In this document: positions 1 to 64,000 of the stretch, piece after piece
How positions within the stretch are numbered: position 1 is the stretch's first letter
Layout of the letters: the number at the start of each line of letters is the position of its first letter
Source: Mycoplasmatota bacterium
GTDB lineage: Bacteria > Bacillota_I > Bacilli_A > RF39 > UBA660
Assembly (NCBI GenBank): GCA_022771205.1
Contig: JALFCF010000001.1
Coordinates: forward strand, 130,663-194,662
Direction: 5' to 3'
DNA length: 64,000 nucleotides
Notes under the pieces: model-generated
Databases searched by the model: none
The model's input: the letters and a program-made list of their open reading frames with translations, nothing else
What the model was told of the DNA's origin: nothing
Position numbers and translations under genes: made by a program

Positions 1-3000
1 GAATGGTATAATGGCTCTCAAAAACTAAATCGAAATATGAATTTTATTTTTTCTACATATCAATCAATTGATGTAGTATCTAATTTTCAAAAAGAAACTG
101 GTTTAGAATTTGATTTGATTATTTGTGATGAAGCACATAGGACAACAGGAGTCACATTAAGTGATGAAGATGAGAGTTCCTTTGTTAAAGTACATGATAA
201 TAATTTTATTAAAGGCAAAAAAAGATTATATATGACTGCTACACCTAAAATTTATGGTGATGGTGCAAAAGGAAGAGCAAATGAAGTAAATGCAGAATTA
301 TGTTCTATGGATGATGAAAGTATATATGGACCAGAATTTCATAAATTATCTTTTAGTGAAGCAGTTAAACAAGGATTATTGACAGATTACAAAGTATTAG
401 TATTAGCAGTAGATGAAGAATATGTAAAAATAGAATTACAAGATTTATTAAAAGATGAAAATCATGAATTAAAATTAGATGATTCTGTAAAAATAATGGG
501 ATGCTGGAATGGATTATCTAAAATATCCACTTGGGATGAAAAACAAGACTTTTTATCTGATCCTACACCTATGAAACGTGCGGTTGCATTTTGTAACAGA
601 ATAATTGATTCGAAAAAACTAGTAGAAATGTTCGATTTAATTCAGAAACATGTTCAAAGTGAATATAATCCTAATAATAAATTAGTTAAAGTAGATATTA
701 AACATGTAGATGGATCTTTTAATGCCTTAGAAAAAAAAGAAAGAATAAATTGGTTAAAAGATGATATAAAAGATGGTGAATGTAGAATTCTTACTAATGC
801 AAGATGTTTATCTGAGGGCGTAGATGTTCCTGCATTAGACGCAGTAATGTTTCTTAATCCAAGAAGTAGTATGATAGATATTATTCAATCAGTTGGAAGA
901 GTAATGAGAAAATCTGAGGGGAAAAAATATGGATATGTAATATTGCCAATTGGAGTTTCAGCCTCAGAAGATCCAGATGAAGCATTAAATAATAATGAAA
1001 AATACAAGCTTGTTTGGGAAGTTTTACAAGCTTTACGAGCACACGATGATCGTTTTAACAATACAATTAATAAGATAGATTTAAATAAGAAAAAGCCAGA
1101 TCAAATAGAAGTTATAGGTATAGGATTATCAAAATCGGAAGACAAAGATAATGGCACTAAAATAGTTAAAATGCCGGATGATATAAAGAAAAAAATTCAA
1201 TTAACGCTTGATTTAAAAACATTTGATGAATGGAAAGATTCAATTTATGCCAAGATGGTAAAAAGAGTTGGATCTAGAATATATTGGGAAATGTGGGCTA
1301 AAGATGTGGCAGATATTGCAACATCCCATATGAAAAAAATTAAAGAGCTTTTGAATACTAATGATCCTAATATAAAGAAGGCAATTACAGAATTTATAGA
1401 TGGATTACGCCAAAATTTAAATAATTCAATTACTGAAGATGATGCAATTGAAATGTTGTCTGAGCATATGATTACTAAACCGGTCTTTAACGCATTATTT
1501 GATAAATATGAATTTGTCAATAATAATCCAGTTTCTCAAACAATGCAAAAAATGATAGATATTTTAGATAAACAATTTACAGAAGAAGAACGAAAAAGAT
1601 TAAATGAATTTTATGAAAGTATAAAAGAAAGAGCACAAGGAATTGATAACGCTGCAGGTAAACAAAAAATAATTCTTGAATTATATGAGAAATTTTTTAA
1701 AACAGCATTACCAAAAGAAGTGGAAAAATTAGGAATTGTATATACTCCTACCGAATGCGTAGATTTTATAATTAATAGTGTTGAATATTTGATGAAAAAA
1801 GAATTCGGTAAAAGTTTATCAGATCATGGTGTACATATAATAGATGGTTTTACCGGCACAGGAACATTTATAGTAAGACTATTACAAAGTGGAATTATTA
1901 AGCCGCAGGATTTGTTATATAAATATACCAATGATATACATGCAAACGAAATAGTATTACTAGCATATTACATTGCAGCTATTAATATTGAAGAAACATT
2001 TCATGAATTAAATAAAAGTGAAGAATATATTCCATTTGACGGTATTGTATTAACTGATACTTTCCAACTATATGAAGATAGCAATGAACACGAATGGACA
2101 AAAAATGTAAACGAGTTGGCTTTACCTCAAAATAGTGAAAGAGCATTAAAGCAAAGAGAATTACCTATAACTGTTTGCATTGGGAATCCACCATATAATA
2201 ATAAACAAAAAGATGCTAACGGGCAATCACAAAAATTACATTATCCTAATTTAGAGCAAAGAATTGCTGATACATATATGGTAGGAACAAATTCACAAAA
2301 TAAAAACTCACTATATGATTCTTATATTAAAGCTTTTAGATGGGCTTCAGATAGATTAAATAAATCAAATGGAATAATTGCATTTATTACCAATAATAGT
2401 TGGTTGGATGGTAATGCATTTACAGGATTTAGGAAATCAATTCATGAAGAATTTAGTTCCATATATGTTGTAAATCTTAGAGGATCAATAAGAGGAAGAT
2501 CAAAAGATGATGCTGAAAAAGAAGGCCAAAACATTTTTAATATTATGACAGGGGTGGCAGTTTGTTTTCTAGTAAAAAATTCCTTATCAAAAGAAAATAA
2601 TATATATTATTATACCATGGAAGATTACTTGACAAAGAGTCAAAAACTTGAGCGATTGAACAACAATTGTATTGCAAATATTGTATTTAAGGAAATAATA
2701 CCAGATGAATATAATGATTGGATAAATAGAAGAAATATTAACTTTAATAAATTTACTTTAATTGGAGATAAGAATAATAAATCAAAAAATACGGTATTCA
2801 TGAGTGTATATTCGAATGGTTTAAAAACTCAACGTGACTGTTGGTGTTATAATAGTAACATAAAAAAATTGAAATTAAATATTGAAAAAACAATATGTTA
2901 TTATAATAATCAAATAGATTACAATAAAAATTCTAATGATACTTCAATAATTGACACAAAAAAATTCAGTTGGACTAGTAATACTTTTAGAGATTTAGAC

Positions 3001-3939
3001 AAAAAAGAAAAGTACAATATAAATGATGTTGAATATCGCGATGTTCTTTACAGACCATTTTTTAAGCAACATGTAGCATTTTATAGGCCATTAAATGAAA
3101 GACAATATAAAATTCCTATATTATTTCCTGAAAAAGATAGTAAGAATATGTTGATTTGTATTCACGGAATAAGCAGTAAGAAAAAATTCTCTGCACTAAT
3201 TACAAATATTATACCTGATTTAAATTTAATGGATGGGGGAGCTCAATCATTTCCAATATACTATTATGAAAAAGATAGCGCAACTTTATTTTCACAAATT
3301 GGAAATGGTTATATAACACGTAATGCTATCACTAAATCATTCGTAAATAAAGTAAATAAAATATACAATAAAAACATAGATGAAAAAGATATTTTCTATT
3401 TTATATATGGATTATTTCATTCAAAAGAATATATTAATAAGTTTGATATAAACTTAAAAAAGACATTACCACGCATACCAATAGTAGAAACATTTGAAAA
3501 ATTCTTAGCATTTAGTGAAGCTGGAAAAAAATTAGCTAATTTACACTTAAATTACGAGCAAGTTAAACCATATTCTAAATGCAAGATATTTATGTATCCA
3601 GAAGCTGATTATAATGTAACGAAAATGAAATTTGGAAAAAGCAAAAATAATAGTAAGGATAAAACAATTATTGAGTATAATGATAAAATAACAATTTCTA
3701 ATATTCCTGAAAAGGCATATGAATATGTAGTTAATGGAAAATCCGCTATTGAATGGATTATGGAAAGATATGCAATTACTGTTGATAAAAAAAGTGGAAT
3801 AGTTAACGATCCAAATGATTGGTGCAAAGAAGTCAATGATGAAAAATATATTTTTAATTTATTATTAAGAATTATTAATGTTTCTATTCAAACGGTAGAT
3901 ATTGTTAATTCATTACCTAGGTTAGACTTTGAAGATTAA
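1..3939 (+). CDS. Type ISP restriction-modification enzyme (SF2 DEAH helicase + gamma-class N6-adenine methyltransferase + C-terminal specificity domain), 5'-partial; the frame is open from window base 1
   Basis: Helicase motif II 'LIICDEAHRTTG' near the N-terminus. Methyltransferase motif I 'DGFTGTGTF' and motif IV 'CIGNPPYNN' follow. Then ~450 aa of variable C-terminal region. This is the LlaGI-like single-polypeptide architecture. The helicase Walker A lies upstream of the window. Confidence 0.65.
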   Translation, partial: EWYNGSQKLNRNMNFIFSTYQSIDVVSNFQKETGLEFDLIICDEAHRTTGVTLSDEDESSFVKVHDNNFIKGKKRLYMTATPKIYGDGAKGRANEVNAELCSMDDESIYGPEFHKLSFSEAVKQGLLTDYKVLVLAVDEEYVKIELQDLLKDENHELKLDDSVKIMGCWNGLSKISTWDEKQDFLSDPTPMKRAVAFCNRIIDSKKLVEMFDLIQKHVQSEYNPNNKLVKVDIKHVDGSFNALEKKERINWLKDDIKDGECRILTNARCLSEGVDVPALDAVMFLNPRSSMIDIIQSVGRVMRKSEGKKYGYVILPIGVSASEDPDEALNNNEKYKLVWEVLQALRAHDDRFNNTINKIDLNKKKPDQIEVIGIGLSKSEDKDNGTKIVKMPDDIKKKIQLTLDLKTFDEWKDSIYAKMVKRVGSRIYWEMWAKDVADIATSHMKKIKELLNTNDPNIKKAITEFIDGLRQNLNNSITEDDAIEMLSEHMITKPVFNALFDKYEFVNNNPVSQTMQKMIDILDKQFTEEERKRLNEFYESIKERAQGIDNAAGKQKIILELYEKFFKTALPKEVEKLGIVYTPTECVDFIINSVEYLMKKEFGKSLSDHGVHIIDGFTGTGTFIVRLLQSGIIKPQDLLYKYTNDIHANEIVLLAYYIAAINIEETFHELNKSEEYIPFDGIVLTDTFQLYEDSNEHEWTKNVNELALPQNSERALKQRELPITVCIGNPPYNNKQKDANGQSQKLHYPNLEQRIADTYMVGTNSQNKNSLYDSYIKAFRWASDRLNKSNGIIAFITNNSWLDGNAFTGFRKSIHEEFSSIYVVNLRGSIRGRSKDDAEKEGQNIFNIMTGVAVCFLVKNSLSKENNIYYYTMEDYLTKSQKLERLNNNCIANIVFKEIIPDEYNDWINRRNINFNKFTLIGDKNNKSKNTVFMSVYSNGLKTQRDCWCYNSNIKKLKLNIEKTICYYNNQIDYNKNSNDTSIIDTKKFSWTSNTFRDLDKKEKYNINDVEYRDVLYRPFFKQHVAFYRPLNERQYKIPILFPEKDSKNMLICIHGISSKKKFSALITNIIPDLNLMDGGAQSFPIYYYEKDSATLFSQIGNGYITRNAITKSFVNKVNKIYNKNIDEKDIFYFIYGLFHSKEYINKFDINLKKTLPRIPIVETFEKFLAFSEAGKKLANLHLNYEQVKPYSKCKIFMYPEADYNVTKMKFGKSKNNSKDKTIIEYNDKITISNIPEKAYEYVVNGKSAIEWIMERYAITVDKKSGIVNDPNDWCKEVNDEKYIFNLLLRIINVSIQTVDIVNSLPRLDFED

Positions 3940-4134
3940 TTATATAAATATTTAAATAAAGATGGAGAGAGAAATCTTCATCTTTTTTGCATTTATCATG
4001 ATTAAAAATTAAAAATTTATTTTACATAAAATAATCATATGAAAAAGTACAATTATTTTATTAAAAGAAAATAAACAATAGTTAATAATATAGAAATATT
4101 TAATGTTATAATATGTTTTATAAGAGGTGACTTT

Positions 4135-5658
4135 ATGGAAACAAATTCAACAAATAAACTTATAACAATTGCTGAAAAAAAAGGAATTAAATTTTTAAGA
4201 GGTGATAAGGCTTTATTTAAAAAATACAGTTATGTTCAAGTTATAAATGCTTATAAAAATCTTTTCGCCTATGATGAAGATACGATAGATGAAATAAAAG
4301 AAAATATTGATAATGGTATCGTTTCTAAAATTAATTTTTATAGAAAATCATTTCAAATTAGGGATGAAATTACTGACGATGTTTTGTATGAGAATATTTG
4401 TAATAAAATATGTAAAAAATATGGTTTAGAAGGAAAATCTCTAAATGAAAAAGAAGCGCAAATAAAAATAATCAAATATCACCATCATATCTATAATTCT
4501 AAAACATTGTATACAGATTTTGTACGAATGTATAAATTTGAACATGAATTAAGAATGATGCTTTTAAAATATACATTAATAATTGAAGAGAGCATAAAAA
4601 ATATATTTATTTCATATCTCAATGACAAAAATGCTGAACCAAATTATCTAGTAAATATGGATAATTATAATACTACACCATTAAAATCAAAGTCATTTGA
4701 TACAATAAAATTAATTATTGATAAATATGATAATCAAAAATCAAAACCGATTAAAAGAAAACGTGATCAACACCTGACGGTTCCTTATTGGGTTATTATT
4801 AATGAATTAGCCATGAATCAAACATACTATGCAATAGCTAATTTGAATACCGAAGATTCATATAAAATTTTTTTGAGGTGTTTAAATTTTTTTACAAAAC
4901 TTAACTTTTCTGATGAAAATAGAGGTAAATCTGTAAGTCAAATAAATTATGAAAAGAAAATGGTAAATAATTTTAAAACATTATTGTGTTATCTCGGAGA
5001 ATTCCGAAATATGTTAGCACACAATCAACCAATATATTGTTATAATATTGCAAGTTATAATATTAACGCAACTCCTAAATTTGAATATGAGTTACCAAAA
5101 GCAAAACCAAACTACAGAGATAGAAATGGAAATATTGTGTCAGCACAACAACAGCAAGTTAATTTAATGGGCTCTTTAATGAATAGTTTTAAAGAATATT
5201 TTGGTAATGATAGTTTTAACGCAAATAATTCTACAAAGTTGGATCTTTCAAAAATTATATATATTTTATATAAAATTTTAAAATATATTGATCATAACAC
5301 CAATTTTTACAAAGAATTAATAACAATATATTCTAAATATAATATTATATTAAATAATACTTCAATCGAGGTGCAAAATGCAGATAAAATAGTACTATTA
5401 AAAAATGCTATAGAAGATTTAAATAAATATAAATTTGAATCTATAGAATTTATTACAAGAATAAAGGGAGGAAAATCATACAAAAAAGATTTAAAATCAA
5501 AAGAAAAAGAATTAAATGAGATAATTAAAAATATTAATACAATATCAAAGAATATTAGAATAACTGAAATCAAATCAAAATATAAAAATTTTCCAGTAAG
5601 TAGGAGGTATAGTGAGTTTACGGGAATTGATTTAAGATTTTTTAATAGTATAAAATAG
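4135..5658 (+). CDS. Abi_2/AbiD-AbiF-like abortive infection protein (HEPN superfamily)
   Basis: RBS 'agaggtga' + ATG. Motif 'LGEFRNMLAHNQP' fits the Rx4-6H HEPN / 'FRNxxAH' signature of the Abi_2 family. At 507 aa it is longer than typical AbiD. Confidence 0.5.
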   Translation: METNSTNKLITIAEKKGIKFLRGDKALFKKYSYVQVINAYKNLFAYDEDTIDEIKENIDNGIVSKINFYRKSFQIRDEITDDVLYENICNKICKKYGLEGKSLNEKEAQIKIIKYHHHIYNSKTLYTDFVRMYKFEHELRMMLLKYTLIIEESIKNIFISYLNDKNAEPNYLVNMDNYNTTPLKSKSFDTIKLIIDKYDNQKSKPIKRKRDQHLTVPYWVIINELAMNQTYYAIANLNTEDSYKIFLRCLNFFTKLNFSDENRGKSVSQINYEKKMVNNFKTLLCYLGEFRNMLAHNQPIYCYNIASYNINATPKFEYELPKAKPNYRDRNGNIVSAQQQQVNLMGSLMNSFKEYFGNDSFNANNSTKLDLSKIIYILYKILKYIDHNTNFYKELITIYSKYNIILNNTSIEVQNADKIVLLKNAIEDLNKYKFESIEFITRIKGGKSYKKDLKSKEKELNEIIKNINTISKNIRITEIKSKYKNFPVSRRYSEFTGIDLRFFNSIK

Positions 5659-5767
5659 TTATATGTATAATAGTATTAAAATTGCATATAAATATAGTGT
5701 TACATATTTACAAAAATACCCAAATGTGGTATTATTAATATGTAATTAAATTCCGTTTTAACGGGGG

Positions 5768-5793
5768 AAAAAGGAACTGAGGTTCCTTTTTTC
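5768..5793 (+). terminator. Rho-independent terminator (aaaaaggaac-tgag-gttccttttt + T-run); a second hairpin lies at 5809-5831 (gatagttaa/ttaactatc)
   Basis: Perfect 10-bp inverted repeat followed by a T-tract, seen directly in the sequence. Confidence 0.55.
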
Positions 5794-5889
5794 TTGTAAC
5801 AAAAAAATGATAGTTAAGGGATTAACTATCATCTTAATTATCAATAATTATGGAGTTTATTAATATTTATTTGATTTGATAAAATATCA

Positions 5890-6570
5890 TTATATTTTAT
5901 TAATCTTGGAATATATTTTATTATTTTCTAATGAAATATTATCTATAGACCATTTTTCTAACTGTTTTTTTGTGAAAACCATATGAGTAATAGTATCAAT
6001 GGTTTGCATAAATTTTTTACAGGATTCTACAATTAAATTTAATTCATTCTCCATTTCTAATGCATAAATCATATCAGCTTGTCCACTTTTTGTTTTTTTA
6101 ATTCTTAATTGACAAAAATTTACTGAGAATTTTAATGTTGTATGATTAATATTTTGCCAAGAATTACGAAGTGTATTTTTCAAAAGTGACATTTCTTCAT
6201 TTTTCTTTTTTAAAAAATAATAATCAGGATCATATGATTCAATTACATTTAGATTCAAATTCATGTCGTTGACACATTGAAAATAAAATTTGTCAAATAA
6301 GGAATCATTGCTAAATTTTATATTTTCAATACTATTAATTAAAATGGATGCTTGAGATTTTGCCCAAAATAATGAAGAGTATAATTTATAAGCATTTTCA
6401 TTTTTTAAAGAGAAATAATTTGGCAATTCTAATAAAAAAGAAATTATGGAACTAGTAAATAAAGCCAGCGTTATTTCATATATTTTTCCTTTATCTAATA
6501 TAAATAAAAATGGTAAAGATATTATTTCAATCATAAAGCTTATTATTAATATGTTTCTATGTGCTTTCAT
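5890..6570 (-). CDS. Hypothetical membrane protein (2 N-terminal TM helices)
   Basis: The ORF track gives 5890..6603. An internal ATG at 6570 is preceded by 'aaggagg' at 6-nt spacing and is the likelier start (MKAHRNILIISF...). No recognisable domain. Confidence 0.4.
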   Translation of the reverse strand: MKAHRNILIISFMIEIISLPFLFILDKGKIYEITLALFTSSIISFLLELPNYFSLKNENAYKLYSSLFWAKSQASILINSIENIKFSNDSLFDKFYFQCVNDMNLNLNVIESYDPDYYFLKKKNEEMSLLKNTLRNSWQNINHTTLKFSVNFCQLRIKKTKSGQADMIYALEMENELNLIVESCKKFMQTIDTITHMVFTKKQLEKWSIDNISLENNKIYSKINKI

Positions 6571-6660
6571 TGTTGCCTCCTTTTTTGTCATATATTCTAT
6601 CATATTTTTTATTAAATGTATAAAAGAATAGTAATAATTGAATAAATTTCATAAATTTTA

Positions 6661-6711
6661 GGTACCCAAAAGTTCACATAAAAAATTGGGTACTCAATTA
6701 GGTACCCAAAG
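6661..6711. repeat. att/arm-site-like short repeats: ggtacccaaa at 6661 and 6701 (direct) and ttgggtac at 6686 (inverted)
   Basis: Three copies of an 8-11-nt site within 50 bp, ~230 bp beyond the 3' end of the integrase gene. Confidence 0.35.
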
Positions 6712-6823
6712 TATTAAAAATAGTCATTATATAGTTAAAAGCGAATATTAAGAAAAGTCTTATTTTATAAGGATTTATATAATATTCATAAATTTGCGTG
6801 ATTGATTTTATTTGGCCCCTGAA

Positions 6824-6857
6824 GAGAGTGATGAAACAATATCACTCTCATTTTTTG
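6824..6857 (+). terminator. Orphan plus-strand Rho-independent terminator (gagagtgat ... atcactctc + T6)
   Basis: 9-bp stem + T-run. No plus-strand CDS ends here, so it may be the terminator of a gene 3' end displaced by element integration, or of an sRNA. Confidence 0.45.
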
Positions 6858-6936
6858 TTGTAATTACAGGGACTTTTGTGATTTTAATTATTTTAAAAAT
6901 GCTTTTACATTAACCACTAGGTAATGTAGAAGTTTT

Positions 6937-8043
6937 TTAACTTAAATTATCCATAGTTTTTACAATCTCATCCATCTTATTTTTAAATAGGTGAGAATAG
7001 GTATTTAGTGTTTCATCAATCTTTGCATGACCTAAATATTTAGCAACAATCATAATACTTGCACCATTATTAATTAAAACTGAAGCACAAGAGTGTCTAA
7101 AGTCATGAATTCTTATTTGCTTAACACCAGATTCTTGAATATATTTATTTTTCTGATGTCTTAATATATGAGCTGATAAAGGTTCTTTATCTCCAAATAC
7201 AAACCATTTTTGATTAAAGCCGTATTGTTTCTTATCTCTTAAATATAATTCGTGTAGATCTTTCATGACTCTTTCTGGAACTGGTAATGTTCTAACACTA
7301 GTTCTAGTTTTGGGAGTAGTAACATAACATTTACCTCCATCTCCCTCTTGAACGACATTTTTAACCACTGAGAGCTCTCTATTAAGGAAATCTATATTAT
7401 CTCAAGATAGACCTCTTAATTCGCCTCTACGAAGACCACAAAAGTATAATACTTCGAATAATGCTTTCCATTTAATATCATCTATTACTGATAAGAATTG
7501 TTTAAATTCTTCCCATGTATAGAATTGCATTTCTTTTGGTGGTTTGTTTGGATTACTAAACTTTTCCATTTTATTATAAATAGAAGTGAAGTTGAAATCA
7601 TGCCATTTAGTTCCATAGTTAAGAATAGTTTTTAATAATTTATAATATCCATTCTTAGTTTTATCAGCAAGATTTAATGCACCGATTCTTTTTCTCCAAG
7701 TAATATAGTGTTCTAACTTAATATCTTTAATCTTTAATTCATAGAATTCACTTAATTCTTTAATATTAACTCTATATGTTCTTAAAGTAGATGTTTTAAC
7801 TTTATCTTTCTTATATTCATAAAATTCTTCATATAGTTGTTTAAAAGTCATTCCAGTAACATTTATTTCTTTAGTTTCATATCCGACTAAGGAGTCTCTT
7901 TCAGCTTTCAAAGCTTCATTTCTAGTCATATAGCTTCTTGACATATATGGTTTGGTTCTCCCATAAACCTTTATTTTGTCATAAAAATACCATCTTCTAC
8001 CATCTTTGGTAGCTCTTTCTTTTGGTAACTGTAATACAGCCAT
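6937..8043 (-). pseudogene. int: Tyrosine recombinase/integrase (Tn916/phage-Int-like) interrupted by an in-frame TGA at 7402-7404
   Basis: The two ORFs 7402..8043 and 6937..7368 are in the same frame. Read-through gives ...GLRRGELRGLS*DNIDFLNRELSV...KTRTSVRTLPV...HDFRHSCAS...LGHAKIDETLNTYSHL. These are box I and box II with the R..HxxR..Y catalytic residues. The TGA sits exactly where the conserved Trp of 'LxW.DID' is expected. Confidence 0.7.
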
Positions 8044-8152
8044 TTTATTTATACCTCCTTGTTTTGCTATATCGAGTTACCTCTTATACAACTCTAATAT
8101 AGCATATTTTTGTGCATAAAAAAACTCTAGAAAAATCTAGAGTATTAAAATA

Positions 8153-8347
8153 TTATTTGTTCCATCCCAGTTTATATATTAAGTAGCCACTAACTAATGC
8201 TATTACTATCCCAATGATTATCTCAATTATTATTTTTAAAATTCTTTTATTATTTTTATTATCATTATTATTGTTATTGTTATTGTTTCCTATAATCGTA
8301 TTCTTGATTTTATTATTATTTCCAATATCAATTTTCATTATTATCAC
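8153..8347 (-). CDS. Small Asn-rich protein with C-terminal TM helix
   Basis: 64-aa ORF. The poly-Asn is encoded by an attgtt/aat simple-sequence tract (8265-8290). Low complexity. Confidence 0.3.
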   Translation of the reverse strand: MIIMKIDIGNNNKIKNTIIGNNNNNNNNDNKNNKRILKIIIEIIIGIVIALVSGYLIYKLGWNK

Positions 8348-9006
8348 CTATAATACTTTCTTTTATTGAATTATTGTCACCAATATGAGTTGATTTGTCA
8401 TAAATAATTGTTATTAAGGACTTAGTTACCTTTTCTTCTTTTATCTTATCCTTAAAATCAATATAATACTCATCTAAATTCCCGTATTGTTTTTCTAATT
8501 CCTTAAATATACTTAATAATTTAGATCTTATTGCACCAATAATATTTGTGTATGCATATAAAGATAAATCAGTGTAGGCATTTATTATTTCTCCGTTGAT
8601 GCATGATATTTCTTGGGCTAATAAAACATTCATAGCTAGCGAAAGATGATGACTGTCGTTTTCCTTTTCTGCAATTGCCATTTGTTCTAATTTAAAAACA
8701 CCATCTTTAATTTTAATATTTGAATAATCCTTTATATATTCTGGCTTTAATGGAAGAGGTTGATTTGTTCCTTGAATTCCATTAAAAGCACTTCCTATTA
8801 TATAAGAGCCCTTAAGATTAATGCTTACTATTCTATAATCTGGTATATCATCATCTTTATCATAACCATTAATCTCGTTTGATAACCAATTTTTAATTTT
8901 TTTATCTTTTATATTTTCCAATAATAAATCTAAAATTTCTAGTGCTTGTTCAACATTTATATTGCTATTAATTAAATCAATTATTACTTTGCTTCTTTTT
9001 TGCATT
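8328..9006 (-). CDS. Hypothetical protein
   Basis: Likely start is ATG 9006 (MQKRSK...), just after the stop of the upstream ORF and a 'ggtgg' RBS. No recognisable domain. Confidence 0.35.
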
Positions 9007-9018
9007 TTTACCACCAAC

Positions 9019-9390
9019 TTACTTGTTTTCATTGCCAATAGTGCTTTCATCAAATGTATTATTATTACCTATAGTTATCGAATTGTCTATATATATATTA
9101 TTATTTGCATTAGTATTTAAAGCATAATTACTTTTTTGTAGTGTTAATTTGTAAAAACTACATATATCACCATGACCATTATTAAATTTACTTTCAATTA
9201 TTGTATAGTTTTCTTCTGCACCATTTGGTAGCTTTCTAATTATTTTTTGACCTTCAATTATAGGGGTTGATATGTCAGTTATTGTAAATCCTGTTTTACC
9301 AAACAATCCTTTTAAATCTTTAATTTTTTTATTATTTTCATCACATAATTCAACTATTTCTGTTGGAAAATGTTCTAATATGTCTCTCAT
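9019..9390 (-). CDS. Hypothetical protein
   Basis: 123-aa ORF ending in IGNNN/IGNEN repeats. RBS 'ggaggag' lies upstream. Confidence 0.35.
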   Translation of the reverse strand: MRDILEHFPTEIVELCDENNKKIKDLKGLFGKTGFTITDISTPIIEGQKIIRKLPNGAEENYTIIESKFNNGHGDICSFYKLTLQKSNYALNTNANNNIYIDNSITIGNNNTFDESTIGNENK

Positions 9391-9443
9391 ATCTCCTCCT
9401 TCAAATATTTCATATATATTATATCATATTTATTAAGAATTGA

Positions 9444-9680
9444 TTATTTCGAGATACTTATTATTTTTTCTAATCTGTCAATGTCTATTTTTAAAACATC
9501 AACAACAGCTTGCATTGGTAAGTCATTTCCAGGAATAAAGTATTCTTCACTTATTAACTTATTCTTTATTTGCTTTTTAATATCTAATGCTTTATTCCTA
9601 CCACAGTGTAGTAGTTTCATTAAATCTGTTAAATTGCACCATTGTTTAGTTATTATTTTCATTATTTCTTCTGCACTCAT
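9444..9680 (-). CDS. Small DNA-binding protein, possibly excisionase-like
   Basis: 78 aa, sits with the int-proximal small genes. Only weak resemblance to Tn916 Xis-type proteins. Confidence 0.3.
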   Translation of the reverse strand: MSAEEIMKIITKQWCNLTDLMKLLHCGRNKALDIKKQIKNKLISEEYFIPGNDLPMQAVVDVLKIDIDRLEKIISISK

Positions 9681-9693
9681 AATTAAACCTCCC

Positions 9694-10110
9694 TTATTTA
9701 AAACTATCTATTATTGATTGCATTTCTGCTTGTTCTTCTGGTGAAGCTTCTTCGTTTGAGATCTTCTGTCCGTTCCAATATCCATCAACATAGAGTGGTG
9801 GCTCCTTTTTTATTTCAATTTCATTAATTTTTAAAACATGAATATAGTTTTGTCTATGACCATTTTTATCAATATATCCCTTTGGTATACCTTCGACATA
9901 AACATCTTTTCCAATTCTTAAATTAATTTTGTAAGAATATTCAATATACATTCTTGCACTAAAAAAGGATAGGTTGTTCCTATCCATTCCATTTTTATCT
10001 TTGTATATTTCTTTTTGACATATATCAAACCAGATATAGTCTTTATCAATTTTATCTCTAATACTAGTTATATATCCATGATATTTTATATAATCAACTA
10101 AATCTTTCAT
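9694..10110 (-). CDS. Hypothetical protein (possible OB-fold)
   Basis: 138 aa. No firm motif. Confidence 0.3.
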   Translation of the reverse strand: MKDLVDYIKYHGYITSIRDKIDKDYIWFDICQKEIYKDKNGMDRNNLSFFSARMYIEYSYKINLRIGKDVYVEGIPKGYIDKNGHRQNYIHVLKINEIEIKKEPPLYVDGYWNGQKISNEEASPEEQAEMQSIIDSFK

Positions 10111-10224
10111 ACCGAAACCTCCTTATACCTTTTACTAAGGCCATTGTATAACTATTATATTTATATATTATCTTTGTTTATTATGTTAGATTATTAATTC
10201 TATAATGATAGAATTATTATTCTC

Positions 10225-10494
10225 CTATGTTAGATATTTATTTCTAATGTATATTTTTCTTCTAAAACTTTTTGGATGTTCTACATTAATATATCCTTTA
10301 TCAACTAATGTTCTAATAAGACTAGAAATTGTTCTAGTAGAACATTTAAGCTTTTCAGCATAATATTTGTTAGATCCAAAAGCATATCCTTTTTGATTTG
10401 AATTAGAGAGTAGTAGAGTAAAAAAGACAATTGTGCTTTTACTCAAATTGTCTTCTAATAAATCATAATATAGTTTTCCATGATTCTTACTCAT
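10225..10494 (-). CDS. Winged-helix/HTH protein resembling the N-terminal domain of replication-initiator/replisome-organiser proteins
   Basis: '...AEKLKCSTRTISSLIRTLVDKGYINVEH' is a typical HTH_36/RepA-N-like helix-turn-helix. Confidence 0.4.
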   Translation of the reverse strand: MSKNHGKLYYDLLEDNLSKSTIVFFTLLLSNSNQKGYAFGSNKYYAEKLKCSTRTISSLIRTLVDKGYINVEHPKSFRRKIYIRNKYLT

Positions 10495-10699
10495 TTCTTA
10501 ATCGCTTCCTTTCTTTTCTAATTGCTTTTGATATAACCATATCTTTAAAAGCATCAGCTGATTCAATCATGTATTTAACTAACGAATCTTCTATACACAT
10601 TACTAAAAAGTCATTAATACTAATTCCTCTAGAATTAGCTTCAGATTTTACTAAATCAAAAACATCTTGTCTTATTCTTAATAAAAATTTATGCATCAT
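10487..10699 (-). CDS. Arc/MetJ-type ribbon-helix-helix DNA-binding protein
   Basis: 'KFLLRIRQDVFDLVKSEANSRGISINDFLVMCIEDSL' matches the Arc-like RHH pattern (beta-strand K/R-x-L-R-I + two helices). Confidence 0.5.
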   Translation of the reverse strand: MMHKFLLRIRQDVFDLVKSEANSRGISINDFLVMCIEDSLVKYMIESADAFKDMVISKAIRKERKRLRNE

Positions 10700-10713
10700 T
10701 TATTTATACCTCC

Positions 10714-11133
10714 TTAATCATCATAATCATATTTTGAAAACTTTTTCTTAAATTTATTTAGTGCTTTATTATCATTTGGATTAGTTAATCTATCTATTTC
10801 TAAATCAGAATAAAATTGTTCTAATAACTGAGTAGAATAATACGATTTAGAATATAATTTATCTAATAGAGCATTATTCTTATCTAACATTCTAGATAAC
10901 TTAATATTATTATTACCAGCTGTAACTAATTGAGTAACTGCTTCTGAAAATGAAATGTTACATTTATTTGCATATTCGGTAATAATGCATTCTACATCTA
11001 ATGATATAGAAATATGTTTCTTTAATTTTCTCGTTTTTAAACCTCCTTTCTGTGCCACTAAGTGGACAATATGTAGCCACCAAATTAATTTTTTTATTGA
11101 AAATAATATAAGAGCATAAGAGGTTGATATCAC
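10714..11133 (-). CDS. Hypothetical protein (possible RHH/CopG-like N-terminal region); start codon uncertain
   Basis: Internal 'aaaggagg' RBS at 11036-11043 lies inside the tracked ORF and no canonical start follows it. Flanked by operator-like palindromes. Confidence 0.25.
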   Translation of the reverse strand: MISTSYALILFSIKKLIWWLHIVHLVAQKGGLKTRKLKKHISISLDVECIITEYANKCNISFSEAVTQLVTAGNNNIKLSRMLDKNNALLDKLYSKSYYSTQLLEQFYSDLEIDRLTNPNDNKALNKFKKKFSKYDYDD

Positions 11134-11634
11134 TACAATAAAAAAGCCTTATTACATAAGACTTCTGTGTGATATCAAACTTATTTTGCACTTGCAAAAT
11201 TGTCCCACTAAAGTGGACGTTTATTCTTAATAACCCCTTTACTTTCGATAGAAAAGTATGGACGAAACTATGGGCTATTTTCTTTTGCTTTCATGTATTC
11301 ACCTCCTAACTAGTGTGATAATAAAAAAAGAAGATATTTCTATCTCCTTCGAATATTTTTTCTAATTATACTCATTTTAATGCAATTTGCTTACTAATGA
11401 AAGAATGATTTAAAAGTGTAATTTTTTGATTAAAATAATGTGTTATACAAAATGTATTTTTTAATGGAAATTATCTTAGTTTACTAAAATTTACCATTTC
11501 TTAATATCATTTACAATACCTATTTAAATTCTCATTTTTTTCTCATTTAAAATATTATTAATTATCTTAACTTATTATATTTTTTTACAATACCATATTA
11601 ACACAGAGATATTGTGCCTTTCAATTGTCCTTTT

Positions 11635-11690
11635 CCGTACTTTTTTCGTACCTTTTTCGTACTTTTTATGTACTATTTCCGTACTTTTTA
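11635..11690. repeat. Five tandem 11-bp repeats (c)cgtac(c)ttttt with exact 11-bp phasing (units at 11636, 11647, 11658, 11669, 11680); iteron- or operator-like
   Basis: Seen directly. The helical-turn spacing puts all units on one DNA face. Confidence 0.6.
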
Positions 11691-11939
11691 ATTTATAATT
11701 ATCCTTTTTTACTATATTTTATCACTTAGAAATGGCTTGACAAGAGGATTTTGAAGGGGGGTGGCTGAGGGGCTAATTTTTGCTTCAAAGCCTTATATTT
11801 ACTTGGTTTTATAAAAAATTAACAATAAAAAATTATTATATAAATTGATATTTATATTAAAATTATTTTTTTCTCATGAGTTATACGGAAAAACTGGAAA
11901 TTATGATATAATTATAATTGATTTAAGGAGGAATACATA

Positions 11940-13418
11940 ATGTCTCAAATTATAAAAGAAGATATTTTATGGAAAGCAGCTGAAAAGCTAAGAGATAAAT
12001 GTGATCCAGCTGATTATAAAAACGTTGTACTTGGTTTGGTATTTTTGAAATATGTAAGTGATAAATATGCTGCTAAGTATAAAGAACTTATAAAAGTAGG
12101 AGACGGTAGAGAAAATGATGATGATTATTACATCCAAGATCATGTATTTATTGTTCCTAAAGAAGCCTTATGGAATGAAATTGCTAAACATTCTAAACAG
12201 GACGATTTAGGTCAAGTAATAGATGAAGCATTTGTAGCACTAGAGAAAAATAATAATCAATTAAAAGGGATTTTACCAAAGACATATTCTAAAAGTGATT
12301 TGGACAAAACAGCATTGGGAGAACTAGTTGATTTCTTTTCTAATAATCTTAATATGGAAGATGCAGATGGTGATTTCTTTGGACAAGTTTATGAATATTA
12401 TATTGGTGCATTTGCAAAATATATTCCTACAAAAGGTGGAGAGTTTTTTACACCTAAATCTGTAGTTGAATTAATGGTTGATATATTAGAACCATATAGT
12501 GGTAGAGTATATGACCCGTGCTGTGGATCTGGTGGTATGTTTGTTCAATGTTCTAAGTTTGTTAAAGAGCATAGGGGAAATGTTGATAATATCGCAATCT
12601 TTGGTCAAGAATCAAATCCAGGTACATGGAAAATGGCTAAAATGAATTTAGCTATTAGAGGTCTAGAAGGAAATCTTGGAGAAAAGAATGCAGATTCATT
12701 TACAGAAGATCTTCATAAAACTTTAAGAGCTGATTATATAATTGCTAATCCACCATATAACCTAAAAGAATTTTGGAAACCATCTTTAGAAGGGGATCCG
12801 AGATGGGTATTCGGTAAGCCTGATATAAAGAATGGTAATTATGCTTGGTTATCTTTAATGTATGCTAAATTAGCTCCAAAAGGAAAAGCAGCAATACTTA
12901 TGCCAAATGGAGCTACTGCAAGTAATACAACAGCTGACTATAAAATAAGAAAAGAGATGATTGAATCTGGTAAAGTTGAGGCAATACTTGCTTTACCAAA
13001 TAAATTGTTCTCTAATGTTAGCATTTCAGTTCAATGTTGGATATTAAAAAAAGATAAAACAAATAAAGATATTTTATTTATTAACGCAGATTCTATGGGT
13101 AAACTTCTTAATAGAAAAATAAGAGTTTTAGAAGAAGATGATATAAATAAGATAGTTAAAGCATATAAGGATTTTGAAAATGGTTCTTTAGAAGATATAG
13201 CAGGTTTTTGTAAAGCTGCTGATATAGAAGAAATTAAATCTAAAGATTATTCTTTAAATCCTGGTCGTTATGTTGGAGCTGATTCTTCTCAACAATTATC
13301 TGAAGAAGAAATAAAAGAAGAAATAGCTAAAACATCTAAAGAATTATTCGAATTAATGAAGGAGGGTAGAGAACTAGAAGATAAAGTTAAAGAAATTTTA
13401 GAAGAAGAAATGAAATAG
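11940..13418 (+). CDS. hsdM: Type I restriction-modification system methyltransferase subunit
   Basis: RBS 'aaggagg'. N6-adenine methyltransferase motifs including 'IIANPPYN'. 492 aa is typical for HsdM. Confidence 0.9.
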   Translation: MSQIIKEDILWKAAEKLRDKCDPADYKNVVLGLVFLKYVSDKYAAKYKELIKVGDGRENDDDYYIQDHVFIVPKEALWNEIAKHSKQDDLGQVIDEAFVALEKNNNQLKGILPKTYSKSDLDKTALGELVDFFSNNLNMEDADGDFFGQVYEYYIGAFAKYIPTKGGEFFTPKSVVELMVDILEPYSGRVYDPCCGSGGMFVQCSKFVKEHRGNVDNIAIFGQESNPGTWKMAKMNLAIRGLEGNLGEKNADSFTEDLHKTLRADYIIANPPYNLKEFWKPSLEGDPRWVFGKPDIKNGNYAWLSLMYAKLAPKGKAAILMPNGATASNTTADYKIRKEMIESGKVEAILALPNKLFSNVSISVQCWILKKDKTNKDILFINADSMGKLLNRKIRVLEEDDINKIVKAYKDFENGSLEDIAGFCKAADIEEIKSKDYSLNPGRYVGADSSQQLSEEEIKEEIAKTSKELFELMKEGRELEDKVKEILEEEMK

Positions 13419-13851
13419 TGTTAACTATGTGATTTTGCATTTTATCATCATGAACATTTAATTCGACAGATTCAAGGGCTTCTTTATTTATTGAATCAAA
13501 TATTGTTCCGACAGAAGATGTAATGAATTGGTTCGTGTTTGATAATAGTAAATAATATAGATACTTGTATGAAATAGATTTTGGATGTATTGCTGCTAAA
13601 CCTCTACCGATTGCAATTCTCGTTGGCGAAATATTAATATCTCCAACAGGAGCTCTAACAGTAAATAATAAATCATTACTTTGAGCTTCTTTATTCCAAT
13701 TTGTAGTCCATGTATCAAAAGATGGGTATTTATCACCAAAAGTTGTTCTTCCTTGTAAAAACGGCATACCATCCCCATTATTATTGTAGTATTTTGAAGA
13801 TGGTGATTGTCCCATTGTAATAATTGCAATTTCATTCAACTTTTTAAGCAT
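13387..13851 (-). CDS. Silent hsdS target-recognition-domain cassette 'a', ending in the central conserved repeat (QNHIVNTI)
   Basis: TRD-like sequence. Its 3' end carries the 17-nt inverted copy (13415-13431) of the hsdS central repeat. Confidence 0.55.
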   Translation of the reverse strand: MLKKLNEIAIITMGQSPSSKYYNNNGDGMPFLQGRTTFGDKYPSFDTWTTNWNKEAQSNDLLFTVRAPVGDINISPTRIAIGRGLAAIHPKSISYKYLYYLLLSNTNQFITSSVGTIFDSINKEALESVELNVHDDKMQNHIVNTISFLLLKFL

Positions 13852-14308
13852 ATAATCCGCTCCTTTTAATGTTAACTATGTGTTGTTGCTCGTTTATAGA
13901 AGGAACATTTATTTGCCAATCTAGAAGTGCATCTTTATTGCCTCTTGGCATTTTTGTTCCTTTACATGATGCAACATAATAGTTTATAAAACCATCATTT
14001 GTTAATGAATAATAAAGATATTTATTTAATATGATGTTATTGTTTGCACGCAAAACAATAACATCATTTGAACATCCTCCATCAAATTTTGAAAACCAAA
14101 TTTTTTTAAAGTAAGGTCTTATATTTGATAATAATATATCATTAATTTTAAATGATGTTACGTTACCTTTTGGAAGCGATGTTGCACTGCAAATGCCTTG
14201 GAAATTTAGCAACATATTTTCTGTACTAATATAGCTATTATTATCTAATAAATCACTATTAATTTTTTCTGATATTATTTTACAAACGTCATTTATTTTC
14301 TTTTTCAT
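13844..14308 (-). CDS. Silent hsdS target-recognition-domain cassette 'b' with an hsdS-like N-terminus, ending in the central repeat (NEQQHIVN)
   Basis: Begins 'MKKKINDVCKI', like HsdS N-termini. Its 3' end carries the 19-nt inverted repeat 13870-13888. It is head-to-head with hsdS, 6 nt apart. Confidence 0.55.
   Translation of the reverse strand: MKKKINDVCKIISEKINSDLLDNNSYISTENMLLNFQGICSATSLPKGNVTSFKINDILLSNIRPYFKKIWFSKFDGGCSNDVIVLRANNNIILNKYLYYSLTNDGFINYYVASCKGTKMPRGNKDALLDWQINVPSINEQQHIVNIKRSGLYA
13870..13888. repeat. Inverted copy of IR-A (tgttaactatgtgttgttg) at the 3' end of cassette b; a further copy is at 13415-13431
   Basis: Exact reverse complement of 14780-14798. Confidence 0.7.
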
Positions 14309-14314
14309 ATTAAC

Positions 14315-15451
14315 ATGAACTATAAAATTAAAGATGTATGCGAAGTTACTTCAAGTAGAAGAATATTTGCAAGAGAATATAAAACAAGTGGAATACCTTT
14401 CTTTAGAAGTCAAGAAATTATTGAACTTTCTACAAAAGGTAAAACAATACCGACCATTTATATATCAAATGATAGATATAACGAATTGCTAACTCGGGGT
14501 TTAAACGTTCCGACAAAAGGAGACATTCTAATATCTGCTATAGGAGCAAATAGAGGATATCCATGGAACGTAAGTTTTGATGGCTTTTACTTTAAAGACG
14601 GTAATGTGATTTGGCTTAGAAATTTTTCGAATCAATGTGATTCAAAATATTTAACTTATGCCTTATCTACAAATAAATATATAAGTATGTTACAAACTGC
14701 ATCAGAGCATTCTGCTCAAGGAGCAATTACTTTAGATTTAATAAAAAACATAGAAATACATATACCTCCCATCGAAAAACAACAACACATAGTTAACACT
14801 ATAGGAAGTATTGATGATTTAATTGAAAATTATAATGATCAAATAGCCAAAATATGCAACATATTATCGACCACATTAAATAAATATAATGAAATCACAT
14901 ATATATCTTATTATGAACCAGAAATAATAAAATCAGGGATTAATACATTTGATAAAGAAAAGATATATTTAGATACATCATCAATTAATGGTATAAATAA
15001 TTTGTCGAATGGAGAAGTTATTACCTATAGTAAAAGACCATCAAGAGCAAATATGCAACCTATTAATAATTCAGTTTGGTTTGCAAAAATGAAAGGTTCT
15101 GAAAAAATTCTTTTATTAACTGAAAATGATAATGATATTGTCAATAATAATATTTTATCAACTGGTTTTTTAGGAATTAAAGCTTCGGGCAAGTTCCCAT
15201 TATCTTTATTGTTTTCAATTATAATATCTAATAATTTTAAAATACAAAGAGATCTTAATTCGGTAGGAACAACAATGGCTGGCATTAATAATGAAACATT
15301 TGTTAAAATACTTGTTCCAAAACTTTCTGAGGAAGAAATTAAATATTATGACCAAAAATACAAATATTTAGTGATGAAATTATCTTATTTAAGAAGACAA
15401 ATAAAATTATTAAATGATGTTAAACAAAACTTATTAAGCAAATATTTTTAA
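14315..15451 (+). CDS. hsdS: Type I RM specificity subunit (two TRDs, central and C-terminal conserved coiled-coil repeats)
   Basis: 378 aa. Layout is TRD1, then 'IPPIEKQQHIVNTIGSIDDLIEN', then TRD2, then 'LSEEEIKYYDQKYKYL...'. Confidence 0.85.
   Translation: MNYKIKDVCEVTSSRRIFAREYKTSGIPFFRSQEIIELSTKGKTIPTIYISNDRYNELLTRGLNVPTKGDILISAIGANRGYPWNVSFDGFYFKDGNVIWLRNFSNQCDSKYLTYALSTNKYISMLQTASEHSAQGAITLDLIKNIEIHIPPIEKQQHIVNTIGSIDDLIENYNDQIAKICNILSTTLNKYNEITYISYYEPEIIKSGINTFDKEKIYLDTSSINGINNLSNGEVITYSKRPSRANMQPINNSVWFAKMKGSEKILLLTENDNDIVNNNILSTGFLGIKASGKFPLSLLFSIIISNNFKIQRDLNSVGTTMAGINNETFVKILVPKLSEEEIKYYDQKYKYLVMKLSYLRRQIKLLNDVKQNLLSKYF
14780..14818. repeat. Recombination repeats inside the hsdS central region: IR-A caacaacacatagttaaca (14780-14798) and IR-B ttaacactataggaagtattgatgat (14793-14818)
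   Basis: Exact inverted copies lie at 13870-13888 (19 nt) and 13415-13431 (17 nt) for IR-A, and at 16888-16913 (26 nt) for IR-B. Confidence 0.7.
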
Positions 15452-15494
15452 ATTGAAATTTATATAATATCTCCTTAGAAAGGAGATTTTTATT

Positions 15495-16295
15495 ATGAAA
15501 GATTTTAAAACATATTTAGTTCATCAAAATTTGTCGAAGAATACTATCAAATCTTATCAATCATCTGTTAATTATTTTTTTAAAGACTTTGAAGAAATCA
15601 ACAAGCAAAATTTATTAGCCTTTAAAGCAACTTTAGTTGATAGCTATAAGGGGAAAACAGTAAATTTAAGAATTCAAGGAATAAATAAATATCTAGAGTA
15701 TATAGGAAAAGATAAATTAAAACTAAAATATATTAAAATTCAACAAAAAACATATTTAGAAAATGTAATAAGTGATGCTGATTATGAGTTTTTAAAAAAT
15801 AAATTATGGAAACAAAAAAACTACGAATGGTATTTCGTAGTAAGATTTCTTGGTGCAACAGGTGCTAGAGTATCAGAACTTATACAATTTAAATATGAAC
15901 ATCTTATTAGAGGGTATATAGACTTATATACTAAATCTGGAAAAATTAGAAGAATATTCATACCTAAAAAACTAAGAATAAAAGCAATAAATTATTATGA
16001 TTCCATTAATAGAACATCTGGATATTTATTTCTTAATAAAGATGGAAAACAAATAACTACTCGTGGTATTGCTCATCAATTAAAAGCTTTAGCTAAAAAA
16101 TATAAGATGAATTTAAATGTTGTATATCCACATTCTTTTAGACATCGATTTGCTAAAAACTTCTTGGAAAAAAGAAAAGATATTGCTTTACTTGCAGATC
16201 TTATGGGTCATGAATCTATTGAAACAACTAGAATTTATTTAAGAAAAACAAGTGAAGAACAGCAAGAAATTGTTGATAGTGTTATTGATTGGTAA
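15495..16295 (+). CDS. Tyrosine site-specific recombinase (Xer/shufflon-type) embedded in the hsdS cassette region
   Basis: Catalytic signatures 'TGARVSEL', 'HSFRHRFA', 'GHESIETTRIY'. RBS 'aaaggag'. Confidence 0.8.
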   Translation: MKDFKTYLVHQNLSKNTIKSYQSSVNYFFKDFEEINKQNLLAFKATLVDSYKGKTVNLRIQGINKYLEYIGKDKLKLKYIKIQQKTYLENVISDADYEFLKNKLWKQKNYEWYFVVRFLGATGARVSELIQFKYEHLIRGYIDLYTKSGKIRRIFIPKKLRIKAINYYDSINRTSGYLFLNKDGKQITTRGIAHQLKALAKKYKMNLNVVYPHSFRHRFAKNFLEKRKDIALLADLMGHESIETTRIYLRKTSEEQQEIVDSVIDW

Positions 16296-16913
16296 AATAT
16301 TTAATCAGTAGCCTATCTTTAATACATTTAAGAAGGGAAACCTTCTTTTTTAATAATACAATTTCCTTAAATATATTATTAAAATATTCTTTATCTTCTT
16401 CAGTTAAGTTAATTGTTTTCAAAAATGGTATAGATTTTGAAGCATGTAATATAGTTGTCCCTTGAGACATATCTCTTATTATAGACTGGTTTAAATTACT
16501 ATTAAGTGAATAATATACTAATCCTTTGTCTTTTTCGTTACATAATACTTTATATAATCCAGAAGAATAAGTTCCTTTTAGACCTATTGCATTTCTACCA
16601 GGTGCCCCGTCCATTGCAATTAATATATCATTTTCATCAGCGAATTTATTGCACAAATCCTTATCAACATATGTATTTGATAGTGATAATAAATCTCCAA
16701 CTCTAATATAATTAATAAAATTATCAGAAAAATAGTCTTTATAATTTAATGATCCTAATTCATTTCCTTTTTCTAATTTTGCAATTGTTGATAAATCTAT
16801 CAATTCTTTGTCTTTATTTAATCTATTAATTTTTATTAGTCCTATTTTATTTAAATTTTCTATTATTTTATTATGATTCTCTATTAGATCATCAATACTT
16901 CCTATAGTGTTAA
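16282..16913 (-). CDS. Silent hsdS cassette 'c': central repeat (NTIGSIDDLIENH...) + alternative TRD2 + C-terminal conserved repeat
   Basis: The minus-strand reading frame is open from the IR-B copy through to 16282. The tracked ORF (TTG start at 16803) is its downstream part. Confidence 0.55.
16888..16913. repeat. Inverted copy of IR-B at the 5' end of cassette c
   Basis: Exact reverse complement of 14793-14818. Confidence 0.7.
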
Positions 16914-16985
16914 TTATGTTTAAATTAGCCTGAGATATCGAAAAAACGCTAATTGTATGTTATAATTGAATGGATAGGTGATAGT

Positions 16986-19900
16986 ATGGTTTATGAGAGT
17001 GAAATTGAAGAAGCAATAATACAATTGTTACAAAATAAAAATTATGAATTTATTGATGAAAATGATAGTTGGATTTCTGATAGAAAATTAGACGAATTTA
17101 TTAATAAAGATTTATTATTAGACTGTTTATCTAGAATTAATGGTACAAATGATTTTGAAATATTAAATGAAGCTGTTAATACAATAATGAGACTTGAAAA
17201 TCCGTCTTTATTTGAAAGAAATTTTGCATTTCATAAATATTTAATAGATGGAATTACTATTGAATCAAAGAATTATGTTGTAAATCCTTTGATTAGATTT
17301 ATTGACTTCGAAACACCTGAAAATAATGTTTTCCAAGTATGCCATCAAGTTAAATTTAATGAAGGTAGAAGTAATAGAATTCCAGATGTAATTATTTATA
17401 TTAATGGTATTCCTTTAGTTGTTATGGAACTAAAGAATTTTAGTGAAGACGCAACAAAAGCTATGCTTGAAGATGCATATGATCAATTAGGCGAATCAAG
17501 TGAACATAATGGATATAGATATGACATACCAACTTTATTTAATTATAATGCTTTCTTAGTAATATCTGATGGAGTAACTACTAAAGTAGGTACTTTGACT
17601 TCTAAGATAGATAGATTTAATGAATGGAAAAGCGTGGCAGGTGAAAAAGGATACGATGATTCTTGCGTAACTCAATTAAATATTCTTATAGATGGACTAT
17701 TTGAACAACATAGATTATTAGATGTGATAAAAAATAATATTTTCTTTATTCAAGATAAAAATAATAAACCAGTTAAAATTATGTCACAATATCATCAATA
17801 TTTTGGTGTTAATAAAGCATATGATTCTATATTAAAAACAATAAAACCTGAAGGTTCTGGTAAAGCTGGTATTATTTGGCATACTCAAGGTTCTGGTAAA
17901 TCATTTTCAATGGTAATGTTAGCACATAGATTGTTGATATCTCCACAATTAAATGTACCAACAATAGTACTATTAACTGATAGAATAGATTTAGACGATC
18001 AATTATATAAAACATTCTTTAGTGCTAGACAATATTTAAAATGTGAACCAGTTGTTGCTACTTCAAGAGAAGATTTAGTAAAAAAATTATCTCAAATAAA
18101 GCAAGGTGGAGTAATACTAACAACTGTTGGAAAATTTGATAAAGAGAATCTTCCTAAAAACGAAAGAACTAATATTATTGTAATGACTGATGAGGCACAT
18201 AGAGGTCACTATGGCTTATATGAAACAGTTCATTATGAAAAGAATAAAGAAACAGATGAAATGGAAGCAGTATTTAAATATGGCGTTGAAAAATATATAA
18301 GAGATGCGTTACCAAATGCTACATTTATAGGTTTTACAGGTACTCCTGTTTCAACTAAAGATAAACAAACTACTGATATATTCGGTGATATTATTGATAC
18401 ATATGATATGACTCAGTCTGTAATTGATGGTTCAACTGTTAAATTATATTATGAATCAAGATTAGCTAAAGTATGGACAGATGAAAATATACTTCATGAG
18501 ATAGATAATTACTATAATGATTTAGAAAAGTCAGGTGACGCAGATTCTAATTCAATTGAAAGATCTAAAGCTGAAATGTCTAAGATTAAGGTTATTTTAG
18601 AAGAAGATGATATGATTAATCTTTTTGCTAATGATATCATTGAACATTATGAAGAAAGAAAAGGTTTCTTAAACGGAAAAGCTATGATTGTTTGTCAAAC
18701 TAGACATGCTGCTGCAAAATTATATAAAAGAATAATAGAATTAAGACCTGAATATGAAAAATCAACTATTCTAGTTGTAACTGAATCAAATAAAGATACA
18801 GCTGAAGAAAGAGAATTATTTGGCAACTCCGATTATAGAAAAGAATTATCGGAGGAATTTAAGAAAGAAAATTCTAAATATAAAATTGCTATTGTATGTG
18901 ATATGTGGCTTACTGGTTTTGATGTTCCAGATCTAGATGTTATGTATTTTATTAAGAGATTAAAATCTTATAATTTAATGCAAGCAATTGCTAGAGTAAA
19001 TAGAGTTTTCCCTGGTAAACCATATGGACTTGTTGTTGATTATATTGGACTTGATAAAGCATTAGATGAAGCATTAACTGAATATACTGATAGAGATAGA
19101 GAAAACAATTGCCAAGATATTAAAGAAGAAATATATACTATATTAAAAGAAAAATTATCAGTATTAAATGAAATGTTCTACAAAGTTGATAAATCAAAAT
19201 TCTTTAGTAGTGATGCATTAACAAGATTTACTGCTATACAAGATGGTACTCAATTTGTTTTAGAAGATAAAAAACGTGAAGATCAATTTATGAGTGATTT
19301 ATCTATAACAATAAAGCAAGCCTTTGTAGTATGCGGTGGTATTGCTACACAAGATGAAAAGAATGATGTTTATTATTACTTATCTATTAGAAGTTATATT
19401 CTTAAACTTAGAATTAGAGTTGGAACTGTATCAACAAGAGAAATGAATGATTATGTTTCTAATTTGTTAGCTGATGCAATTAAAGGTGATGAAGTTAAAG
19501 TTCTAACAAAAGGTGCTGATGCTGTTAATGTAATAGATTTGCTAAGTACAGAAAAAATAGAAGAATTAAGAAAGAAAAATCCACCTTTGGTTTTTGTTGA
19601 AATTGTTAAGCGACTACTTGAAAGAGCAATTGCTGAATCAAGGAAAAATAACTTCTTTAAATCCCAAGAATATTCGAAGAGATTAAGGAAAATTCTTGAA
19701 AAATATAATGATAGAGATAATCTATTTACTCCAGAAACAACAATTGTTGATTTAGTTAATTTTGCTGGTGAAATGGTTAGTGATGAAAAAGAAGCAAATA
19801 AATTAGGTATATTTGGACGTGAAAGAGCATTTTATGATGCATTAATTAGAGATAAATCAGCACAAGAATTATTAAATGATGAGACTTTAAAATTAATTGC

Positions 19901-20087
19901 TCATGAATTAAAAGAAGTGGTAGAGGAATATGCACTAACTGATTGGTCTGCAAAAGAAGCAACTCGTGCTAGAATGAGAACCAAAATTAAGGAATGCTTA
20001 AGAAAATATAATTATCCACCAGAATATACTCAACAAGCAGTGGATGATGTTATTAAACAAGCAGAATATATTATGAATGATAATTAG
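16986..20087 (+). CDS. hsdR: Type I restriction enzyme R subunit
   Basis: Motifs 'TDEAHRG' and 'QGSGKS', ~1030 aa. Start was chosen at ATG 16986 after an 'aggtga' RBS; the track starts at 16953. Confidence 0.9.
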   Translation: MVYESEIEEAIIQLLQNKNYEFIDENDSWISDRKLDEFINKDLLLDCLSRINGTNDFEILNEAVNTIMRLENPSLFERNFAFHKYLIDGITIESKNYVVNPLIRFIDFETPENNVFQVCHQVKFNEGRSNRIPDVIIYINGIPLVVMELKNFSEDATKAMLEDAYDQLGESSEHNGYRYDIPTLFNYNAFLVISDGVTTKVGTLTSKIDRFNEWKSVAGEKGYDDSCVTQLNILIDGLFEQHRLLDVIKNNIFFIQDKNNKPVKIMSQYHQYFGVNKAYDSILKTIKPEGSGKAGIIWHTQGSGKSFSMVMLAHRLLISPQLNVPTIVLLTDRIDLDDQLYKTFFSARQYLKCEPVVATSREDLVKKLSQIKQGGVILTTVGKFDKENLPKNERTNIIVMTDEAHRGHYGLYETVHYEKNKETDEMEAVFKYGVEKYIRDALPNATFIGFTGTPVSTKDKQTTDIFGDIIDTYDMTQSVIDGSTVKLYYESRLAKVWTDENILHEIDNYYNDLEKSGDADSNSIERSKAEMSKIKVILEEDDMINLFANDIIEHYEERKGFLNGKAMIVCQTRHAAAKLYKRIIELRPEYEKSTILVVTESNKDTAEERELFGNSDYRKELSEEFKKENSKYKIAIVCDMWLTGFDVPDLDVMYFIKRLKSYNLMQAIARVNRVFPGKPYGLVVDYIGLDKALDEALTEYTDRDRENNCQDIKEEIYTILKEKLSVLNEMFYKVDKSKFFSSDALTRFTAIQDGTQFVLEDKKREDQFMSDLSITIKQAFVVCGGIATQDEKNDVYYYLSIRSYILKLRIRVGTVSTREMNDYVSNLLADAIKGDEVKVLTKGADAVNVIDLLSTEKIEELRKKNPPLVFVEIVKRLLERAIAESRKNNFFKSQEYSKRLRKILEKYNDRDNLFTPETTIVDLVNFAGEMVSDEKEANKLGIFGRERAFYDALIRDKSAQELLNDETLKLIAHELKEVVEEYALTDWSAKEATRARMRTKIKECLRKYNYPPEYTQQAVDDVIKQAEYIMNDN

Positions 20088-20095
20088 GAGATAGT

Positions 20096-21019
20096 ATGAA
20101 TATAGGTAAACTAAAAGAAGTTGATATTAGAAATTTATGGAAACATGAGCAATATGATTTTTCTGAATGGCTATCGCATGATGAGAATATAGAGGAACTA
20201 AATGATATATTAGGCTTAACTTTAACTGATGTATCTAAAGAAGTGTATGTTGGTTCTTATAGATGCGATTTAGTGGCTGTTGATGAGTCAACTGGAATAA
20301 AAGTAATAATTGAAAATCAACTTGAATCATCTAACCATGATCATTTAGGCAAAATTATTACATATGCCTCAGGGTTAAATGCTCAAGTTGTAGTGTGGAT
20401 TGTAACTCATGCAAAAGAAGAACATAAAAGTGCAATTGAATGGTTAAATAATAATACTAATGGAGATGTTAACTTTTTCTTAATAGAATTACATGCATAT
20501 AAAATAGGTGATTCATTACCAGCTCCTTACTTTGAGGTAGTAGAAAAGCCAAATGATTTTATAAAAAATACTAAAGTAAATAGTGATAAATCAGAACTTA
20601 ACAAATCTCAATCAGAGAGGTTAGAATTCTGGAATCAGTTCAATGATGTTTTAATAGAAAAGGGGAAACCATTTAATGCAAGAAAAGCTACAACAGACCA
20701 CTGGTATGATGTTGCTATAGGAACAAGTGCAGCTCACATAGGTATTACTTTGGTTAATAAAGAATCTTATATTGGAGTAGAATTCTACATAAATGATGAT
20801 AAAGAAATGTTCGATAAATTATTAGAAAAACGAAGCATAATTGAAGAGGAATTAGGATTTAAATTAGATTGGCAAAGATTAGAAAATAGAAGTGCTAGTA
20901 GAATTAAATACTATATTAAAGGTTTAAATTTTGATGATCATTCAAATTATGATGAATTAATAGACAAATCAATTACTGCTGCTACAAAAATGAGAGACGT
21001 ATTTAAAAAGTATATTTAA
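20096..21019 (+). CDS. PD-(D/E)xK nuclease-like N-terminal domain with a DUF4268-like C-terminal region, of the kind often found beside Type I RM loci
   Basis: 'CDLVAVDESTGIKVIIENQLESSNHDHLGKIITY' fits the D...E-x-Q/K + 'GQhhxY' restriction-endonuclease-fold motif. Gene follows hsdR by 8 nt. Confidence 0.45.
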   Translation: MNIGKLKEVDIRNLWKHEQYDFSEWLSHDENIEELNDILGLTLTDVSKEVYVGSYRCDLVAVDESTGIKVIIENQLESSNHDHLGKIITYASGLNAQVVVWIVTHAKEEHKSAIEWLNNNTNGDVNFFLIELHAYKIGDSLPAPYFEVVEKPNDFIKNTKVNSDKSELNKSQSERLEFWNQFNDVLIEKGKPFNARKATTDHWYDVAIGTSAAHIGITLVNKESYIGVEFYINDDKEMFDKLLEKRSIIEEELGFKLDWQRLENRSASRIKYYIKGLNFDDHSNYDELIDKSITAATKMRDVFKKYI

Positions 21020-21086
21020 TTGTTAAAAAGGTTTAGATATGATTCTAAATCTTTTTTTGTGATAGAATAAGTAATTGGTGATTAGT

Positions 21087-21863
21087 ATGGAAGGGAATTT
21101 CCTATTATTTATTAATAAAGTGTATATTGATTTATTAAAAAAAGATAATTGTAATAAGGGTATAATAAGAAGTATTAAGCTAATTAGCAAAATGATTAAA
21201 ACTGGATATATTAAAGATTCTTATGTGTTAATTAGAAGTGTATATGAAGAATTGATGAGTGAACTTGCAATTATTAGCGATTCTAATTTTCAAATCGATG
21301 TAAAGACTGAACCAGGAGAAATACGAAGCAAAGTAATAGATAATATTAATGTGTTATTTAAAGAAGAGACTATCGATGAAAAATATATAAAAGATATTTA
21401 TAGTTATCTATCTAATATATCTCATGAATCTACAACTAGAAAATTATTAAAGGACTTAGCATGTAATAATAAATCAAAGACAGTTATAATCGATAATACT
21501 TATTTTGTATTGATAACTGTTGCTTATATATATTTAAATTATTTATACAAAAATAAAGAAGAATCTGATTTTATAGATAAACTTTATGTAGCTGGTATAA
21601 GTACGTTAATGATGTCATTATATAAATTTTCCATTTCTTTATCACCTGAGAAAGCAAAAAAATATAATGATTATTTTATTACTCAAAGAGATATTAATTT
21701 TATGAATAAAAAAAGAAATGAAATATCAGAGATTAAAGATGATATAATAGCAAATCCAATTGATGAAGATTTAGTTAAAGAATATTTTTCTGATTTTGAA
21801 GAATTGTTAGAAAAATATAATTATAAAAATTTATATAAAAAGTGCATGAATGAGTCACAATAA
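21087..21863 (+). CDS. Hypothetical protein, last gene of the hsd block
   Basis: ATG 21087 follows a 'ggtga' RBS. No recognisable domain. Confidence 0.35.
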   Translation: MEGNFLLFINKVYIDLLKKDNCNKGIIRSIKLISKMIKTGYIKDSYVLIRSVYEELMSELAIISDSNFQIDVKTEPGEIRSKVIDNINVLFKEETIDEKYIKDIYSYLSNISHESTTRKLLKDLACNNKSKTVIIDNTYFVLITVAYIYLNYLYKNKEESDFIDKLYVAGISTLMMSLYKFSISLSPEKAKKYNDYFITQRDINFMNKKRNEISEIKDDIIANPIDEDLVKEYFSDFEELLEKYNYKNLYKKCMNESQ

Positions 21864-22044
21864 TAAATGATCAGATATAGACAAAATTATATCTGATTTT
21901 TATTTTTACATTAACTTTTACATTAACACTTATATAAATTTTAATAAACTATGAAAAATTGATATTGCTCACAAAGCTTTATTTTATGGGCATTTTAAAC
22001 TTTTGTATAAGAGATAACTCGTCTAAAAAATCGACCTCCTGAAT

Positions 22045-22070
22045 GAGCCGTAAGGCTCCGCTTTTTTTGT
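22045..22070 (+). terminator. Rho-independent terminator (gagcc-gtaa-ggctc + T7)
   Basis: Seen in sequence. Confidence 0.55.
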
Positions 22071-22132
22071 TTAAAATATTAAAAAGTTCAAAATAATATA
22101 AAAAAAATAAAATGTTTGTACATTTTATTTTT

Positions 22133-22693
22133 TTAATAATTAAACTGTTTACAATTATATTCATATAGTAATTCATTGACATCAGTTAATTTAAAAATTT
22201 TATTAATAAAGCAGAATCTTATTATTAAATCGTATTTATTATTTTTAGGTAATGAATAAGAAGCACTATCTAAAAGACTATCTAATTCATTTTCTGTTAA
22301 CTCTAATGCCAAAGCTAAAAGTATTATTGTTTCTTTGCTAGGATGATAATTTTCATCACTTCTAATTTTTGAAAATAATCGTCTATCTATATGTACTTTA
22401 TTATAAACATCAGAGTCTTTTAAGTTTCTATCATCAATAAGTTTAAAAAGCATTGTTTGAAAATTAATATCTTCTTCATGCTTATCTAAAAAATCCTTTA
22501 TATTTAAATCTTGTATTTGCTCAGTATCGATGTGCTTCTTTCTATAAGTTGCCCCGACACTATATCCTTTTTCTTTACTAAAACATTCCCTAGAAAAGCA
22601 TTTTGTTTTATTAAAAGAAGAAAATCTTTTTGGCCTTTGATTACTTAAATTGCTATCAAGATAGTCTTTTAATTTCTCTTTTAAATCTTTCAT
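22133..22693 (-). CDS. Hypothetical protein with a C-terminal HTH-like region
   Basis: Start ATG 22693 follows 'ggagg'. The tracked N-terminal extension is unsupported. Confidence 0.35.
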   Translation of the reverse strand: MKDLKEKLKDYLDSNLSNQRPKRFSSFNKTKCFSRECFSKEKGYSVGATYRKKHIDTEQIQDLNIKDFLDKHEEDINFQTMLFKLIDDRNLKDSDVYNKVHIDRRLFSKIRSDENYHPSKETIILLALALELTENELDSLLDSASYSLPKNNKYDLIIRFCFINKIFKLTDVNELLYEYNCKQFNY

Positions 22694-22830
22694 ATTTACC
22701 TCCAATATGTATTTATAAATGTAAGTAATTATAAAATATTGTATCATATCACATTTAAAATGTCGCCTGTTAAGTGACCTATATAATAAATAAAAGAAGT
22801 ATGATTTAGGCAGAAAAGGAGATGTTAGAA

Positions 22831-23424
22831 ATGAAAAAAACAAAAAAAGAAATGGACGTAGTTTTTATACTTGATAGAAGTGGTTCTATGCAAGGTACTG
22901 AAAAAGATACAATAGGAGGTTATAATAGTTATATTGACAGTTTCAAAAGTAAAGATGCCAAAATAACAACAGTATTATTTGATCATGAATATGAAATGAT
23001 AACTAAAAGACAAAATGTCAATGAAGTGCCTAAGTTAACAGAAAAACAGTATTTTGTTAGAGGTTGCACTGCTTTATTAGATGCAGTAGGAAAATCAATA
23101 AAATACATGGAAAAAGAAGAAGCTGAAAAAGTAATCTTCATTATTACTACTGATGGATATGAGAATGCTTCACAACAGTTTAATAAAAATCAAATAAAAG
23201 AGATGATTCAAGGACATAAGGAATGGGAATTTATATATGTAGGAGCAAATATTGATTCATATAGTGAAGGACAGAGTATCGGAATTAATAAATCAAATAT
23301 TGCTAATTATAGAAAAAGTAGAAATGGAATATCCAATTTATTTAAATCAGTATTAACAGCCAGTGAAAAATTTTGTGAAGAAGATAGAATAGATACTAGT
23401 TGGAAAAAAGATTTAGAAGATTAA
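22831..23424 (+). CDS. von Willebrand factor type A (vWA) domain protein
   Basis: MIDAS-like 'DRSGSM' plus 'ITTDGYEN'. RBS 'aaggag'. Divergent from the preceding gene. Confidence 0.6.
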   Translation: MKKTKKEMDVVFILDRSGSMQGTEKDTIGGYNSYIDSFKSKDAKITTVLFDHEYEMITKRQNVNEVPKLTEKQYFVRGCTALLDAVGKSIKYMEKEEAEKVIFIITTDGYENASQQFNKNQIKEMIQGHKEWEFIYVGANIDSYSEGQSIGINKSNIANYRKSRNGISNLFKSVLTASEKFCEEDRIDTSWKKDLED

Positions 23425-23438
23425 ATAATAAAAAATAG

Positions 23439-23468
23439 TTGACATATCAAAAGTTGTGTCCTATAATC
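23439..23468 (+). promoter_or_regulatory. Sigma-A-type promoter: ttgaca, 18-nt spacer, tataat
   Basis: Consensus hexamers seen in sequence. Confidence 0.5.
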
Positions 23469-23473
23469 TACAA

Positions 23474-23572
23474 CAAGTGAGGAGATATAAACGATTTGTG
23501 AGCTATCTCGGGGTAAAACCTACACGAACATAAAGTACGGAGTCGCAAGTAATACGACTTCGTACTTTTTTC
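23474..23572 (+). promoter_or_regulatory. Copy 1 of a conserved 5'-UTR RNA element of unknown class, ending in an intrinsic terminator (gtacggagtcg / cgacttcgtac + T6, 23535-23572)
   Basis: Shares four exact blocks with copy 2 at 31965-32043: gaggagatataa, gtgagctatct, aaaacctacacgaaca, aagtacggagtcgc. Confidence 0.45.
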
Positions 23573-23608
23573 GTATAAAGTCAAAGTCGGAGAAAGGAGG
23601 TATAAAGA

Positions 23609-23797
23609 GTGAGTAAAAAAATTGATGTGGGACAATATTTCAAAAAAAGATATGAAACGGAATGTCATTCTATAAAAGAAAAAGAAAATCAGGGGATTTA
23701 TATAGATAATATGGCACTAGATTTACTAGAAGAAAGAGGATTTGATAGAAAACAAAAAACAATTTATTATAATAAATATATAAGGAGATATATATGA
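23609..23797 (+). CDS. Small basic protein (62 aa), translationally coupled to the downstream Ham1-NUDIX gene
   Basis: Strong RBS 'aaggagg' + GTG. ATGA overlap with the next gene. Confidence 0.4.
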   Translation: MSKKIDVGQYFKKRYETECHSIKEKENQGIYIDNMALDLLEERGFDRKQKTIYYNKYIRRYI

Positions 23798-24798
23798 AAG
23801 AAATAACTTATGTAACAGGCAATTGGGCTAAAATTGATAGTGCTAAACAAATATTAGAACCACTTGGATACCAAGTGAATAATATAAAAATGGATACAAT
23901 CGAAATACAAGCAGATACAACAGAAGAAGTTGCTAAATATTCTGCTAAATGGGCTAGTGAAAAATTAAAATGTGCGGTATTAAAAAATGACTCTGGTTTA
24001 TTTGTAGAAGCATTAAATGGTTTTCCAGGAGTATATACACATTATGTAGATGATACTTTAGGAGAAGATGGATTATTGAAACTTTTAGATGGAGTAGAAA
24101 ATAGAAAGGCTTACTTTAAAGAAGTCTTAGCTTACTGTGAGTATGGACAAGAACCTATTACATTTACAGCAATCACAAAAGGTACTATTGCGAAAGAAAA
24201 GAGTGGAACTTATGGCTGGAGTTGGGATTTTGTTTTTATACCCGAAGGACAAACGAAAACTTTAGGTTGTTATCCAGATAAAGAAAGATGGAAATTTTGG
24301 AGTCTAGAAGCATACCAACATTTAGCAGCATACCTAGATGAAAAAGAAAAAACACCAGAAGAAAAAAATGAAATCAGTGTGTTTGTTCTAAATGATCAGA
24401 AACAAATACTATTACAAAAAAGAAGTGCTAATAAAAAATATTATCCTAATAGATGGGCATTATTAACTGGCCATGTAGAAGAAAAAGAAACAATAGAAGA
24501 AGCAGCTTTAAGAGAACTACAAGAAGAAATCGGCTTAAAAATAAATAAAGATGAATTATATCCATTGGCTAACGGAAATTTTACAATTAAAAGAGAAAAT
24601 CATCATAATACTCATTATTTTTATATTATAAATAATAAACTATCATCAGATTTTATTATTCAAAAAGAAGAATTATCAGAAGTAAAATGGTATGATATTG
24701 ATGAAGTAATAAAATTAATAAAAAACAATTCTGAAGAAATAGTTTATAAAGAAGATAAAATCTATTTATTTGAGTATTTAAAAAATATGTCAATTTAA
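23794..24798 (+). CDS. Fusion of Ham1/RdgB-like non-canonical purine NTP pyrophosphatase and a NUDIX hydrolase
   Basis: N-terminus 'ITYVTGNWAKIDSAKQIL' is Ham1-like. C-terminal Nudix box 'GHVEEKETIEEAALRELQEEIGL'. Confidence 0.6.
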   Translation: MKEITYVTGNWAKIDSAKQILEPLGYQVNNIKMDTIEIQADTTEEVAKYSAKWASEKLKCAVLKNDSGLFVEALNGFPGVYTHYVDDTLGEDGLLKLLDGVENRKAYFKEVLAYCEYGQEPITFTAITKGTIAKEKSGTYGWSWDFVFIPEGQTKTLGCYPDKERWKFWSLEAYQHLAAYLDEKEKTPEEKNEISVFVLNDQKQILLQKRSANKKYYPNRWALLTGHVEEKETIEEAALRELQEEIGLKINKDELYPLANGNFTIKRENHHNTHYFYIINNKLSSDFIIQKEELSEVKWYDIDEVIKLIKNNSEEIVYKEDKIYLFEYLKNMSI

Positions 24799-24892
24799 TT
24801 AAAAGAGCTAGTTTAAAGAAATGCTCTTTTTTATTTATATACTAGAACAACATTAAATTAAATGGTAAAATGAAAAATATAGAGGTGAGTGT

Positions 24893-25516
24893 ATGAAAAA
24901 GATATTAATATATGGAGATTCAAATACCTGGGGTGATAATTTTATAACAGGAGAAAGAATCCCTGAAGAAAAGCAATGGGTAAATATATTAAGAACAAAA
25001 TACGGAAATAAATATCAGTTCTTTCAAGAAGGATTACCTGGTCGTATTGCTGGAAATGAAGAAACTATTAAAACCTATAAAAATGGTAAAGATACCTTTA
25101 TTTCCACTTTTAGAACTAATGCACCTGTTGATAAAATAATTATTGCATTAGGTACGAATGACTTGCAAATAAAATATCAAAAGACGAAAGATAAAATAAT
25201 AGAAGATCTTCTTTGGTATAAAAAGCAAATAGAAGAAAGCTATGCAGATTTAGAAGATCAGAAAAAATATTTTAATGATAAAAAATTACCAGAAATAATT
25301 TATATTTTACCAATTAATTTTGATTATCAAGATAAAGCAAGCGTAATATTTGACAAAGAATCAGAAGAAAAACGTCAACAAATAATTAGAGAATTTCAAA
25401 AAGATAAGAAATTAAAAACAATAGTAGCTAATGATTTAGAATTATTTGATGATGGAATTCACTTAAATTATCAGGGGCATGAACAAATGGCTTCCTTAGT
25501 AGAAAGGTTTTTATAA
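24893..25516 (+). CDS. SGNH/GDSL-family hydrolase
   Basis: 'IYGDSNTWG' block I. Preceded by a terminator at 24801-24835. Confidence 0.65.
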   Translation: MKKILIYGDSNTWGDNFITGERIPEEKQWVNILRTKYGNKYQFFQEGLPGRIAGNEETIKTYKNGKDTFISTFRTNAPVDKIIIALGTNDLQIKYQKTKDKIIEDLLWYKKQIEESYADLEDQKKYFNDKKLPEIIYILPINFDYQDKASVIFDKESEEKRQQIIREFQKDKKLKTIVANDLELFDDGIHLNYQGHEQMASLVERFL

Positions 25517-25518
25517 AC

Positions 25519-26331
25519 ATGAGAAGCAAACTAGAAGTATTAAAAAAATTAAGAGAACAAATAAATTTAGAAGTAAAAGGATTAGAAAATTATGATACAA
25601 CAGCACCTAATCTAATTATTGCAAATCATAATTGCTTAATGGATATATTTTGCTTACCAATGGCATTACCAGAAGAAGTAATTAGCTTAATAAGTGCTAG
25701 ACTAATTTATAAAAAAGAAATACCAAGGCAACAAATGGTAGAAACGTATTTACAAGCGATGCCAATTGAAGCACACGGCGGAGCCTTTTATAGTGATGCT
25801 TGTCTTGACAGTGCTAGCAAATTGTTGCAAGAAGGACATAGCGTTAGTATCTTTCCTGAAGGAGCATATGTAGAAGAAAATGTGGTTTATAAAGGAAGAA
25901 CTGGAGCATCTCGTATTTTATATACAGCAAGAGCCAAAGGAATAAAAGCTAATTTAATTCCAGTAGCAATAGATGTAAAGAAAACTAAATCAACATTAGA
26001 TAGTTATGAACCGCCAGTTAGTAAAGTAACTGTTAGTATATTAGACTCAATTAACTATGAAGATTCATATGAAAATTATATACACTCTCATAATAGAGAA
26101 TTAAAAAACATTTATCTTCATCAACCAATAGATGAAGGAATGAGAAAAATAGCAGATGAACTAGGTAGAGAATACAAAGACGAATATATTATTTTACGAC
26201 CAAAAGGAAATGTAATATTTGCTAATGGAGAAACTATAGAAACAGAAAATGCTCACACAAATGAAGCACATCTTAGATACAATAATGAGTTAGAAGAAAG
26301 AGTAAAAGAATTTAAAAAAGTAAAAAAATAA
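25519..26331 (+). CDS. Lysophospholipid (PlsC-like) acyltransferase family protein
   Basis: HX4D motif 'ANHNCLMD'. Confidence 0.55.
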   Translation: MRSKLEVLKKLREQINLEVKGLENYDTTAPNLIIANHNCLMDIFCLPMALPEEVISLISARLIYKKEIPRQQMVETYLQAMPIEAHGGAFYSDACLDSASKLLQEGHSVSIFPEGAYVEENVVYKGRTGASRILYTARAKGIKANLIPVAIDVKKTKSTLDSYEPPVSKVTVSILDSINYEDSYENYIHSHNRELKNIYLHQPIDEGMRKIADELGREYKDEYIILRPKGNVIFANGETIETENAHTNEAHLRYNNELEERVKEFKKVKK

Positions 26332-26347
26332 AAAGGAGTCATCATTT

Positions 26348-26781
26348 ATGGATATCTTGTCAATTGCAATTATCGTATTTTGTATCATGGAATTAGGTAA
26401 TGTTCTTATTTTATATTTTAATCCAGATTCTAAATTAGGTAATGGAGTAGCTATATTTGATGCATGGAGAGATGCAAAAAAGATGAAAACTTAGACTTAT
26501 TTGTACATTATATGGGTTATTGGGTAGCCAGTGTAAAATTAATATTTATTTTCTTATTACTAGTAATATTAATAACTGGAACACAGACTACTAAGATTTT
26601 TGCTGTAGTAGCTATGATCTTATCGATTGCTACTTATTTTTGGAAACTTCATCCTATTATTAAACAACTAGATCATAAAAATAAGATTAGTCCAAAAGGT
26701 TATTCTAAAACCCTAGGTTTAATGATTACAGGCTTTTTAATAATGTTTTCTTTAGCATTAATTATTTATTTAGTATTTTAA
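26348..26781 (+). pseudogene. Small multi-TM membrane protein split by a frameshift in an A6 tract (26476-26481)
   Basis: ATG 26348 after 'aaaggag' reads ...AIFDAWRDAKKMKT*. Adding one A joins it to the tracked ORF 26464..26781 (...DENLDLFVHYMGYW...). Confidence 0.35.
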
Positions 26782-27055
26782 TAAAGGAGGTAATAAAAAT
26801 GCATGAAATGAATTTGCAAGAAGCACCATTCAGAATGATAAAACAGCTGAAATATTAGTAACTAAAGTTATAGCTTTACATATATATAAAGATTTTAAAG
26901 AATTATATAAACACTTTAATAAAATAGAAATAGGTTATGAAGAAAATGAAATTCCAAATCCTAATGATATGGAACAATATTATGCTAAAGAAAAAATTGA
27001 AAAATATGGTGTAGTCGGAATCGAATTAAAATTAGAAAGTGTTAGGAAATAAATT

Positions 27056-27598
27056 ATGATAAGAAAAATACAAGAATATTTCATATATTTTATATTATAT
27101 TCTATCATTGGCTGGTGCTATGAAGTCTTTTTAGAAGTTTTTATTTATCGATGGGGATTTTCCAACAGAGGAGTAATGTTTGGTCCTTACTGTATTGTTT
27201 ATGGTTTTGGAGCACTACTTTTAATATTTTTACTTAGTAAATTAAAAAAGAAAAAAATGAAAATAAAAGATATAAATATAACACCTATCATAATGTTTAT
27301 AAGTATTGTAATAATCACTACAATAGTAGAATTAATAGCCAGTTATATAATGGAGTTTACTAGCGGCAGTTGGTTATGGGATTACACTAGATTTAGTTTT
27401 AATTTTGAAGGAAGAATTGCACTAAATCCAAGCATAAGATTTGGTATAGGTGGAATGATTTTCTTATATCTACTTCAACCACTATTTGAAAAAATGACTA
27501 ATAAACTAACTAATAAAAAATTAAATGTACTATCTATTTCTATAGCAATAATATTTATATTAGATATAATATACACATTTGTATTAAAAAAAATATAA
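27056..27598 (+). CDS. Integral membrane protein
   Basis: Multiple TM helices. Function not supported. Confidence 0.4.
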   Translation: MIRKIQEYFIYFILYSIIGWCYEVFLEVFIYRWGFSNRGVMFGPYCIVYGFGALLLIFLLSKLKKKKMKIKDINITPIIMFISIVIITTIVELIASYIMEFTSGSWLWDYTRFSFNFEGRIALNPSIRFGIGGMIFLYLLQPLFEKMTNKLTNKKLNVLSISIAIIFILDIIYTFVLKKI

Positions 27599-27616
27599 TG
27601 AAAAGAGTGATTAATT

Positions 27617-28372
27617 ATGGCTTTTAAATTTTTAAAAAAGAGAAAAGAAGAAAAACAAGAATTAGCAAAAATACAAGAAATAATTAAAGAGATAGAAGCT
27701 GCGAAAGAAAAAGCAAAAGTGGCAACCAATTTTCAATTAATAAATAGCGATTATGGTGAAACTTTTTTATCAAAGTGTGCTAAAAGATCGATTGAAGAGA
27801 AAAACAGCTTTCATATAGATTCAGCTTATCAAATATTAACTAGTTGGGATAATTATGGAGATATGTCAGAAGAACTTGGAAATTGGCTAGAAAAATTGAT
27901 AAATAAAGAAGATATTCAAGTAGGAATTCATAGAACTGGGGGTTATGGGATGATAGATCCTAATGACATTTATGATTCTTCACTTTTATATGATATCTTT
28001 GATAAAGGATTATATATAACTGGTGATATTGGTAGTGGTGTAGATCATAAAGGACAAATAATTCCACCAAACAAAAATATTAGTCCTTTGAATAATATAT
28101 TAGATGGTGTAATGTATGCAAAAAATTCATATAAACATTCTACCGGAGGAGTAATAACAGCTATACCATCAGAATATGTAACTGCTAGTTATGATTTAAA
28201 AAAAGGTGCTGAACAAGAAATATATACCAAAGTTGATAATCAGTGGACATTAAAACCAGAATACTTAGTTGGTTTTATTGCTCAAGATGAAGGAGTTTGT
28301 ACATTTTATTCAAAAGAAGATATTTTAACTAATTACAAAGGAAATAATAATAGTAATCAAGCTAAAAAATAG
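27617..28372 (+). CDS. Hypothetical protein
   Basis: ORF with RBS. No motif recognised. Confidence 0.35.
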   Translation: MAFKFLKKRKEEKQELAKIQEIIKEIEAAKEKAKVATNFQLINSDYGETFLSKCAKRSIEEKNSFHIDSAYQILTSWDNYGDMSEELGNWLEKLINKEDIQVGIHRTGGYGMIDPNDIYDSSLLYDIFDKGLYITGDIGSGVDHKGQIIPPNKNISPLNNILDGVMYAKNSYKHSTGGVITAIPSEYVTASYDLKKGAEQEIYTKVDNQWTLKPEYLVGFIAQDEGVCTFYSKEDILTNYKGNNNSNQAKK

Positions 28373-28395
28373 TAGAAGTAAGAAGGTGTGTATAT

Positions 28396-29001
28396 ATGAA
28401 AATTTTATTCGCAACAACAAATCCGGCTAAGGTAAAAACTTATGCATCAAGACTAATAGAAAAAGGTTATGAAATAGTTACTTTAAAAGATTTAAAAATA
28501 GATATAGATGTAGAAGAAAATGGAACAACACCATTAGAAAATGCTATTATTAAAGCTAAAGAATATCATAAAATAAGTAATCTTCCAACGATTGCGATGG
28601 ATGAAGGCCTATATTTAGATGGTGTTCCAGAAAATCTTCAACCAGGAACTCATGTAAGAAGAGTAAATGGTAAAAAGTTAACTGATGAAGAAATGATTAC
28701 TCATTATATCAATCTAGTAAATCAATATGGTATTAATGGTAAGTTAACTGGTTATTTTCAAAAAGGAGTAGCTATTTTAAATGATAATCAAATAGATACA
28801 ATCGAAATAAAAGCTCCAAGATGTTTTTCTAATACAAGATGTGAAACAATTACAATAGGCTATCCGTTGGCTTCTATCCAATGGATGGAGGAGTTGAACA
28901 AATACAAAGCAGAATTAACAAAAGAAGAAGAAAATAAATTAATGTCTAAAGAACAAAAAGAAATACTAGATTTTATAGAATCCAAAATAGCCAGAAATTG
29001 A
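28396..29001 (+). CDS. Ham1/RdgB-family non-canonical NTP pyrophosphatase-like protein
   Basis: 'ILFATTNPAKVKT' N-terminal signature. Confidence 0.55.
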   Translation: MKILFATTNPAKVKTYASRLIEKGYEIVTLKDLKIDIDVEENGTTPLENAIIKAKEYHKISNLPTIAMDEGLYLDGVPENLQPGTHVRRVNGKKLTDEEMITHYINLVNQYGINGKLTGYFQKGVAILNDNQIDTIEIKAPRCFSNTRCETITIGYPLASIQWMEELNKYKAELTKEEENKLMSKEQKEILDFIESKIARN

Positions 29002-29045
29002 CGCAAAAATGAAAATATGATATAATATACACCCAAAAGAGGGGG

Positions 29046-29780
29046 ATGTATATGGAAGTGTGGTTACAAGAGTCATTAGACAAAGAAGCCGACGAAATGT
29101 TTACTAATTTAGAATATACAAGAAGAAGTTTAGTATATTTAAAATTACTTGCGAAACAATATAATTTACCATTCGAAGAAACAAAAAGTATTGTAGATCG
29201 TCTTTTTGTAAATTATTTAAATTTATATGAAGCAAATCCTAAGGAAGTTTCAAGAATTTTAAATGAAACTAACTTTCAAGAAAGAAGTGCTCTTCATGAA
29301 ATGTTATATACTTTTTTAGAAAATGAAGATAGTAATTATTTAGGTAGAGCACCTTTCGTAAATGGAATAAAACAAGAAAATGGAGTATATAATATAGAAA
29401 CTAAGTTTGGAACAATTAATTTAAAAAAAGCTAGTGACCACTTTATGATGACACCTTCAAGATTTATTTTTAAGAAAACACTTACAGGAATGTGTTTTGA
29501 TAGAACAACAGAATTCGTAACGACAAATCCAGAATATGAAGCTATTGTTAGTTATCTTCCGAATGTATTTGCTGGAGGATATTATCATGCTTATGCTAAA
29601 AAAGACGATATCATAGTTGACCCAGCTTGTAATGGTATATTTTTTAATGGAACTGGTGAAATAATTGAAGAAGGAAAGATTATCTATCAAACAACCGCAG
29701 AAGAATTAAAGAATGAAAGTGACGATTATGATTATCCAAAGCTTTTAGTAGCAGCGATAAAAAACTCAAGAAAAAAATAG
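29046..29780 (+). CDS. Hypothetical protein
   Basis: ORF with RBS 'agaggggga'. Start may be 29052. Confidence 0.35.
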   Translation: MYMEVWLQESLDKEADEMFTNLEYTRRSLVYLKLLAKQYNLPFEETKSIVDRLFVNYLNLYEANPKEVSRILNETNFQERSALHEMLYTFLENEDSNYLGRAPFVNGIKQENGVYNIETKFGTINLKKASDHFMMTPSRFIFKKTLTGMCFDRTTEFVTTNPEYEAIVSYLPNVFAGGYYHAYAKKDDIIVDPACNGIFFNGTGEIIEEGKIIYQTTAEELKNESDDYDYPKLLVAAIKNSRKK

Positions 29781-29796
29781 AAAAGAAAGTGATGCT

Positions 29797-30522
29797 ATGA
29801 ACAATAATTTAGATGTATGGGCTATTCAAAAATATCCCCAAGAGTTATTTACTGCCTTAGAAAATGTCAAAACAGATAAAGGTGACTTAATCTTATTTAC
29901 TAACTTGGAATGTGACTTTATATTAGGTGCACAAAAAGTGAAAAGAAGTTTTGATACTTCTCTTTACTATGATGCAGAAAATGGAAATGATGCTTTAATA
30001 TTATTAATGAAAGATGGAATAGCAACAGCAGATCAAATAAGAGAGTACTTACAAAAACAAGGGTTGAAATATCATGAAGTAACTTTTTATAAAGGATTAA
30101 AAGAAAAGTTATTAAACGAGTTTTCTATTCCATATGAGGAAGAAAAAGAAGATGAAAATATACCAGAACTTTGGTTTGCAAGGGAAGAATATGTATTAAA
30201 AGATGCATTAAATGATAGTATTGAAAAAGGAAACACTACTTGTGATTATTATCCTGCACTAGAAGGAATTTTAAGTTTAAATTACATTAGTAATGAAAGG
30301 CCAACTAGTTTTAACGTAGATGGAAGAAAAATTTCAGGAGTAATAGCTTTAGAAGATAAAATGATTTTAATGATTAATAATGGAAACGATCCAAGAAATC
30401 TAAATCCATTGCAAGTCCAAATGGTAATGGACGAATTAAATGTTTCTGCTAACATACATTCTGCTAAAGAATTTGATATTTCAAAACCTTATCAAAGCAA
30501 GGTAATGAAGAAAAATGAATAA
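29797..30522 (+). CDS. Hypothetical protein
   Basis: ORF. No motif recognised. Confidence 0.35.
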   Translation: MNNNLDVWAIQKYPQELFTALENVKTDKGDLILFTNLECDFILGAQKVKRSFDTSLYYDAENGNDALILLMKDGIATADQIREYLQKQGLKYHEVTFYKGLKEKLLNEFSIPYEEEKEDENIPELWFAREEYVLKDALNDSIEKGNTTCDYYPALEGILSLNYISNERPTSFNVDGRKISGVIALEDKMILMINNGNDPRNLNPLQVQMVMDELNVSANIHSAKEFDISKPYQSKVMKKNE

Positions 30523-31249
30523 AGTAGAAGAGTTAGCCCAAATTATAAAAAGTTCTTCTAATACAGTTTTTTTTGGTGGGGCAGGAGTATCAACAGAAAG
30601 TGGATTAAAAGATTTCCGTAGTAAAGATGGATTATACTATGAAAAATATAAGTATCCGCCAGAAGAAATATTATCACATCATTTTTTTATAAAATATCCA
30701 AAAGAGTTCTATGAATTTTATCGAAAGAAGTTAAATAGTTTAAATTACAAACCAAATGCAGCCCATAAAGTATTAGCATACCTAGAAGAAAAAGGATTAT
30801 TAAAAGCTGTTATTACTCAAAATATTGATGGTTTTCATCAAATGGCTGGATCAAAAAATGTTATTGAATTACATGGATCTGTATTAAGAAATTACTGTAT
30901 GAAATGTAATGAATTCTATGATGCCGAAAAGATTTTTGCAGAAGATAATATACCAAGGTGTGACTGTGGAGGCATAATAAAACCAGATGTGGTTCTATAT
31001 GAAGAAAATTTAGATGATAAAAGTATTCAAAAAGCAATTAAGTATATTAGTGAAGCTGAGGTTTTAATTATAGGAGGAACTTCATTGAATGTTTATCCAG
31101 CAGCTGGACTAATAAATTATTTTAAAGGAAAATATTTAGTTCTAATTAATAAAGAACAAACTCCATATGACAGAAAATGTACATTAACAATCTATGATAG
31201 TATTGGAATAGTTTTAGAAAAAATAAAAGAATACATAGAAAAAGGATAG
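30515..31249 (+). CDS. cobB: NAD-dependent protein deacylase (sirtuin, Sir2 family)
   Basis: 'FFGGAGVSTESGLKDFRS', Zn-ribbon CxxC...CxxC, 'GTSLNVYPAA'. Confidence 0.8.
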   Translation: MNKVEELAQIIKSSSNTVFFGGAGVSTESGLKDFRSKDGLYYEKYKYPPEEILSHHFFIKYPKEFYEFYRKKLNSLNYKPNAAHKVLAYLEEKGLLKAVITQNIDGFHQMAGSKNVIELHGSVLRNYCMKCNEFYDAEKIFAEDNIPRCDCGGIIKPDVVLYEENLDDKSIQKAIKYISEAEVLIIGGTSLNVYPAAGLINYFKGKYLVLINKEQTPYDRKCTLTIYDSIGIVLEKIKEYIEKG

Positions 31250-31255
31250 GAATTC

Positions 31256-31906
31256 CTATCTTTTCTTTTGCATAATAACTCCATACATATCAACATTATC
31301 TTTGCCATAATACCCATAAAACTTTTGTGCTGGTTGAGGCAATAAACTCATTCTATCATCAATGATACTATTAACTTTAGAATTGAAATTATTAACATCC
31401 TGTTGATATTGCATTTCTACTTCTAATACTTTTTCTTGTGGAACTCCTGGAACAATACCTGTTGTATAATAAACAAGAGCAGACTGTTCTGGTCCATCTT
31501 TCAGAGTATCTATTCTAGCAAATAGTGGTAAAAAGTTAAGCATTTTCCTTTCTTGTACTAAAGATACAAAAGGAATGTCCCAATAATTATTGACAGTATA
31601 ATCAAAAAATAAAGAATCACCATCACCAATTCGATTAATAATATCTTCAGTAGGAAAAGCATAATGTTGATTTCTATCTGTCCTTATTTCAGCACTATTC
31701 GTCCAAGGAAGACATTCAACGGAAAAAACTGTTCCTGAATTGCAATCCCACAGTAGAACTTGAAAATCATCATCTTGATCATTTTGATATATAGTTTTAC
31801 ATCCCACAGATGTCAATAACTGAACTAATCCATAAGCTGTATCTATTGTTTTTTTATCATTACTCACTAGTAAATTAAACCTCCTAAAACAACTATAGTA
31901 TACCAT
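31256..31906 (-). CDS. Hypothetical protein
   Basis: ORF. No motif recognised. Confidence 0.35.
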   Translation of the reverse strand: MVYYSCFRRFNLLVSNDKKTIDTAYGLVQLLTSVGCKTIYQNDQDDDFQVLLWDCNSGTVFSVECLPWTNSAEIRTDRNQHYAFPTEDIINRIGDGDSLFFDYTVNNYWDIPFVSLVQERKMLNFLPLFARIDTLKDGPEQSALVYYTTGIVPGVPQEKVLEVEMQYQQDVNNFNSKVNSIIDDRMSLLPQPAQKFYGYYGKDNVDMYGVIMQKKR

Positions 31907-31928
31907 ATGTCACTGAAAAAGACTAATA

Positions 31929-31957
31929 TTGACTTTTTTTCAAGCATATGCTATAAT
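31929..31957 (+). promoter_or_regulatory. Sigma-A-type promoter: ttgact, 17-nt spacer, tataat
   Basis: Seen in sequence. Confidence 0.5.
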
Positions 31958-31964
31958 AACCAAG

Positions 31965-32090
31965 CAAGCGAGGAGATATAAGCAATTTTTGTGAGCTATC
32001 TTGGGATAAAACCTACACGAACAAGCAGTAAGTACGGAGTCGCTAAGCAAATAGTGGTCTTTGTGCTTTTTATTTTGCAAAGCATAAAGC
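31965..32090 (+). promoter_or_regulatory. Copy 2 of the conserved 5'-UTR RNA element (core 31965-32043), followed by weaker hairpins before the RBS of gene 32108
   Basis: Same four exact blocks as copy 1, with small indels between them. Confidence 0.45.
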
Positions 32091-32107
32091 TATAAAGGAG
32101 AGATAAA

Positions 32108-32662
32108 ATGCAAAATAAACAAATTATAGATCCTAGCATCCAAGGATTAAACAATATTCCGCAACATTTTGATAAATTAGCAAAAAACTATTATGTGTAT
32201 AAATATGCTTCAGCATTAAAGGTTTCAGAACAAGAACAACAAGAAATGAATGTATTAGAAGTACTAGAACAACTAGGATTTCCTATGGATAAAACAGGAA
32301 CATATTTTTATAAAGAAATAATTATGAAAACTATGGAAGAATTAGAGATGGTAGAAACAAAAGAAGAAGAAAGAGATTTAAAGACAGCTATGGAGAATAG
32401 TTATTCTCAATTCTATTTTGATATTGCTAGAAATAACATAGATATTGGTTTAAAATCATTTCATGGTTGCATTCAGTTAGCTTATGAAGGAAGAAAAAAA
32501 ACACCAGACTGTATAAAACTAGAGCAAAGAATAGGAATAAATGGTGTTTGCTCTGATTACAGAGCAGAAGCAAGTTTAATAGCTAGACATATCATGACTA
32601 ACAATAACAAAGCAAAAGAACCACAAGCTGTTCAAACAACTGCAGTAGTAAAAGTAAAATAA
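32108..32662 (+). CDS. Hypothetical protein
   Basis: RBS 'aaaggagag'. No motif. Confidence 0.35.
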   Translation: MQNKQIIDPSIQGLNNIPQHFDKLAKNYYVYKYASALKVSEQEQQEMNVLEVLEQLGFPMDKTGTYFYKEIIMKTMEELEMVETKEEERDLKTAMENSYSQFYFDIARNNIDIGLKSFHGCIQLAYEGRKKTPDCIKLEQRIGINGVCSDYRAEASLIARHIMTNNNKAKEPQAVQTTAVVKVK

Positions 32663-32757
32663 TTATGTAAAAAGCATAGAATTATTTATCTATGCTTTTT
32701 ATATGTCTAAAATATTCGATTATGATATACTAAATATAAAAATGAAAGGGAAATAAA

Positions 32758-33021
32758 ATGAAAGAAGAAAAAAACAGAATAGTATATGAAATAGAAGGAA
32801 AAGAAATTGGTGAAATAGAATTTAAAGAATTAGATAAAAACACAGTAGATATTTATCATACTTATGTAGATCCTGATTATCAAGGAAAAAATATAGCTTC
32901 ACAACTAGTAGAAGAGTTATTTAAAAAATTAAAAACAGAAAATAAAAAAGCTGTTGTGAGCTGTAGCTACGTAGCACATTGGATAGAAAAACATCCTGAA
33001 TATAGTGACCAGTGCCTGTAA
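32758..33021 (+). CDS. Small GNAT-like acetyltransferase-fold protein
   Basis: 87 aa, resembling the minimal GNAT (Acetyltransf_CG-like) family. Confidence 0.45.
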   Translation: MKEEKNRIVYEIEGKEIGEIEFKELDKNTVDIYHTYVDPDYQGKNIASQLVEELFKKLKTENKKAVVSCSYVAHWIEKHPEYSDQCL

Positions 33022-33164
33022 ACTATTTGTAAAAATATGACAAGTTAAAATTATACATATTGATATTCAAAGAAAGTAAAAAAATACTTTCTTTTTTTTA
33101 TGATAATAGATTGACAAGTGTATAAAAGTACGCATATAATTAAAATGCAGAAAGGATGTGAATT

Positions 33165-33812
33165 ATGGAAGTAACAAACCCAAAGTATCAGCATCAAGGA
33201 ATACATGTTATCACCTCAATTTTTACAGTAGATAAAGGAATATTGAAAGTATTACTAGTAAAAAGGAAAAATGAACCTTACAAAGATTACTGGGCATTAA
33301 CTGGTGGATCTCTTTATAATGATGAAGATTTAGAGGATGGACTAAATAGAGAAATATATGAAAAAACTGGTTTAAGAAATATTGAAGTGAAATTTTCAAA
33401 AGTTTTTGGTAAAAAAGATAGATCACCAGTAATGAGAATGATAGCTATTACTTATATTGGGATAATTGATGCTAGTAAGGTAGAAATTGCAAAAGATACA
33501 TTAAAAACAAGTAATGCTGAATGGTTTAAAATTGATGAAGTACCACAACTTGCTTATGATCATAATGAAATAATAGAAGAGGCAATAAAGACATTAAAAG
33601 CAGAAATTTTAAAAACAGACTTATTAAAGGTCTTTTTCCCTAATGGATTCACCTTACCAGAATTACAAAAAATATATGAAAGTATCTTAAATAAAAAATT
33701 AGATAGAAGGAATTTTAGAAAAAAGATGTTAAATACGAACATTATTATAGCAACAGAGGAAGAAATGACTTTTGAGGGAAAGAAGAAAGCTAAAATTTAT
33801 AAATTTAAATAA
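33165..33812 (+). CDS. NrtR-like regulator: NUDIX domain fused to a C-terminal winged-helix domain
   Basis: Nudix box 'TGGSLYNDEDLEDGLNREIYEKTGL'. C-terminus 'LPELQKIYESILNKKLDRRNFRKKML...KAKIYKF' matches the NrtR DNA-binding-domain pattern. Confidence 0.55.
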   Translation: MEVTNPKYQHQGIHVITSIFTVDKGILKVLLVKRKNEPYKDYWALTGGSLYNDEDLEDGLNREIYEKTGLRNIEVKFSKVFGKKDRSPVMRMIAITYIGIIDASKVEIAKDTLKTSNAEWFKIDEVPQLAYDHNEIIEEAIKTLKAEILKTDLLKVFFPNGFTLPELQKIYESILNKKLDRRNFRKKMLNTNIIIATEEEMTFEGKKKAKIYKFK

Positions 33813-33829
33813 AAGAAAGAAGAGGGAGT

Positions 33830-34432
33830 ATGCAAGAAAAGTTATGTTTTTATTACAGTGCAATGAAAGGTGGAAAAACAACCAGAATTTTTCAAAAGAT
33901 ACATGATCTAGAAGAAAATGATCAACAAGTATTATTAATAAAACCTGCTCAAGATACCAAAGGAGAAGCACAGATAATAAATAGGCTAAAGCAAACTAGA
34001 ACAGTTGATATTCTACTTTTTCCAACAGCCAAAATTTTATCGGAAGAAAATATAGATAAAATTTATGATTGTGATCATATTATTGTAGATGAAGCTCAAT
34101 TTTTAACACCAGAACAAATAGATGAATTGTGGAAAATTAATAAAAAGGCAAATGTTCCAATTACTTGTTTTGGTTTGTTAACAAACTTTAGAGGAGAATT
34201 GTTTCCAGGAGCAAAAAGATTAATTGAACTTTCAGATGAAAAAATAGAATTAGAAACAAATTCCTTATGTACCTGTGGAGCTCCAGCAAAATTTAATGCT
34301 AGAAAAGTAGATGGAGTATTTACTATGAAAGGTGACGAGATAGAGATTGATGGAGCAAGTTCAAATGTTGAATATGTACCACTTTGTGGAGCTTGCTTTT
34401 ATAAAAAAGTTTATAGAAAAGGAAAGAAATAG
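33830..34432 (+). CDS. tdk: Thymidine kinase
   Basis: P-loop 'MKGGKTT', 'VDEAQF', C-terminal Zn-ribbon cysteines. Confidence 0.85.
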   Translation: MQEKLCFYYSAMKGGKTTRIFQKIHDLEENDQQVLLIKPAQDTKGEAQIINRLKQTRTVDILLFPTAKILSEENIDKIYDCDHIIVDEAQFLTPEQIDELWKINKKANVPITCFGLLTNFRGELFPGAKRLIELSDEKIELETNSLCTCGAPAKFNARKVDGVFTMKGDEIEIDGASSNVEYVPLCGACFYKKVYRKGKK

Positions 34433-34433
34433 A

Positions 34434-35546
34434 ATGAAAAAGAAAAAGATTGCTTTAACAGGAGGACCTTGCGCTGGAAAAACAACAGCTATCCAGCAAA
34501 TTGAAAAAGAATTTACAGAAAAAGGATACCAAGTACTAATAGTACCAGAAGCAGCGACAATTCTTATTAATAGTGGAATTAGACCATTTGGAAATTTTGC
34601 ACTAGATACGGTAGAGTTTCAAAAACAAGTAATAACTTTGCAATTAACTCTAGAACAGTTGGCAGAAGAAACTGCCAAACAAAGTAAAAATCCAACAATC
34701 ATTTTATGTGATAGAGGAATACTAGATGATAAAGCATATGTAACAAAAAAAGAGTGGCAAGACTTATTGAAAGACTTTTCTGCAAAAGAATTTGATTTGA
34801 TGAATCGTTATGACTTAGTAATCCATTTAAGAACAGCAGCTTTAGGAAAAGAAGAATTTTATACATTGGATAATAATAGTGCTAGAACTGAAACAGCAGA
34901 AGAAGCAAGAGAAAAAGATAAAAAAACATTAGAAGGATGGCTAGGTCATGAAAAACTAAAGATTATTGGTAATGAAAACTCTTTTGAAGACAAAATAAAT
35001 CAAGTAGTAAAAGAAATATATGGGGTATTATCAAAACCATATCCAATCCAAATTCAAAGAAAGTATTTAGTAGAAAAAATAGATATAGATAAAATAGAAA
35101 AGGAAAAATTAGTAAAATTAGAAATAGAACAGTATGTAATAGAAAGTGGAAATGTAGAATATATCTATCGTAGAACAGGAAAAGAAAAGGAAGAAAAGTA
35201 TACATTAATAACTAAAATAGATACAGAAATTAATAATGAAAGAATAACAACAAAAAGAAATATTTCAGAAGAAGAATATTATTCAAATTTATCAAAAGAA
35301 GAAACACCTATAACAAAGACAAGATATTGCTTTGAATATCAAAATAGTTATTTTAGATTAGATATCTTTAACAATGGATTACAAATGTTAGAAGTAGAAA
35401 CTACTTCTTCTGATGAAAAAATTCAAATACCTAAATTTATAGAAATAAAAGAAGAAGTAACAAATGATACTAATTATAGAAACGCTTCATTATATAAAAA
35501 GTTAAATTCTCCTCAAAAAGATATAGAAAAGACATTTAAAAAGTAG
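34434..35546 (+). CDS. P-loop ATPase (NadR-kinase/AAA_28-like) fused to a C-terminal CYTH-like domain
   Basis: 'IALTGGPCAGKTT' Walker A. C-terminus 'IQRKYLVEK...' has CYTH-type EXEXK-like beta strands. ATG 34434 follows the tdk stop directly. Confidence 0.45.
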   Translation: MKKKKIALTGGPCAGKTTAIQQIEKEFTEKGYQVLIVPEAATILINSGIRPFGNFALDTVEFQKQVITLQLTLEQLAEETAKQSKNPTIILCDRGILDDKAYVTKKEWQDLLKDFSAKEFDLMNRYDLVIHLRTAALGKEEFYTLDNNSARTETAEEAREKDKKTLEGWLGHEKLKIIGNENSFEDKINQVVKEIYGVLSKPYPIQIQRKYLVEKIDIDKIEKEKLVKLEIEQYVIESGNVEYIYRRTGKEKEEKYTLITKIDTEINNERITTKRNISEEEYYSNLSKEETPITKTRYCFEYQNSYFRLDIFNNGLQMLEVETTSSDEKIQIPKFIEIKEEVTNDTNYRNASLYKKLNSPQKDIEKTFKK

Positions 35547-35584
35547 TATAATGGAGCAAGTAACTAAAAAAGAGGAAGATAAAG

Positions 35585-36466
35585 ATGGATAGATTTAAAT
35601 CAGCAAAAAAAGCAAGTATTTTAGGAATAGTTGGTAATATATTTTTACTAGTAATTAAAACAGTAATAGGGTTTATGACTGGAAGTAGAGCTATGATTGC
35701 AGATGCTATGAACAGTGCTAGTGACATATTCTCATCACTAATGACATTAATTGGTAACAGAATAGCTTCACAACCATCAGATGAAGACCATAATCTTGGT
35801 CATGGTAAGGCAGAATATATTTATTCACTTTTAATTAGTCTTACGATGATAGTTTTAGGATTAACAGTAGCAGCAGACTCTATTAAATCGTTAGTACAGA
35901 AAGAAATATTTACATTTTCTATATGGCTAATAATTATTTGTATTTTGACTATATTAACTAAGTTATCGTTATATTTATATACAAAACGAGTTGCTAAAAA
36001 GTATAATAATTTATTAATGAAAGCTAATTGCGAAGATCATAAAAATGATTGTATTATAACATCAATCAACCTTTTAGCCATTATTTTAGGTAAATTTGGA
36101 ATTTATTTTGTAGATGGAATAGTAGGTTTTGGTATAGCAGTTTGGATTATGAAAACTGGAATTGAAATATTTAAAGAAAGCTACGATGTTTTAATGGATA
36201 AATCCATAGATAACAAAACAAAAGAACTTGTATATGAAATAGTTAAAGAGCATGATAAAGTACTAGGAATGACAGGCTTTCATTCTGCTCCAGTAGGATA
36301 TCAATATCAAATATTTTTCACTATCCAAGTAGATGGAAACTTAAAAACCTTTGAAAGTCATAAAATTGCTAATCATCTAGAAAAAGAAATTACAAAAAGT
36401 ATTCCTGAAATATTCTTAACTGTAATTCACGTAGATCCTGTCCATGTAAAAAAAAATAAGGCATAA
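35585..36466 (+). CDS. Cation diffusion facilitator family transporter
   Basis: 'AMIADAMNSASD' and 'HGKAEY' CDF signatures. Six TM helices. Confidence 0.8.
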   Translation: MDRFKSAKKASILGIVGNIFLLVIKTVIGFMTGSRAMIADAMNSASDIFSSLMTLIGNRIASQPSDEDHNLGHGKAEYIYSLLISLTMIVLGLTVAADSIKSLVQKEIFTFSIWLIIICILTILTKLSLYLYTKRVAKKYNNLLMKANCEDHKNDCIITSINLLAIILGKFGIYFVDGIVGFGIAVWIMKTGIEIFKESYDVLMDKSIDNKTKELVYEIVKEHDKVLGMTGFHSAPVGYQYQIFFTIQVDGNLKTFESHKIANHLEKEITKSIPEIFLTVIHVDPVHVKKNKA

Positions 36467-36551
36467 GCCTTTTTTTTATGAAAATTAAATGAAAAAGATA
36501 TTCAATCTTGACAAAAAAAGTTATAATATTAAAAGAAGGAGTTTGGCAGTT

Positions 36552-37250
36552 ATGAATCAAGAAAAAATAGGAAAATTTATTTTAGATTTACGAAAACAAA
36601 ATAAAATGACCCAAAAAGAATTGGCAGATAAATTGAATGTAACTGCACAAGCAGTATCAAAATGGGAAAATGGTAGAGGAATTCCGGATATAGAAATATT
36701 ACAAAAGATAAGTACAGAATTTAATGTCAATATAGAAAGTATTCTAAATGGAGAAAAAAACAAAAAGAAAATGCCAATTAAATATATATTAATTATTCTA
36801 TTAGTAATAATCTTATTAGGAGTAGCAATATACTTATTATTGAATTCAAGTGATTATAATTTTACAGATATAAAATCCACTAGTAATAATTTCAATGTAA
36901 ATGGAGTAGCAGCTTATTCATCAGATAAAAACTCTATTTATATTTCTAAAATAGAATATTTAGATGGTGATGAAGAAGAAAAATATGTAGGAATGGAATG
37001 TACATTATATGAAAGCCACGATAATTTAGAAGAAAAAGTATCACAGTGTGGATCGCTAAAAGAAGAAAAACAAACACCAAAGACTTTATCAGAATTATTA
37101 AAAGAAACAGAATTTAAAGTAGAAAACTTCTCTTGTACTAGTAAAAATATAAAAAATAGTAATCTATATATTAGTATTAATGTATTAGATACAGAGGGAA
37201 AAATAACTACGTATAAAGTTCCTTTAGTATTAACCGGATCTTGTAACTAA
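36552..37250 (+). CDS. XRE-family HTH regulator with a TM segment and an extracytoplasmic domain
   Basis: 'MTQKELADKLNVTAQAVSKWENG' HTH. A TM helix follows. Confidence 0.6.
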   Translation: MNQEKIGKFILDLRKQNKMTQKELADKLNVTAQAVSKWENGRGIPDIEILQKISTEFNVNIESILNGEKNKKKMPIKYILIILLVIILLGVAIYLLLNSSDYNFTDIKSTSNNFNVNGVAAYSSDKNSIYISKIEYLDGDEEEKYVGMECTLYESHDNLEEKVSQCGSLKEEKQTPKTLSELLKETEFKVENFSCTSKNIKNSNLYISINVLDTEGKITTYKVPLVLTGSCN

Positions 37251-37331
37251 ACGCATCGTTTACTAAATTAAACGGTACGTTTATTTTTTTGCTATAAAAT
37301 ATAAGGTATACTGAAAAAAAGGAGAAAAAGT

Positions 37332-39314
37332 ATGCAAAAAAAGAGAATAAAAAAAGAAAAGAAAAATATAAAAAAAATAATTCTTATTGTGTTAGGAATT
37401 ATAATAGGTATAAGTATTATTGGATTATTAGTACTAGATAATAAATCAACAGCTAAAGAAGAATTAAAATTAACACAAAGTCTAAGAACTAAACAACAAA
37501 AACTAGAAAAAGAATTTAAAAGTGAAGGGTATACCTTAGAAGATCCTAGTGTTATTGTAGACCCTTATGATAATTCCCCTTTAACAGCACTAGTTATTTT
37601 TGAAACAAAAGATGAAGAAAAAGTAAAAATAACCATTAAAGGAAAAGATGAACTAACAACTTATACACATGAATTTGATAAAGAAAAAGTTCATTATATA
37701 CCAGTATATGGATTATATGCAGGAAAAGAAAATACTGTAATAATTGAATGTGGAGATAAGAAAAAAGAAATAAAAATAAAAACAGAAAAACTTCCAGAAG
37801 ATTTTATTTTACCAACTTCTGTAAAAAAGGAAGAATCTAAATTAACAAATGATTTATATTTCTTTACACCATCTAGTAGGGGCTATACATGTGCTTATGA
37901 TACAAATGGAGATGTTCGTTGGTATTTAACAAATACAGCTACTTGGAAAATAGATAGACTAAAGAACGGACATTTATTAGTAAGTACAGAAAGATTAATC
38001 AACAATCCATACTATTTAACGGGGTTATATGAAATGGATATGTTAGGTAAAATTTATGTAGAATATAGCTTGCCAGGAGGTTATCACCATGATTATTATG
38101 AAATGCCAAATGGTAATTTACTAGTGTCTAGTGATAACTTTAATAGTGGTAGAGGAACAGTAGAAGACTATATAGTAGAGTTAGATAGAGAAACTGGTAA
38201 AATTGTAAAGACTATTGATTTAAAAGATATATTGAATACAGAAGATGGTAAAAGTGAAAATTGGGTAGATTATGACTGGTTCCATAATAATTCAGTTTGG
38301 TATGATGAAAAAACAAATTCTATAACTTTATCAGGTAGACATCAAGACGCTGTAATTAATATTGATTATGATAGTGGAAAATTAAATTGGATTATTGGAG
38401 ATTCTACAAATTGGAGTGAAGAATATCAAAAATATTTCTTTAAACCATTAGGTGATGATTTTGAATGGCAATGGAGCCAACATGCAGCTATGATTACTCC
38501 AGAAGGATATGTATTTATTTTTGATAATGGAAATAATAAATCTAAAAATAAAGAGGAATATGTTTCTGCTGAAGATAGTTATTCTAGAGGGGTAATGTAC
38601 AAAATCGATACAAAAAAAATGACAATTGAACAAGTTTGGGAATATGGAAAAGAAAGAGGTAGTGAATTCTATTCACCATATATTTCAGACGTTGACTATT
38701 TAGATAAAGATCACTATATCGTCCATTCTGGTGGGATTGTTTATATAGATGGAAAAAATTCTAACCAACCAGCAGGCTTAGGTGGAGCAGATAAACTAGT
38801 AAGTGATACTGTAGAACTATTAGATGATGAAGTAATCTTTGAAATAAAATTACCAACAAATAATTATAGAGTAGAAAAAATGCCATTATACGGTTCTGAC
38901 ACTTTCGAATTAGGTAATCAAGATATAAAAGGAAGTCTAGGAGAAACAAAAGTAGATAAAACGAGACTTGGTTTTATAACAAATGCCAAAGCAATTGACA
39001 AAGAATATAAATCTCATGATATTAATATTACAAATGAAGAAGATAGAATTGAAGTAAAAGGAAGATTTAAACGTGGAACAGAAGTAAAAGTATTACTATA
39101 TAAAAATGGTAAAATAAAAGAATACCAAATTCCAATCAGTAAAAAACCATACACTGCTATGTGTGTAGATATATTTACAGAGGAAGAAAATAAAAATGGA
39201 ATTGTCGTAACAAAATATATAAATAAAGAAAATTTAAGCGGAAAGTATTCACTTTATCTACAAATTGATGATACAATATATAAGACAGGAAAATATATAG
39301 AAGGGTGGTACTAG
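37332..39314 (+). CDS. Arylsulfotransferase (ASST) family protein with an N-terminal signal-anchor
   Basis: Size and beta-propeller repeats typical of ASST. Confidence 0.6.
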   Translation: MQKKRIKKEKKNIKKIILIVLGIIIGISIIGLLVLDNKSTAKEELKLTQSLRTKQQKLEKEFKSEGYTLEDPSVIVDPYDNSPLTALVIFETKDEEKVKITIKGKDELTTYTHEFDKEKVHYIPVYGLYAGKENTVIIECGDKKKEIKIKTEKLPEDFILPTSVKKEESKLTNDLYFFTPSSRGYTCAYDTNGDVRWYLTNTATWKIDRLKNGHLLVSTERLINNPYYLTGLYEMDMLGKIYVEYSLPGGYHHDYYEMPNGNLLVSSDNFNSGRGTVEDYIVELDRETGKIVKTIDLKDILNTEDGKSENWVDYDWFHNNSVWYDEKTNSITLSGRHQDAVINIDYDSGKLNWIIGDSTNWSEEYQKYFFKPLGDDFEWQWSQHAAMITPEGYVFIFDNGNNKSKNKEEYVSAEDSYSRGVMYKIDTKKMTIEQVWEYGKERGSEFYSPYISDVDYLDKDHYIVHSGGIVYIDGKNSNQPAGLGGADKLVSDTVELLDDEVIFEIKLPTNNYRVEKMPLYGSDTFELGNQDIKGSLGETKVDKTRLGFITNAKAIDKEYKSHDINITNEEDRIEVKGRFKRGTEVKVLLYKNGKIKEYQIPISKKPYTAMCVDIFTEEENKNGIVVTKYINKENLSGKYSLYLQIDDTIYKTGKYIEGWY

Positions 39315-39319
39315 AAAGT

Positions 39320-39811
39320 ATGGCTAAAAAAAATAGCAAAAATAAGAATAATACAATAATAATGGTTAGTAGCTTGTGTGTTATTATAATAGTTGTAGCG
39401 GTGATTTTAATCGTTGGAGCAACATCTCCTAAAAGTGTTACTAGAACATTAAAAGAACAAACAGAAGCAAATATTAAATTTGATAATAAAAAAATTAATG
39501 TATATTTGTTCTATGGAGATGGATGTCCACATTGTGAAGAACTAATTAAATTCTTGGATAATTTACCAGAAAAATATGATCAATATTTTGATTTATATAC
39601 TATGGAAGTTTGGTACAATCAAAAAAATAATAAACTAATGGAAGAGTTAGTTGGTGAATTAGGAAAAGAAGTAGAAGGTGTTCCTTGCCTAATTGTTGGA
39701 GATCAAGTATTCTTTGGATACTCTGAAACGACAGGACAAGAAATCAAGAAAGCTATTAAAGAAGAACATTTACTTGTTGATAAATATGATGTTTATAAAA
39801 ATTATAAATAA
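39320..39811 (+). CDS. Thioredoxin-fold thiol:disulfide oxidoreductase (DsbA-like partner of ASST)
   Basis: CxxC active site 'CPHC'. Signal-anchor. Confidence 0.6.
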   Translation: MAKKNSKNKNNTIIMVSSLCVIIIVVAVILIVGATSPKSVTRTLKEQTEANIKFDNKKINVYLFYGDGCPHCEELIKFLDNLPEKYDQYFDLYTMEVWYNQKNNKLMEELVGELGKEVEGVPCLIVGDQVFFGYSETTGQEIKKAIKEEHLLVDKYDVYKNYK

Positions 39812-39876
39812 TTAAGAAAGCATGATGAAAGTCATGTTTTTTATGTTATAATTTCTTAATGAAAGTGGGAGATAAA

Positions 39877-40419
39877 ATGCATATTATAAAACATTTTATG
39901 ACAATTACATCGCATAGAATTAAAGTTATGAATATGTGCTTTAAATGTGGACTATATTGGCGAGGAATTACTCATGACTTATCAAAATATTCTCTAACAG
40001 AGTTTATTGAAGGTGCTAAGTATTATGTAGGAATACATTCACCAATTTCAGAATGTAGAAAATTAACTGGTAAAAGTGAAGCTTGGTTACATCATAAAGG
40101 AAGAAATCCACATCACCCAGAATATTGGTTAGATAAAGACACCCCAATAATGATGCCTTATCAATATGTAGTAGAAAGTATTTGTGATCGTATAGCAGCA
40201 GGGAAAACTTATAAGAAAAAAGATTTTAATCAAACACACCCACTAAAATATTGGTACGCTAATCTAGGATTTACACCCATCCATAAACAAACAGCTGAAT
40301 TCTTTGAACATGTTTTAACAGATTTATCTATTCATGGAGAAAAATACATATTAAATAAAAAATATATGACAACAACATATAACAAGATTTGTGGAACACA
40401 AAAAAATAGAAAGAGGTAA
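39877..40419 (+). CDS. Hypothetical protein, possible HD-domain hydrolase
   Basis: H...HD ('ITHDLSKY') and later His-rich motifs. Weak. Confidence 0.3.
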   Translation: MHIIKHFMTITSHRIKVMNMCFKCGLYWRGITHDLSKYSLTEFIEGAKYYVGIHSPISECRKLTGKSEAWLHHKGRNPHHPEYWLDKDTPIMMPYQYVVESICDRIAAGKTYKKKDFNQTHPLKYWYANLGFTPIHKQTAEFFEHVLTDLSIHGEKYILNKKYMTTTYNKICGTQKNRKR

Positions 40420-40422
40420 CAG

Positions 40423-41052
40423 ATGTTAGAAGAATTATATGAAAAATATGATAAATTACAAAAAAAATATGGTGATAAATCCTTACATTCTATTTATTTT
40501 GGAGGAAAAAAAGAACATCCTAAAATATGTTTTGTATTTATGAATCCAACAGCTGGAAACATCGCAACAACAAAGGACTGGGATGGGCCAAGATACCCTT
40601 GGTTAGGAACTAAAAACATTTGGAAATTATTTAATCAAGTAGATTTAATAGATAAAGAAATATTTGACGAAATACAAGCCAAAAAAAGAAAAGACTGGAC
40701 CAAAGAATTCTGTGAAAAAGTATATAAGAATATAGAAGAACATGATATTTTTATTACTAATCTAGCAAAATGTACTCAAATAGACGCTAGACCATTAAAA
40801 GATGATTTTTATAAAGCCTATTTAAAGTTGTTTATGAAAGAGATGAGCATTGTAAAACCCGAAAAAATAGTCTTATTTGGAAATCAAGTATCATCTATTG
40901 TCTTAGGAGAAAAAATAAAAGTATCAGAAGTAAGAAAAAAGAAATTTGAAAAAGATGGCTTTGAATTTTATTCAGTTTTTTACCCAGTGGGCAACGGAAT
41001 ATTTAATATAGACAAATCAATTGAAGATATTCTATACATAAAAAGTAAATAA
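40423..41052 (+). CDS. Uracil-DNA glycosylase-superfamily-like protein
   Basis: 'FVFMNPTAGN' block resembles UDG-fold motif A. Weak. Confidence 0.3.
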   Translation: MLEELYEKYDKLQKKYGDKSLHSIYFGGKKEHPKICFVFMNPTAGNIATTKDWDGPRYPWLGTKNIWKLFNQVDLIDKEIFDEIQAKKRKDWTKEFCEKVYKNIEEHDIFITNLAKCTQIDARPLKDDFYKAYLKLFMKEMSIVKPEKIVLFGNQVSSIVLGEKIKVSEVRKKKFEKDGFEFYSVFYPVGNGIFNIDKSIEDILYIKSK

Positions 41053-41055
41053 TAA

Positions 41056-41865
41056 ATGAGCGTGAAAAAGATGAAGTTAGTAGACTTAAATGTAAGTATT
41101 AAAAAAGATAATAATGATGAAGTAATAAAATTCTTAAAAGATGCTAAAGCAGATATCATAACATTACAAGAAGTTATGCGAGGAATAGATAAAACAGTTT
41201 ATGATAGATATAACAATAGTAAAATAATAAAAGACAATTTACAAGAAGAGTGTCGATATAGTTTTTATGGTGCACTATGGGTATCAGATAAACATATAAA
41301 AAATGGTATGGTCACAAAAGATTTTGGTGGGTTAGCTGAACAAGGTAATGAGATTATTTCAAAATACCCTATTATAGAAGCCAGCAATAATTTCTTTTAT
41401 AAAAACTATCACATATTTAAAGATACGACAGATTTCAGAAAAACAGATCATGCAAGAGCTGTTCTTAATACAAAAGTAGAAATAGGAAATAAAAAACTGA
41501 GAATATTAAATATTCATGGGATTTGGAATGAAGGAAAAGTAGGGGATGAAAGAACAAAAAAACAATGCGAATATATTCTGTCACTAGTAGAAGATAATAA
41601 GGTGCCCACTATTGTAGTAGGCGACTTTAACTTACATCCGGAAAGTGAAAGCATTCAACTACTAAATAAAAAATTAACAAATTTAATAGAAAAATATAAT
41701 ATAAAAACAACACGTCCAACGGTAAAAGATGGACTTGATGTTGGAGATAGTGTAGATGATTATATATTCGTAAATGATAAAATAAAAGTAAATAGTTTTG
41801 AAGTAAAACAAAAAAAAGTATCAGATCATTACCCACTCATACTAGATTTTGAGATAATTGATTAA
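41056..41865 (+). CDS. Endonuclease/exonuclease/phosphatase (EEP) family protein
   Basis: 'ADIITLQEV', 'NIHG', 'GDFN', 'SDHYPL' EEP motifs. Confidence 0.7.
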   Translation: MSVKKMKLVDLNVSIKKDNNDEVIKFLKDAKADIITLQEVMRGIDKTVYDRYNNSKIIKDNLQEECRYSFYGALWVSDKHIKNGMVTKDFGGLAEQGNEIISKYPIIEASNNFFYKNYHIFKDTTDFRKTDHARAVLNTKVEIGNKKLRILNIHGIWNEGKVGDERTKKQCEYILSLVEDNKVPTIVVGDFNLHPESESIQLLNKKLTNLIEKYNIKTTRPTVKDGLDVGDSVDDYIFVNDKIKVNSFEVKQKKVSDHYPLILDFEIID

Positions 41866-41905
41866 ATCTATGATATAATAATACTGTAAAGAAGGAGGAA
41901 ACTAA

Positions 41906-42880
41906 ATGAACGAAAACTTGATGAACAATGAACCTTTTGATATAAAAAAGAAACGTATAAGTATTTTAGAAAACTATGGAGAAAACTTTCAAAATAAAGA
42001 TTATATAACAAATCCTGCAATTGGTCGTGATGAGCAAATAAAACAATTAATTTTAATTTTATTAACTCCAGATAAATCTGCGGTATTAGTTGGTAAACCT
42101 GGTGTTGGTAAAACTGCAACTGTAGAGGGATTAGCCTATAGAATACAAAAAGGATTGGTACCAGATGTATTAAAAGGATATCAAGTAATAAAAGTAAATA
42201 CATCAGCATTGCTTGGTGTAGACCCTGTAACTGGAGAAGCAAAAATTCAAACATTAATTGATGAAATTAAAACAAAGTCTAAACTAATTTTATTTATAGA
42301 TGAAATTCATACGCTAATGGGAACTAAAGGAGAAGCTCTAGACTTTGCAAATATGTTTAAGCCAGCATTAGACCGTGGTGATATTAAAGTTATCGGTGCC
42401 ACAACAACAGAAGAGTATGAAAGATATATTTTACGTGATAAGGCTTTCGTTAGACGTTTCCAAAAAGTAGAAGTAGCAGAACCAACAAGAGAGGAAAATG
42501 TTCAAATATTAATTGGAACATTACCAAAAATTGAAAAAAGAACGGGAGCTAAAATGTTATATACACCATTTATTCAAAGAAAAATGATGGAGTTTATTAC
42601 AGATATAACTAGTGAATATAAAAGAATATATGAAATAGGTTCACGTTATCCAGATGTATCGTTGACTATGGTACAACAAGCATTTTCAAATGCTTTATTT
42701 GATAACAGAACTGAAGTAAATGTATTAGATTTTAGAAAAGCTATTGAAACAAGTAAAAATATATATCAAGATGTAATTAATAAGGCTTTACCAGAATTCG
42801 ATAGAATATTTAAAGAAGAATTAGCAGCATGCCAAAGCTCAAGAAATATTTATGCAAACTTAGATACCTTAGGAGAATAA
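41906..42880 (+). CDS. AAA+ ATPase of the Clp/Hsp100 type (single nucleotide-binding domain)
   Basis: Walker A 'GKPGVGKTA', Walker B 'ILFIDEIH'. Confidence 0.6.
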   Translation: MNENLMNNEPFDIKKKRISILENYGENFQNKDYITNPAIGRDEQIKQLILILLTPDKSAVLVGKPGVGKTATVEGLAYRIQKGLVPDVLKGYQVIKVNTSALLGVDPVTGEAKIQTLIDEIKTKSKLILFIDEIHTLMGTKGEALDFANMFKPALDRGDIKVIGATTTEEYERYILRDKAFVRRFQKVEVAEPTREENVQILIGTLPKIEKRTGAKMLYTPFIQRKMMEFITDITSEYKRIYEIGSRYPDVSLTMVQQAFSNALFDNRTEVNVLDFRKAIETSKNIYQDVINKALPEFDRIFKEELAACQSSRNIYANLDTLGE

Positions 42881-42964
42881 GGCATCTTTTTTTTGCGATT
42901 TGCAGAGAAAGTATAATTTTGTTATAATAAGTATAGAATGAATAATAGGAAGGAGACAAATTCA

Positions 42965-43125
42965 TTTAAGCGCCTGGACTTTAACAGTTGACGAGGACAG
43001 TAGTGATCGAAAGATTCGGCGGATGCTACTGCGGGGAAAAGTGCTTCGTTAGATATATAGCAAAAAGTAAAATTAACATTACAACAATATATATATCACC
43101 ACATATATTTTTAGCATGGAGGAAA
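42965..43125 (+). ncRNA. glmS ribozyme: glmS ribozyme (GlcN6P-responsive self-cleaving riboswitch)
   Basis: Core 'AGCGCC...GACGAGGA...CGAAAGAUUCGGCGGAUGC...' matches the glmS ribozyme consensus and sits directly 5' of glmS. Confidence 0.8.
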
Positions 43126-43131
43126 ATAATT

Positions 43132-44904
43132 ATGTGTGGAATTATTGGATATATAGGAAAAGAAAGTCCAATAGAAATTTTAATAAATGGATTAAAAAGT
43201 CTTGAATATAGAGGATACGATTCAGCAGGAATTGCTTTAAAAAACAAAGATGAAATAGAAGTTATTAAAAGTGTCGGAAAAATAGTAAATTTAGAAGAAA
43301 AAGTAAAATGTAGAGAGCTAATACCAAGTCATTTAGGAATTGCTCATACAAGGTGGGCAACACATGGAAAGCCAAGTGAAGAAAATGCTCATCCTCATAC
43401 TGTAGGAAAAGTTACTTTAGTACATAATGGTATTATTGAAAATGCTGAAGAGCTAAGAGAAAAACTAAAAAAAGAAGGAGTAACTTTTAACAGTGAAACA
43501 GATACAGAAGTAGTAGCAGCTTTAATTAATAAGTATTATGAAAATAACCAAGTAGAAGCTATTGATAAAGCTCTAAAAGAAATAAAAGGGTCATATGCTT
43601 TAGGAGTGCTTTTCCAAGGTAGTGATTGTCTATATGCAGTAAGAAAAGATTCACCATTAATTGTAGGATTAGGAGAAGATGAAAACTTTATTGCTAGCGA
43701 CATAGCAGCAATCATAGATTATACTAATAAATATTTCTTACTAGAAGAAAATGAAATTGCTAAAATTTCAAAAGATAAAGTAGAAATAACAAAAGATGGA
43801 GAAAAAGTAGCAAAACAGCTTCAAACAACTAATATGGAGAAAGATGCCAAAGATAAATGTGGTTATGATCATTACATGTTAAAAGAAATAATGGAAGAAC
43901 CAGTAGTACTTGAAAAAACATTTAAACCATATTTAGAAGATTTAGATAAATTACCAGATTTAACAAAATATGAAGAAATACATGTAGTAGCTTGTGGTTC
44001 TGCTATGTATGCTGGGATGATTGGAAAAACATTACTAGAAGAATATGCTAATACAAAAGTAGAAATAGATGTTGCTAGTGAATATCGTTATAAAAATGTT
44101 ATTTATGATAGAAAGACACTAGTAATACTAATTTCACAATCTGGTGAAACAGCAGACACCATTGCTGCTATGAGAAAAGCAAAAGAAAATAATGTAGAAA
44201 CTCTAGCTATTGTTAACGTAAAAACATCAACTATTGCTAGAGAAAGTGATAAACAAATATTCATAGAAGCAGGTCCAGAAATTGCAGTCGCAACTACAAA
44301 AGCTTACATCTTACAAGTTGGTATTATGGCATTACTTGCTTATAAAACTGCCTTAACTAAAGGATTGGTAAAAGAAAATGATAAAGTATTAGAAGAAGCA
44401 GAAAAACTACCAAGACTAATTAAAGAAGTATTAGATAGACGAGATGAATATAAAAAAGTTGCTAAAGAAATTTATAATAAAGAAGATATTTTCTTTATAG
44501 GAAGAAAAATAGATTATGCAACATCCATGGAAGGCAGTCTAAAACTAAAAGAAGTATCATACATCCATAGTGAAGCCTACCAAGCAGGAGAATTAAAACA
44601 TGGAACAATCTCTTTAGTAGAAGAAGGTATGCCAGTATTCGCAATTGTAACAGATGATACTATAAAAGATAAAACAGTATCTAATATTGAAGAAGTGAAA
44701 TCACGTGGAGCAAAAACAATTATTATCAGTAATGAAAAATGGCAAACAGAAGACTTACAAGTTACAGTACCAAAAATAAGTCCATATTTTCAACCAATCT
44801 TAATTGTACCAACACTACAACTAATTGCTTATGAAACAGCTAAGTTAAGAGGTTGTGATATAGATAAACCAAAAAATCTAGCTAAAAGTGTAACAGTAGA
44901 ATAA
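43132..44904 (+). CDS. glmS: Glutamine--fructose-6-phosphate aminotransferase
   Basis: N-terminal 'MCGIIGYIG' Ntn-amidotransferase, two SIS domains. The track start at 42988 runs into the ribozyme and is spurious. Confidence 0.9.
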   Translation: MCGIIGYIGKESPIEILINGLKSLEYRGYDSAGIALKNKDEIEVIKSVGKIVNLEEKVKCRELIPSHLGIAHTRWATHGKPSEENAHPHTVGKVTLVHNGIIENAEELREKLKKEGVTFNSETDTEVVAALINKYYENNQVEAIDKALKEIKGSYALGVLFQGSDCLYAVRKDSPLIVGLGEDENFIASDIAAIIDYTNKYFLLEENEIAKISKDKVEITKDGEKVAKQLQTTNMEKDAKDKCGYDHYMLKEIMEEPVVLEKTFKPYLEDLDKLPDLTKYEEIHVVACGSAMYAGMIGKTLLEEYANTKVEIDVASEYRYKNVIYDRKTLVILISQSGETADTIAAMRKAKENNVETLAIVNVKTSTIARESDKQIFIEAGPEIAVATTKAYILQVGIMALLAYKTALTKGLVKENDKVLEEAEKLPRLIKEVLDRRDEYKKVAKEIYNKEDIFFIGRKIDYATSMEGSLKLKEVSYIHSEAYQAGELKHGTISLVEEGMPVFAIVTDDTIKDKTVSNIEEVKSRGAKTIIISNEKWQTEDLQVTVPKISPYFQPILIVPTLQLIAYETAKLRGCDIDKPKNLAKSVTVE

Positions 44905-45053
44905 TTGACAAATAAAAAGAAATTAGAATTAGTATCTAATAATATTCAACTAACTTTAAATACTAATAATTTTACTACATCTATAAAATATAGCAAAAAT
45001 AAAATTAAGGGATTTTGTAGACAATATAGACTATATGATATACCAAAAGCAAA

Positions 45054-45085
45054 ATAGAAACTAGTTCACTAGTTTCTATTTTTTA
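45054..45085. terminator. Bidirectional terminator hairpin (atagaaactag-ttca-ctagtttctat + T-run)
   Basis: Seen in sequence, between glmS and cotJC. Confidence 0.55.
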
Positions 45086-45639
45086 TATAATTCTTTTTGA
45101 TAAGTTTCGAATAATTCTTTAAAACGAGCATAATGAACAATCTCTCTTTGACGTAACCAAAGTAGTGGACCAATTACATCAGGATCATTTGTTAAATCAA
45201 TTAAGTTTTCATAAACTGCTCTAGCTTTTTGTTCTGCTGCCATATCTTCAGCTAAGTCAGCTAAAGGATCTCCTGTAGTGGCAAAGTATGCTGCTGTAAA
45301 TGGAACCCCATTCGCATCAGTAGGAAATAAAGCATTACCATGTTCAGCAAAATTACTACCTAAACCAGCTTGCTTCATCTCATCAGCAGTAGCTCCTTTA
45401 GTTAATTGATAAATCATAGTAGAAATCATTTCAACATGACCAAGTTCTTCCGTACCAATGTCAGTAAGTAAAGCTCTACCACGATTATCAGGCATAGTGT
45501 AACGCTGATTTAAATAACGAATAGCAGCAGCAAGTTCTCCATTAGAACCACCATATTGAGTAACTAAATACTTAGCCATATTTAAATCTTTCTTTTTAAT
45601 ATTAATAGGATACTGTAATCTTTTAGAATATCTAAACAT
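45076..45639 (-). CDS. cotJC: Spore coat protein CotJC (manganese-catalase family)
   Basis: 'TDIGTEELGHVEMI' and overall CotJC similarity. Confidence 0.8.
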   Translation of the reverse strand: MFRYSKRLQYPINIKKKDLNMAKYLVTQYGGSNGELAAAIRYLNQRYTMPDNRGRALLTDIGTEELGHVEMISTMIYQLTKGATADEMKQAGLGSNFAEHGNALFPTDANGVPFTAAYFATTGDPLADLAEDMAAEQKARAVYENLIDLTNDPDVIGPLLWLRQREIVHYARFKELFETYQKELYKK

Positions 45640-46090
45640 TAGGCTTTACCTCCCATGGCCATATATCTTTTTCCCATAAAAAAGGATTTTGATTTAATAT
45701 ATTACTAGAAATAAGTAAAGGTCCAAACTTCTCATCATATTGTTTTACTAATTGATTATACTTTTCACGATAATCATTAAATAAAGCAAGCATAGAACTA
45801 TCATCAGGATGTAAATCTAAATAAAGATTAATCTCATGAGCCGCAAAATCCATTCTTGCAAGTTCACGAATTAAAGATTCACGTTCATTATTCGCAGAAA
45901 TAGTTGCTGGCTTATAATTCTTATATGGTTGATATAAATTAGAAAACATATTACCATTATCAAGACCAATAGCTGGAGTAAATAAAGAAGGAACAGTAGC
46001 ATTTCTATACAAATCTTGTTGATTAATCATAGTAGAGTTAGAATACATAGAATTATTCATAAATGGATAAACATAATTTTGGTTAAACAT
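45632..46090 (-). CDS. cotJAB: Spore coat proteins CotJA and CotJB in one continuous reading frame
   Basis: CotJA motif '...PAIGLDNGNMFSNLYQPY' and CotJB motif 'RESLIRELARMDFAAHEINLYLDLHP'. Start ATG 46090 follows 'aggaga'. The further upstream extension in the track overlaps the tRNA and is spurious. Confidence 0.6.
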   Translation of the reverse strand: MFNQNYVYPFMNNSMYSNSTMINQQDLYRNATVPSLFTPAIGLDNGNMFSNLYQPYKNYKPATISANNERESLIRELARMDFAAHEINLYLDLHPDDSSMLALFNDYREKYNQLVKQYDEKFGPLLISSNILNQNPFLWEKDIWPWEVKPNV

Positions 46091-46225
46091 AATATCTCCT
46101 TTCGCTTTAATGTATTCTAAAAAAATAAAAGAGTATAGACTAAAGCCCATAAAAAATGACAAATACACAAAAAAGACTTGCAAAAACCAAAAAGTCTTGA
46201 TAAAATAAGTATGTATTTCTGACAT

Positions 46226-46302
46226 GGCGGCGTTGGTGAAGTGGTTAACACGCTGGTTTGTGGCACCAGTATGCATGAGTTCGATTCTCATACGCCGCCC
46301 CA
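46226..46302 (+). tRNA. trnH: tRNA-His (anticodon GUG), with the extra G-1 base and encoded CCA
   Basis: 8-bp acceptor stem including G-1:C73. Anticodon loop cttGTGgc. T-arm atgag-TTCGATT-ctcat. CCA at 46300-46302. Confidence 0.85.
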
Positions 46303-46314
46303 TATTGGAATATA

Positions 46315-46343
46315 AAATCGATTCACAGGAATCGATTTTTTTG
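46315..46343 (+). terminator. Rho-independent terminator after tRNA-His (aaatcgattc-acag-gaatcgattt + T-run)
   Basis: Seen in sequence. Confidence 0.6.
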
Positions 46344-46391
46344 TTTTGTAAACGAATAATTTTAAATATCATACAATATATAAAAGATATA

Positions 46392-47230
46392 ATGAAGGTT
46401 TTATATCTTATGTATTGTAATAAAAATAATGAATATAATAATCCTTATATGAAAATATATTCTTTTATAGGACCAACCAGTGCAACAGGACCCACAGGTG
46501 CAACAGGTCCTACGGGAAGTATACAGCCTAATCCATATGATTTATATGTAGAATCTTCCGCAGCTCATGTTGAGATGGAACAGAGTTTGCTCCATTTCAA
46601 ACCATAGAAGAAGCCCTAGCCGTAGCTAGACCGAATAGTACTATCAATGTCTTACCTGGAACTTATCCAGTTACTAATCAAATAGCTTTAAATATACCAG
46701 GCTTAATTTTAAAAGGACGAGCAGGGTCAACCATCTTACTTCAAGCTCCAATAGTACCATTTTTATGTAGTGGTGGGAATGTTACTATTGATGGCCTAAC
46801 CATGACTAGTGATAATCCATATCCTGTTGAATTTATACAAGTTGCTGGAGATGGAAATCAAATTTTAAATTGTCAAATTTATGGCCCAAACCAAGCAGGG
46901 GACTCTTCAACATGGGTAGTAAATAGAGGATTTGTAACACAAGGAAATACAACAAATTTATTAGTACGAAACAATATTTTTCATACTCTGCGACAACCAG
47001 CATACTTAAATCCTAATTCTACTGGAACAATTATGGATAATGTTGTATATAACACTCGTGGTTATGTAGTAGATCAAGCAATATTCTTATTCTCAGGAAA
47101 CTCTTGGGGAATTCCAGAAAATGCTGTAGACATAGCTTTACTTGCAGGAACTACAACAGGAGCACCATATGATCCACTTACTGCCTTACAAGCTAGCAAC
47201 AGTTCAGCAACTATTAGTGACCAACGATAA
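46392..47230 (+). pseudogene. BclA-like collagen-repeat (GPT/GAT triplets) + C-terminal beta-helix-like domain protein, split by a -1 frameshift near 46572
   Basis: N-terminal frame reads '...IGPTSATGPTGATGPTGPTG...HVEMEQ..*' (stop 46605). The C-terminal domain is open in the -1 frame from 46574 ('DGTEFAPFQTIEEALAVARPNSTINVLPGTY...') to 47230. Confidence 0.5.
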
Positions 47231-47370
47231 AAATATTAATATCCAATATAAATCTAGGAAAAATCCTAGTTTTTTTGTTTTTATAATAAATTAGTGCTAT
47301 AATTTTCTTGTAGTAGAAATGGAAAAATTTGGTATTCTTAAACTAACAAAAGAAGGAGTGTTTTGTTTTA

Positions 47371-47571
47371 ATGAAGTTTGGAATGAGAAAACCAAGTTTA
47401 ATGAAAAGTGTTAAGGCAAGAACAACAGGAAAAATAAAACGTAAAATAAAATCGTCGGTTAATCCATTGTATGGGAAAAAAGGAATAGGATTAATAACTA
47501 ATCCTAAAAAAGCTATTTATAATAAGGTTTATAAAAAAACTACTTTTAGTTTTTTTGACTTATTTAAGTAG
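47371..47571 (+). CDS. Small lysine-rich basic protein
   Basis: 66-aa ORF. No motif recognised. Confidence 0.3.
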   Translation: MKFGMRKPSLMKSVKARTTGKIKRKIKSSVNPLYGKKGIGLITNPKKAIYNKVYKKTTFSFFDLFK

Positions 47572-47600
47572 AAGCGTTTTATTTTTGGAGGTAAGTAAAA

Positions 47601-48470
47601 ATGAAGTTAAAAATTTTAGGTATATTTGTATTATGTCTCTTGCTAATAACACCGAATGAAGTAAGTGCCCACCCAGGAAGAACAGATGCTAATGGGTGTC
47701 ATTATTGTAGAACTAATTGTGAACAATGGGGATTAAGTTATGGAGAGTACCATTGTCACAATGGTAGTGGAAGTTCTAGCTCTAGCTCTAGTTCATCTAA
47801 TCAAAATAATTCAATAAGTACATACAATTATAATAATTCATCATCTAATTCTAACAGTTCTTATACACAACCAGAACCACCAAAAAGTAGTGATAATACC
47901 TTAAAATCTGTTGTAGTAGATGGAAATAATCTTACTGTAGCAGATCAAATGCAATATGAAACAAATAAAGAAAGAGTAGAAATTGAAGTAGAAACCAATG
48001 ATGATAAAGCAACAGAAACTATTAATAATAAAGATTTAGTAATCGGAGAAAACAATATCTCTATAGTAGTAAAAGCAGAAAATGGAGCAGAAAAAGAGTA
48101 TGCAATAATGATAAAAAGATTAAGTAATAATGCCAATATTAAAATTATCATTAATAATGAAGAAGTAGAATTTATCAATAAAAAAGCAAATATAGATGTA
48201 TCATCAGATACTACTAATTTAAAATATAAATATGAACTTGAAGATGAAAAATCTAAAGTTAAAATAACTGGAGATAAAAACTTAAAATATGGTAATAATA
48301 TTGTCAAGTTTATAGTAACAGCAGAAGATGGAACAAAAGCAGAATATGAAATAACAGTTGATAAAGCTACTAAAGTAGAAGAAACTGCAGAAACAGTAAC
48401 GGGTATGGGTGTAATAGGCGGTATTGGTTATGGTATTTATCGTTTAGTTAAAAAAAGAAAAAAGGCATAA
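47601..48470 (+). CDS. Cell-surface protein: signal peptide, Cys/His-rich module, Ser-rich linker, two cadherin-like beta-sandwich domains, C-terminal TM anchor
   Basis: 'KFIVTAEDGTKAEYEITV' cadherin-like (PF12733-type) repeats. 'HPGRTDANGCHYC...YHCH' module. Confidence 0.5.
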   Translation: MKLKILGIFVLCLLLITPNEVSAHPGRTDANGCHYCRTNCEQWGLSYGEYHCHNGSGSSSSSSSSSNQNNSISTYNYNNSSSNSNSSYTQPEPPKSSDNTLKSVVVDGNNLTVADQMQYETNKERVEIEVETNDDKATETINNKDLVIGENNISIVVKAENGAEKEYAIMIKRLSNNANIKIIINNEEVEFINKKANIDVSSDTTNLKYKYELEDEKSKVKITGDKNLKYGNNIVKFIVTAEDGTKAEYEITVDKATKVEETAETVTGMGVIGGIGYGIYRLVKKRKKA

Positions 48471-48531
48471 TAAATCAAAATTAACTAGGATAACATCCTA
48501 GTTTTTTTGTTATAATAAAATTGGTGATTAC

Positions 48532-48885
48532 ATGACTCTAAAAGAATTAGAAAAAGCTTTATTAAATTCATATGAAAAAGAACTTTGCTATGAAACAGTT
48601 CGTGAAAATTGGACAGAAGAAAATAAAACACTAGGTATGTGTGCAATAACTTCGCTAATCGTAAATGATTATTTTAAAGGAGAAATTGCTAAAATAAAAG
48701 TAGATGGAATTAGTCATTATTTTAATATTATAAATGATAGTATAGTAGATTTAACTGCTTCTCAATTTAATAAAAAAATAGATTATAAAGATTATAAAAT
48801 AATAAATAGAGAAGCCATGTTAACAGACGATACCAATAATAGATATAAAAAATTAAAAGAAAAAGTAACAAAAAAAATAAAATAG
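48532..48885 (+). CDS. Hypothetical protein
   Basis: ORF only. Confidence 0.3.
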   Translation: MTLKELEKALLNSYEKELCYETVRENWTEENKTLGMCAITSLIVNDYFKGEIAKIKVDGISHYFNIINDSIVDLTASQFNKKIDYKDYKIINREAMLTDDTNNRYKKLKEKVTKKIK

Positions 48886-48894
48886 GAGAGTATT

Positions 48895-49548
48895 ATGCCA
48901 AGCCACAAAATACATTTAGCAATTGCTAAAATAGTAAATGAAAAAATAAATAAAGATTTAGATTCACTTATGATAGGAAGTGTATTACCAGATTTAACAA
49001 TCTCTAGAAATCATGATATATCTCATTATCAAGAACAAGGAACCTATGATAGTGAATTAGCAAATCCAGACAAGTTTATAGAAGACTATAAAACTCAATT
49101 GGATAACCCAGTAATGATAGGATACCTTATACATCTTTTAACTGATAGATTTTATAATGATTATTTTTTCAAGAATCATTGTCTATTAAATGAAAAAGGA
49201 ATACCTCATGCTGTAAAGTTAAAGAATGGTAAAATTTCAGAAAACATAAAAAAATATAAGCAAAGCGACTTCAATAAATATGATAAATGGTTATTAAAAC
49301 ATAAATACATTACAAAATTTGAAAGCTATAACTGTCTAAATAATGTTTCAAATTTAAAAGTAGCGAGCTTTGATAAAACTTTTTTACAAGAATACATTAA
49401 AAAAACAAATTTAGAAAGTGATAGTCCTAGTAAATATAGAATAAATAGTTTTTGGTTCTATAAAGTTCTAAATAAAAAAGAGTTAGATAAAGTGCTTGAA
49501 GATTGTATAGAATATATTGAAGCATATTTAAAGAAACACATAAGATAG
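48895..49548 (+). CDS. Putative metal-dependent hydrolase (zinc phospholipase-C-like fold?)
   Basis: His/Asp-rich motifs 'HKIHLAIA', 'LPDL', 'HLLTDRFYNDYF'. Weak. Confidence 0.3.
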   Translation: MPSHKIHLAIAKIVNEKINKDLDSLMIGSVLPDLTISRNHDISHYQEQGTYDSELANPDKFIEDYKTQLDNPVMIGYLIHLLTDRFYNDYFFKNHCLLNEKGIPHAVKLKNGKISENIKKYKQSDFNKYDKWLLKHKYITKFESYNCLNNVSNLKVASFDKTFLQEYIKKTNLESDSPSKYRINSFWFYKVLNKKELDKVLEDCIEYIEAYLKKHIR

Positions 49549-49653
49549 ATGTTATCTATCTTTTTTTATTCCACTCAAAAATAGAACCAAATCAGTATAA
49601 ATAAAATGATTCTTTTTTTAATACCTCAATATATTATAGTGGAGGTGAAAAAA

Positions 49654-50515
49654 TGAATGATGATACACTAAAATTAAATGTTTCAAGTACTTTTACTTTA
49701 GTAGATAATAATGAAGCCAATATTAATTTAAATTTAGCTCCACCAACAGTGACAACAGAAGGTACAGTTACTGGTACAGTTTACGACACCCATTATTAAC
49801 AGGAGCAGTTGTTCCAGGAGCAACAGTTAAAGTGTTTACAACAGATGGAACTTCATATGCTCATACTATTACAGATATCAATGGTCAATATACAATTAGT
49901 GATTTACCAATGGGAATTTATACTATTGCAGCTGTAAAAGATGGAAATTACTTATCCCAAGATTTACCATTAACTATTTCAAGTACTTTACCAGTGACAA
50001 TTGATTTAGTATTAACTAATAATGACACTATTACTAAAAATATAGTTTATGGTATTGTAGATGATAATCTAAATAACTCTCCAATTGATAATGTAACAGT
50101 CTCTTTATATCAAATTGTAGATGGAGAAAAAGTATTAGTTTCAACAACTACATCTATTGCCGACGGTGAATTTATATTAGATCAAATCGCTGATGGAACA
50201 TACTCATTATCTTTTTCTAAAGCAGGTTATCAAACAGTAGAAGTAAATAATGTTATATTAACTGGTAGTACTAAATTTGATACATCAACAACTCTAACTA
50301 GTACTATTGGTACAATCAACAGTACTGTATCAGGTTATATTAAAAATGAATTAGGTATTGCAGTAGCGAATGCTTATGTAGGACTATATCAAATTGTAGC
50401 TGGAAAAGAAACATTAGTAGCAGTAACTTATACAAATGCTGATGGTAAATATATGTTTGGTAATGTAGTAGAAGGTCAATATGTAGTAAAATCAAAGTTA
50501 TCTACAACACTTTAA
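49654..50515 (+). pseudogene. Protein with three CarboxypepD_reg/Cna-B-like Ig-fold repeats, split by a frameshift at a C3 tract (~49786-49788)
   Basis: ATG 49654 (RBS 'ggaggtg') reads ...GTVTGTVYDTHY*. Adding one C gives ...DTPLLTGAVVPGATVKVF..., continuous with the tracked ORF 49832..50515. Confidence 0.45.
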
Positions 50516-50798
50516 AATGTAAACGTTTTAAGGGACAAAGTTTAAAATTTTCTGTTTCCTTTGAACAAAAAATAGAAATAAATCTAATTATTTATTACAT
50601 TCCTACTAATATATGTATATGTCATAGGCTTTTAAAGTGTTACATTAACGGAAATATTTTAAAAATATATCGTTATAAAAACTATGGTATTGTTATATTA
50701 GAAACAAAAACTAAAAGAATTATAGAAGTTTATAAATGTTTATAACAAAAGTTATGAACATTTTTATATTAATGATATAATAACTTTAGGTGATGTAT

Positions 50799-51212
50799 AT
50801 GAAAATGAACGTTATTATTGTATATAATAACCAAGAAGATAAAATACTAATGTGTTTACGAAAAAAAGATCCATATAAAGGACTTTTCAATTTAGTAGGT
50901 GGAAAAGTAGAACCAGGAGAAAGTGGTCTTGATAGTGCTTATAGAGAACTAGAAGAAGAAACTGGAATTAGAAAAGAAGATATTATTTTAACTAATTTAA
51001 TGAATTTTGAATATAAAATGAGCAGTTTACAGTTACAAGTATATGTTGGTAAATTAAATAAACAAATAGAAGTAGTAGAAGAAGTAAACAAACTATATTG
51101 GATTGATGTTACTGAAAACTTCTTTGATATGACAAAATATGCTGGTGAAGGTAATATTGGCCATATGTTAGAACAAGTAAAATTATATAAAGATATACTA
51201 TTAAAGAATTAA
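50799..51212 (+). CDS. NUDIX hydrolase (MutT-like)
   Basis: Nudix box 'GGKVEPGESGLDSAYRELEEETGI'. Confidence 0.7.
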   Translation: MKMNVIIVYNNQEDKILMCLRKKDPYKGLFNLVGGKVEPGESGLDSAYRELEEETGIRKEDIILTNLMNFEYKMSSLQLQVYVGKLNKQIEVVEEVNKLYWIDVTENFFDMTKYAGEGNIGHMLEQVKLYKDILLKN

Positions 51213-51270
51213 TGTTATAGATTGTGTGAATATATAAATAAATATGAGATAATAAGGCAGGTGTTAAAAT

Positions 51271-52110
51271 TTGACTCAAGCTGCAATGAAATTTACGGAC
51301 TTAGTAAAAAAAGGGTATAGTATCGAAGAAATTCTAAAAATTGATGGAAAAATAGCAGAAGAATATGCGATTAAATATTTAACTGAAAATTTTCAAGACC
51401 CTGATGTAAAGAGATTTCTTACCTCTTATTATGATCAGTATCGAGTTGATAGTGATAAAGCAATAATTATTTCAGATACTCATTTAGGTGGCATTTATGG
51501 TAATTATGATTTAGTATATGGTGTATATGATTTTGCGTTAAAAAATGGTATAAAATATATTCTTCATGCAGGAGATATAATTGAAGGATACGCAAACTAT
51601 AGTATACAAAGTCCTAATGTTTATGAACAAGTACAACAGTTACAAGAAAAGTATCCAAAAACAGATGAAATCAAAACATATTATATTTTAGGAAATCATG
51701 ATTATATGAATATAGTATCTAATCAGAAAAATGTAATTTATGCTCCGCATCTAGTAAAAGATACAGCTAATAGCATTAATGGTTTAACATATGCTGGAGT
51801 ATTAAAAACATATATAAATTTTAATGATGAACATCGTGTAATATTAAAACATGAGGATGCTTGGGGATTAAGACTTCCTGATTTAGAACCTGACTTAATC
51901 CTAAAAGGACATAGTCATTGGTATCAATTTCAAGAACAAAGTAGATTGGTTAGTTTACCAGCACTAAAGAACAGAGATTATAGTAAAGCTGAAAATATTG
52001 GCTTTGTAGTCCTATCACTATTAGATAATTGTTATGAAATTAAAACATATACATTAGACAATAACTACTATTCAAATACAGATACTAAAAGATTGGTATA
52101 TAAAAGATAA
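51271..52110 (+). CDS. Calcineurin-like metallophosphoesterase
   Basis: 'ISDTHLG', 'GDIIEG', 'GNHD' motifs. Confidence 0.7.
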   Translation: MTQAAMKFTDLVKKGYSIEEILKIDGKIAEEYAIKYLTENFQDPDVKRFLTSYYDQYRVDSDKAIIISDTHLGGIYGNYDLVYGVYDFALKNGIKYILHAGDIIEGYANYSIQSPNVYEQVQQLQEKYPKTDEIKTYYILGNHDYMNIVSNQKNVIYAPHLVKDTANSINGLTYAGVLKTYINFNDEHRVILKHEDAWGLRLPDLEPDLILKGHSHWYQFQEQSRLVSLPALKNRDYSKAENIGFVVLSLLDNCYEIKTYTLDNNYYSNTDTKRLVYKR

Positions 52111-52171
52111 ATAAATAACTAATATAAAACTTGAAAAAGAAAAAGATTTTATAGAACAAATTAGCCAACTA

Positions 52172-52204
52172 AAAAGTCACTAATAATTATTTAGTGACTT
52201 TTTA
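52172..52204 (+). terminator. Rho-independent terminator (aaaagtcactaa ... ttagtgactttt + T)
   Basis: Seen in sequence. Confidence 0.55.
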
Positions 52205-52305
52205 TATATTGTAAATGTATAAGTTAAGAAAATTGTCAACTAACCATTTAATATAACTCCCATAACTAATAAAAGTGCTATAATATTAAAGAAGGATATG
52301 GTTAT

Positions 52306-54918
52306 ATGAAAATAAAAAATATCAAAAAACAAGTAAAAACATTTTCTGATAAAGAGCTATTAAAAACATATGAAGGTTTTTCTAATCTATCATCAGAAGA
52401 ATTATTAAAGAAATTAAAGTCTAATATAAATGGTTTAACAGAGGAAGAAGCAGTAAATCGTTTAAAAAGATATGGTCATAATGTCATAAAAACAGAAAAA
52501 GTAAAGAAATGGTATCATTTCTTATTAGAGTCTTGCAAGGATCCGTTTATTTATATATTAACTGTTCTAGCAATCATTGACCTATGTTTAGGAGACCCTT
52601 TAGGTGCATTTATTATTCTTGCTTTAGCAGTTATTAGTATTACAATTAGATTAGTACAAGATAGATCTGCCTATCAATTTGATCAAAAATTAAAAGGGAA
52701 AATTTATACTAGTGCCAATGTTTTAAGAAATAAAGAGACAAAAGAAATAAAGACAAAAAATGTAGTAGTAGGAGATATTGTAGAATTAAATGCTGGAAGT
52801 ATGATACCAGCTGATTTATTACTATTAGAAGCTAATGATTTATTTATTAACCAATCAGTCTTTACGGGAGAAAGTGTACCAGTAGAAAAGAAATGTTCTT
52901 TTGAAAAAAGTGCTAATATATTAACAATGCCCAATATATGTTTAATGAATTCTAGTGTTGTTAGTGGTAGTGCAACAGGAATAGTAATTGCGACAGGAAA
53001 AGATACTTATATTGGTAAAATGTCTGCAGATATGGAACAGGAAGCACCACTTTCTAATTTTCAAATAGGCATGAATTCTGTTAGTAAAACATTGATAACT
53101 TATATGGTTGTAATTACTATAGCTGTTTTTATATTAAATTCTATACTTCATCATAACTTAATGGATGCTTTTTTATTTGCTATATCTGTTGCAGTTGGAA
53201 TTACTCCTGGAATGTTACCAATGATAGTAAATGTAAACTTATCCAAAGGAACAAAATCATTAGCCAAGAAAAAAACCTTAGTAAAACATATGGAAGCAAT
53301 AGAAAATTTAGGTGCTATAGATATTTTATGTACCGATAAAACAGGAACATTAACTAAAAACCAAATAACATTACAATATTATAGAAATGTTTCTGGTGAA
53401 GAAGATGAAATGATTTTAAAATATGCCTATCTAAATAGTTATTATAGTACTGGAATTAAAAATATTGTTGATAGAGCAATATTATCTTATGCAACAACTC
53501 ATGATATTCCCAATAAAGTAAAACACTATAAAAAGATAGATGAAATTCCATTTGATTATAATCGTCGTATGGCTAGTGTTGTTGTTAAAAATGAAGAAAA
53601 TATTAGAATTCTAACAAAAGGAGCCATTACTGAGATATTAAATAAATGTACAACAGTAAAATATAAAAATAAAATAACTGACTTAACCGATGAAATAAAA
53701 AATAAAGTAAAAGGTGATGTAGAAGAATTAGTATCTAAGGGAATGCAAGTTATAGCTTTAGCGGCAAAAAGAGAATATAGAGGTCAAAATAAGTTTAATA
53801 TAGAAGATGAAAATGAATTAACTTTATTAGGTTATATTGCTTTTTTAGATCCTCCAAAACAAGAAGTAAAAACAATTCTAAAGAAATTAAAAGAAGTAGG
53901 GGTAACTACTAAAATTTTAACTGGAGATAATCCTAATGCCACAAAGGCAATTTGTCTAGAAGGTGGAATTAATACTGATGAGATTTTAGTAGGAGAAGAT
54001 ATAGATAAACTAACCGATGAAGAGTTATCTAAGAAAGTAGAAAAAGTAGATGTGTTTGCTAGACTAACTCCAATTCAAAAAGAAAGAATTGTATTAACAC
54101 TAAAGAAAAATAATCATGTCGTTGGTTATATGGGCGATGGCGTTAATGATGCTCCATCATTATCAGAAGCTGATGTTGGTATTAGTGTTAACAATGCCAC
54201 TGATATTGCTAAAGAAGCAAGTGATATTCTATTATTAGAAAAAAGTTTAAAAGTAATTTATGATGGTGTTTTAGAAGGTAGAAAAGTTTATGGAAACATT
54301 ATGAAATATATGAAGATGGCTCTATCTGCATCTTTTGGAGATGTATTTAGTGTTTTTCTAGCTAGTATTTGCCTACCATTCTTACCAATGATTCCAATTC
54401 AATTTTTACTACAAGACTTACTTTATGATTTATCACAAATAGCAATACCTTTTGATGATGTAGATCAAGAATTTTTACAAAAACCACACAAATGGGATAC
54501 CAGTGATTTAAAATCATTCATGAATGTGATGGGTGTAACAGCATCAGTAATAGATTTAATTGCCTTTATGATTTTCTGGTTTATCTTGGGATTCAATGAT
54601 ATTGCTAATCAAACATCTTTCCAAACAGCTTGGTTTATTGAAGGAGTAATATCTCAAACAATGATTGTTCACTTTATTAGAACAGAAAAAATTCCCTTTA
54701 TTGAATCAACTGCCAACAAATGGCTATTATTATCAACAACATTATGTATTATTACTTCTATGATATTACCAATTATATTTATAAATATTCCAGAATTTCA
54801 CTTTACAACCTTACCATTATCATTCTATATATATGTTATTATACTAATGATTTTATATGTAATATTAACAGAAATAGTAAAAAGATTTTATATTAAAAAA
54901 CACCATCGTTGGCTATAA
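52306..54918 (+). CDS. mgtA: Magnesium-importing P-type ATPase
   Basis: 'ICTDKTGTLT' phosphorylation motif, 'GDGVNDAPSL', 870 aa, MgtA-like N-terminus. Confidence 0.8.
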   Translation: MKIKNIKKQVKTFSDKELLKTYEGFSNLSSEELLKKLKSNINGLTEEEAVNRLKRYGHNVIKTEKVKKWYHFLLESCKDPFIYILTVLAIIDLCLGDPLGAFIILALAVISITIRLVQDRSAYQFDQKLKGKIYTSANVLRNKETKEIKTKNVVVGDIVELNAGSMIPADLLLLEANDLFINQSVFTGESVPVEKKCSFEKSANILTMPNICLMNSSVVSGSATGIVIATGKDTYIGKMSADMEQEAPLSNFQIGMNSVSKTLITYMVVITIAVFILNSILHHNLMDAFLFAISVAVGITPGMLPMIVNVNLSKGTKSLAKKKTLVKHMEAIENLGAIDILCTDKTGTLTKNQITLQYYRNVSGEEDEMILKYAYLNSYYSTGIKNIVDRAILSYATTHDIPNKVKHYKKIDEIPFDYNRRMASVVVKNEENIRILTKGAITEILNKCTTVKYKNKITDLTDEIKNKVKGDVEELVSKGMQVIALAAKREYRGQNKFNIEDENELTLLGYIAFLDPPKQEVKTILKKLKEVGVTTKILTGDNPNATKAICLEGGINTDEILVGEDIDKLTDEELSKKVEKVDVFARLTPIQKERIVLTLKKNNHVVGYMGDGVNDAPSLSEADVGISVNNATDIAKEASDILLLEKSLKVIYDGVLEGRKVYGNIMKYMKMALSASFGDVFSVFLASICLPFLPMIPIQFLLQDLLYDLSQIAIPFDDVDQEFLQKPHKWDTSDLKSFMNVMGVTASVIDLIAFMIFWFILGFNDIANQTSFQTAWFIEGVISQTMIVHFIRTEKIPFIESTANKWLLLSTTLCIITSMILPIIFINIPEFHFTTLPLSFYIYVIILMILYVILTEIVKRFYIKKHHRWL

Positions 54919-55002
54919 TTTATAAAAAAGTAAAACAAGTTCATAGAACTTGCTTTTTATATTATGTTATAATATTTTATATAGCAATAAGGAAATGATT
55001 TT

Positions 55003-56154
55003 ATGGAACAAACAAAAACAGAACTTCATACTCATTTAATGGGAATATTACCTGCAGAAAAATTTTTAGGTTTTTTATCACAATACACAGATTGTATTTA
55101 CTGGCCAATAGATGGACCTATTTCTAATGCATCTCAAACAATTCCAATAGCTTCTGCATTATATGATAAAGAAGTATTAGACAGCTTACGTATTCAACAT
55201 GGAACACAAGTTGATTATCTTGCTTTAAATAATATGTATGCAACTAGAACAGAACTATTGAAATTAGCAGTACATAAGGTAACAACAACTATAAGTGAGA
55301 AATTAGCAGATGAACATCTAGATATAGCAGAAGATAAAAAGAAAAAGATTATTCAACAACAAGCAGAACAAGGAGTATATAATAATTATATTAATTGTTG
55401 TTTAGAAGAATTAGTATCTCAAGGTGTAAAATATGTAGAAATCAGTTATTCTAATTTTAAGAAGACTTTAGGATACAGTATCAGAGAAGACTTAAAAGAT
55501 AAAATAACTTGTAAGTTTTTATTATCAACAGATCGTTCTAGGTCAACCAGAACTTTAAAACAACAAGTAAAAGATTTAAGAAAAGCCATGGATAGTGGTT
55601 ATTTCGTAGGAGTAGACATCATGGGATTGGAAGTTCCATTTAGCGAAGCAGACTTAGATTATAATAACTCTAGAAGTTTTCAAAAGAAACTAGAAATACT
55701 ATTTGATGAACTACGTCAACATGATAATACAACATTAAGGATTCATTCGGGAGAAGTTCCAAATACTAATAATACCATAATTACTTTACAAATGATAAAT
55801 CAAATAGCTGAAACTAAAGGAATTGTTATCCCACCACCTGAAATTAGAATTGGACATGGTATACATTTTACTCCAAGCAAAGAGTATCTAAATTTATTAA
55901 AAAAATTTCAATGTGTGGTAGAAATTAATGCTTCTTCCAACTTTGGTTTAAAAAACATCCAAGATTATCAAGATATTCCCTATAATTATTATTTAGAAAA
56001 TGAAATTCCAATCGTATTAACAACAGATGGACATGGTATGTACGATACTACTATTAAACAAGAAAATGAAATTGCTAAAAGACATACAACACCAGAACAA
56101 TATGAAACAATATTGAAAATAGATGATGACATATTAGAAAGGAAGGTAAAATAG
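55003..56154 (+). CDS. Adenosine/AMP-deaminase-family amidohydrolase
   Basis: N-terminal 'ELHTHLMG' metal-binding motif and C-terminal 'LTTDGHGMYD'. Confidence 0.55.
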   Translation: MEQTKTELHTHLMGILPAEKFLGFLSQYTDCIYWPIDGPISNASQTIPIASALYDKEVLDSLRIQHGTQVDYLALNNMYATRTELLKLAVHKVTTTISEKLADEHLDIAEDKKKKIIQQQAEQGVYNNYINCCLEELVSQGVKYVEISYSNFKKTLGYSIREDLKDKITCKFLLSTDRSRSTRTLKQQVKDLRKAMDSGYFVGVDIMGLEVPFSEADLDYNNSRSFQKKLEILFDELRQHDNTTLRIHSGEVPNTNNTIITLQMINQIAETKGIVIPPPEIRIGHGIHFTPSKEYLNLLKKFQCVVEINASSNFGLKNIQDYQDIPYNYYLENEIPIVLTTDGHGMYDTTIKQENEIAKRHTTPEQYETILKIDDDILERKVK

Positions 56155-56772
56155 ATGGCAACAGTAAACTTTGAAAAAAATAAAAAAGAAGCTTTAAAAA
56201 ATCTAATTTCTGATAAGACAGACAATAGAAGACATATTAATACCATCATAAATGGTAAAAGTATAGATACCAATACTAATTTATCTTTGGAGTATATAAC
56301 TCTCTATGGAGCATTTGTATATGATGTAGGAGAAAGTTTTCCAGTAGTAAAATATGATCGATTTAGAAATATGTTTTTAGATTTAAGAGAAGCTTTAGAA
56401 TTACATATGGAAACTAAAGAATATGATAAAAAAACCTTAAAGAGAATAATGGTTCATTTAGGTCTAGAATTAGGAACTGATATTAGGTTTACAGATGAGC
56501 TTCAACAGATGCTATCAGAAAACCTATTAGAAAAAGATTATTCAGATTTACAAGAGAATTTTACTTTTGAAACTTTATATGAACAATATAAACCAAAGGA
56601 ATATTCAAACAAAAAAAGAACTGGATTGAATGTTGAAGATTTATATAAATTATACGAACAAAAACTAGAAAATGACAATTTGAAATCATCAGTAGGATAT
56701 CCTAAAAAACTTGTAGTAGGTGAAGAATATCAATCTGATGAAGCACCACAAACAAGAGGGCGAAAAAAATAA
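56155..56772 (+). CDS. Hypothetical protein (start abuts the deaminase stop)
   Basis: ORF with RBS 'aggaaggt'. Confidence 0.35.
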   Translation: MATVNFEKNKKEALKNLISDKTDNRRHINTIINGKSIDTNTNLSLEYITLYGAFVYDVGESFPVVKYDRFRNMFLDLREALELHMETKEYDKKTLKRIMVHLGLELGTDIRFTDELQQMLSENLLEKDYSDLQENFTFETLYEQYKPKEYSNKKRTGLNVEDLYKLYEQKLENDNLKSSVGYPKKLVVGEEYQSDEAPQTRGRKK

Positions 56773-56783
56773 GAGGTAATTAT

Positions 56784-57173
56784 ATGAAGATAATAGAAGA
56801 TTTAAAAAATAATATATCAAATGAAAACGAAAAACTAGTATTTGAACTAGCTAACATCATAATAGACAATAAAATAACTACACTAGATGAATTAAAAAAA
56901 CTAGAAGATAGCTTTTTTACCTATAATGGAAAAGTATTATCAGACGAAGAAAGAATAAATTATTGTATGGAAATGATTAAATATTCTAGTGATGATTATG
57001 ATTTATTAACCTTTGAAGAGATACAAGAGTATAAGAAATTAAAAAATCAATTATACAATTCTATTGCAGACTCAAACAAACAAAAAATAAGAACTCTAAT
57101 AATGATATTTAGTATGACTAAACGAGATATGATGTTTTTAATAGAAACTTATAATTGGATAACATATAATTAG
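56784..57173 (+). CDS. Hypothetical protein
   Basis: ORF with RBS 'agaggt'. Confidence 0.35.
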   Translation: MKIIEDLKNNISNENEKLVFELANIIIDNKITTLDELKKLEDSFFTYNGKVLSDEERINYCMEMIKYSSDDYDLLTFEEIQEYKKLKNQLYNSIADSNKQKIRTLIMIFSMTKRDMMFLIETYNWITYN

Positions 57174-57194
57174 GAAAAAGAAAAAGGAATGTTT

Positions 57195-57662
57195 TCACAT
57201 TCCGTATGTATCCTCGCCAAAAAACTCTTCTGCATACTCATAATTTTCATTAGGATGAAATTCTAACTCACACATATCAATATATCCAACAACGTGTTCT
57301 GGATAAATAATTCCTTGATAAAAAACGCCATTGACAGATTGACCGAAACCATCAACAATCTGTCCATTATTTTCTTTATCTGCTGCTAATATAACCATAG
57401 CAGATACATCTCGTATATTATTAGGACTAGCTTCAGATTGTATATAATCAATAAACTGTTGACTACTAGTTACCATTTCTTCAGTAATAGGTGATGCAGT
57501 AGTAAATAAAATATTATTAGTATCAATGATATTAGTTCCATCTACTAATAATCCTTGTTGCATAATTGTCTGGGCATTACCTTTAGAAGTCTCATGATAA
57601 AAATAATCAAAATTGTCAAAATCAAAAATATCTTGTATATTATCTAAACTCATTATAATCAC
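57195..57662 (-). CDS. Hypothetical protein
   Basis: ORF, convergent with the three-gene unit upstream. Confidence 0.35.
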   Translation of the reverse strand: MIIMSLDNIQDIFDFDNFDYFYHETSKGNAQTIMQQGLLVDGTNIIDTNNILFTTASPITEEMVTSSQQFIDYIQSEASPNNIRDVSAMVILAADKENNGQIVDGFGQSVNGVFYQGIIYPEHVVGYIDMCELEFHPNENYEYAEEFFGEDTYGM

Positions 57663-57772
57663 CTTTATTTGTCATTAGTAATAAATTTATTATAGCATAC
57701 TAAAAGAAAAAGATATATATTATAAAAATATATAACACCAAAGAAATAGTTTATGATATACTATAAATATGA

Positions 57773-57892
57773 AACCTTATAAAGAGTAGTGGAGGGACTG
57801 GCCCAGTGATACTACAGCAACCTATTAAATTAGGTGCTAAAGCCTGCATGATAAGGAGCTAGAAAACAGGTTTCAACCTGTTTTTTTCTTTC
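57773..57892 (+). promoter_or_regulatory. S-box: SAM-I (S-box) riboswitch with terminator (aaacagg-tttcaa-cctgttt + T7)
   Basis: 'CUUAUAAAGAGUAGUGGAGGGACUGGCCCAGUGAUACUACAGCAACC...GGUGCUAAAGCCUGCAUGAUAAGG' matches the SAM-I consensus. Upstream of metK. Confidence 0.8.
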
Positions 57893-57917
57893 TTTGGTTT
57901 CATAGAAGGAGGAAAAA

Positions 57918-58940
57918 ATGAAATTATATTCAAATGAAATTGTCTTTCGAGGACATCCAGACAAAGTCTGTGACCAAATTAGTGATGCATTATTAGATGC
58001 TTATTTAAAAGAAGATGAACATTCTAGATGTGCAATCGAAGTAATGGGAGGAAAGGGTAAAATATTTATTACTGGCGAAGTAACATCTACTGCAAAAGTA
58101 GATATCTCTAATGTAGTAAATAGAGTATTAAAAGATATTGGATATCAGGAAAACTATGAAATTATCAATAATTTAGGAGAGCAAAGCAGAGATATTGCTT
58201 TGGGAACAAACGATGAAGTTGGAGGAGCAGGAGACCAAGGAATGATGTTTGGTTATGCTTGCAATGATACAGAAGAACTTTTACCAACTGCAATGGTCAT
58301 ATTACAAAAATTAAGCAAATGGTATGATGAAGAACAAAGCAAAAATATTCATCTTTATCCAGATGGAAAAGCTCAAATTACAGGTTATTATGATGAAAAA
58401 ATGAAATTGCAGAAAATAAAATATTTTACAATCTCTTATCAAAATGATGAACAAAATAGACAAGAAACAGACAAGTTAATCAAAGATAAATGTCGTGAAA
58501 TTTGCCATAATTATAATATCGAGATAGAAGAATTTTTAATCAACCCAACTGGAAAATTTTTAATAGGTGGATTTGATGGAGATGCTGGACTTACTGGTAG
58601 AAAAATAGTGGTAGACAGTTACCAATCATTTGCAAAAGTTGGTGGAGGAGCATTTAGTGGCAAAGATCCATCTAAAGTAGATAGAAGTGCAGCATATAAA
58701 GCAAGAGAACTAGCAAAACGTTATTTAAAAAAATATAATCTAGAATGGTGTACTGTCCAATTAAGTTATGCGATAGGCATCACTCATCCTCTAGCAATCT
58801 ACATTGACAGCGACAAAGGAAATATTGAAGTAGAAAACTCTCTTTATGAAGAATGTACTCCTAAAAATATAATAAAAGACTTAAATTTATATCATACCTG
58901 TTATGAAGAAAAAGCAAGATTTGGTCATTTTACAAATTAA
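57918..58940 (+). CDS. metK: S-adenosylmethionine synthetase
   Basis: 'GHPDKVCDQISDA', 'GGGAFSGKDPSKVDRSAAY'. At 340 aa it is shorter than typical MetK. Confidence 0.8.
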   Translation: MKLYSNEIVFRGHPDKVCDQISDALLDAYLKEDEHSRCAIEVMGGKGKIFITGEVTSTAKVDISNVVNRVLKDIGYQENYEIINNLGEQSRDIALGTNDEVGGAGDQGMMFGYACNDTEELLPTAMVILQKLSKWYDEEQSKNIHLYPDGKAQITGYYDEKMKLQKIKYFTISYQNDEQNRQETDKLIKDKCREICHNYNIEIEEFLINPTGKFLIGGFDGDAGLTGRKIVVDSYQSFAKVGGGAFSGKDPSKVDRSAAYKARELAKRYLKKYNLEWCTVQLSYAIGITHPLAIYIDSDKGNIEVENSLYEECTPKNIIKDLNLYHTCYEEKARFGHFTN

Positions 58941-59005
58941 ACAGTTCCAAGAACTGTTTTTTCTATTTATTTTTGCTATAATAAAATATATAAGAAGTAA
59001 ATAAT

Positions 59006-59488
59006 ATGCAAATTAATTATTCAGATCAACCTGTAATTACAGGTAAAAAATCAATCTTTTTAGCAGGTCCAACCCCAAGGGGAGAAAATCAAATATCTTG
59101 GCGAAAAGAAGCCTGTACAATTTTAGAAAAATTAAGTTTTGATGGAGTTGTTTATGTACCAGAATATTCTACATGGCATCCAAAAGAAGATTATACTGAT
59201 CAAGCAATGTGGGAACGACTTGCTTTAACAGAAGCAACCATAATATGCTTTTGGGTACCAAGAACCTTACCAGATATGGCAGGCTTTACTACCAATGTAG
59301 AATTTGGCTACTGGCTTCCTACTAAGAAAGTAATATATGGTAGACCAGACTATGCCAAGAAAATAAAATACTTAGATTGGTTATATGAATTAGATTATAA
59401 TAAAAAACCAATCAATGATTTAGAAAAATTATTGACAGAAACAATCAAAATGGTAGGAGAAAAAGAAGATAATGAAAGTAAAAAATAA
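59006..59488 (+). CDS. Nucleoside 2-deoxyribosyltransferase-superfamily protein (NDT/DNPH1-like)
   Basis: 'SIFLAGP' N-terminus and 'TNVEFGYW' catalytic-Glu region typical of the fold. Confidence 0.5.
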   Translation: MQINYSDQPVITGKKSIFLAGPTPRGENQISWRKEACTILEKLSFDGVVYVPEYSTWHPKEDYTDQAMWERLALTEATIICFWVPRTLPDMAGFTTNVEFGYWLPTKKVIYGRPDYAKKIKYLDWLYELDYNKKPINDLEKLLTETIKMVGEKEDNESKK

Positions 59489-60581
59489 TTATAATGAATG
59501 TATTACTAATTTTGCCTGTTCTATAGAAAAGTATTTTGGTTTAACTCCAAAACATAAAACTTTACCATATATAGATAAATTATTAGAAGAAAAGAAACCA
59601 GAAAATGTAGTAGTCATTTTATTTGATGGACTAGGATCTAGAATATTAGATAGAACACTAGAAGAAGATAGCTTTTTAAGAAAGCATAAATTAAAAGAAA
59701 TAACTACTGTTTTTCCAGCAACCACAACAGCCGCAACAACAGCTATGCAGACTGGACTAAATCCAAGTGAACATGGTTATCTAGGATGGAACGTCTATAT
59801 TTCATCAATTGATAAAGTAATAACTCTTTACTTAGAAAGTGAAAAAGGAAAAATTACTAAAGATGAAGATTTTCTAAAAATAAAAGATAAATTTTATAAA
59901 TTTAAATCAATACCAGAACAAATAGAAGAACAAGGATTAGGACAAGGAATAGAGTTATATCCTTTTCAAAAGACAATTTATAATGGACTAGATGATATGC
60001 TAGAACAAATTTATAATTGTACTAAAGAAAAAGGTAAAAAATATATTTATGCCTATGATACAGAACCAGATCATACTATGCATGATTATGGCCCTGACAG
60101 TATAGAAGCAAAAAGATTAATTGAAGAAAGAAATACTAAAATAGAAGAGTTATGTAAAAACTTAAAAAATACAATTTTATTTATTGTAGCAGACCATGGT
60201 CATAAAAAAGTAGAACACATTTTTTTAAATCAATATAAAGATTTACTAGACACTTTAAAAACAACAACTTCTATAGAACAACGAGCAACATCTTTTCATA
60301 TCAAAGAAGGAAAAAAAGAAGAGTTTAAAAGGTTATTTGATAAATATTTTGGTAAATATTTTAAATTATATACTAAAGAAGAAATAATAAATGACAATTT
60401 ATTTGGTCCAGGAGAGTATCATTCACTATTTACAGATAATTTAGGTGATTTTCTAGCAATAGCTGAAGATTCTAATAAATGTTTTATAACAGATGGTGAT
60501 GATGTTTTGGTATCACAACATGCTGGATATACAGATGATGAAATATATATACCATTAATTGTAATTGATAAAACTTGTTGA
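59472..60581 (+). CDS. Alkaline-phosphatase-superfamily protein (type I phosphodiesterase/nucleotide pyrophosphatase-like)
   Basis: 'VVILFDGLGS', a Thr-rich putative nucleophile segment, and C-terminal 'VADHGH'. Overlaps the NDT-like gene by 17 nt. Confidence 0.45.
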   Translation: MKVKNNYNECITNFACSIEKYFGLTPKHKTLPYIDKLLEEKKPENVVVILFDGLGSRILDRTLEEDSFLRKHKLKEITTVFPATTTAATTAMQTGLNPSEHGYLGWNVYISSIDKVITLYLESEKGKITKDEDFLKIKDKFYKFKSIPEQIEEQGLGQGIELYPFQKTIYNGLDDMLEQIYNCTKEKGKKYIYAYDTEPDHTMHDYGPDSIEAKRLIEERNTKIEELCKNLKNTILFIVADHGHKKVEHIFLNQYKDLLDTLKTTTSIEQRATSFHIKEGKKEEFKRLFDKYFGKYFKLYTKEEIINDNLFGPGEYHSLFTDNLGDFLAIAEDSNKCFITDGDDVLVSQHAGYTDDEIYIPLIVIDKTC

Positions 60582-60639
60582 CATAAAAAGAAAAGAGTGT
60601 TATCATGAAGCCAGTCAAACAAAGAAAGGAGTGGAAAAT

Positions 60640-60741
60640 ATGAGAAATTTATTTACAAACAAAAAAAGACAATCAAGCAAAAAATATACTGCAGTAGAAG
60701 TGGTAACATCTAATGTTTTCCACGACTTTAATATTGGATAA
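60640..60741 (+). CDS. Candidate 33-aa peptide ORF with its own RBS and a downstream terminator (60761-60784)
   Basis: 'aaaggagtgg' + ATG gives MRNLFTNKKRQSSKKYTAVEVVTSNVFHDFNIG. A ttgaca/tatcat-like promoter lies at 60579-60607. Confidence 0.3.
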   Translation: MRNLFTNKKRQSSKKYTAVEVVTSNVFHDFNIG

Positions 60742-60808
60742 TAGTTGGTATTAAAGAAAAAAACTACTGCAAAGTAGTTTTTTTGTGTGAAAAAGAAAGG
60801 AGAAAGAT

Positions 60809-62539
60809 ATGCAAAAAATAAAACATTTTAAAATATTTTGGGACTATATAAAAGATGACAAATTTAAATTATTTTTATATGTAATGCTAGTTGCTTTATC
60901 ATATTTACCAGCACTGGTAGCTGTCTATTTTTGGGGAGTTGCAGTAGAAGCATTAACATCAAAAGACTTTAACCAATTTGCTTTATATTTGACAGTTTAT
61001 GAAGGTATTTACATATTACTTTATACTTTTTTACAAATACCACGAGATTATCTATATACATACTTTGAAATAAAATTTACAAAGAGCGTAAGTAAAGATT
61101 TATATAGAAAAATGGATAAATTACCAGCCATAGCATTTGAAGATATTGGGGTTGGAGAGTTCATAAATAGATTATATACAGATCCAGATAGAGTAATGGA
61201 ATTGCTTTCTAAGATGGTAAGATTAATTTGCAAGGCTATTGTTGTAATAGTAGTAATAGTAATTGCCGTTCAAATATCATGGATCTTATTTGCAGAAATT
61301 ATGTTGTTAGCAATAATTATGGGCTTTATCTCTACAAAATTCTTTCCAAGAATTAAAAAGAGCCAAGAAAAAATAAAAAAAGAAAGTGATGCCTATGTAA
61401 AAGTAGCAACAGAAAATATGACTGGAATAAGAGAAATAAAATCTCTAGGTATTTCTAAAATTATAGAAAATAATATTTCTAAAGTAATTGATAAATTATT
61501 TGGACATACTTCCCAAGTTAGAAAATATGAAAGATGGTATTATGCTTTTAATAATCTAGCTTACTTTATTATTCAATTTTTAATACTTTTTACAACAGGA
61601 AAATTTTATTTAGATGGAGTTATCAGTTTAAGTATTTTCTTAATGATAGAGTCATATATTTGGAGAATTGATGAAGTAGTAGAAAGTATTAGTGACTTTG
61701 GGGTAAGTTTTAATAAAGTAACAGTATCTCTAAAAAGAATTGGTGAAATACTAAATAATGAATTATATCAAGATGAAAAATATGGTGATAAAGTATTAGA
61801 AAATCCAAAAGGAATAATTAAATTTGAAAATGTAAAATTTAGATATACAGAAAAGGAACAATATACATTAAAGGGTTTAAATCTAACTATTGAACCAAAC
61901 AAAAAAATTGCTATTGTTGGACGAAGTGGAAACGGAAAAAGTACAATATTCAACTTACTATTAAGATACTTTGATACGACAAAAGGAAAAATTATGATTG
62001 ATGATATAAATATCAAAGACTTAACAGAAGAATCTCTAAGAAGCAACTTATCAATTATTAGACAAAGTCCATTCTTATTTAATTTAACTATATTAGAAAA
62101 CTTTAGATTAGTAAAAGAAGATGTAACTTTAGAAGAGATAAGAGAATGCTGCAAAAGAGCATATATTGATGATTACATTATGAGTTTACCTGATAAATAT
62201 GATACTGTAATCGGAGAAGGCGGAATAAACTTATCAGGGGGTCAAAAACAACGTATAGCAATCGCAAGAACACTTCTTTTAAATACAAAAATAATTTTGT
62301 TTGACGAAGCGACATCTGCCCTTGATAATGAGTCACAAGAATATATTAAAAAGACAATCGATGATTTAGTAAAAGATCATACTGTAATTATTGTTGCTCA
62401 TAGATTATCAACAATTGTAGATGCTGATACAATTCATGTAATTGAAAAAGGAAAATTAGCTGGTAGTGGAAAACATAAAGAACTACTAGAAAGCTGTATA
62501 CCATATCAAAATTTATATACAGCTGAATCAGATATTTAA
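60809..62539 (+). CDS. ABC exporter with fused permease and ATPase (MsbA/multidrug-type)
   Basis: Six N-terminal TM helices. Walker A 'GRSGNGKST', signature 'LSGGQKQR', Walker B 'ILFDEATSALD'. Confidence 0.8.
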   Translation: MQKIKHFKIFWDYIKDDKFKLFLYVMLVALSYLPALVAVYFWGVAVEALTSKDFNQFALYLTVYEGIYILLYTFLQIPRDYLYTYFEIKFTKSVSKDLYRKMDKLPAIAFEDIGVGEFINRLYTDPDRVMELLSKMVRLICKAIVVIVVIVIAVQISWILFAEIMLLAIIMGFISTKFFPRIKKSQEKIKKESDAYVKVATENMTGIREIKSLGISKIIENNISKVIDKLFGHTSQVRKYERWYYAFNNLAYFIIQFLILFTTGKFYLDGVISLSIFLMIESYIWRIDEVVESISDFGVSFNKVTVSLKRIGEILNNELYQDEKYGDKVLENPKGIIKFENVKFRYTEKEQYTLKGLNLTIEPNKKIAIVGRSGNGKSTIFNLLLRYFDTTKGKIMIDDINIKDLTEESLRSNLSIIRQSPFLFNLTILENFRLVKEDVTLEEIRECCKRAYIDDYIMSLPDKYDTVIGEGGINLSGGQKQRIAIARTLLLNTKIILFDEATSALDNESQEYIKKTIDDLVKDHTVIIVAHRLSTIVDADTIHVIEKGKLAGSGKHKELLESCIPYQNLYTAESDI

Positions 62540-62594
62540 AGAAGAACAAAATAGTTCTTCTTTTTCTATGGTATAATAAAAATGAGGTGATACT

Positions 62595-63059
62595 ATGACT
62601 ATTGAAGAAAAGTTAAATAAATTAAATATAAATTATGAGAAAGTAGAACATCCTGCAGTATATACTGTTGAAGAGTCCAAAGAAAAAGTTCCTAAAATAG
62701 AAGGAATTGGATGTAAAAATTTATTTTTAAAAACTCAAAAAAAAGAATTATTTTTATATACATTATGTGAAGATAAACAAGTAAATTTAAAAAATCTATC
62801 AGAAGAGCTACAAGTAACAAGATTTCATTTCGCATCTTCTGAAACATTAGAATCTGTATTAGGAGTAATACCAGGTTCAGTAACGCCACTTGCTATTATG
62901 AATGATACAGAAAATAGAGTAACAGTAGTTTTAGATAAAGAATTACAGGGAAAGAAAATATTAGTACATCCAAATAGAAATACTGCAACAATTTCTATAC
63001 AATATGAAGATTTAATAAAGTTTATTGAAAGTGAACATCATAAAATAATAGAAATATAA
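62595..63059 (+). CDS. YbaK/ProX-family aminoacyl-tRNA deacylase
   Basis: Size and the 'GxxxG...HP' profile of the YbaK family. Confidence 0.6.
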   Translation: MTIEEKLNKLNINYEKVEHPAVYTVEESKEKVPKIEGIGCKNLFLKTQKKELFLYTLCEDKQVNLKNLSEELQVTRFHFASSETLESVLGVIPGSVTPLAIMNDTENRVTVVLDKELQGKKILVHPNRNTATISIQYEDLIKFIESEHHKIIEI

Positions 63060-63070
63060 AAGGTAATAGT

Positions 63071-64000
63071 ATGCATTTAGAAAGAAAAACAATAGAAAAA
63101 GATGAAACATATTTAAGACAGGTTTCCAAACCAGTAGACTTTAAAACAGACGGGTGGAAGGAAGCTATAGAAAAACTAGATTATTTTTGTAAAAATGATG
63201 ATTTAAATATGATGGCAATGGCATCGATTCAAGTAGGAATACCACTATGATTAATTTATTTAAAAAAGACAGATTTAAATAGATTAGAAGAGGATTATAA
63301 TGAATCACAAGTATTAATTAATCCCAAAATTATTAAAGAAGAAGGATTAACTACTTATTGGGAAGCCTGTGCCAGTTGTGGTAATTATACCGGCTTAGTA
63401 GAAAGACCATATAAAATAGAATTAGAGTATTTTGATGAAGAACAACAAAAACACATAGAAAAAATAGAAGGCTTTAAAGCAACTATAATCTCTCATGAAA
63501 TAGACCATTTAGATGGAATTTTACATCTAGATATAGCAAAGAAAGTAAAAGAATTAACAGAAGAAGAAAGGATTAAACTTAGAGAAAAAGAACCGTATAT
63601 AGTAATAAGAAAAACAGGTTTATATACAATAAATGATATTGCTGCTAACAAATTAAAAAAATATTTACAAAATTTCTCTATCTATAGGGGCAACAAACAA
63701 AAACCTTATATTATCTTATTAGATGGGGACACTGGAGAAGGAAAAACAACAGTTTCTAGACAAATTTCAAAATATGATCACTCTATTATCTTAAACAATG
63801 ATGAATTAAGGAAATTTTTAAATGACTACCATGATAAGACCAGTTTAAAAGATAAATTACAAAGATATCGATTAGAAAAATTATTAAAGAATAAAAATAG
63901 TTGTATATATGATAACTGTCTATGCCATAATTATGAAGAAAAATTAGCATTTTATAAAAAACTAGGATATCCAATCTATATTGTTAGAGTAGAATGCCAA
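63071..64000 (+). pseudogene. Peptide-deformylase-like domain fused in frame to a P-loop NTPase domain, with an in-frame TGA at 63247-63249; 3'-partial
   Basis: PDF motifs 'ASIQVGIPL', 'EACASCGNY', 'SHEIDHLDGIL', then 'LLDGDTGEGKTT' Walker A. The ~250 aa after the TGA contain no Met at all and no stop, so they cannot be expressed independently. Confidence 0.45.

Follow-up and report, generated by a model that had tools for sequence, protein, structure and literature searches.

[quoted passage not shown]

Locus layout and the recombination core

The analysed window, a 64-kb stretch of DNA from an uncultured gut Mycoplasmatota MAG, carries a Type I restriction-modification (RM) locus with hsdM, hsdR, one full-length hsdS and three half cassettes. 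The order is hsdM, silent TRD1 cassettes a and b, the full hsdS, a tyrosine recombinase gene, silent TRD2 cassette c and hsdR. Gene identities were assigned from Pfam and NCBIfam profiles; the order and identities proposed in a first-pass annotation were confirmed by Pfam and, for cassette c, by translation. The features are as follows:

11940-13418, + strand: hsdM, 492 aa; Pfam N6_Mtase 1.1e-96, HsdM_N 4e-24
13415-13431, - strand: site a, core ATAGTGTTAACTAT (13415-13428) plus GTG; 17 nt complementary to 14786-14802
13432-13851 (ORF 13387-13851), - strand: silent TRD1 cassette a, with its own ATG; Pfam Methylase_S 1.8e-11
13866-13888, - strand: site b, degenerate core TTAATGTTAACTAT (13866-13879); 13870-13888 complementary to 14780-14798
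13889-14308 (ORF 13844-14308), - strand: silent TRD1 cassette b; Pfam Methylase_S 2.3e-10
14315-15451, + strand: full-length hsdS, 378 aa; Pfam Methylase_S
14789-14802, + strand: hub site core ATAGTTAACACTAT, in the hsdS central helix
15469-15487, + strand: terminator-like hairpin with a T-run after it, in the hsdS–recombinase intergenic region
15495-16295, + strand: tyrosine recombinase, 266 aa; Pfam Phage_integrase 4.8e-25
16282-16887, - strand: silent TRD2 cassette c, by translation, lacking its own start codon
16888-16917, - strand: site c, core ATAGTGTTAATTAT (16904-16917), one mismatch
16986-20087, + strand: hsdR, 1033 aa from the ATG at 16986; Pfam HSDR_N, SWI2_SNF2, T1RH-like_C

The hsdS gene comprises TRD1 (14315-14779), a central helix with the hub site, and TRD2 (14819-15448), and the identical protein MCI6107220.1 is labelled “restriction endonuclease subunit S” at NCBI. 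TRD2 and cassette c gave no Pfam match at E<0.01. Translation of cassette c in frame, from 16923 to 16282, gives “NTIGSIDDLIEN...KYFTNQ*”, comprising a central helix, TRD2 and a C-terminal helix. The stop end of the cassette overlaps that of the recombinase gene by 14 nt. HsdR scored 512 bits against the NCBIfam hsdR cut-off of 285. Both hsdM and hsdR lie outside the invertible DNA; the hsdM TAG stop (13416-13418) sits within site a, and a stop adjoining the site is conserved in six relatives (L013, L015, L017, L018, L020 and L023).

Exact inverted repeats link hsdS to each cassette: 14780-14798 is the reverse complement of 13870-13888 (19 nt), 14786-14802 that of 13415-13431 (17 nt), and 14793-14818 that of 16888-16913 (26 nt, IR-B). 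The first-pass annotation had reported all three, and IR-B is exact as given; its IR-A repeats are also exact in the sequence, with the small slip that 13415-13431 was paired with 14780-14798 instead of 14786-14802. Around IR-B, a longer stretch of 107 nt is 71% identical. All three repeats overlap the single 14-bp hub core; the left arm of the hub, CAACAACAC, has homology with sites a and b, and the right arm, AGGAAGTATTGATGAT, with site c. A 16-nt version of the core, ACATAGTTAACACTAT, occurs four times in the window with up to two mismatches, every time at one of these hsdS or cassette sites, compared with a chance expectation of 0.22 from shuffled sequences (0/100 shuffles reached four copies).

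The repeats fall within central-helix codons of hsdS and encode the conserved motif QQHIVNTIGS, as would also be expected if they were mere conserved coding sequence and the cassettes decaying hsdS pseudogene fragments, a reading that fits the meaningless tails of cassettes a and b and the missing start codon of cassette c. We give this explanation almost no credence. All cassette reading frames are intact and uninterrupted by stop codons, and near-identical copies of cassettes form halves of full-length HsdS proteins elsewhere: a copy ~98% identical to cassette b is the N-terminal half of P0047, and one ~97% identical to cassette c lies downstream of a different TRD1 in P0034. Synonymous positions in the 14-bp core are nearly invariant while adjacent codons vary, and the recombinant contigs described below already contradict simple decay.

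The same organization was found in related loci. Seventeen loci encode recombinases 62–87% identical to that of the window, and the 12 that also hold hsdM and/or hsdR have the same module; the core is present in all but two short contigs among these relatives. Both the module and its core were also seen in species of Mycoplasma and Acholeplasma as well as in gut MAGs. Across 55 sites of 18 loci, the hub core was the sole block common to all, with homology stopping exactly at its 3' edge in TRD1-type cassettes and exactly at its 5' edge in TRD2-type cassettes. Its centre occurs as TTAACA, TTGACA or TTGATA, uniform inside each locus.

Flipped forms in public metagenomes

Public metagenomes hold several flipped forms of the locus, which is a real DNA-inversion switch of Type I RM recognition modules with up to six versions. 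With respect to hsdM and hsdR, the segment 14787/14853..16855/16919 lies in the opposite orientation in an 82-kb contig (L001/L031) that is 99.3–99.9% identical to the window, and the hsdS called there is a TRD1+c fusion of 369 aa. A contig from a different sample (L004) has the same junctions. In all three records, IR-B inversion has reversed the block of TRD2, the recombinase gene and cassette c, as the first-pass annotation had anticipated in proposing that TRD2 is exchanged for c and the recombinase flipped. Its companion proposal, that IR-A inversion swaps TRD1 for a or b, is likewise matched by natural variants. Contig L003 is arranged as b(-), TRD1(+), a(+) fused to TRD2, with a called hsdS of 361 aa, a state two inversions away from that of the window. 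In L037 and L038 (97–99% identical to the window) the b/TRD1 segment is inverted and cassette b occupies the expression site. IR-A inversion in the same strain background is thus represented by the single contig L003, and the b-expressing state by a strain only 97–99% identical. Simulation of the 3 × 2 = 6 chimeras, the number of TRD1 and TRD2 combinations suggested earlier, gave in-frame alleles throughout (352–378 aa).

The junctions of these variants map inside the repeats. The IR-B crossover interval is 14793-14818 (L001, L004), and the three IR-A junction intervals of L003 are 14786-14798, 14780-14798 and 14786-14802. Site a was used in L003 junctions J1 and J3, and site b in J1 and J2 as well as in the inverted B segment of L037/L038. 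The mapped intervals intersect at 14793-14798, TTAACA, a candidate strand-exchange region, with exchange probably taking place within the central (G)TTAACA(C). At 16887/14819, both junctions of L001 and L004 carry the hsdS-type base, which a single reciprocal exchange between sequences as they stand in the window would not yield; most simply, this base is a lineage polymorphism extending the repeat to 31 nt.

Contigs from the Logan assemblies, built at k=31, also bear on the state of single samples. A 26-nt repeat cannot branch a k=31 graph, so contigs ending at its edges indicate that both orientations coexist. Such ends were found at 14818 (L010, L012) and 16913 (L008), with a start at 16888 (L034), while L005 covers exactly 14793-16913; these five contigs come from samples SRR14369274 and SRR14369186, and their breakpoints imply that both orientations were present together in the two samples. 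Contig L007 (ERR11564834) starts at 14794, one base off the edge, and in SRR14369170, from the same SRR series, the assembly (L002/L009) runs straight across.

The evidence comes from metagenome assemblies rather than clonal cultures, and at 0.1–0.7% divergence from the window the inverted contigs represent other strains. The alternative arrangements could accordingly be fixed strain differences or assembly artefacts, and the locus the fossil of a past rearrangement; the lineage with 31-nt repeats (L033, L036) would, moreover, break a k=31 graph without any mixture. We consider this very improbable. In two samples, contigs 100% identical to the window stop precisely where the 26-nt repeat begins or ends, and a k=31 break on a 26-nt repeat needs two different neighbours on each side. 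The L001 contig was assembled at k=141 across the 26–31-nt repeat, and L004 repeats its junctions independently. Three different recombinant states occur within ~1–3% sequence divergence, and the two orientations are roughly equal in number across related species: among readable loci, the recombinase gene is co-oriented with hsdM/hsdR in seven relatives and the window and opposite in six.

The linked recombinase and a proposed mechanism

The recombinase gene sits inside the IR-B invertible segment. Alignment to the XerA-like structure 4a8e shows the catalytic residues R125, H213, R216, H239 and Y248 to be present. The earlier description of the enzyme as Xer-like stands for the fold and catalytic motifs, which are Xer-like, but not as orthology: its NCBIfam scores are far below the cut-offs for XerA (131 vs 220 bits), XerC (96 vs 335) and XerD (93 vs 330). 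A PsrA-clade invertase fits better. Over residues 1-266 it is 61.3% identical (E=3e-90) to WP_000651186.1 of Streptococcus dysgalactiae, a RefSeq “tyrosine-type DNA invertase PsrA” encoded in a locus with the S. agalactiae IR2 and IR3; this full-length pairwise similarity suggests a place in the PsrA clade (clade 1). PsrA has hsdS-inverting activity both in vitro and in vivo (PMC7096588, PMC4948785). Judged by linkage, homology and the co-conservation of site and enzyme, the linked recombinase most likely catalyses the inversions seen here.

The inversions could instead be real and yet be produced by general, RecA-type homologous recombination or by a recombinase encoded elsewhere, with the linked enzyme dispensable or otherwise employed. 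There are precedents: in S. pneumoniae, inversions at the 85- and 298-bp repeats persist without PsrA (PMC4948785, PMC6620402), and M. pulmonis uses the unlinked recombinase HvsR (PMC7672463). IR-B is, in addition, embedded in its 107 nt of partial similarity. We nevertheless regard this explanation as unlikely. The exact repeats here are just 17–26 nt, a length that makes a poor RecA substrate. The 14-bp core is kept exactly alike in TRD1- and TRD2-type cassettes, with homology breaking off on opposite sides of it in the two types; the crossover intervals all share one 6-nt stretch; and core and recombinase clade are found together in distantly related taxa. The streptococcal PsrA locus, with its 61% identical recombinase, has different repeats, which fits sites and enzyme evolving together.

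With a probability of about 0.88, we read the locus as an active multi-cassette hsdS inversion switch (“epigenetic inverton”) in the Type I RM operon of this gut Mycoplasmatota MAG; the earlier interpretation as an inversion switch was largely right. In the proposed mechanism, a single hub site in the hsdS central helix would recombine with three inverted partner sites: the upstream TRD1-type partners a and b, sharing the core and left arm, and the downstream TRD2-type partner c, sharing the core and right arm. Exchange with a or b would replace TRD1, and exchange with c would replace TRD2 and flip the recombinase gene; in combination, these exchanges would generate six in-frame HsdS proteins and hence up to six specificities for methylation and restriction. 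Six distinct methylation motifs could follow, and variable methylation might have a regulatory effect, i.e., a phasevarion role.

The ATGs of cassette b (14308, -) and hsdS (14315, +) lie head-to-head, 6 nt apart, and none of GGAG, GAGG or AGGA occurs in the 30 bases upstream of either, in agreement with the first-pass annotation, which had remarked on the spacing and the missing Shine-Dalgarno sequences. For hsdS, neither a promoter nor a Shine-Dalgarno sequence was convincingly identified, and promoter-like sites showed no enrichment (45, compared with 45.8 in shuffles). The hsdS gene is probably expressed as part of the hsdM transcript. Cassette a has AAAGGAG 8 nt upstream of its ATG, within the tail of cassette b, and an extended -10-like sequence, TGTTATAAT, precedes hsdR at 16958-16966 as a consensus match only. 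The 3' arm of the hairpin at 15469-15487 is itself the recombinase Shine-Dalgarno sequence, AAGGAG, and the hairpin is kept in 12 relatives, with compensatory changes in 4 of 10 pairs. By burying this sequence, the conserved hairpin probably keeps recombinase levels low, in which case switching frequency would probably be low too.

Comparison with known systems

Two streptococcal loci, SpnD39III/cod (ivr) with PsrA (CreX) in S. pneumoniae and Sag515I with SaiA in S. agalactiae, likewise combine one expressed hsdS with silent partial copies (PMC4190663, PMC4948785, PMC7672463). In SpnD39III and Sag515I, as in the window, a tyrosine invertase lies among the hsdS copies, and repeats inside hsdS yield six in-frame alleles; the recombinases also match in size (266 aa in the window, 798 bp for saiA). 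The streptococcal order is hsdR-hsdM-hsdSA-psrA-hsdSB-hsdSC, and inversion there uses three distinct pairs of repeats, of 15, 85 and 298 bp in the pneumococcal case, that are unrelated in sequence to the window core. The window differs in having one hub site for all exchanges, silent TRD1 cassettes between hsdM and hsdS, and hsdR downstream of the invertible DNA.

The site architecture resembles that of Treponema denticola Tde35405VII (TdiA), whose inversions have been verified experimentally (PMC7672463). There, a short IR2 (ATAATTGTTATTAT, 14 bp) and IR1 (TTGTTATTATGAGAAGTT, 18 bp) overlap in a common core, as in the window, and the secondary cassettes are likewise half-size hsdS copies. The merged repeats match the window site at 14/22 positions without gaps, IR2 being co-extensive with the 14-bp core, a likeness that is statistically weak (40/2000 shuffles were as good). 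In T. denticola, both cassettes supply alternatives to the 3' TRD alone, and three alleles result. The Enterococcus faecalis T8-type locus (hsdM, hsdSA, efiA, hsdSB, hsdR) has its genes in the same order: hsdR comes at the end, and the invertase gene is flanked by two opposed hsdS copies (PMC7672463). EfiA is placed in a different invertase clade (clade 4), and two full-length hsdS genes with different repeats give four alleles.

Among Mollicutes, the M. pulmonis hsd loci (HvsR) and the M. agalactiae and M. bovis hsd clusters are Type I systems in which hsdS is shuffled by site-specific inversion, as in the window. Close homologues of the window recombinase, 82–85% identical by tblastn, occur in Mycoplasmopsis and Metamycoplasma, with at least 90% identity in an M. 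subdolum cluster member; in M. agalactiae, the role of the linked “int” gene has been described as still unaddressed (PMC9465063). M. pulmonis departs from the window in that its recombinase, HvsR, is encoded away from the hsd loci on which it acts and falls in a separate clade (clade 6), and two full hsdS genes flank hsdR and hsdM.

In the R64 plasmid shufflon, the tyrosine recombinase Rci acts at several short, partly conserved sfx sites to join alternative coding ends onto one gene. Its target is the pilV C-terminus, unlike that of the window, and recombinase and site sequences are unrelated; “shufflon” is for this locus a descriptive analogy only. The locus falls in an already well-described class of switches, the known epigenetic invertons: in line with that class as defined by Huang et al. 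(2020) and Atack et al. (2020), its Type I RM system has multiple hsdS genes or fragments, the repeats lie inside hsdS, the invertase is encoded in the locus, the reading frame is kept, and both orientations are detected in metagenome contigs.

Gene content and transcription of the restriction-modification locus

Pfam searches and our reading of the sequence identified a complete Type I restriction-modification (RM) operon with invertible specificity cassettes inserted within it. The gene order and identities proposed in the first-pass annotation proved correct, by Pfam and, for cassette c, by in-frame reading. Upstream, between 4135 and 11133, lies a defence-island or mobile-element context.

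Features of the RM locus and of the window around it (window positions; strand where relevant)
4135-5658: Abi_2 protein
6937-7368: tyrosine integrase, catalytic part (first of two ORFs)
7402-8043: tyrosine integrase, SAM-like part (second ORF)
8328-9053: AbiTii
10225-10494: HTH_36/DnaD_N-like protein
11940-13418, plus: hsdM (Pfam)
13387-13851, minus: cassette a, silent TRD1 (target-recognition) cassette, 154-aa ORF, Pfam Methylase_S
13844-14308, minus: cassette b, silent TRD1 cassette, 154-aa ORF, Pfam Methylase_S
14315-15451, plus: hsdS, 378 aa (Pfam)
15495-16295, plus: recombinase, Pfam Phage_integrase family
16923 down to 16282, minus: cassette c, silent TRD2 cassette, in-frame reading NTIGSIDDLIEN...KYFTNQ*
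ORF opening at 16953, likely ATG at 16986, plus: hsdR (Pfam)
42958-43107: glmS ribozyme, upstream of glmS
46227-46302: tRNA-His
57774-57857: SAM-I riboswitch

The split integrase is probably frameshifted. In the intergenic region from the small HTH_36/DnaD_N-like genes (minus strand) to hsdM, an 11-bp tandem repeat (11631-11689, consensus TTTTCCGTACT, 5.4 copies) recurs with a period of one helical turn; the array resembles iterons or regulator-binding sites belonging to a mobile element that carries the RM system. At Rfam gathering thresholds, the RM locus had no match, and the window elsewhere yielded only the glmS ribozyme, the SAM riboswitch and the tRNA, which are ordinary and consistent with a Firmicute- or Mollicute-lineage chromosome using genetic code 11.

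Both hsdM and hsdR lie outside all invertible DNA, and the stop codon of hsdM falls within the recombination site of cassette a (site a). Cassette c has no start codon; it reads through a central helix and a second target-recognition domain into a C-terminal helix. An extended -10-like sequence, TGTTATAAT, a consensus-type promoter-like match, occurs just beyond site c, ahead of hsdR. A DUF4268 gene (20096-21019) begins 8 nt after hsdR; it stands beside hsdR in all same-species contigs (L031-L036); in the related loci L013-L029, no copy was detected beside hsdR. Cassettes a and b were also considered as ordinary expressed half-HsdS genes, which was ruled out by their antisense orientation to the operon and their out-of-context tails.

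The head-to-head starts lacking a Shine-Dalgarno sequence, described earlier for hsdS and cassette b, are real, and the arrangement is conserved in relatives. The divergent TRD1-cassette ATGs (14306-14317 in the window) are separated by 2-7 nt, mostly 5-7, in the window and in the closer relatives L013, L015-L018, L022 and L029, with no Shine-Dalgarno sequence in these gaps; in the more distant loci L023, L026, L027 and L028 the gaps measure 14-33 nt, and Shine-Dalgarno-like sequences within them face one or both cassettes. An AAAGGAG belonging to cassette a is located in the tail of cassette b. A promoter scan returned 45 sites against 45.8 in shuffled sequences, so we make no firm promoter claim for hsdS or the recombinase. 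Only a promoter upstream of site a could serve hsdS in all states; transcription of hsdS together with hsdM would therefore be the economical reading.

Repeats, crossover positions and natural inverted forms

Three exact inverted repeat pairs involve hsdS: 14780-14798 with 13870-13888 (19 nt), 14786-14802 with 13415-13431 (17 nt), and 14793-14818 with 16888-16913 (26 nt, IR-B, within 107 nt at 71% similarity). These are the repeats of the first-pass annotation, whose only slip was to tie the 17-nt copy to 14780-14798. With up to two mismatches allowed, the 16-nt core occurs four times in the 64 kb, always at repeat positions, compared with 0.22 expected from shuffles.

Comparison contigs were selected for encoding exactly the same recombinase, HsdM or HsdR as the window. 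Of these, L002/L009 is identical to it. An 82-kb contig (L001/L031; 99.3-99.9% identity) carries the segment 14787/14853..16855/16919 inverted relative to hsdM and hsdR, giving an hsdS of 369 aa that joins TRD1 to cassette c; both of its junctions recur in L004, from a different sample. Another contig, L003, runs b(-), TRD1(+), a(+), with a joined to TRD2 in an hsdS of 361 aa; in simulation this state is two inversions away from that of the window. Finally, in L037 and L038 (97-99% identity) the b/TRD1 segment is inverted, and b at the expression site is joined to a TRD2 cassette absent from the window. Together, these forms provide a natural product for each of the three repeat pairs, as anticipated by the inversions predicted earlier at IR-A (the repeat shared with a and b) and IR-B. 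The extra TRD2 cassette of L037 and L038 (985-1560 in each) sits between the hub site, the recombination site within hsdS (core 14789-14802), and cassette c; close strains thus differ in cassette content.

The limits of each exchange were set by mismatches between the repeat arms. The IR-B exchange is bounded to 14793-14818, and the three L003 junctions to 14786-14798, 14780-14798 and 14786-14802; if a single position serves all exchanges, the crossover would fall in their intersection, TTAACA (14793-14798). At both inversion junctions of L001 and L004, the base at 16887/14819 is of the hsdS type. The same variant at 16887, A instead of the G of the window, is also present in L032, L033 and L036. 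The lineage with this A is 99.7-99.9% identical to the window. We read the oddity as a lineage polymorphism that lengthens the exact IR-B from 26 to 31 nt.

Both orientations appear to coexist within samples. In Logan contigs all 31-mers are distinct (k=31), and a 26-nt inverted repeat therefore cannot branch the assembly graph. Among contigs 100% identical to the window, L010 and L012 both terminate at 14818 exactly and L008 at 16913, L005 covers precisely 14793-16913, L034 begins at 16888, and L007 (ERR11564834) begins at 14794, one base off the repeat edge. Sample SRR14369186 contributed three of these graph pieces (L012, L008 and L034), all broken at repeat edges, and SRR14369274 was the source of L010 and L005; SRR14369170, of the same series, assembled straight through. 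By graph logic rather than at read level, this pattern points to a segment with two alternative neighbours on each side.

In a simulation treating the four sites as recombination points, 12 arrangements were reachable, or 8 if only flank-homologous pairs react, and six in-frame hsdS alleles resulted, in line with the up to six combinations proposed earlier.

In-frame hsdS alleles obtained by simulation
TRD1+TRD2: 378 aa
a+TRD2: 361 aa
b+TRD2: 363 aa
TRD1+c: 369 aa
a+c: 352 aa
b+c: 354 aa

Of these six, only three have been recorded in this or a nearly identical background, along with b joined to a foreign TRD2. No exact b+c, a+c or b+TRD2 protein of the window strain turned up when the predicted b+c chimera was used as query. 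Copies of the cassettes recur in full-length HsdS proteins from other sources, namely b (about 98% identical) with another TRD2 in P0047 and c (about 97% identical) with another TRD1 in P0034, which argues that the cassettes are functional, exchangeable halves.

The recombinase, its relatives and a shared 14-bp core

The recombinase has an N-terminal SAM-like and a C-terminal catalytic domain (Pfam). Its earlier label of "Xer-like" holds insofar as the XerA-like protein 4a8e aligns over the full length, with R125, H213, R216, H239 and Y248 in place, but the protein passes no NCBIfam model and scores far below the XerA, XerC and XerD cut-offs. The link to PsrA was made by a tblastn search of annotated plasmid records, which gave 61% identity over residues 1-266 to an S. 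dysgalactiae protein named "tyrosine-type DNA invertase PsrA" in RefSeq and 85% to homologues in Mycoplasmopsis bovirhinis and M. arginini. A Metamycoplasma subdolum protein falls into the same 90% cluster as the recombinase, and database entries identical to proteins of the window carry the names Mycoplasmatota, Tenericutes or Ca. Faecimonas MAG.

A hairpin with a trailing T-run (15469-15487) lies between hsdS and the recombinase gene, immediately before the ATG of the latter, whose Shine-Dalgarno sequence is part of the 3' arm. Twelve loci retain this hairpin, L013-L022 and L029 among them at the corresponding positions, and 4 of its 10 pairs show compensatory changes. This conservation suggests a terminator role together with burial of the Shine-Dalgarno sequence, limiting recombinase expression; the hairpin would plausibly end hsdS transcripts and restrict recombinase translation.

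A scan of species-representative genomes found 17 loci with recombinases 62-87% identical to that of the window and none above 87%. They come from Mycoplasmopsis iners, Mycoplasma procyoni, M. elephantis and Acholeplasma oculi, as well as from Acholeplasmataceae and Bacilli, Clostridia and Cloacimonadota MAGs. Twelve also contain hsdM and/or hsdR, in a module of hsdM, zero to two TRD1 cassettes, hsdS, recombinase, TRD2 cassette(s) and hsdR. Among relatives with readable orientation, the recombinase points the same way as hsdM/hsdR in seven, like that of the window, and the opposite way in six.

Except for two short contigs, these twelve loci have repeats built on the core sequence of the window. 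We sorted 55 sites into full, TRD1-type and TRD2-type classes: homology stops immediately 3' of the core in TRD1-type sites and immediately 5' of it in TRD2-type sites, and only one block, the 14-bp ATAGTT[A/G]A[C/T]A[C/T]TAT, is present in every class. Synonymous positions within the core are almost invariant, while neighbouring codons vary, and the centre variants TTAACA, TTGACA and TTGATA are uniform inside each locus, as strand exchange would require. The core thus shows the behaviour of a site in the DNA itself, beyond simple conservation of coding sequence.

The 3'-terminal part of the recombinase gene (...EEQQEIVDTI.DW*) looks like the hsdS core site (ATAGTTGATACTAT) in several relatives, at 7773-7788 in both L018 and L021, about 5363 in L015 and about 7775 in L020; the counterpart in the window (16262-16275) is more degenerate. 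The likeness may reflect a relic site, a binding site or coincidence.

Site layout and comparison with known systems

A tentative reading, to which we give a probability of only about 0.2, is that the locus represents a distinct "single-hub" design in the PsrA clade, in which site asymmetry favours productive inversions and the switch regulates itself. The single full site in hsdS would pair with two classes of half-degenerate partners, left-arm-only in TRD1 cassettes and right-arm-only in TRD2 cassettes, and this arm asymmetry could confine the enzyme to productive inversions and disfavour deletions between directly repeated silent sites. In the R64 shufflon, sfx asymmetry has a comparable restricting effect. 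Because the recombinase gene flips with the TRD2 segment behind its hairpin, recombinase expression and switching rate could follow the current orientation. A literature search for the core string returned nothing relevant, and we found no description of the 14-bp core or of a single-hub layout with TRD1 and TRD2 swaps through one site.

Overall, these results show that Type I specificity is switched by inversion in uncultured gut Mycoplasmatota. The capture of several switch states in public metagenome assemblies offers cheap, culture-free detection of active invertons, and the compact conserved core provides a candidate site for a branch of PsrA-like invertases widespread in Mollicutes and Firmicutes, enzymes whose roles in veterinary mycoplasmas such as M. 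agalactiae are stated in the literature to be unaddressed; in that species, this is said of the linked recombinase (PMC9465063). Such loci also break up assemblies, create spurious "plasmid" records and confound methylation-based strain binning. The system is expected to diversify restriction of phages and plasmids and possibly affects gene regulation; the "phasevarion" role and the six methylation motifs are putative.

Inverting hsdS loci are well documented in M. pulmonis, in S. pneumoniae (SpnD39III, six alleles, invertase PsrA/CreX), and in B. fragilis, L. monocytogenes, S. suis, E. faecalis, T. denticola and S. agalactiae, and surveys have catalogued hundreds of loci, which fall into six invertase clades; some clade-1 loci are from Tenericutes (PMC7672463, PMC7394358, PMC7383803, PMC9881135). 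By sequence, the enzyme of the window appears to match the PsrA clade. The 27/28-nt and 18-nt repeats of the experimentally verified S. agalactiae inverton Sag515I were found in L030, the PsrA locus of S. dysgalactiae. The core motif of the window is absent from L030, which rules out one site sequence across the whole clade. In T. denticola, IR2 and IR1 overlap in the same manner as the window repeats, IR2 being co-extensive with the core; the merged repeats agree with the window site at 14 of 22 ungapped positions, a likeness that is only suggestive because 40 of 2000 shuffles do equally well. The T. denticola and S. agalactiae repeats bear only a weak positional resemblance to the window site. 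The gene order is that of the E. faecalis T8-type locus, to which the window adds two upstream half cassettes. The window locus is a correctly interpreted addition, from an uncultured gut Mycoplasmatota, to the well-documented class of inverting hsdS systems.

Follow-up and report, generated by a model that had tools for sequence, protein, structure and literature searches.

Transcriptional ON riboswitches control exporter and detoxification genes in the guanidine-I (ykkC), guanidine-IV (mepA), fluoride (crcB) and azaaromatic (yjdF) classes, and the NiCo (czcD) and Mn2+ (yybP–ykoY) classes are metal-ion ON switches in front of exporters. In the pyr operon of B. subtilis, serial attenuators flank the first gene, and in each of them a terminator and an alternative fold compete. 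Few new riboswitch classes are found today, and each points to a molecule that bacteria must monitor. Here we characterize two related leader RNAs, at 23474–23572 and 31965–32076 of a 64-kb stretch of DNA (the window, by which we mean the whole stretch analysed). We propose that both copies are mRNA 5′ leaders that act as transcription-attenuating ON switches, and most probably as riboswitches of an undescribed class (probability of roughly 0.6); that the element is a cis-acting structured attenuator of some kind is highly probable. The candidate has strong comparative support, a clear switching design, several copies per genome and a tight association with an exporter. Among the features by which riboswitches are recognized, a conserved aptamer with covariation and a mutually exclusive expression platform were both found, and the downstream genes have a clear theme of export and modification that indicates no single compound.

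The leaders resemble the guanidine-I, guanidine-IV, fluoride and azaaromatic classes in that they lie directly behind a promoter, share the 3′ strands of the aptamer with the terminator, precede efflux systems and modifying enzymes, and occur in several copies per genome, including in tandem; they differ in their four-way junction, in the identity of the conserved nucleotides and in having no Rfam match at E ≤ 10. With NiCo/czcD, Mn2+ yybP–ykoY and SAM-I they share a similar size, a compact four-helix junction and conserved nucleotides at the junction and an internal loop, whereas the junction sequences differ and the corresponding models (RF02683, RF00080 and RF00162) have no match at the leader loci. 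In contrast to the metal-ion classes, the genes behind the RNA encode DUF990 ABC exporters, GNAT acetyltransferases and methyltransferases rather than cation-diffusion facilitators or P-type ATPases. One window copy precedes a NUDIX-containing gene, as do ykkC subtype 2c (ADP/CDP) and the MDR-NUDIX motif, but this link stems from a strain-specific deletion (see below) and no model match was obtained. As in the pyr operon, leader RNAs can be arranged serially around a first gene with a terminator opposed to an alternative fold; unlike in that operon, there is no PyrR-type binding loop, the first genes do not belong to one family, and antitermination is predicted to occur by stabilization of the conserved fold, whereas protein binding promotes termination in pyr.

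The window was scanned with Rfam 15 (4,227 models) at gathering thresholds, supplemented by local scans at E ≤ 10. Only glmS, SAM and tRNA models reached the gathering threshold in the window, none of them at the leader loci; the SAM-I model detected a genuine SAM riboswitch elsewhere in the window. At E ≤ 10, both window copies, a type B copy and the L062 variant (subtypes are described below) gave chance-level matches only (9–20 bits, against thresholds of 43–90 bits), in agreement with the failure of the first-pass annotation, made by eye, to place the element in a known riboswitch family. There was no match at E ≤ 10 to the T-box model (RF00230; the element spans about 80 nt), and none to RF00442, which represents the ykkC/guanidine-I clan including its NUDIX-associated subtype 2c. 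No description of the element was found in Rfam 15 or in the searchable literature open without subscription, nor was a mention found in the passages checked of a 2024 NAR survey of 50 genomes (PMC11109978); it may have been mentioned earlier in a bulk catalogue of predicted structured RNAs.

Occurrence and fold of the leader RNA

The two window copies share four exact blocks, located at 23479–23546 and 31970–32043. A covariance model built from relatives of the window copies scored 78.6 bits for copy 1 (23474–23549) and 88.2 bits for copy 2 (31965–32046), and the next-best match in the 64-kb window was 10 bits. The near-consensus sigma-A promoter proposed upstream of copy 1 is present on the plus strand as TTGACA-17-TATAAT (23439–23467; 12 of 12 consensus matches), and copy 2 likewise follows a plus-strand promoter, TTGACT-17-TATAAT (31929–31957; 11 of 12 consensus matches), with an upstream, extended TG. 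In each copy, the RNA starts approximately 7–10 nt 3′ of the promoter. Between the copies, the promoter spacers and the stretches that separate the blocks show divergence and indels, which indicates that the blocks are under separate constraint. Covariation (see below) and the persistence of conserved blocks between diverged, indel-bearing stretches bear out the earlier suggestion of a structure under selection rather than a recent duplication. The first-pass annotation was right to identify a leader RNA here, although its estimate of about 70 nt falls slightly short of the approximately 75–82 nt (plus terminator) that we find.

A search for relatives, which had been recommended as a check, placed both copies in one family of about 80 distinct sequences with covarying helices, from gut and rumen metagenomes and metagenome-assembled genomes (MAGs) labelled Bacilli, Tenericutes or Candidatus Faecimonas. 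Of 54 loci returned by an exact-pattern scan of metagenome contigs, 47 carry the whole element, and a looser scan of one genome per species returned at least 118 loci, of which at least about 56 are real, the non-real matches being G+C-rich chance matches; more copies came from sister strains and from loci chosen through the ABC gene. The real genome matches listed are all gut or rumen MAGs, and no cultured host was identified among them; the pattern scan found no copies on viral contigs. Most labels are Bacilli, Tenericutes, Mollicutes, ‘Mycoplasma sp. CAG:877’, ‘Clostridium sp. CAG:710’ or Candidatus Faecimonas, and a few MAGs are labelled just ‘bacterium’ or otherwise (Muribaculaceae and Acidaminococcus fermentans, which may be binning errors). 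The window itself is nearest to an uncultured Bacilli MAG (88–89% nucleotide identity) and to Candidatus Faecimonas (78–80%). Considering these identities and the labels of the RNA-bearing MAGs, the host belongs to the Bacilli, where it is Faecimonas-like, and not, as had been supposed, to the Clostridia.

The family comprises two sequence subtypes, with intermediates between them (for example, the L062 type). Type A, to which both window copies belong, has GAGAUA/UAUCUC in helix P2a and an A–A mismatch in P4; type B has UAUGUA/UACAUA in P2a and a U–A pair in P4, and scores 47–63 bits. The subtypes can occur in series, with type B approximately 600–750 nt 3′ of type A, past the first gene (L011, L076, L109, L110, L131, L136 and all ten sister strains), or in tandem, with type B 55–65 nt after type A (L067 and L191). 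For many type B copies no promoter of their own is obvious; these copies lie inside operons, with the nearest promoter 500–700 bp away, and overlap the end of the preceding open reading frame (ORF). Either arrangement (type A, gene, type B and effectors in series, or the tandem) would give a two-stage response.

Both window copies are predicted to fold into an aptamer-like four-way junction on the plus strand (23476–23547 and 31967–32044), on the basis of the covariance-model match and the ViennaRNA minimum free energy (MFE) structure. When the aptamer region is folded alone, the MFE structure consists of exactly P1–P4 in both copy 1 (23474–23549; −11.8 kcal/mol) and copy 2 (31965–32046; −11.9 kcal/mol). 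In copy 1, P1 (23477–23480/23543–23546) is followed by J1/2 (G23481), P2a (23482–23487/23504–23509, with a UAA/GAGC internal loop and a short P2b), P3 (23510–23512/23519–23521), J3/4 (ACA, 23522–23524), P4 (23525–23529/23535–23539) and J4/1 (GAG, 23540–23542). The corresponding elements of copy 2 are P1 (31967–31971/32040–32044), J1/2 (G31972), P2a (31973–31978/31997–32002), P2b (31982–31985/31989–31992), P3 (32003–32005/32012–32014), J3/4 (ACA, 32015–32017), P4 (32018–32022/32032–32036) and J4/1 (GAG, 32037–32039). The junction (J1/2 = G, J2/3 = 0 nt, J3/4 = ACA and J4/1 = GAG) and the UAA/GAGC internal loop of P2 are invariant or nearly so across the family, the helices differ in sequence and length, and the loops vary in length (P2 insert, 14–27 nt; P3 loop, 4–18 nt; P4 loop, 3–11 nt). 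A kink-turn in the P2 internal loop was considered and rejected, as inspection showed that the G–A/A–G positions are not conserved.

Two alignments, A2 (63 distinct aptamers) and the model-based A5 (107 matches; 74 distinct rows), support five helical segments (P1, P2a, P2b, P3 and P4). The pairing of gagata with tatctc proposed in the first-pass annotation is real and corresponds to P2a, one of four helices in the element rather than the only one; all six pairs of this 6-bp helix have compensatory changes and 100% are paired. In the variable hairpin P2b, compensation was found for four of five pairs. P1 is short (4–5 bp) and covaries at one position only (UA/UG/CG), P3 (3–9 bp) occurs as GGG/CCU, GGG/CUU, GAG/CUU and AGG/CCU, with GC/GU/AU exchanges, and P4 (3–5 bp) occurs as CGAAC/GUACG, CGUA/UACG, CGUG/CACG, CAA/UUG and CGAUAC-GAAA-GUACG, with AU/GC exchanges. 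Overall, standard pairs occupy 96.1% of cells, against 26–43% when partners are slid by 1–3 columns; compensatory changes occur in 13 of 23 pairs; and the covariation score of 0.298 was reached in none of 500 shuffles (0.130 in shuffles). Unguided RNAalifold recovered P2a, P2b, P3 and P4. Compensatory changes support every helix, strongly in P2 and more thinly in P1, P3 and P4. The covariation in P3 and P4 comes from a few divergent sequences, and because the collection scans demanded an exact match of blocks 3 and 4, variation in these helices derives mainly from model-found extra copies and protein-fetched loci. The first pair of P3 is G–U in 72 of the 74 distinct sequences and position 5 of P1 is U–G in 13; such frequent G–U pairs fit an RNA on this strand only.

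Terminator overlap and switching design

The intrinsic terminator reported for copy 1 (plus strand, 23535–23571) was confirmed: an 11-bp stem (23535–23545/23555–23565) with a 9-nt loop and a predicted hairpin energy of −14.7 kcal/mol precedes a U6 run (23566–23571). Copy 2 has a terminator that the earlier note overlooked (plus strand, 32032–32076), with a bulged stem (32032–32066; −13.4 kcal/mol) followed by U5AU4 (32067–32076) and the same conserved block as its 5′ arm. A simple terminator scanner missed both because of the 9-nt loop in copy 1 and the bulged stem in copy 2. The 5′ arm in both copies consists of the 3′ strand of P4, J4/1 and the 3′ strand of P1. This anatomy extends to the family: a hairpin and U-run are present just 3′ of the aptamer in all 76 distinct leaders (73 of which pass a stricter terminator check), and the 5′ arm uses 5–14 of the 14 nt that make up this segment (P4 3′ strand, J4/1 and P1 3′ strand), whereas the 3′ arm varies from lineage to lineage.

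Given that the 3′ strands of P4 and P1 double as the 5′ arm of the terminator, aptamer and terminator are mutually exclusive. The calculated energy of the copy 1 terminator conformer is −24.3 kcal/mol, compared with −11.8 kcal/mol for the aptamer conformer (full-length MFE, −31.7 kcal/mol), which gives the terminator an advantage of more than 12 kcal/mol once its 3′ arm has been transcribed. These energies suggest that the nascent RNA folds the junction first and that the 3′ arm of the terminator invades later unless the junction is held. The predicted layout is that of an ON switch with the standard kinetic design of ON riboswitches, and the attenuating riboswitch or leader arrangement recognized in the first-pass annotation is borne out by the conserved fold and by the overlap of the terminator with the P4 and P1 3′ strands. 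The first approximately 75–82 nt of the transcript fold into the four-way junction (P1–P4); in the mechanism that we envisage, a ligand caught by the junction during transcription would hold P1 and P4 together, and the ligand-held junction would block the terminator, allowing RNA polymerase to read into the downstream genes. Judged from anatomy alone, the RNA probably binds a small molecule directly.

Genes behind the leader and a deletion in the window strain

At loci with enough downstream sequence, a co-oriented ORF with its own ribosome-binding site (RBS) typically lies 40–220 nt 3′ of the aptamer. A gene-context census of 107 RNA instances identified family C2 (140–220 aa; 39 instances) as the commonest first gene, followed by family C4 (74–157 aa; 24 instances), both of which are always the first gene. 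C2 and C4 are unrelated (hhalign probability of 0.5%), so that the first genes come from at least two separate families. The gene behind window copy 2 encodes a C2 protein (184 aa; 32108–32662, plus strand; RBS AAGGAGAG at 32095–32102) for which Pfam, NCBIfam and the PDB gave no above-threshold match by sequence. An AlphaFold 2 (AF2) model of C2 made with database homologues (pLDDT of 76.8) matched 1FC3/1LQ1 best among PDB folds (TM 0.70–0.76; probability of 0.93–0.98; weak, with E of about 0.7), and we predict a DNA-binding fold like that of the Spo0A C terminus. An ABC system comes next, often behind type B, in which a DrrA-like ATPase (49 instances) is accompanied by two permeases of the DUF990/ABC2_membrane_6 type (85 instances); it is a putative exporter by family, of the very widespread ethyl-viologen (DUF990) type. 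Other genes directly behind the RNA encode GNAT acetyltransferases, a SAM methyltransferase, an alpha/beta hydrolase and peptidases of families S66 (LdcA/MccF-like) and S51. NCBIfam matches of the GNATs to RimJ-, AAC(6′)- and PaiA-like models were sub-threshold and uninformative about substrate.

Behind copy 1, an RBS (AAAGGAGG, 23593–23600) is followed by a 62-aa ORF (GTG at 23609 to 23797, plus strand) and a Ham1–NUDIX fusion gene (23794–24798, plus strand; Pfam Ham1p_like and NUDIX), which the first-pass annotation described as an operon. The first approximately 50 aa of the 62-aa ORF match a 145-aa protein encoded elsewhere (L173:1540–1977) with one mismatch, after which a new tail begins. 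Ten contigs from sister strains encode an identical Ham1–NUDIX protein within flanks about 99% identical to the window, and all ten have the order type A RNA, 141–145-aa gene, type B RNA, variable block, Ham1–NUDIX, GDSL esterase and acyltransferase. Three versions of the variable block occur: one with a methyltransferase, one with an ABC exporter and a methyltransferase, and one in which the methyltransferase is accompanied by a sortase and a 275–279-aa protein. Window segments 22035–23768 and 23748–26000 align to points about 3.2 kb apart in L185/L188-type strains, and have 21 nt in common within a GAAAACAAAAA direct repeat (23748–23768), where the deletion junction lies. By this comparison, the window strain has undergone a deletion of about 3.2 kb between short direct repeats, losing a type B RNA and a methyltransferase gene, and the 62-aa ORF is the truncated 5′ part of the 141–145-aa gene. 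Given the match of the ORF to the start of the 145-aa protein and the alignment of the flanks to points about 3.2 kb apart, the pairing of this ORF with Ham1–NUDIX is a strain-specific deletion product. The nucleotide-derived ligand hinted at from this pairing has no family-wide support, as the NUDIX adjacency comes from the deletion and other genes occupy the position across the family. A ligand guess from the gene neighbourhood of one strain can thus be misled by a recent deletion. A relationship of the 62-aa ORF to C2 was rejected: the BLAST E value was 0.006, but the C2 profile gave 5.0 bits and at least 9 of 2,000 shuffles scored higher. The 145-aa gene is a distant relative of a further family of first genes (blastp, 2.6e-6 to L016 g1).

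Alternative readings and the probable ligand

Among alternatives to direct ligand binding, the one that survives best, which we nevertheless regard as unlikely, is a protein-dependent attenuator, in which the junction would bind a trans-acting RNA-binding protein (encoded elsewhere or by the first gene) that stabilizes the antiterminator, with or without a ligand of its own. Proteins such as PyrR, HutP, LicT and ANTAR act on attenuator RNA, the serial order of type A, first gene, type B and effectors recalls the B. subtilis pyr operon, a gene of an uncharacterized family is always first behind type A (C2, n = 39; C4, n = 24), and the invariant unpaired nucleotides could equally be protein contacts. 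On the other hand, the RNA core is invariant although the first genes fall into two or more families without relationship, the fold predicted for C2 is the DNA-binding one of Spo0A-C, and many copies directly precede an ABC ATPase, GNAT or peptidase gene without any C2- or C4-like first gene. By inspection, neither a PyrR loop, UAG repeats, RAT nor dual hexaloops were seen in the element, and aptamers for small molecules typically have such a compact junction of several helices, in which the junction bases are conserved and the stems vary.

We consider it improbable that the element is an independent small RNA, that is, a trans-acting gene of about 100 nt with incidental read-through downstream. 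Each window copy does have its own strong promoter and terminator, and terminated riboswitch transcripts act in trans in some bacteria. However, wherever enough downstream sequence is available, a same-strand gene with its own RBS follows within approximately 40–220 nt; type B often has no obvious promoter of its own and sits inside operons; and a terminator whose 5′ arm is the conserved core suits switching rather than a stable 3′ end.

Ribosome-mediated attenuation is known from the BmrCD, erm and cat leaders. Here, the purine run GAGGAG at the 5′ end of type A leaders could pass for a Shine–Dalgarno sequence of a leader peptide, on which an antibiotic-stalled ribosome would prevent terminator formation, and drug-exporter-like ABC systems and acetyltransferases lie downstream; PMC4191407 offers a precedent. 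This reading is very improbable, as no conserved upstream ORF or leader peptide was found in the 74 distinct leaders: 51 of these have no start codon 4–10 nt past the purine run, 16 have no run, and the remaining leaders encode 1–2 codons, with one exception of 12 codons. Furthermore, the P2a insert (14–27 nt) has lengths distributed over all three frames, and the purine run is itself a covarying strand of P2a that is replaced by UAUGUA in type B. The absence of suitably placed start codons from most leaders and the scatter of frames rule against a leader-peptide attenuator.

Least probable of all is a promoter-proximal DNA operator that was duplicated along with its promoter and is recognized by a DNA-binding protein, such as the Spo0A-C-like product, for although the element adjoins the promoter and the commonest downstream gene is predicted to encode a DNA-binding protein, this reading is contradicted by compensatory changes in five helical segments, by strand-specific G–U pairs (A–C mismatches on the opposite strand), by freely varying loop lengths, by promoter sequences that are not conserved between the window copies and by type B copies that lie within operons 500–700 bp from the nearest promoter and overlap the end of the upstream ORF. 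A duplicated operator without covariation had been named at the outset as the outcome that would count against a structured RNA; covariation is present, which disfavours it.

Returning to the riboswitch reading, the downstream gene set is heterogeneous and mostly uncharacterized and indicates a theme, export and modification, rather than one compound. The DUF990 exporter, GNATs, SAM methyltransferases, S66 and S51 peptidases and the putative Spo0A-C-like regulator together suggest a harmful compound; our guess from gene content is a ligand that is exported and either N-acetylated or methylated, and that may be a gut metabolite or xenobiotic with a positive charge or an amine group. More tentatively, the RNA may represent a new class whose ligand is not known to be sensed by any riboswitch (a polyamine or other cationic amine, or a gut xenobiotic or antibiotic) and that heads a detoxification regulon (a Spo0A-C-like regulator, an ethyl-viologen-family ABC exporter, acetyl- and methyltransferases, and peptidases) in abundant, uncultured, small-genome gut Bacilli, in which the two subtypes in series or tandem would provide a two-stage or two-input response. 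If so, the RNA would reveal what the DUF990 ABC exporters, an uncharacterized but very widespread family, naturally transport. Once identified, the ligand would tell us against which compound these uncultured gut Bacilli protect themselves, would give the exporter and two uncharacterized protein families a function, and would make the RNA a sensor usable as a reporter.

The association with the exporter also holds in the reverse direction, as the RNA was found upstream at all three loci picked solely by similarity of the ATPase. The exporter ATPase recruits 7,995 metagenome clusters at E ≤ 1e-40, the best 120 of which are all at least 85% identical, and ranks with the proteins of this gut lineage that are most conserved and most abundant.

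Variation within and beside copy 1

The first leader RNA (copy 1, 23474-23572) is polymorphic within a single species in the 5′ strand of its P1 helix (L180:3466-3541 and L181:2845-2920, both from sister strains, versus window 23474-23549). GUGA, GCGA and ACGA all face a UCGC strand: the first makes a U-G pair, the second has C-G in its place, and the third keeps C-G but has A opposite C, a mismatch, as the outer P1 pair. These natural variants could be used for probing the role of P1.

Comparison with sister strains revealed that short direct repeats (GAAAACAAAAA; junction at window 23748-23768, compare L185:3756-3776 and 6955-6975 in a sister strain) bound a stretch of approximately 3.2 kb that the window strain has lost. 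The deletion removed the 3′ two-thirds of a gene encoding 141-145 amino acids, an RNA copy of the type B sequence subtype, and genes for a methyltransferase, a sortase and a 275-aa protein; all of these missing parts are found in sister strains.

Further upstream, the stretch preceding the conserved 186-aa and 197-aa genes (window ~20000-22100; upstream of the minus-strand 186-aa gene in L179-L188, the sister-strain loci) differs in each sister strain. It is full of defence-type genes (Upx-like, ThsB TIR, HI_1054 helicase, LlaJI restriction system, nSTAND3 with Fic, type I R-M and GmrSD) and looks like a hypervariable defence island adjoining the RNA locus.

Tandem copies and the associated exporter

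Two other loci carry a tandem of a type A and a type B RNA, both equipped with a terminator, upstream of S66 (LdcA/MccF-like) and S51 peptidase genes in one (L067:3889-4097) and of the DUF990-type ABC exporter in the other (L191:2703-2920). Such an arrangement could provide a sharper response or two-input logic. A protein search with the exporter ATPase (query L007:6943-7923) matched 7,995 clusters in the database at E ≤ 1e-40. The best 120 of these were without exception 85-99% identical; ATPases of ABC exporters are not usually so well conserved across many MAG species.

Surroundings of copy 2 and known RNAs

Around copy 2 (31965-32076), genes related to nucleotides and NAD are clustered (28396-35546). 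On the lower-coordinate side are a second Ham1, this one stand-alone (28396-29001), and a SIR2 deacetylase (30515-31249). On the other side are a small GNAT (32758-33021), an NrtR-type NUDIX regulator (33165-33812), a thymidine kinase (TK)-like gene (33830-34432) and, at 34347-35546, a P-loop protein of 399 aa. The order C2 (the commonest first gene behind the RNA; 32108-32662), GNAT, NrtR and TK is repeated in related MAGs (L002, L017, L020 and L090).

Elsewhere, the window carries a plus-strand glmS ribozyme/riboswitch (42958-43107; Rfam, 76 bits, E = 1.1e-15), a tRNA (46227-46299) and a plus-strand SAM-I riboswitch (57774-57857; Rfam, 66.5 bits) in which P3 and P4 are both short.

Follow-up and report, generated by a model that had tools for sequence, protein, structure and literature searches.

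Guanidine-I to -IV, fluoride and Gd4v riboswitches lie in 5′ leaders, where the 3′ part of the aptamer competes with an intrinsic terminator, and as ON switches they activate exporters and GNAT acetyltransferases. Among them, Gd4v is an orphan variant of guanidine-IV that is enriched in the gut and switches GNATs and exporters on; its ligand has escaped identification (PMC9788692). In SAM-I (RF00162) and NiCo riboswitches, helix P1 closes a junction of three further helices with conserved junction bases, one of these helices (P2) contains a structured internal loop, and a terminator serves as the expression platform. Riboswitches of the same class are also known to be arranged in series, which sharpens responses (PMC9481103).

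We investigated a leader RNA that occurs twice, as copies 1 and 2, in a stretch of 64,000 nt of bacterial DNA, here called the window. Like the guanidine, fluoride and Gd4v switches, it occupies a 5′ leader in which the 3′ part of the fold and an intrinsic terminator are alternatives, and it would likewise switch on exporters and GNAT acetyltransferases. As with Gd4v, its sequences come mainly from gut metagenomes and it is an orphan, and Gd4v is its closest functional analogue, albeit a structurally unrelated one. Indeed, guanidine-IV and Gd4v consist of two hairpins with a kissing loop, whereas the leader studied here forms a four-stem junction that is unrelated to them in sequence and fold. 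Moreover, the exporters of guanidine-type switches are of the MATE or SugE type, whereas those found here are of the ABC-2/DrrA type, and the first gene often encodes a Spo0A_C-like protein. With SAM-I and NiCo the leader shares a P1 that closes a junction of three further helices, a P2 interrupted by a structured internal loop, conserved junction bases and a terminator platform. However, the conserved bases differ, the SAM clan models do not match the leader, and SAM-I is an OFF switch of biosynthesis genes, whereas we propose ON logic here. Finally, as in tandem riboswitches, two complete units of fold and terminator can follow each other in one transcript, but here an open reading frame (ORF) often separates the units, which differ systematically in their P2a sequence.

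When the region of copy 2 (31901-32110) was compared with the window using BLASTN, its sole relative was copy 1 (23461-23549), with 82% over 97 nt (E 3e-17). The presence of a second copy, as given in the original prediction, was thus confirmed by this match and by the covariance model scores of both copies (E about 1e-22). The four exact blocks said to be common to the two copies, GAGGAGATATAA, TGTGAGCTATCT, TAAAACCTACACGAAC and AAGTACGGAGTCGC, were visible in the pairwise alignment. In the same alignment the likeness ended on either side of the element and the flanks were unrelated. Since the likeness is confined to the element, a recent segmental duplication including flanking DNA, which had been named as a possible explanation, is excluded. 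A two-block pattern matched twice in the window and not at all in 100 shuffles, and a covariance model search of the 64 kb gave no further copies besides these two. The promoter TTGACT-17-TATAAT lies ahead of copy 2 where it had been read and matches the consensus at 11/12 positions, with a TG extension in the spacer; the start of transcription deduced from it, at ~31963-31965, coincides with the first bases of the element. The coordinates of all features are collected in Table 1.

Table 1. Features of the two leader copies, their surroundings in the window and the loci of two subgroups of the family.
Feature	Position	Strand	Details
Copy 2, four-stem domain, ~80-nt element	31964..32047	+	Covariance model 77.7 bits, E 1.5e-22
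Copy 1, four-stem domain	23473..23550	+	Covariance model 77.6 bits, E 1.6e-22
Copy 2 promoter	31929..31957	+	-35 TTGACT 31929-31934, 17-nt spacer, -10 TATAAT 31952-31957
Copy 1 promoter	23439..23467	+	TTGACA-17-TATAAT, 12/12 matches
P1, copy 2	31967-31971 with 32040-44	+	Pair statistics, 115 distinct homologues
J1/2, copy 2	G31972	+	Covariance model
P2, copy 2	31973..32002	+	P2a GAGAUA/UAUCUU; distal hairpin P2b 31982-31992
P2 internal loop, copy 2	UAA 31979-81 opposite GAGC 31993-96	+	
J2/3, copy 2	G32003, or paired with U32014	+	Single purine family-wide
P3, copy 2	32003..32014	+	GGG/CCU closing A-rich loop AUAAAA
J3/4, copy 2	ACA 32015-17	+	Covariance model
P4, copy 2	32018..32036	+	CGAAC/GUACG, A-A mismatch, loop 32023-32031
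J4/1, copy 2	GAG 32037-39	+	Covariance model
Copy 2 predicted intrinsic terminator	32030..32077	+	-16.0 kcal/mol, ViennaRNA scan
Copy 1 predicted terminator	23533..23573	+	AAGUACGGAGUCG...CGACUUCGUACUU and U-run; -17.2 kcal/mol; z -2.84
Shine-Dalgarno GGAG(AGAUA) and ATG of the gene most probably controlled by copy 2	32097..32110	+	
Gene most probably controlled by copy 2, 184-aa protein	32108..32662	+	No Pfam/NCBIfam family; Spo0A_C-like predicted fold
Hairpin and U-run directly 3′ of the 184-aa gene	32669..32706	+	AAAAAGCAUAG...CUAUGCUUUUU
Hairpin and U-run site 3′ of the GNAT gene	33069-33100		
NrtR promoter	33111-33140		TTGACA-18-TATAAT, 12/12; NrtR at 33165
62-aa ORF behind copy 1	23609-23797	+	GTG start
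Ham1-NUDIX fusion gene behind copy 1	23794-24798	+	NCBIfam: XTP/dITP diphosphatase-like
Loci with type II copies			L001, L018, L033, L039, L041, L045, L052, L056, L079, L084, L093, L094, L101, L104, L108, L111, L112, L115, L118, L120, L121, L123, L130
Loci with the second small-protein type			L008, L013, L031, L053, L062, L077, L086, L111, L113

Scans of the window with Rfam 15 at the gathering threshold gave matches to glmS, SAM and a tRNA only, all outside both copies. These are a glmS ribozyme at 42958-43107 (76 bits), a SAM-I riboswitch at 57774-57857 (66.5 bits) and a tRNA at 46227-46299, ordinary matches that are consistent with a Bacillota genome. With the threshold relaxed to E up to 10, both copies gave chance-level matches only (<20 bits), none of them credible for the four-stem domain, and in these scans neither copy matched NAD+-I/II, SAM-I/IV, guanidine-I to -IV, the ykkC subtypes or T-box. 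A full-text search, whose incomplete coverage means that an earlier publication is possible, returned no description of the motif. The element is thus a previously uncatalogued leader RNA family without an Rfam entry.

Relatives were collected in two pattern scans, both of which needed exact sequence blocks and therefore skewed the sample toward sequences that we call type I and their close relatives. An exact-pattern scan of one genome per species, with blocks from the 3′ half of the element, matched 12 loci, all in metagenome-assembled genomes (MAGs) of uncultured Bacilli, Erysipelotrichaceae, "Tenericutes"/Mycoplasmatota and Candidatus Faecimonas (Bacilli incertae sedis), including one short contig binned as Muribaculaceae. 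A second pattern, taken from the 5′ half and leaving the 3′ half free, matched at least 120 metagenome contigs, many of them named as human gut assemblies; among the matches listed, two were false positives, and many contigs are near-duplicates that inflate the counts of homologues and genes. Two patterns had no match in viral contigs, which gives no sign of a phage element. A covariance model was then built from 61 sequences with a hand-drawn structure and gave 119 matches in 96 sources, of which 115 were distinct. These include many second, far more divergent copies that the search patterns could not have selected.

Sorted by hand, the sequences showed fixed blocks alternating with three hairpins of variable length (P2b, P3 and P4), according to the consensus 5′-(A)GUGA-G-[P2a, 6 bp]-UAAR-[P2b hairpin]-(Y)GAGC-[P2a′]-R-[P3 hairpin]-ACA-C[P4]G-GAG-UCAC-3′. 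P1, which is short (a 4-bp core), closes a junction of the three hairpins P2, P3 and P4, and the junction bases are invariant or nearly so. The internal loop of P2, with UAA opposite GAGC, is presumably similar to UAA/GAN, a recurrent motif. In P2a, pairing reaches 99.7% and 5/6 pairs show double changes; the helix alternates between GAGAUA/UAUCUC, UAUGUA/UACAUA, UGUGUA/UACACA and others. P2b varies in length and covaries, and P3 measures 3 to about 9 bp in the homologues. In P4, the closing C:G pair is conserved and double changes occur at 4/5 pairs, with GAAC/GUAC, AAU/AUU, GUAU/AUAC, GCG/CGC and AAG/CUU among the variants seen by eye.

Over the 115 distinct homologues, 87.7% of the cells were in standard pairs compared to 74.5% in shuffles, counts that come from an alignment fitted to the covariance model and so lean toward the model. 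The covariation score was 0.394 compared to 0.168 in shuffles, with 0/500 shuffles reaching 0.394, and it fell to 0.02-0.09 when the partners were slid by 1 to 3 columns as a control. Changes on both sides were found in 19/24 pairs. Moreover, RNAalifold recovered P1, P2a, P2b and P3 from a structure-blind MAFFT alignment and additionally P4 from the divergent type II subset, and minimum free energy (MFE) folding alone gave the same four-stem shape for single divergent sequences. The leader thus has a conserved structured domain backed by covariation, as expected for a riboswitch. The original description of a conserved, promoter-proximal, structured 5′ leader RNA is supported by this covariation and by the placement of the promoters, and conservation of the structure across some 115 homologous loci is strong, so that a lack of conservation in related loci, which had been proposed as evidence against it, was not what we found. 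We conclude that the leader RNA represents a new family, which is real and has unusually good support.

Several other readings of the same bases were rejected. A pairing of CCUAC with GUA(C)GG was discarded since GUAC covaries with the adjacent GAAC in the local P4 while CYUAC stays fixed, and a UUUGUG/CACGAA pseudoknot since UUUGU already serves as the 3′ strand of P2b, a local hairpin that covaries. A reading of GAGGAG as a leader peptide or Shine-Dalgarno-like signal was rejected, since the segment is part of P2a, where UAUGUA, UGUGUA and the like take its place along with compensating partners. Ribosome-mediated attenuation was dismissed as well, since the substitutions are helix-like and the variable lengths of P2b, P3 and P4 put any reading frame out of register; AUG or Shine-Dalgarno-like strings in the leader were not conserved between type I and type II copies.

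In 115/117 distinct instances, the most stable hairpin abutting a U-run starts within the four-stem fold, and its 5′ arm consists of the P4 3′ strand, GGAG and UCAC or, at minimum, of GAG and UCAC. In copy 2, the 5′ arm (32030-32045) is formed by the P4 3′ strand, GGAG and the P1 3′ strand, the 3′ arm spans 32052-32068 and the U-rich tail 32067-32076; the 40-nt hairpin (32030-32069) reads AAGUACGGAGUCGCUAAG...GGUCUUUGUGCUUU and is followed by the tail TTATTTTG (UUAUUUUG). In copy 1, the hairpin (23533-23567, tail UUUUCG) overlaps the P4 3′ strand, J4/1 and the P1 3′ strand. Both copies therefore carry a stable G+C-containing hairpin directly before a U-run, as in intrinsic terminators, at which termination is predicted. 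A consensus terminator scanner, which accepts loops of 3 to 8 nt and requires 5 or more T in the 8 bases behind the stem, detected neither of the two. The original prediction had described the 3′ platform of copy 2 as different and weaker, with hairpins that may sequester the ribosome-binding site (RBS) instead of terminating. This did not hold, as copy 2 has the standard terminator of the family in the same design as copy 1 (-16.0 versus -17.2 kcal/mol), and complementarity to the RBS is present in 6/88 members.

In MFE folds of the whole leader of both window copies, the terminator was present and P1 and P4 were absent; on its own, the four-stem fold amounts to just about -12 kcal/mol. Since the terminator shares the P1 and P4 strands and wins over the fold in these predictions, the two structures are mutually exclusive and the default would be termination. 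The leader thus has an expression platform that is exclusive with the aptamer fold, again as expected for a riboswitch, and a factor stabilizing the fold would turn the gene ON. Further downstream, a post-terminator hairpin UGCUUU/AAAGCA (window 32064-32084) is kept in the clade of the window (L002-L012) and not family-wide, and the RBS region GGAGAGAUA (32097-32105) repeats the 5′ strand of P2a, which is likewise not kept across the family.

All type I copies (94/94) have an upstream promoter with at least 9/12 matches (mean 11.5), whose -10 box mostly ends 4 to 6 nt before the start of the model. Such near-consensus promoters suggest that initiation is constitutive and that nearly all control takes place at the terminator. 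In contrast, the divergent type II copies, 24 in number, have a mean promoter score of 8.0, no better than background, and carry UAUGUA, UGUGUA or UGUAUA in P2a in place of GAGAUA. They are located right after the small-protein gene described below or 40 to 80 nt behind a type I copy, and each carries its own terminator. In 23 loci, a transcript would thus contain two complete units of fold and terminator in series (three in one case), of which the first would be the gate for the putative regulator and the second that for exporter or GNAT genes. This order of leader, regulator gene, second leader and effector genes is an unusual wiring, with two switches of identical specificity placed around an ORF.

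The genes described 3′ of copy 2 are indeed present, namely, those for an unknown 184-aa protein, an Acetyltransf_CG GNAT, NrtR, thymidine kinase and an AAA_28 protein. The hairpin and U-run directly 3′ of the 184-aa gene is likely the end of the transcription unit controlled by copy 2. Since two hairpin and U-run sites and NrtR's own promoter precede it, the NrtR-tdk-AAA_28 cluster appears to be a separate unit, and copy 2 most probably controls the 184-aa gene alone and not the NrtR-tdk cluster. The shared nucleotide- or NAD-linked regulon that had been postulated is not supported, as NrtR-tdk has its own 12/12 promoter and the genes of the family are mainly those for the Spo0A_C-like protein, exporters and GNATs. 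The wealth of nucleotide and NAD housekeeping genes in the window probably misled this inference. Two Ham1-family genes lie within 5 kb (23794-24798 and 28396-29001), one of them fused to NUDIX, and a Sir2-like ORF (30515-31249) was recognized by eye just upstream of copy 2. Behind copy 1, the stop of the 62-aa ORF overlaps the start of the Ham1-NUDIX gene (ATGA); of the features of the small-protein family, this ORF has the LGF...G.Y signature alone (hhalign E 1e-4, probability 56%), and it may be the remnant of a truncation whose present role is in translational coupling. Elsewhere in the window, the region 16953-21019 contains a 1044-aa ORF whose translation resembles, by eye, HsdR, the R subunit of type I restriction enzymes; for the 307-aa ORF behind it, no function was recognized by eye.

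The 184-aa protein gave no sequence match in Pfam, NCBIfam or PDB, including Spo0A_C and the Spo0A entries of PDB; the sole Pfam signal, FokI_dom_2, was below threshold and was discarded. A search of a collection of 5.8 billion proteins returned 22 relatives, none of them annotated, after 7 in an earlier large protein-database search. An AlphaFold2 model (pLDDT 82, pTM 0.81) was compared with known structures using Foldseek and resembled the C-terminal domain of Spo0A in 1fc3_A (probability 0.99, TM on target 0.77, rmsd 2.8) and in 1lq1_D (probability 0.96, TM on target 0.81), with weak E-values (0.6-1.3) for which these matches are treated as a structural resemblance. All other PDB neighbors had a TM below about 0.3. 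The motif hG.P....G..Yh+-.I was seen by eye in both the protein and the Spo0A effector domain (1fc3 and 1lq1), which are alike in predicted fold. In contrast to Spo0A, the protein has no receiver domain and no significant sequence match, and at the N-terminus it extends beyond the effector domain by some 40 aa. From its model, it is best described as a stand-alone Spo0A-effector-domain-like protein and is presumably a transcription factor. The organisms that bear the motif appear to be non-sporulating Bacilli with reduced genomes.

Across the family, every copy is in sense orientation ahead of genes, in the 5′ leader of transcripts with predicted starts, as expected for a riboswitch. Near-duplicate contigs raise the counts of associated genes that follow, and the choice of search patterns biases them. 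In 56/95 type I copies, the first gene encodes a small protein (cluster C0 in 44, C7 in 9 and C22 in 3). Other first genes encode GNAT acetyltransferases (Acetyltransf_3 and others) or an ABC ATPase that belongs to the DrrA (daunorubicin-resistance) subfamily and is accompanied by two ABC-2 permeases, including ABC2_membrane_6, and about 25 type I copies lie directly before exporter or GNAT genes with no small protein in the locus. A methyltransferase, a type I phosphodiesterase/nucleotide pyrophosphatase, DUF1846, P-loop kinases and Ham1 were encountered less often. Operons with Ham1, Nudix and phosphodiesterase genes were in the minority, and NrtR/tdk neighbors were found in the window's own clade only. 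A second small-protein type of about 140 to 160 aa, with the motif EIGRFYA..F.G..FEF...KPFKWAKKKG, also occurs in the first-gene position (Table 1); it has a short L..LG....YLY-like segment in common with the Spo0A_C-like family and no NCBIfam match. This coherent, detoxification-like gene set suggests a compound for removal and points to no single one. The nearest solved relatives of the commonest GNAT were an uncharacterized GNAT and then the SpeG spermidine and diamine N-acetyltransferases (E about 1e-8), whose sequence similarity may be a weak hint to the ligand.

We consider it highly probable that the leader is, at minimum, a structured cis-acting transcription-attenuation element. With moderate confidence, we go further and regard it as a candidate orphan riboswitch of the ON type that acts in cis, is absent from Rfam and would sense a small molecule. 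A strong, constitutive-looking promoter would start the transcript at the first base of the element, and the first ~80 nt could fold into the P1-P4 junction, with nearly invariant bases such as ligand-binding aptamers have. In this fold, the 3′ third (the P4 3′ strand, GGAG and the P1 3′ strand) would double as the 5′ arm of the terminator. By default, the more stable terminator would form and transcription would stop ahead of the gene; stabilization of the four-stem fold, most probably by a small molecule, would keep the terminator from forming and allow read-through. In copy 2, the output would be the small Spo0A-effector-domain-like protein, presumably a transcription factor relaying the signal. 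In related genomes, the same RNA, often with a second, promoter-less copy in the transcript, would gate DrrA-like ABC-2 exporters and GNATs. Given the exporters and GNATs behind the RNA, the ligand is more likely a toxic or surplus compound for acetylation and export than NAD or a canonical nucleotide. As to its identity, we can only guess, with low confidence, at a xenobiotic or an amine similar to polyamines or diamines.

Since the first gene very often encodes a putative nucleic-acid-binding protein, there is room for a protein-mediated mechanism, in which a protein, possibly the small one encoded just downstream, binds and stabilizes the four-stem RNA; this could result in positive autoregulation at type I copies and activation of effector genes at type II copies. 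The predicted nucleic-acid-binding fold of the small protein, its first position in 56/95 type I loci, often followed by a second RNA copy, and an architecture of fold and terminator that suits any stabilizing factor all agree with such antitermination. However, the C-terminal domain of Spo0A is a helix-turn-helix that binds double-stranded DNA (PDB 1lq1) and not RNA, and about 25 type I loci have no such gene. Moreover, the known sites of protein-dependent antiterminators (RAT, ANTAR, TRAP and PyrR) are simple hairpins or triplet repeats, whereas this RNA has the complexity of an aptamer, with a four-way junction and about 35 invariant bases, and a signal input would still be required. We thus regard antitermination by a protein as unlikely.

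A riboswitch for a NAD- or nucleotide-related metabolite that coordinates a nucleotide/NAD regulon would fit the Ham1-NUDIX (XTP/dITP diphosphatase) gene behind copy 1, the NrtR, tdk, AAA_28 and Sir2 genes near copy 2 and the Ham1, nucleotide pyrophosphatase/phosphodiesterase and P-loop kinase genes of some related operons. It is nevertheless very improbable, since the NrtR-tdk-AAA_28 cluster has its own promoter and is separated from the leader by two hairpin and U-run sites, exporters and GNATs dominate family-wide, neither NAD+-I, NAD+-II nor any Rfam nucleotide riboswitch family bears a likeness to the leader, and an essential cofactor is ill suited to ON control of exporters. Even less credit is given to an action of copy 2 on translation, through downstream hairpins or the P2a 3′ strand sequestering the RBS. 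When 31964-32110 is folded by MFE, UAUCUU (31997-32002) does pair with the complementary GAGAUA (32100-32105) of the RBS region, but a full terminator with U-tail lies in between, similar to that of copy 1 in design and stability, and the complementarity of UAUCUU to GGAGAGAUA recurs in only 6/88 members of the family. That the two copies have no function and reflect a recent local duplication or chance likeness is hardly conceivable: nothing beyond the existence of two similar sequences speaks for it, and the unrelated flanks and the 115 distinct homologues with compensatory changes in many taxa speak against it.

If the leader is a riboswitch, as we favor, it would be an orphan class, with over 100 representatives in lineages that experiments have hardly touched, namely, uncultured gut Bacilli, "Tenericutes"-like organisms and Erysipelotrichaceae MAGs. 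In the window itself, the annotation is corrected, in that copy 2 most probably serves one gene and not the NrtR-tdk cluster. More tentatively, and as a conjecture slightly less likely than not, the leader might be a new class limited to uncultured, reduced-genome gut Bacilli that senses a gut-relevant toxic amine or xenobiotic in a two-checkpoint circuit, in which unit 1 would release the Spo0A-effector-domain-like factor and the diverged unit 2 the DrrA-like exporter and acetyltransferases. The identity of the ligand would assign functions to the uncharacterized GNATs, the ABC-2 exporter and the stand-alone Spo0A-domain protein, and it would reveal the compound that these organisms acetylate and pump out in the gut.
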